64,000 nt of DNA, from NCBI GenBank assembly GCA_964016885.1, contig OZ024746.1, forward strand, positions 64,914,001-64,978,000, read 5' to 3'. The notes under the pieces are model-generated. The model made no database searches. It was not told where the DNA came from and saw only the letters and a program-made list of their open reading frames with translations. Made by a program: the position numbers and the translations under genes. Positions 1-64,000 of this stretch are shown here, piece by piece (positions within the stretch are counted from its first letter, which is position 1; each line of letters starts with the position of its first letter). The DNA is from Eledone cirrhosa (Eukaryota).

Positions 1-29489: not shown

Positions 29490-30093
29490 TGGGAGTTTGT
29501 GCAGTGGGGTATAGTGGAGGGTGGTGCTGGGTGATAGCTCGAATGTTTTTTTCCAGTTCTTTTGCCAGATTCATTATGGCTAAAAAAGAGGAAGAAGTTT
29601 CCTGTTTAGAAGACTGTTGGTGACTGTGGTAGTGGTTATTTTTATGTAGGTTATGGTTTTTGTTTTTGCTTTTATTTTTAATTTTATTTTCATTTGTCCG
29701 ACGGGTCCCCGGGAGATGGGTAAAGGGACAATCCCGGTCTAAACACAATCTGTCTCGCAGGGAAAAGTGGCAGATTTGTGGATTCCTTGTTTGAGTTATT
29801 GGTGGTTGTGTTGGTGTTAAATTAGAGTATGTATTATGGTGGTGGCTGTTTGTGGGGATAGATCGTTTTGTCCTAGGTAAATGGGTGAATTTGCAGCCAC
29901 TATCCGTACATATTCTATAGCGTAGAGAGTAGCGGCAAATGATGGGGTTTCGAGTGGGTGGGTATGTGGGTGTGTGTGTTGTGAGAGGTGTAGATGATGG
30001 TTTGAGTAGGATTTGACGACCTTTGTGGACTGTGGGAGGGAGAGTTCTTGTTCTGGTATTAGAAGGTAAATTCCTTGACATAGCAGTAGACAA
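29461..30093 (-). CDS. LINE ORF1 C-terminal part with two CCCH-type zinc fingers
   Basis: CRYSLRYRICTDSGCKFTH and CHFSLRDRLCLDRDCPFTH (C-x8-C-x4-C-x3-H); directly upstream of and overlapping ORF2. Confidence 0.75.
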   Translation of the reverse strand: MSTAMSRNLPSNTRTRTLPPTVHKGRQILLKPSSTPLTTHTPTYPPTRNPIICRYSLRYRICTDSGCKFTHLPRTKRSIPTNSHHHNTYSNLTPTQPPITQTRNPQICHFSLRDRLCLDRDCPFTHLPGTRRTNENKIKNKSKNKNHNLHKNNHYHSHQQSSKQETSSSFLAIMNLAKELEKNIRAITQHHPPLYPTAQTPIAAINKQTN

Positions 30094-30199
30094 AAATGTT
30101 GTAGTAGTAGTAGTAGGCAGAGAAGATGTTGGCAGTGGTGATATTTGGACTGCTGGGCCAGAGAAAGGATGTGGCGTTTCATGCTATGAGACATAGGCT

Positions 30200-30433
30200 A
30201 AAGCTTCACGGCACAGGCATTGCTTTATATCTGGAGATCTCTCTGCACTTGTCATCACATGGAAGCATGGGCCCAGCACTATGTGTCAATAATTGTCACA
30301 AGTGTAGTGTTTGTACCAAAGTTTTCAAGTCGCTGGCTGGACTAAAAAGTCACACTTGTTCAGCGCATCGGTAGGGGTTCTCCTACATGGATATAAAGTA
30401 GTGGCCGTACTCGAAAACGAGTTGGCAGCCACC
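30200..30433 (+). mobile_element. NA-600 copy 7, fused directly head-to-head with the LINE
   Basis: AAAGCTTCACGGCACAGG begins at 30200 with no TA spacer. Confidence 0.9.
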
Positions 30434-30436
30434 ATG

Positions 30437-30615
<179 letters not shown>

Positions 30616-30617
30616 GT

Positions 30618-30686
<69 letters not shown>

Positions 30687-30784
30687 TATGTATATATATG
30701 TATGTATATATATATATGTATATATATGTATGTATATATATATATGTATATATATATATATGTATATATATGTATGTATATATG

Positions 30785-30815
<31 letters not shown>

Positions 30816-30830
30816 GTATATGTATATGTA

Positions 30831-30873
<43 letters not shown>

Positions 30874-30883
30874 ATATATATGT

Positions 30884-40991
<10,108 letters not shown>

Positions 40992-42690
40992 GCATTCTTC
41001 AATTTCCTCGGCCACACGTACAAACAGATCTCTGGGCTACCTATGGGCTCTAGTCTGTCCGGCATACTTGCGATGTCGTACATGGACCACCTGGAACGCA
41101 AGGCACTCAACACCTGTCAACCCAACGCCGTCGCCTTCTACTCCAGATACGTTGATGACATACTGATACTCACTTCTTCCCGGGAGATGGCGAATGAAAT
41201 TCACCAAATCTTCAACGACACTGACCATCACGCGAATTCACCATCGAACACCCTGGAGAAGACGGGTCACTCGCCCTCCTCGACTTCCGTATCAACATCT
41301 CGGAAGAAGGTGACATAAACACCACCTTCTATCGCAAGGCAGCGTGCAAGGACTTATTTGTGCATTACAACTCAGCCCTCCCCAACAACGCTAAGAGAGG
41401 CTATGTTCTAAATGAACTTACACGGATCACTAATAGATGCAGCGACCCGATGGGTGGTCTCACCCATACCACGTAATTCCGTAATCTAATCAAGTGTAAT
41501 GGATATCCCAAGCGACTGATTAACGGAATTAGAGACCCCAGACCCAATAGACAGACACCCACTAGAAACTTAGATAAAAGCAGGTGCTTCTTTAAATCCC
41601 CCACCTGAGTGAATATACCACGAACGCCATCCGCAGGGCCATACGGAGGGAGGGACTTGACATACATTTGGCCCACACAGGACCTTCGCTCCGAAGATGC
41701 CTCTCCAACAAACCCGACGAGTCAGATGGGACGTGTTCCCTCAGCAACTGCCCGATACGGGGGGCAGATTGCTTACGCACCTATGTCGTATATAAGATTC
41801 AATGCGATAAATGTAACAAGTTTTACATAGGTAGCACCATCCGACCCCTACATGTTCGTATCAAGGAACATGTCAACACCAACGCATCTTCCTTCCGTAA
41901 ACACATCCTTAAATGCGGAAACCCACAGGGCCGACCCTTGGTCACAGTCCTAGCGACTGAACGCAGCATCGGATCCTTAAGGATAAAGGAAGCACTTGTT
42001 ATTAAGAACCTCAGACCCCCACTTAACAACCGGGCTGAGAGAAATGAGCTGACATGGCTAATTAAACCATAGTGACCAGTAACAGCCCCTACGGTCTACT
42101 GTCTTTCACACACACGCACTTATATGTATACCCAAACACATACACACACACATCTATATTTATACACGCACACATGTTTATACACCTTTCACACCCTTTG
42201 ATTTCCATCTTCTACGGCCCACTATCTTTCACACACACACACACTCACATACATACGCACATACACATATACACACACAGTTACACACACATATATATTT
42301 ACACACACATATTTTACGGCTTTCACACGCTAGCGCACCCTATTGATTTAACCCAATTGGTCAGTAGCTTTTGCCACAGCCTATCACGCGCACGCGCATT
42401 CTTTCCCTCGTTTGAATTTTTCCCCATAACGGCATTTCCTATGTTTTAACGACAATACAACTTTCTCCGGCTTAGCTTGTTCCCCCCCCCCCCCTTTTGG
42501 AACTTTCCCCCGTTGATGGGCGTGAGCCCGAAATATTGGAATTAAATCTCCACTACGGTAACCCTTCTACCTTTGTTTTGTTTTCATTTTCGTTTCTCTC
42601 AATTTTCACTTTTCTCCTATTTCTCACTCACTTCCTACCTCGAGATTTCCCATCTGCATTGTTGTGGCTTTCTAAACTACATATTTTATA
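40992..42690 (+). mobile_element. Penelope-like element PLE-3, 5'-truncated and degenerate
   Basis: [22 protein letters not shown], then frameshift/stops; VVY..FYIGST GIY-YIG in ORF 41668-42072; CA-rich 3' UTR. Confidence 0.9.
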
Positions 42691-42825
42691 TATATGTATG
42701 TATATATATATATGTATGTATATATATATATATATGTATGTATGTATATATATATATGTATGTATATATATATATATACATACATATATATATATATATA
42801 TGTATGTATATATATATATATATAT

Positions 42826-43419
42826 ATAACTTTGAAATGTTTTGGCCAGTATTGGCCCAGGCCATGTCTAACTTAATAGCACCACCTGGCAAAGTCTTTC
42901 AATTCAGGATTTGGGCACCATGGCCCATTCGAGAAGAGAATTACTGTTTGCGGAGACATATCCGGGTGTGGGTGGTTTGTCCGGGATTACTTGGAGGAAT
43001 TTGTCCAAAGACTTCTTGAATTTTGTGTGGTCAGTTTCTGTTTTGACGTGTCCTGGTGTGATGTTGAAGAGAGCAGGGCCGATTGAGGTGAAATAATTGT
43101 GCCGTATTGTTGTTATGAGTTGCGATTTAGATTTTTGAATGGGACGGATAGCACGGGGCCCAAGCCTTGGGTGTATCTTGAAGGCGATGCCAACATCATT
43201 TGGGCAGTGATGATGGAACATTTTCCACATCATGCAGATAATATAACGCTCACGGCGACGTTGGAGTGAGTAAAGTTTCAGGTTTTCTAATCGACCCCAG
43301 TAGTCAAGGTCTGACATGCCATCTATCTTTTTCGTGATTGCCCTTTGAGGAGCTTCAAGTTTCATGATACTTTGTTTTGTGTGGGGGGAGACCACAGTGG
43401 ACAACAGTATTCAAGGTGT
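42826..43419 (-). mobile_element. Third copy (3' 0.6 kb) of the APE-RT LINE
   Basis: ORF 42904-43404 is nearly identical to the ORF2 C-terminus; same 3' end. Confidence 0.93.
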
Positions 43420-43649
43420 ATCTATATATATATATGTATGTATGTATATATATATATATATGTATGTATATATATATATATATGTATGTATATATATATG
43501 TATGTATATATATATGTATGTATATATATATATATGTATATATATATGTATCTGTATATATATATATGTATGTGTGTATATATATATGTATGTATATATA
43601 TATATATATATGTATATATATAAATATATATATATATATATGTATATAT

Positions 43650-43844
43650 ATAGGCACAAGTAAGACCCTGACGGCTGAGCTGAAGCCGTTTCGACGGCTA
43701 ATTCTGTACACAATTAGCCGTCGAAACGGCTTGAGCTCAGCCGTCGGGGTCTTACTTGTTCCTATTACCCACTCTACTACCCTAAGTATTGAGTAATTTG
43801 GTGCGTTATGGTCCACTTGTTTCTTTACCACATTTCCTTCGTTA
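43650..43844 (+). repeat. 116-bp palindrome plus 80-bp unique tail (possible retroelement 3' tail with inverted arm)
   Basis: Arms 43650-43703 and 43712-43765, 3 mismatches, 8-nt loop CTGTACAC. Confidence 0.8.
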
Positions 43845-43912
43845 TGTATATATATATATATATGTATGTATATATATATATGTATGTATGTATATATGTA
43901 TATATATATATG

Positions 43913-43975
<63 letters not shown>

Positions 43976-43976
43976 G

Positions 43977-44037
<61 letters not shown>

Positions 44038-44186
44038 GTATATATATATATGTATATATATATATGTATATATATATATGTATATATATATATGTATATA
44101 TATATATGTATATATATATATGTATATATGTATATATATATATGTATATATATATATGTATCTATATGTATATATATATATGTATC

Positions 44187-44220
<34 letters not shown>

Positions 44221-44364
44221 TATGTATGTATATATATGTATTTATGTATATATATATGTATATATATGTATATATATGTATGTATATATATATATGTATA
44301 TGTATGTATATATATGTATGTATGTATATATATGTATGTATATATGTATGTATGTATATATATG

Positions 44365-44403
<39 letters not shown>

Positions 44404-44437
44404 GTATATATATGTATATATATATATATGTATGTAT

Positions 44438-47400
44438 AGGGTTTCTCTTAGTAGCTTTTTCATGTCGTTAATATTATGATGGTTCCTTCTCTTAGTAGCT
44501 TTTTCATGTCGTTAATATTATGATGTTCCCTGCTGTATTAGCGTTAAATTTTCCCTGCTGTATTAGCGATAAATTTTCGAGGGTTTCTCTTAGTAGCTTT
44601 TTTCATGACGTTATTATTGTTAATTTTACTGATGTAGTATTAACTTATTAACTTGGATATTTACCATGCGGTATTCTAATCCTATTGTATCTCTCTCAGT
44701 TATTTACCATGCGACCCTCAGTTCCTACCCCCCCCCCCTCTATGCACTTCTTTAAGGCTTACTACCCTGTCTTTAACCTAATTCATTCAATCTGAAAATA
44801 TTGAAGAGATAAGACACTTTGCCATTCTTCTCTGCTAAAATGTACCACTGAGCTGATTCAAATTTTCCCAGCCAGCCATCCACCTAATCTACGAAGGTAT
44901 TTTAGCCTACATATTGTCGTTAATATTATGATGTTCCCTGCTGTATTAGCGTTAAATTTTCCCTGCTGTATTAGCGATAAATTTTCGAGGGTTTCTCTTA
45001 GTAGCTTTTTCATGTCGTTAATATTATGATGTTCCCTGCTGTATTAGCGTTAAATTTTCCCTGCTGTATTAGCGATAAATTTTCGAGGGTTTCTCTTAGT
45101 AGCTTTTTTCATGACGTTATTATTGTTAATTTTACTGATGTAGTATTAACTTATTAACTTGGATATTTACCATGCGGTATTCTAATCCTATTGTATCTCT
45201 CTCAGTTATTTACCATGCGACCCTCAGTTCCTACCCCCCCCCCCCCCTCTATGCACTTCTTTAAGGCTTACTACCCTGTCTTTAACCTAATTCATTCAAT
45301 CTGAAAATATTGAAGAGATAAGACACTTTGCCATTCTTCTCTGCTAAAATGTACCACTGAGCTGATTCAAATTTTCCCAGCCAGCCATCCACCTAATCTA
45401 CGAAGGTATTTTAGCCTACATATTGTCGTTAATATTATGATGTTCCCTGCTGTATTAGCGTTAAATTTTCCCTGCTGTATTAGCGATAAATTTTCGAGGG
45501 TTTCTCTTAGTAGCTTTTTCATGTCGTTAATATTATGATGTTCCCTGCTGTATTAGCGTTAAATTTTCCCTGCTGTATTAGCGATAAATTTTCGAGGGTT
45601 TCTCTTAGTAGCTTTTTTCATGACGTTATTATTGTTAATTTTACTGATGTAGTATTAACTTATTAACTTGGATATTTACCATGCGGTATTCTAATCCTAT
45701 TGTATCTCTCTCAGTTATTTACCATGCGACCCTCAGTTCCTACCCCCCCCCCCTCTATGCACTTCTTTAAGGCTTACTACCCTGTCTTTAACCTAATTCA
45801 TTCAATCTGAAAATATTGAAGAGATAAGACACTTTGCCATTCTTCTCTGCTAAAATGTACCACTGAGCTGATTCAAATTTTCCCAGCCAGCCATCCACCT
45901 AATCTACGAAGGTATTTTAGCCTACATATTGTCGTTAATATTATGATGTTCCCTGCTGTATTAGCGTTAAATTTTCCCTGCTGTATTAGCGATAAATTTT
46001 CGAGGGTTTCTCTTAGTAGCTTTTTTCATGTCGTTAATATTATGATGTTCCCTGCTGTATTAGCGTTAAATTTTCCCTGCTGTATTAGCGATAAATTTTC
46101 GAGGGTTTCTCTTAGTAGCTTTTTTCATGACGTTATTATTGTTAATTTTACTGATGTAGTATTAACTTATTAACTTGGATATTTACCATGCGGTATTCTA
46201 ATCCTATTGTATCTCTCTCAGTTATTTACCATGCGACCCTCAGTTCCTACCCCCCCCCCCTCTATGCACTTCTTTAAGGCTTACTACCCTGTCTTTAACC
46301 TAATTCATTCAATCTGAAAATATTGAAGAGATAAGACACTTTGCCATTCTTCTCTGCTAAAATGTACCACTGAGCTGATTCAAATTTTCCCAGCCAGCCA
46401 TCCACCTAATCTACGAAGGTATTTTAGCCTACATATTGTCGTTAATATTATGATGTTCCCTGCTGTATTAGCGTTAAATTTTCCCTGCTGTATTAGCGAT
46501 AAATTTTCGAGGGTTTCTCTTAGTAGCTTTTTCATGTCGTTAATATTATGATGTTCCCTGCTGTATTAGCGTTAAATTTTCCCTGCTGTATTAGCGATAA
46601 ATTTCGAGGGTTTCTCTTAGTAGCTTTTTTCATGACGTTATTATTGTTAATTTTACTGATGTAGTATTAACTTATTAACTTGGATATTTACCATGCGGTA
46701 TTCTAATCCTATTGTATCTCTCTCAGTTATTTACCATGCGACCCTCAGTTCCTACCCCCCCCTCTATGCACTTCTTTAAGGCTTACTACCCTGTCTTTAA
46801 CCTAATTCATTCAATCTGAAAATATTGAAGAGATAAGACACTTTGCCATTCTTCTCTGCTAAAATGTACCACTGAGCTGATTCAAATTTTCCCAGCCAGC
46901 CATCCACCTAATCTACGAAGGTATTTTAGCCTACATATTGTCGTTAATATTATGATGTTCCCTGCTGTATTAGCGTTAAATTTTCCCTGCTGTATTAGCG
47001 ATAAATTTTCGAGGGTTTCTCTTAGTAGCTTTTTCATGTCGTTAATATTATGATGTTCCCTGCTGTATTAGCGTTAAATTTTCCCTGCTGTATTAGCGAT
47101 AAATTTTCGAGGGTTTCTCTTAGTAGCTTTTTTCATGACGTTATTATTGTTAATTTTACTGATGTAGTATTAACTTATTAACTTGGATATTTACCATGCG
47201 GTATTCTAATCCTATTGTATCTCTCTCAGTTATTTACCATGCGACCCTCAGTTCCTACCCCCCCCCCTCTATGCACTTCTTTAAGGCTTACTACCCTGTC
47301 TTTAACCTAATTCATTCAATCTGAAAATATTGAAGAGATAAGACACTTTGCCATTCTTCTCTGCTAAAATGTACCACTGAGCTGATTCAAATTTTCCCAG

Positions 47401-47615
47401 CCAGCCATCCACCTAATCTACGAAGGTATTTTAGCCTACATATTGTCGTTAATATTATGATGTTCCCTGCTGTATTAGCGTTAAATTTTCCCTGCTGTAT
47501 TAGCGATAAATTTTCGAGGGTTTCTCTTAGTAGCTTTTTTCATGACGTTATTATTGTTAATTTTACTGATGTAGTATTAACTTGGATATTTACCATGCGA
47601 CCCTCAGTTCCTACC
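44438..47615 (+). repeat. ~505-bp tandem repeat (six units plus a partial) contiguous with the RTE 5' UTR
   Basis: CACCTAATCTACG recurs at 44881, 45390, 45896, 46403, 46905 and 47410; each unit has an internal ~90-bp duplication. Confidence 0.93.
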
Positions 47616-47858
47616 TCACAATTTCCCTCCCCCCCACCCCCACACACCACCATAGTCTATTCGACCAATCAAACCTAGCATGCCATTTCCACTGCTGCTG
47701 CTGCTACTACCTGCCTAACTAACTCTCTCCTCCTCTGGCGCATCCCAACACACCCTGCCATTACCCCACCACCACTGTCCTTCTAGCCCTCAATTTTCCC
47801 ACCGTTAGGGATGGATGAGCTGGGAATACACGAGCAACTCTGAATCAATAGATGAAAT

Positions 47859-50800
47859 ATGAATCTGCGAGCTACCAAGCACCCACGTGAAGCGCCAACC
47901 CAGAGACCCTCCCCTACGAGTGTCGACAAATGCCCAAAACTCCGAGTTGGTACCATCAATGTAGGCTCAATGAAAGGAAGAGCAGGAGAAATCGTAGAAA
48001 TGCTAGAGCGAAAGGAAGTTGATGTATGCTGTGTGCAAGAGACTAGATGGAGAGGAGGGTCTGCTAGAGTCCTTGTAGGAAAAAGCCAGTGCTACAAATT
48101 TTTCTGGGTGGGAAATGACGATGGGATGGGTGGTGTAGGTATACTATTAGCTGACAAGTGGGTAGATAAAGTAATCTCAGTGTACAGGGTAAATGCAAGA
48201 ATCATTAAACTCAGACTAGTCCTGAATAAGACAATTACCACAATAATATCAGCTTACGCACCCCAATCGGGGCTGCCAGACGAACTTAAGGATAGGTTTT
48301 ACGAGTCCCTAATACACACTACTGCTCTAACAGACGACAAGGACTTCCTAATCATTGCAGGAGATTTTAACGGACACGTAGGTAAACACTGCGACGGCTT
48401 CAATAGAGTACATGGAGGCCATGGAGTTGGCACAAGGAATGAGGAAGGATTCAGACTTCTAGAATTCTGCGACGCCAATGACATGTCGATATGTAACACA
48501 AACTTTAAAAAACCCGACAACCACCTGATCACCTATAGATCAGGGGAGCACTCTAGTCAGTTAGATTTTATCCTCATCAGAGGACGTGACAGATGGACGG
48601 TCGTAAACACAAAAGCCTTCCCTAGTGAGGAATGTACATCCCAACATAGCTTAGTTGTCAGCGACCTCACGGTCAGAACTAGACGAGCCCTGAAACAGAG
48701 GCCAACCTGGAGAAGAAAGATCTGGAAGCTGAAAGTCCCCTCAACCAGTAACAGATTTAAAGATATTTTACTCAACGCCTACGACAGTAAAGAAGAACAG
48801 ATAGAGACATTTAACGTAGAAGAGAACTGGGAGTTCCTAAAAAATAACTTACTAGAGGCGACGGATGAGGTTTGTGGCTGGAGTAAGACCTCAAGCAGGA
48901 GGAGAGTGACTTGGTGGTGGAACAATAAGGTAGATGAAGCAGTCAAGGCCAAGAGACAGGCATGGAAAGAATGGAAGAACGGGGGGAGCAGGGTACATTA
49001 CATAGAGACCAAGAGGGAAGCTAGGCGACAAGTATACTTAGCTAGGAGGGAAGCAGAGGATAGAAAATTCAAGCATGTTTTACAACGTGAGGACCAGAAA
49101 CAGGAGGTATTCAAGATTGCGAGGCAGTGTGTCAGAGATAGTTGTGATGTCATTGGAGAGAAGTGTATCCGGAATGATAAAGGTGAGCTTGCCCTCACAA
49201 GTGCTGAGAAGAAAGATGCATGGAAGAGTCATTATGATAGATTACTAAATGAGGAGAATGCATGGGAAGAAGAGACCCTACCCCACGTAGACCCTATAGA
49301 GGGACCAGCAGTACAAGTCAGCGGCAGCGTAGTAAGTAAGGCAATCAGAGATATGAAGATAGGGAAGGCAACCGGTCCATCGGGTATAGCTGCCGAGATG
49401 CTGAAGGCATCTGGGTCTGTAGGTCACACTATAACCACACGTATCGTTAACCAGGTAATACTAGAGGGGGCCATACCAAAAGATTGGTGCAGTAGCATCA
49501 TTGTCAACTGCTACAAAGGTAAAGGCGATGCACTAGATAGAGGAAACTATAGAGGTATAAAGTTGATGGACCAGGTCATGAAAGTAACAGAAAGAGTTAT
49601 AGCACAGCTGATTAGGGACCGGGTGAATATAGACGAGATGCAATTTGGGTTTGTTCCAGGGAAAGGCACCACTGATGCGCTCTTCCTTGTGAGGCAATTA
49701 CAGGAAAAGTACCTAGCTAAAAGTAAGCCACTCTACTTGGCATTTGTCGACCTTGAGAAAGCCTTTGACAGAGTTCCACGTGCAGTAATCTGGTGGGCTC
49801 TTAGAAAACTAGGAGTAGATGAATGGCTTGTGAAAGCGGTACAAGCCATGTATAGGGGAGCAGTCAGCAAAGTTAGGATTGGCAATGAGTATAGCGAGGA
49901 ATTTAGCGTACAGGTTGGGGTCCACCAGGGCTCTGTTCTTAGCCCTCTCCTGTTCATCATAGTCCTGCAGGCAATAACGGAGGAGTTTAAGACCGGATGC
50001 CCATGGGAACTCCTGTATGCTGATGACCTCGCACTCATAGCTGAATCTATGGTAGAACTAGAGAATAAATTCCAAACCTGGAAGCAGGGACTAGAGAGAA
50101 AGGGCCTCAAAGTCAACATGACAAAGACTAAGGTCCTTATAAGTATACGAGAAAACAGAACCCAGATCCCCTCAGGGAAATGGCCTTGCTCAGTATGTAG
50201 GAAAGGTGTAGGTAGGAACTCCATTCTTTGCCCCAAATGCAAACAATGGGTACACAAGAGATGTAGCGGGATCTCAGGAAGCTTAATTAAGAATGTAGGA
50301 TTCACATGCAGCAGCTGTGCTGAAACAGCAAGCAAACAGCCACAGGAAACAAGTACCACCAATCTCTGGGAGGGCCCTGTAGAAACAGTAGACAGCTTCT
50401 GCTACCTAGGTGACCGAATTAGCAACGGAGGTGGGTGCTCAGAAAGTACAATAACTAGGGTAAGAACGGGATGGAAGAAGTTTAGGGAACTACTACCACT
50501 GCTAGCTGCAAAAGGCTTCTCCCTCAGAATGAAAGGCAGACTGTATGATGCGTGTATCCGAACAGCGATGTTGCATGGTAGTGAGACCTGGGCGCTGAAG
50601 GTGGAAGACCTACGTAGATTAGAGAGAAACGAAGCCTGCATGCTCCGATGGATGTGTAACAGTAATATACGTGAACGACAAAGCATAAATGAATTGAGAG
50701 AGAGACTGAGCATAAGAGGAATCAAATGCTGCGTGCAGGAGAGGCGGTTACGCTGGTATGGACATGTGATGCGTATGAAGGATGACAGCTGCATAAAAAG

Positions 50801-50978
50801 GTGCAGAGCACTAGAAGTTGATGGAAACCGCGGAGTGGGGAGACCCAAGATGACTTGGGATGAGGTGATAAAAGCCGACCTTACCCAACTACACCTCTCA
50901 AAGTCAATGACACACGACCGTGACTTCTGGCGTCACGCAGTAATACAGGGTACCCGACCTCCCATGGGTACATGCTGA
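47859..50978 (+). CDS. Intact RTE-type LINE ORF: APE endonuclease + RT + PHD finger
   Basis: ATG start, 1039 aa; GTINVG, VQETRW, SAYAPQ, AGDFNGHVG, LDFIL, SQHSLV; [23 protein letters not shown]; CSVC..CPKC..HKRC..CSSC; GRPKMTW. Confidence 0.96.
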   Translation: MNLRATKHPREAPTQRPSPTSVDKCPKLRVGTINVGSMKGRAGEIVEMLERKEVDVCCVQETRWRGGSARVLVGKSQCYKFFWVGNDDGMGGVGILLADKWVDKVISVYRVNARIIKLRLVLNKTITTIISAYAPQSGLPDELKDRFYESLIHTTALTDDKDFLIIAGDFNGHVGKHCDGFNRVHGGHGVGTRNEEGFRLLEFCDANDMSICNTNFKKPDNHLITYRSGEHSSQLDFILIRGRDRWTVVNTKAFPSEECTSQHSLVVSDLTVRTRRALKQRPTWRRKIWKLKVPSTSNRFKDILLNAYDSKEEQIETFNVEENWEFLKNNLLEATDEVCGWSKTSSRRRVTWWWNNKVDEAVKAKRQAWKEWKNGGSRVHYIETKREARRQVYLARREAEDRKFKHVLQREDQKQEVFKIARQCVRDSCDVIGEKCIRNDKGELALTSAEKKDAWKSHYDRLLNEENAWEEETLPHVDPIEGPAVQVSGSVVSKAIRDMKIGKATGPSGIAAEMLKASGSVGHTITTRIVNQVILEGAIPKDWCSSIIVNCYKGKGDALDRGNYRGIKLMDQVMKVTERVIAQLIRDRVNIDEMQFGFVPGKGTTDALFLVRQLQEKYLAKSKPLYLAFVDLEKAFDRVPRAVIWWALRKLGVDEWLVKAVQAMYRGAVSKVRIGNEYSEEFSVQVGVHQGSVLSPLLFIIVLQAITEEFKTGCPWELLYADDLALIAESMVELENKFQTWKQGLERKGLKVNMTKTKVLISIRENRTQIPSGKWPCSVCRKGVGRNSILCPKCKQWVHKRCSGISGSLIKNVGFTCSSCAETASKQPQETSTTNLWEGPVETVDSFCYLGDRISNGGGCSESTITRVRTGWKKFRELLPLLAAKGFSLRMKGRLYDACIRTAMLHGSETWALKVEDLRRLERNEACMLRWMCNSNIRERQSINELRERLSIRGIKCCVQERRLRWYGHVMRMKDDSCIKRCRALEVDGNRGVGRPKMTWDEVIKADLTQLHLSKSMTHDRDFWRHAVIQGTRPPMGTC

Positions 50979-51444
50979 AGCATATAAACAATATGCCCCC
51001 CCCCCCCCACCGCAAGGTGGTCGTGGAGGTGCCACGGCAAAAAAGCACCCAGCCCACACTGTAAAGTGGACGTGTAGGCGCCACGAAAAAGCACCCAGCA
51101 CTCACTGTAAATGAGGTTGGTGTTAGGAAGGGCATCCAGCTGTAGAAATCAAGCCAGATCAGTTCCTGTATGAGCAAGGCATGGTCAGCCGACCAGACAC
51201 TGCCCACAACAGGACAACCCGTCTAACCCATGCTAGCGTGGAAGAACGGACGTAAAACGGTGATGATGATGATGATGATATATGTATGTATGTATATATA
51301 TATATATGTATGTATATATATATGTATGTATATATATATATATGTATGTATATATATATGTATGTATATATGTATGTATATATATATGTATGTATGTATA
51401 TATGTATATGTATGTATATTTGTATATGTATATATATATGTATG

Positions 51445-51481
<37 letters not shown>

Positions 51482-51486
51482 GTATG

Positions 51487-51523
<37 letters not shown>

Positions 51524-51563
51524 GTATGTATATATATATATGTATATATATATATGTATATAC

Positions 51564-51646
<83 letters not shown>

Positions 51647-51648
51647 TG

Positions 51649-51696
<48 letters not shown>

Positions 51697-51712
51697 TGTA
51701 TATATATATATG

Positions 51713-51803
<91 letters not shown>

Positions 51804-51908
51804 GTATATATATATATGTATGTATATATATAAATGTATGTATATATATATATGTATGTATATATATATATGTATGTATATATATATATGTATATATATA
51901 TATGTATG

Positions 51909-52013
<105 letters not shown>

Positions 52014-52120
52014 GTATATATATATGTATATCTATATATATATGTATGTATATATATATATGTATGTATGTATATATATATGTATATATATATATATGCG
52101 TATATATATATATATATACG

Positions 52121-52153
<33 letters not shown>

Positions 52154-52168
52154 GTATATGTATATATG

Positions 52169-52311
<143 letters not shown>

Positions 52312-52312
52312 G

Positions 52313-52432
<120 letters not shown>

Positions 52433-52463
52433 CATATATATACATATACATATATACATATAC

Positions 52464-52496
<33 letters not shown>

Positions 52497-52521
52497 CATA
52501 TACATACATATATATATATAC

Positions 52522-52690
<169 letters not shown>

Positions 52691-52697
52691 CATATAT

Positions 52698-52800
52698 GTA
52701 GGAGGTGAGTTTTATTGTAGTACAATAAAGCAATGCAGATATCGGATAAGAAGCACTCTACAGTTTGTGGGACTGGAGTATGCATAATATAAGATCAAAA
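52698..52800 (-). mobile_element. Inverted 3'-terminal piece of PLE-4
   Basis: Reverse complement of 52784-52800 equals TTTTGATCTTATATTAT at 55521-55537, the point where the + arm ends. Confidence 0.7.
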
Positions 52801-52814
52801 TTGGTATCTTCATT

Positions 52815-54194
52815 TTGAACTCTTTGAGTCGGAAAATTCCTCAACTTCGCGGTGGAATTTATCGTGACGATGGACTCTTTACTATCCTAAATTGCAATAT
52901 AGTTAAACTTAATATTATTAAGAACAATATACGTAATCTCTTTAACCAACATAACCTAAAAATTGAATTTGATAATAGTACCAAACTAGCTAATTTCTTG
53001 GATGTATCTCTTAATCTTGACACTGGCCTATATTACCCTTACCATAAAAACAATGAGAATCTTAATTATGTTAACTTTAAATCTAACCATCCTACCAATA
53101 TCAAGAATGCTATAGTTAATAATATTGGAAATAGAATATCTAACATATCTTCTAATAAAAACATCTTTGATGCTAACGCCAATTACTATAATAACGCACT
53201 TTCTAAAGCTGGCTATCCAGATAAAATCAAATATAATAAAGAAACAAATTCTAGGAAAACTTACAGTAGAATATTTAATCATAACCATTCCAATAATTTT
53301 AATAAAAGACCTAGATACAAAAACATAATCTGGTATAATGCTCCTTTCTCCATCTCTATTAATAACAATATTCCTAAATTATTTTTTAGTGCCTTAAATA
53401 AATGCTTCCCTCCCTCACATATCTATAGTAAAATATTTAACAAACACACCATTAAATTTTCGTATTCTACATCCTCCAATATTTCCAACATCATTTCTAA
53501 ACACAACAACAAAATATTAAATACTAAATCTCTTCCTTCCAATATTGAATCTCATAATAACAATAATAGTACTCCTGACGTCATTGTAAACCCTAGGCTA
53601 ACTTCTGTAAACCCAAATGCAACGTCAAACACAACTTCGCTAAATGTTCATAATCCAACTCTAAATCAAGAAACTATTATTCCTATTATTCCTATCGCAA
53701 ACAACTTCTCCAATCCAATTCCTTCTATAGATAACACTAGATCACTCATTAATAATCTCTCTAATTGCAACTGCCGCATTAAAAATAAATGTCCTCTCAA
53801 CAACCATTGCCTCGATAAAAACTTAATTTATGAATGTAAAATTATAACTAGCACCAACTCCTTCACCTATTTTGGCTCCACTTCCACCTCTTTTAAAGCT
53901 CGTCTCTATAATCATCATTCATCTTTCAAATACAAACTTAAAAGAACTAACACTGCTCTCTCAGAACTCATATGGTCCTTAAAAGACAAAAACATTAAAT
54001 ATAACATCTTTTGGAAAAAGATTTCTTCTGCATCCTCGTACTTGAACAGTTCTCTATCTAAAATCTGTAATCTCTGCCTAAATGAAAAATTTACCATTAT
54101 CTCTAACCTAGAATCCATAATAAATAGACGCTCGGATTTGTTTTCCATCTGCCTTCATAAATTCCATAGAACTTTTCACAAAGTATACAGTTAA
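52815..54194 (+). CDS. PLE-4 partial RT + GIY-YIG endonuclease
   Basis: 459-aa open frame with the motifs above. Confidence 0.85.
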   Translation: MNSLSRKIPQLRGGIYRDDGLFTILNCNIVKLNIIKNNIRNLFNQHNLKIEFDNSTKLANFLDVSLNLDTGLYYPYHKNNENLNYVNFKSNHPTNIKNAIVNNIGNRISNISSNKNIFDANANYYNNALSKAGYPDKIKYNKETNSRKTYSRIFNHNHSNNFNKRPRYKNIIWYNAPFSISINNNIPKLFFSALNKCFPPSHIYSKIFNKHTIKFSYSTSSNISNIISKHNNKILNTKSLPSNIESHNNNNSTPDVIVNPRLTSVNPNATSNTTSLNVHNPTLNQETIIPIIPIANNFSNPIPSIDNTRSLINNLSNCNCRIKNKCPLNNHCLDKNLIYECKIITSTNSFTYFGSTSTSFKARLYNHHSSFKYKLKRTNTALSELIWSLKDKNIKYNIFWKKISSASSYLNSSLSKICNLCLNEKFTIISNLESIINRRSDLFSICLHKFHRTFHKVYS

Positions 54195-55430
54195 TATTCA
54201 ATTTTTTATCAATTTAGAATCTTTTCTCAAAGGCACATATACATACACCTCTTTAAAATATACCCATCTACCTTACTTTAAAGGGCATTATACACTCTAT
54301 AGTACTCGTTTATTCATTTACCTCATCCTATCTTCTCGTAAAACAATAACATTTGTTTTTGACATTTTGAATATTCATCCGCAATCATTATTATTTTTTT
54401 TCCCTCTATCATAAATCTTTTTAATCTCAATTTCATCCTTAATTTATTATTATATATATTTTTTTTAATATATACTCATATATTCTTTAAAATATACCCA
54501 TCTACCTTACTTTAAAGGGCATTATACACTCTATAATACCCGTTTACTCATCACCCTCATTATATCTCTTCGTAAAACAATAACATTTGTTTTTGACATT
54601 TTGAGTATTCATCCGCAATCATTATTATTTTTTCTCTCTATCATAAATCTTTTTAATCTCAATTTCATCCTTAATTTATTATTATTATTTTTTTCTCCCC
54701 ATCAACGAACTCATTATTAATACATATGAATTCAATATAAAAACTTTAACTTCTCATTATTTTTCTCAAATCCTATACATAAACATTTTCTCTTTGCTAA
54801 TTTTAAGATTCCTACATTTCTCCTTTTGAATATTCACCCACAATTATTATTTTTTTCTCTCTATCTCCATACATAATCTCCCTTCGTTATTTTTTTCTCT
54901 CTATCTCCTTACATAATTTCCCTTCGTTAATTTTCAAATTCCTTTAATTTATACATTATCTTCCAACGGTTCCCAACCTCTCTATATTAAAACATTATAT
55001 CTTTTTCTCAATTATAAAAACTATCTCTTTCTCTCTATCACCCATCTCTCCCTTTCCACCTTCACTCTCATCTCCTCCCCTTTTTTTCATCCTTTCCACC
55101 CCCACCCCTCCCTAAATATAATATATTTTTTCCTCGCACATATCCTCCCTTCGTTAATTTTCAAAATTTTTAATTTATACAGTATCTTCCAACGGTTTTC
55201 AACCCCTCTATATAAAATATATCTCCTCTCTGTTATAAAAACTATCTCTTTCTCTCTATCACCCATCTCTCCCTCTCATCTCCTTCCCTTTTCATCCTTT
55301 TCTCTCCCCCCCTCTCTAAATAAAATATTTTTCCCAATATCACACATCAATCTAAAACCACTTTTCATATGTTGATTTAAAACTGCACTATCAACAAGTG
55401 TTTTTTTAGCCTTCATATCATGTTCTCCTG

Positions 55431-55497
55431 TTTTATCTGATGAAAACACAAATATTATTGTTTGATGATGTTTGTTTTTGAAATGCGCATAATAAAA
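55431..55497 (+). ncRNA. Type I hammerhead ribozyme (PLE-4)
   Basis: TTTTAT-CTGATGA-long stem II (ACAAATATTAT/ATGATGTTTGT)-GAAA-TGCGCA-TA-ATAAAA; palindromic stem III ATGCGCAT. Confidence 0.82.
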
Positions 55498-55574
55498 TAT
55501 ATTGAACTCCTTTAACCATCTTTTGATCTTATATTATATACATATATATATATATATATACATATATATCTACA

Positions 55575-55677
<103 letters not shown>

Positions 55678-55739
55678 ATATATATACATATATATATACA
55701 TATATATATATACATATATATATACATATATATATATAC

Positions 55740-55792
<53 letters not shown>

Positions 55793-55793
55793 C

Positions 55794-55826
<33 letters not shown>

Positions 55827-55827
55827 C

Positions 55828-55932
<105 letters not shown>

Positions 55933-55933
55933 C

Positions 55934-55964
<31 letters not shown>

Positions 55965-56017
55965 CATATATATATATACATATATACATATATATATATA
56001 CATATATATATATATAC

Positions 56018-56071
<54 letters not shown>

Positions 56072-56096
56072 GTATATATATATATATGTATATATG

Positions 56097-56127
<31 letters not shown>

Positions 56128-56152
56128 GTATATATATATGTATATATATATG

Positions 56153-56183
<31 letters not shown>

Positions 56184-56230
56184 GTATATATATATATGTT
56201 TATATATATATGTATGTATATATATATATG

Positions 56231-56261
<31 letters not shown>

Positions 56262-56406
56262 GTATATATGTATATGTGTATATATATGTATATGTATATA
56301 TGTATATGTATATATATGTGTATATATATGTATATGTATATATATGTGTATATATATGTATATGTATATATGTATATATATATATGTGTATATATATGTA
56401 TATGTA

Positions 56407-56730
56407 TACTCTTTTACTCTTTTACTCTTTTACCTGTTTCAGCCATCCGGCTGAGGCCATGCTGGGGCACCGCCCTTGTTGCTACACATTTTATCTCCAG
56501 CCTGTATAGGTTGGCCACTGGTGTAGGAGGGAGTTTGTTGCTGCTGCCCTTAGGTTTCCCTCGTGTCTTGCTGTGGGCTCATCCGGGATCCTGGATAACA
56601 AGGTGTCGAGATGTTTCTTAAAGACATCCACCTCCACGTCATGCAAGTCTCGCAGATGCCTCGGCAGCCTGTTGAAGAGTTGAGGGCCCTTGAATCCCAG
56701 GCTATTGCAATACCTGCTCCTTATTCTAGA
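56407..56730 (-). mobile_element. 3' fragment of another APE-RT LINE with (TAAAAGAG)n tail
   Basis: [29 protein letters not shown] is homologous to the ORF2 C-terminus at 26472; tail GGCGGTGCCCCAGCATGGCC..CTGAAAC..TAAAAGAG recalled as shared with Octopus SINEs. Confidence 0.85.
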
Positions 56731-56872
56731 TGTGTATATATATGTATATGTATATATATGTGTATATATATGTATATGTATATATGTATATATATATATG
56801 TGTATATATATGTATATGTATATATATGTATATATATATATATGTATATATATATATGTATATGTATATATG

Positions 56873-56989
<117 letters not shown>

Positions 56990-57004
56990 GTATATATATA
57001 TATG

Positions 57005-57035
<31 letters not shown>

Positions 57036-57160
57036 GTATATATATATATGTATATATATATATGTATATATGTATATGTATATATATATATGTATATATA
57101 TATATGTATATGTATATATGTATATATATATATGTATATGTATATATATATATGTATATG

Positions 57161-57369
<209 letters not shown>

Positions 57370-57390
57370 ATATGTATATATGTATATATG

Positions 57391-57617
<227 letters not shown>

Positions 57618-57628
57618 GTATATATATG

Positions 57629-57665
<37 letters not shown>

Positions 57666-57780
57666 GTATATATATGTATATATATATATATATGTATATA
57701 TATGTATGTATATATATATATATATGTATATATATGTATGTATATATATATATATATGTATGTATATGTATGTACGTATG

Positions 57781-57811
<31 letters not shown>

Positions 57812-57992
57812 ATATATATATATGTATGTATGTATATATATATATATGTATGTACGTATGTATATATATGTATGTATGTATATATATATATATGTATGTA
57901 CGTATGTATATAGATATATGTATGTATGTATATATATATATATGTATGTATGTATATATATATATATGTATGTATGTATATATATATATGTA

Positions 57993-58587
57993 TTGGTGCT
58001 ACTGGTAACATGTATCCCAGTACAACCTGTCTCATGGTCTGGTCGTTGGCGACTAAACTGGCAACCTCACCAATGTTTCTTGGTGAGGTGTGTGACTTTG
58101 GACATCCTGCAGGACTAAAAACAAAACCTGTCAAAGGGCAAAGGAGCTCTTGAGTGTCAATGGCCATCCAAAATCACTGGGAGAGATGACCCCTTAGCCT
58201 TTGTCAAGGCAGAATTCTAGGAGAAGGAAAACTCTGATATAACACCTGCAACCCTGATGGTATCCAATGATGTTGACTTGTTCTTCTTTTTGGTAAATAT
58301 CATCTTGGTTAAGAGAGTGGGACTGGCTTTGTGCAGTGCCTTTTCTCACTATAAAAGCTTTACGGCACAGGCATTGCTTTATATGTGGAGATCTCTCTGC
58401 ACTTGTCGTCACATGGTACCATGGGCCCAGCACTATGTGCCAATAATTGTCACAAGTATGGTGTTTGTACCAGAGTTTTCAAGTCGGTGGCTGGACTAAA
58501 AAGTCACACTCGTTCAGCGCATCGGTAGGAGTTCTCCTACATGGATATAGAGTAGTGGCCGTACTCGAAAACGAGTTGGCAGCCACC
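57993..58587 (+). mobile_element. NA-600 copy 8
   Basis: Sequence identity with the other copies; same 3' end. Confidence 0.9.
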
Positions 58588-58670
58588 ATATATATGTGTA
58601 TATATATATATATATGTATGTATATATATGTAGGTATGTATATATATATATGTATATATATGTAGGTATG

Positions 58671-58703
<33 letters not shown>

Positions 58704-58858
58704 GTATATATATATATATATATGTATATATATGTATATATATATATGTATGTGTATATATATATATATATGTATATCTATGTATGTATGTATATATATA
58801 TATATGTATATCTATGTATGTATGTATATATATATATATCTATGTATGTATGTATATA

Positions 58859-58891
<33 letters not shown>

Positions 58892-58943
58892 ATATATATA
58901 TCTATGTATATATATATATCTATGTATATATATATATCTATGT

Positions 58944-58997
<54 letters not shown>

Positions 58998-58998
58998 G

Positions 58999-59105
<107 letters not shown>

Positions 59106-59121
59106 GTATATATATATATGT

Positions 59122-59169
<48 letters not shown>

Positions 59170-59194
59170 GTGTATGTATGTGTATGTATGTATG

Positions 59195-59225
<31 letters not shown>

Positions 59226-59231
59226 GTATAT

Positions 59232-62200
59232 AAATTGGAATAAATGCTCTGAAATAGCGATATATATGTGAATATAGACATAGAATATTCGAAAATATTC
59301 TGTATGTTTATAATAAACATTTTGAAGACCTAATCGCTATAGAATAGAATACGTCACGTATTACAATTAGATTCTCGATAAAAGCAAGGGAAGTAATCTA
59401 CGCGTTTCATTCTTATTAGAAATCTTCAGGACTACATATCCAGTGCTTTTATCGAGAATGACACAGCTAGAGACTTATAGAATACTTAGCTGTGTACAGG
59501 AACTGGTTTGAAAGAGCGGTTGCCGGTCCGGCAGAAATTAGAAATTGGAATAAATGCTCTGAAATAGCGATATATATGTGAATATAGACATAGAATATTC
59601 GAAAATATTCTGTATGTTTATAATAAACATTTTGAAGACCTAATCGCTATAGAATAGAATACGTCACGTATTACAATTAGTTTCTCGATAAAAGCAAGGG
59701 AAGTAATCTATGCGTTTCATTCTTATTAGAAATCTTCAGGACTACATATCCAGTGCTTTTATCGAGAATGACACAGCTAGAGACTTATAGAATACTTAGC
59801 TGTGTACAGGAACTGGTTTGAAAGAGCGGTTGCCGGTCCGGCAGAAATTAGAAATTGGAATAAATGCTCTGAAATACCGATATATATGTGAATATAGACA
59901 TAGAATATTCGAAAATATTCTGTATGTTTATAATAAACATTTTGAAGACCTAATCGCTATAGAATAGAATACGTCACGTATTACAATTAGATTCTCGATA
60001 AAAGCAAGGGAAGTAATCTACGCGTTTCATTCTCATTAGAAATCTTCAGGACTACATATCCAGTGCTTTTATCGAGAATGACACAGCTAGAGACTTATAG
60101 AATACTTAGCTGTGTACAGGAACTGGTTTGAAAGAGCGGTTGCCGGTCCGGCAGAAATTAGAAATTGGAATAAATGCTCTGAAATAGCGATATATATGTG
60201 AATATAGACATAGAATATTCGAAAATATTCTGTATGTTTATAATAAACATTTTGAAGACCTAATCGCTATAGAATAGAATACGTCACGTATTACAATTAG
60301 ATTCTCGATAAAAGCAAGGGAAGTAATCTACGCGTTTCATTCTTCTAGGAAATCTTCAGGACTACATATCCAGTGCTTTTATCGAGAATGACACAGCTAG
60401 AGACTTATAGAATACTTAGCTGTGTACAGGAACTGGTTTGAAAGAGCGGTTGCCGGTCCGGCAAAAATTAGAAATTGGAATAAATGCTCTGAAATAGCGA
60501 TATATATGTGAATATAGACATAGAATATTCGAAAATATTCTGTATGTTTATAATAAACATTTTGAAGACCTAATCGCTATAGAATAGAATACGTCACGTA
60601 TTACAATTAGATTCTCGATAAAAGCAAGGGAAGTAACCTACGCGTTTCATTCTTATTAGAAATCTTCAGGATTACATATCCAGTGCTTTTATCGAGAATG
60701 ACACAGCTAGAGACTTATAGAATACTTAGCTGTGTACAGGAACTGGTTTGAAAGAGCGGTTGCCGGTCCGGCAGAAATTAGAAATTGGAATAAATGCTCT
60801 GAAATAGCGATATATATGTGAATATAGACATAGAATATTCGAAAATATTCTGTATGTTTATAATAAACATTTTGAAGACCTAATCGCTATAGAATAGAAT
60901 ACGTCACGTATTACAATTAGATTCTCGATAAAAGCAAGGGAAGTAATCTACGCGTTTCATTCTTATTAGAAATCTTCAGGACTACATATCCAGTGCTTTT
61001 ATCGAGAATGACACAGCTAGAGACTTATAGAATACTTAGCTGTGTACAGGAACTGGTTTGAAAGAGCGGTTGCCGGTCCGGCAGAAATTAGAAATTGGAA
61101 TAAATGCACTGAAATAGCGATATATATGTGAATATAGACATAGAATATTCGAAAATATTCTGTATGTTTATAATAAACATTTTGAAGACCTAATCGCTAT
61201 AGAATAGAATACGTCACGTATTACAATTAGATTCTCGATAAAAGCAAGGGAAGTAATCTACGCGTTTCATTCTTATTAGAAATCTTCAGGACTACATATC
61301 CAGTGCTTTTATCGAGAATGACACAGCTAGAGACTTATAGAATACTTAGCTGTGTACAGGAACTGGTTTGAAAGAGCGGTTGCCGGTCCGGCAGAAATTA
61401 GAAATTGGAATAAATGCTCTGAAATAGCGATATATATGTGAATATAGACATAGAATATTCGAAAGTATTCTGTATGTTTATAATAAACATTTTGAAGACC
61501 TAATCGCTATAGAATAGAATACGTCACGTATTACAATTAGATTCTCGATAAAAGCAAGGGAAGTAATCTACGCGTTTCATTCTTATTAGAAATCTTCAGG
61601 ACTACATATCCAGTGCTTTTATCGAGAATGACACAGCTAGAGACTTATAGAATACTTAGCTGTGTACAGGAACTGGTTTGAAAGAGCGGTTGCCGGTCCG
61701 GCAAAAATTAGAAATTGGAATAAATGCTCTGAAATAGCGATATATATGTGAATATAGACATAGAATATTCGAAAATATTCTGTATGTTTATAATTTCTAA
61801 TTTCTGCCGGACCGGCAACCGCTCTTTCAAACCAGTTCCTGTACACAGCTAAGTATTCTATAAGTCTCTAGCTGTGTCATTCTCGATAAAAGCACTGGAT
61901 ATGTAGTCCTGAAGATTTCTAATAAGAATGAAACGCGTAGATTACTTCCCTTGCTTTTATCGAGAATCTAATTGTAATACGTGACGTATTCTATTCTATA
62001 GCGATTAGGTCTTCAAAATGTTTATTATAAACATACAGAATATTTTCGAATATTCTATGTCTATATTCACATATATATCGCTATTTCAGAGCATTTATTC
62101 CAATTTCTAATTTCTGCCGGACCGGCAACCGCTCTTTCAAACCAGTTCCTGTACACAGCTAAGTATTCTATAAGTCTCTAGCTGTGTCATTCTCGATAAA

Positions 62201-62386
62201 AGCACTGGATATGTAGTCCTGAAGATTTCTAATAAGAATGAAACGCGTAGATTACTTCCCTTGCTTTTATCGAGAATCTAATTGTAATACGTGACGTATT
62301 CTATTCTATAGCGATTAGGTCTTCAAAATGTTTATTATAAACATACAGAATATTTTCGAATATTCTATGTCTATATTCACATATAT
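59232..62386. repeat. Retrozyme-like 310-bp tandem array 2 (about 8.3 units RNA-minus, then about 1.9 units RNA-plus; inversion at 61792-61794)
   Basis: Same 310-bp unit with array-specific fixed variants; hammerhead core CTGAAGA. Confidence 0.95.
61903..61945 (+). ncRNA. Hammerhead ribozyme of the array-2 unit (representative copy)
   Basis: GTAGTC-CTGAAGA-tTTCT aata AGAAt-GAAA-CGCG-TA-GATTAC. Confidence 0.87.
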
Positions 62387-62545
62387 GTATATATATATAT
62401 GTATATATATATATGTATATATGTATATATATATATGTATATATGTATGTATATATGTATATATATATATATGTATATATATATATGTATATATATATAT
62501 GTATATATATATATGTATATATATATATATGTATATATATATATG

Positions 62546-62578
<33 letters not shown>

Positions 62579-62653
62579 GTATATATATGTATATATATAT
62601 ATATGTATATTTATATATATGTAAATATATATATATGTATATATATTTACATG

Positions 62654-63350
62654 TTTTAGGTGTGTATTAAAATAGGTTCTTACAAATTGCTGGGTTTGTG
62701 TCACATGTAAAACAGAATTCGTCAACTTTTCGTCGTACTGATTAGTTTGGGAGTAAAATGGATGTATTCGTCTGGATGAGTTTTCTACGCAATTTCTAAC
62801 CCTCTCTGTTGCTATACACAATTATAATTTCATTCTTCTATTCTTGGAGACTTTGGGATTAAATAAGAATTTACGCAATTAATTAATTAATAATTTAACC
62901 TATTATCAAACAGCTGTAAGTATTTAAACATTGAAACTTTCTGATTTGATTAGTTGCAGAATTCAACCCCCGTATGCCACGCAAATGTAGTTATGATGGA
63001 CTGTATTACTGCGATAAACATCACCTGGATGATATTTTCTATATTCCGGCAGAAATGGTTTTTAATTGGAAGTTCGATATGTTTAAAGGTAAGAATGGAT
63101 TTAATTGTTTGATTGGTTGATTGACTTTCTGTTTTTTTTAAAAATATGTATTCAAAGAAGGGTAGTGGATTGGCATAGAGTTATGGCCTTTTACATTATG
63201 ACTTCAATCACGCCGAGGTTGGCTTTGCCTTTCATCCTTACGGGATCGAAAAAATAAACTAATCAGTACAACGAAATGTTAACGGATTCTGTTTTACATG
63301 TGACACAAACCCAGCAATTTGTAAGAACCTATTTTAATACACACCTAAAA
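62654..63350. repeat. ~95-bp inverted repeat pair (62654-62748 / 63256-63350), possible MITE or foldback
   Basis: Arms are reverse complements with about 4 mismatches. Confidence 0.75.
63170..63257 (+). mobile_element. Degenerate SINE remnant (Nin-DC/Deu-like core)
   Basis: GCCGAGGTTGGCTTTGCCTTTCATCCTTACGGGATCGA resembles the recalled core CTTTGCCTTTCATCCTTTCGGGGTCGAT. Confidence 0.6.
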
Positions 63351-64000
63351 TGTATCCATTCAATTTAATCGACCCCCTCCCCAAATATAGTTACCGTCGT
63401 ACACAATAAAACAAATTGTGTTCAAATGAGTCAATACTTTCATCCTTGTTTCAACAATGGTTACTGACGCATATTTATTTATTTATGTAGTGTCGCGCCC
63501 AAATTATGAGTTTCTACGGTCATGGTTCGATCAGCCTGTCATTGATCTGAGTACGCTATGTGCACGGCTTCATTATTATGTGACACCTTTGAATAACGTG
63601 CGGGTAAATATGTTTTGCTTTTATAACTTTTTAAATGTCATTTCTTTGTATTTTAAGCTTTTTATGAAAGTTCTTTTTTGTGTGTGATTTTCATGTGCAT
63701 ATTATCACAGCTTTATCTACTAATAGTGACATTTTATCGTCGTAGTTTCTCAGAGATTTTATATTTTATCACAGCTGTACGCACTCGGCGTATTTCACTA
63801 CTCTTATTTCTGTTTCGTTAATACTATTTTAACACAGTTATAAATTCTGACTTTCACGCTTGAGTTACCTGTAACTCTGTCAACGTGGCCAGTCTCCATT
63901 CACAACATCTCTGCCCTCCTTACTCATACACATGCACCAACGAACCACATTCCTTCCTTCTCACATTCTAATATTCTACTCCACCAACCCACCCACTACA

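Follow-up and report, generated by a model that had tools for sequence, protein, structure and literature searches.

Two arrays of a 310-bp repeat, found in a 64-kb stretch of DNA that we analysed as a whole (the window), represent a real and young family of the animal non-LTR retrozyme kind, and both probably entered their TA tracts through a Penelope-like element (PLE) whose reverse transcriptase (RT) and GIY-YIG endonuclease acted from both DNA strands. The retrozyme kind itself is already known, and the arrays add one more family to it. The argument for a PLE as mobiliser is drawn here from the anatomy of the junctions, which is separate from, and more direct than, the co-occurrence, shared ribozymes and phylogeny that make up the published case for PLEs.

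Structure of the arrays and of the repeat unit

Array 2 extends from 59232 to 62386 and has a period of 310 according to Tandem Repeats Finder. Positions in the repeat are counted along the strand with the hammerhead motif, with unit 1 at window position 61792, so that unit 311 is again unit 1. The left arm of array 2 (59232-61794, minus strand) comprises 8.3 copies that run from a 5' start at unit 233 to a 3' end at unit 315, with eight hammerhead motifs and 13 scattered mismatches. Its right arm (61792-62386, plus strand) comprises 1.9 copies from unit 311 (=1) to unit 285, with two hammerhead motifs and no mismatch. The flanks of the array consist of (TA/TATG)n on the left (58588-59231) as well as on the right (62387-62654), and about 30 nt at the left end (59232-59261, minus strand; unit 286-315) form a "tail" that is not present at the right end. 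Array 1 lies at a distance of 42 kb, and its left arm (12439-15211, minus strand) comprises 8.9 copies from unit 304 to unit 286 with no mismatch, while its right arm (15209-16707, plus strand) comprises 4.8 copies from unit 59 to unit 317 and terminates in a tail at 16677-16707.

A base-by-base walk gave the same layout for both arrays, with a minus-strand left arm and a plus-strand right arm whose 5' ends meet in the centre and whose 3' ends face the (TA/TATG)n tracts on the outside. An inverted, 5'-truncated copy at the 5' end and a tail of 30-31 nt at one end only are thus found in two of two arrays, and these two are the only complete arrays seen. The original prediction had placed a strand switch at a 3-nt microhomology within each array, and this is confirmed by the overlap TAA at the inversion joint of array 1 (15209-15211) and the overlap AAT at the head-to-head joint of array 2 (61792-61794). 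That the arrays go back to two separate insertions, as also predicted, is borne out by their haplotypes, inversion points, arm lengths and flanks, all of which differ.

The unit has a GC content of 0.34-0.35 and is non-coding; its longest ATG-initiated open reading frame (ORF) has 30 aa. As it encodes neither an RT nor a GIY-YIG endonuclease, the repeat must be non-autonomous. Its predicted fold is better than those of 100 out of 100 shuffled sequences (z -5.55). In these respects it resembles the animal non-LTR retrozymes as described in the available text of two papers (Cervera and de la Pena 2020, PMC7229834; Li et al., preprint 10.64898/2026.07.22.740005), with which it shares a short non-coding tandem unit (310 bp here, within a range of about 150-450 bp for the kind), a low GC content (about 35%), one type I motif per unit and the lack of an LTR. 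A further likeness is the very high abundance in the best-matching run. Run X1 yielded 634 contigs; most positions of the unit have a summed depth of 3-6 x 10^5, a value that is not a copy number, and several distinct junctions are present. X1 may be the window's own sample, which means that it covers other loci but does not represent an independent organism. Inverted arms, a terminal tail and fixed end sites, all present here, are not described for retrozyme arrays in the available text of the same two papers, and a literature search that covered mostly freely readable main texts without supplements found no report of inverted arms together with tails in retrozyme arrays. For the retrozymes of coral, mussel and axolotl, the accessible literature demonstrates expression, cleavage and circles; for the present family these are putative.

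The hammerhead motif

In the right arm of array 2, a type I hammerhead motif is located at 61903-61945 (plus strand). Stem I is formed by 61903-61908 with 61940-61945, the core CUGAAGA begins at 61909, and stem II, with a U.U at its base, is followed by GAAA and by a minimal stem III that includes the palindrome ACGCGU. From the motif CUGANGA and the GUA triplet, the cut is predicted after 61939, that is after unit 148. A predicted outer helix of 16 bp (61879-61967, plus strand; unit 88-103 with 161-176) surrounds the hammerhead. In a motif search, the core, stems I-III and the GUA triplet were recovered in 24 of 24 copies, one of them with an altered stem III, and hammerhead positions 10.1-11.1 are A-U or U.U, not G-C. 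Rfam at its gathering thresholds returned no match in the 64-kb window, and the match of the motif to HH9 is weak (17 bits and E 0.26, where the gathering score is 52), so that the type I assignment rests on motif and fold. A window-wide Rfam scan by E-value gave mostly matches of TA repeats to microRNA models among the best 150 of 950 matches.

Stem III consists of a single pair and the palindromic loop, which in cofolding is predicted to pair between two copies and not within one. Axolotl HHR_Amex1 likewise combines a minimal helix III with a palindromic loop, and this form of stem III needs dimers in axolotl, according to the available text of PMC7229834. Eight of nine predicted frog retrozyme dimers failed to cleave in vitro, as stated in the accessible part of preprint 10.64898/2026.07.22.740005. 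Given this result and a motif score far under the Rfam threshold, activity of the putative ribozyme is not to be assumed. Run X1 contains one-base insertions two bases past the predicted cut site (61939-61942), each at about 1% of the depth, and one low-depth contig that skips 45 nt beginning exactly at this site. These are possibly weak traces of copying across a ligation junction.

Sequence variants and the fold

Arrays 1 and 2 are distinguished by six fixed differences, at units 49, 97, 122, 125, 132 and 275. The original prediction had named three of them as respecting the fold, and all three exist: T/A at the variable core position (unit 122), C/T in loop II (unit 132) and G/A in the outer helix (unit 97), which exchanges G.U and A-U. 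However, on the model structure the full set divides into one pair-keeping, four unpaired and one pair-breaking difference. The latter, A to T at unit 125, converts the first stem II pair from A-U to U.U and lowers the predicted pairing of stem II from about 0.92 to about 0.16. One pair-breaking difference in six is not significantly below the baseline of 51% for all substitutions or 31% for transitions, and 25% of 300 random six-change sets equalled or bettered the energy change of the six. Selection on the fold is therefore unsupported by these data, and a test of the covariation claim gave no significant result (one of six breaking against about 50%). Six of 12 distinct single-copy changes in array 2 also break a modelled pair, and no compensatory double change is found. 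A-to-I editing as a source of variants was considered in view of the A/G at unit 97 in a long helix, and it was rejected as A to G shows no excess (two of 13 mismatches in array 2).

In run X1, units 122, 125, 132 and 133 are polymorphic, and at unit 125 the U.U form constitutes the majority by depth, with the A form at 57k of 333k. For this reason, and since the same mismatch at the base of helix II has been described for axolotl HHR_Amex2 (PMC7229834, in its available text), the U.U form of array 2 is likely tolerated. The array 1 letters at 49, 97 and 275 are absent from those listed for X1 at the 1% level; of these positions, 49 and 97 are close to the borders of the stretch examined. The direction of change at unit 97 is thus probably from A-U to G.U, the reverse of the wobble-to-pair change that the original prediction had assumed.

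Ends, tails and inner joints

The four outer ends are found at units 286 and 317 in array 1 and at units 315 and 285 in array 2, so that each array uses each of the two sites (285-286 and 315-317) once, 137-169 nt downstream of the predicted cut. This is in agreement with the original prediction, which had all four ends at the same two sites away from the ribozyme cut, and the simulated chance of such sharing under a uniform null is 0.0013. Priming at preferred internal sites is supported accordingly, and it matches the two-site "tail" of PLEs, which that prediction had not named. Its further proposal, priming through homology to TA-tract ends, holds for the site at unit 285-287, where the homology to the tract is 6-8 nt and the longest in the unit, but not for the site at unit 315-318 with 0-2 nt. 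The homology at 285-287 blurs the position of the end and could attract any TPRT enzyme. Immediately 3' of the second end site, a GC-rich hairpin of 5 bp is predicted (62115-62127, plus strand; unit 324-336), which is a candidate binding site for a reverse transcriptase.

The same sites recur among the loose ends listed for the X1 contigs. Of the 634 contig records of X1 on one unit, 56 are only partly on it, and six of their 38 loose-end positions are listed. Among these six, the 3'-side loose ends are at unit 287 (62078; ten contigs, continuing in TA letters), at unit 302 (62093; six contigs, which seem to return to the unit sequence and to depart from it near 318-320) and at unit 318 (62109; one contig, TA letters), and the 5'-side loose ends are single contigs at units 151, 178 and 179, with TA letters at 178.

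At the inner joints, an overlap of at least 3 nt occurs in 7% of all possible head-to-head joins of the unit, which gives 0.5% for both joints. Of the two arms, the one with its 3' end at 285-286 has its start at 304 in array 1 and at 311 in array 2, at most 14 nt from the 3' end of the other arm; the chance of this adjacency is 0.009-0.03, for two cases and with a test devised after the data had been seen. A start of this arm beside the priming site of the other arm is expected if both primers used one RNA, as in twin priming. Target-site duplications of non-LTR retrozymes, when present, are longer than 4 bp; the candidates of 13 and 20 nt seen here are indistinguishable from chance, as they are no better than matches between unrelated TA flanks, of which 22% of 360 pairs reach 13.

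A Penelope-like element as probable mobiliser

In the sequence of events that we propose, an array would first be transcribed into a multimeric RNA, which the hammerheads, probably as dimers formed via the ACGCGU palindrome, would cut to monomers that may circularise. A PLE protein would then bind the RNA near unit 285-336 and nick both strands of AT-rich DNA. Copying would be primed by one nick at unit 285-287 and by its counterpart at unit 315-318, leaving the tail of about 30 nt at one end only. Both copies would traverse several units and stop, and their far ends would finally be joined via the 3-nt overlaps.

The layout and the ends of both arrays have counterparts in the literature on EN+ PLEs, as far as its available text goes. 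An inverted 5'-truncated copy is typical of PLE insertions, a tail of 30-40 bp is often present at one end only, and some PLE clades show a bias for insertion into (TA)n (Craig et al. 2021, PMC8557442). In experiments with a purified PLE protein, the two strands of an AT-rich DNA are both nicked and then extended. Synthesis begins on the RNA at two neighbouring internal positions, which delimit the tail and lie downstream of the type I hammerhead, and it needs no homology between RNA and target (Frangieh et al. 2024, PMC11167929). The retrozyme differs from EN+ PLEs in having no ORF and in being repeated as many short identical units, where those PLEs form partial tandems of an element of 3-4 kb. 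Among Chlamys PLEs, non-autonomous members such as MRC1 are also non-coding, and their multicopy head-to-tail insertions are credited to the PLE machinery in the accessible text of PMC8557442. At the 3' end they are similar to their autonomous partner, and they belong to a clade mostly without canonical hammerheads, whereas the present unit has a hammerhead motif and, in the 64-kb window, no significant similarity to any PLE end (best E 0.24). PLEs were named as strong candidates for the mobiliser of animal retrozymes in PMC7229834, a hypothesis that is repeated in PMC8969392 and PMC7761336, and preprint 10.64898/2026.07.22.740005 argues for a PLE partner from co-occurrence and phylogeny; neither "tail" nor "priming" occurs in the available main text of that preprint.

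An internal control is provided by the window itself. Its two-armed element at 727-5639 has a long minus-strand arm ending at 727 and an inverted, 5'-truncated plus-strand arm that begins at about 4730 and ends at 5639 with about 56 extra nt, the same layout of two arms and one tail as in both arrays. We take this element to be a protein-coding PLE from its visible RT and GIY-YIG-type motifs, its hammerhead-like cores at 920 (minus) and 5389 (plus) and the general anatomy of PLEs. Pfam recognised neither of its two ORF pieces; two other fragments in the window pass the Pfam GIY-YIG cut-off. The element is near full length, with a break of the reading frame near 2404-2408 and an asparagine/threonine-rich insert, and its inverted second arm is only 87-95% identical to the first. 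The best relative of a coding element in the window is a protein labelled Octopus vulgaris (64% identity), which hints at, without establishing, a cephalopod or another mollusc as host. A short peptide at the tail of the coding PLE was considered as the start of the ORF and discarded, as it gave no convincing alignment to the N-termini of 20 homologues. Further PLE-like 3' fragments lie at 8774-10422, 40997-42684 and 52701-55534, and two of the PLE-like fragments have hammerhead-like cores near their 3' ends (10271 and 55437), the one at 10271 also with U.U at the base of stem II.

Since TA flanks are common to all insertions in this region, those of CR1-like and RTE-like elements included, the flanks are not diagnostic of a PLE, and a LINE of either kind might instead have moved the retrozyme RNA by ordinary twin priming, with chance pairing between TA ends and AT-rich RNA. 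Long ORFs with RT and AP endonuclease are indeed present in the window, also within TA tracts, and the longest TA homology of the unit is located at one of the two end sites. Moreover, in LINE-1 twin priming, as described in the available text of PMC2837659, two inverted fragments with outward 3' ends arise that overlap where they join, and one arm begins internally close to where the other was primed. Unlike in LINE-1, however, there is no poly(A) priming here, and fixed internal sites serve for both primings. LINE activity would not predict a further fixed site at a distance of 30 nt, with 0-2 nt of homology, that is used once per array and again in X1 contigs, and no LINE within the window has a 3' tail in common with the unit. 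We therefore consider mobilisation by a LINE to be unlikely.

Growth at the DNA level, either by unequal crossing-over or by reinsertion of rolling-circle DNA in fragile TA tracts, with the inversions as products of microhomology repair, would agree with the near-clonal array 1, with the recurrence of one array 2 variant four copies apart, and with the local amplification of PLE terminal sequence that is proposed in the accessible part of preprint 10.64898/2026.07.22.740005. But it leaves unexplained why the 3' ends of both arrays face outward, one at each of two sites, and why the coding PLE is laid out alike, and as the origin of the arrays we regard it as improbable as well; such processes may have added or homogenised copies after insertion. 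An assembly artefact in a low-complexity region is very improbable even though the region is mostly microsatellite and no strand-switch joint, those of the window included, is among the junctions listed for the X1 contigs, because the joints are not fold-back palindromes and the arms meet at different unit positions, because two distinct array haplotypes are each common to both arms, and because the same end sites appear in independently assembled contigs.

PLE priming thus remains the reading that we favour. A more specific form of it, which we advance tentatively, is that one PLE protein pair works on one and the same retrozyme RNA molecule and copies it simultaneously from the two DNA strands, the primer at the near site running through many units until it meets the start of the second primer at the far tail site. 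We think that this is possible rather than probable.

Circular or multimeric templates

Array 1 contains one mismatch in about 4270 nt and has a private haplotype that is common to both arms. Its 14 near-clonal copies fit a single monomer circle, or else a uniform parent array. Array 2 has 13 mismatches in 2563 nt of the left arm and none in 595 nt of the right arm, a distribution with a chance of 0.05-0.08 at a single rate. Seven of the 13 lie inside the 46-nt ribozyme (P 0.001, or 0.015 if a three-base loop change is counted once; test chosen post hoc), and in one copy stem I carries two changes that both preserve its pairing (simulated chance 0.002, again with a test chosen post hoc). The left arm of array 2 thus resembles a mosaic assembled from differing monomers. 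Such a pattern agrees better with a multimer transcript, or with gene conversion at a later time, than with one circle, and the circular template of the original prediction may therefore hold for one array only. A circular template of period four was rejected for array 2, as only one variant recurs at four-copy spacing. For purified PLE protein, uncut RNA is the main substrate according to the available text of PMC11167929.

Distribution and genomic context

Words of the unit were present in 20 of 24 listed runs (18 organism labels, 17 studies), which contained 61-100% of 26 sampled words. Two of the 17 non-A runs, X10 and X17, gave one contig each, one of 340 nt that closes on itself at depth 34 and one of 280 nt at depth 5, both with the array 1 letters at 122, 125 and 132. 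A sister run of organism B had no match in 12.8 million raw reads, about 1% of the run and too small a sample to count as a test. The occurrence of the unit, nearly unchanged, under 17 further organism labels (runs X4-X20) could mean that these are close relatives, that the unit was transferred horizontally, or that trace DNA from a carrier with many copies was present, and trace DNA explains it as well as true presence does. A pattern scan of metagenome and viral contigs with a 21-nt motif gave no match, and 47 metagenome loci matching a 19-nt motif were dismissed as chance, since none aligns beyond 29 nt.

About half of the window consists of (TA/TATG)n with a strong strand bias and a GC skew of up to +1.0. 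Almost all elements lie nested within this sequence, which suggests that one expanded microsatellite acts as an insertion sink. A SINE-like non-coding element is present in eight copies (8451-8597, 11439-11989, 19650-20199, 22570-23204, 23749-24332, 25589-26044, 30200-30432 and 57995-58586) of up to about 630 nt, which are 85-99% identical and in one orientation; one end is fixed and followed by CAT(AT)n, and the other is variably truncated. No tRNA gene was called in the window. A CR1-like element with one ORF of 1032 aa is represented by three pieces in both orientations that are 98-99% identical (26387-30432, 30995-32737 and 42829-43422). An RTE-like ORF of 1040 aa (47856-50975) is directly preceded at 44439-47599 by about six tandem copies of a unit of about 505 bp with internal subrepeats of 98 and 25 bp, in which a motif search found no hammerhead core. 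Short inverted-repeat elements are located at 5700-5860, with a TA tract in the centre, at 43653-43762 and at 62658-63346, the last being MITE-like with inverted ends of about 90 nt around a core of about 500 nt.

Implications for retrozymes and Penelope-like elements

The model of two primers on a single RNA, if it is true, would account for the inverted-plus-tail structure that PLE insertions show in general. The junctions would then identify PLEs as the elements that mobilise animal retrozymes and, together with the mosaic left arm of array 2, would point to uncut multimers alongside monomer circles as templates. As the family is young, abundant and protein-free and gives exact predicted priming sites, both the view of retrozymes as PLE parasites and the origin of the inverted ends of PLEs become testable.
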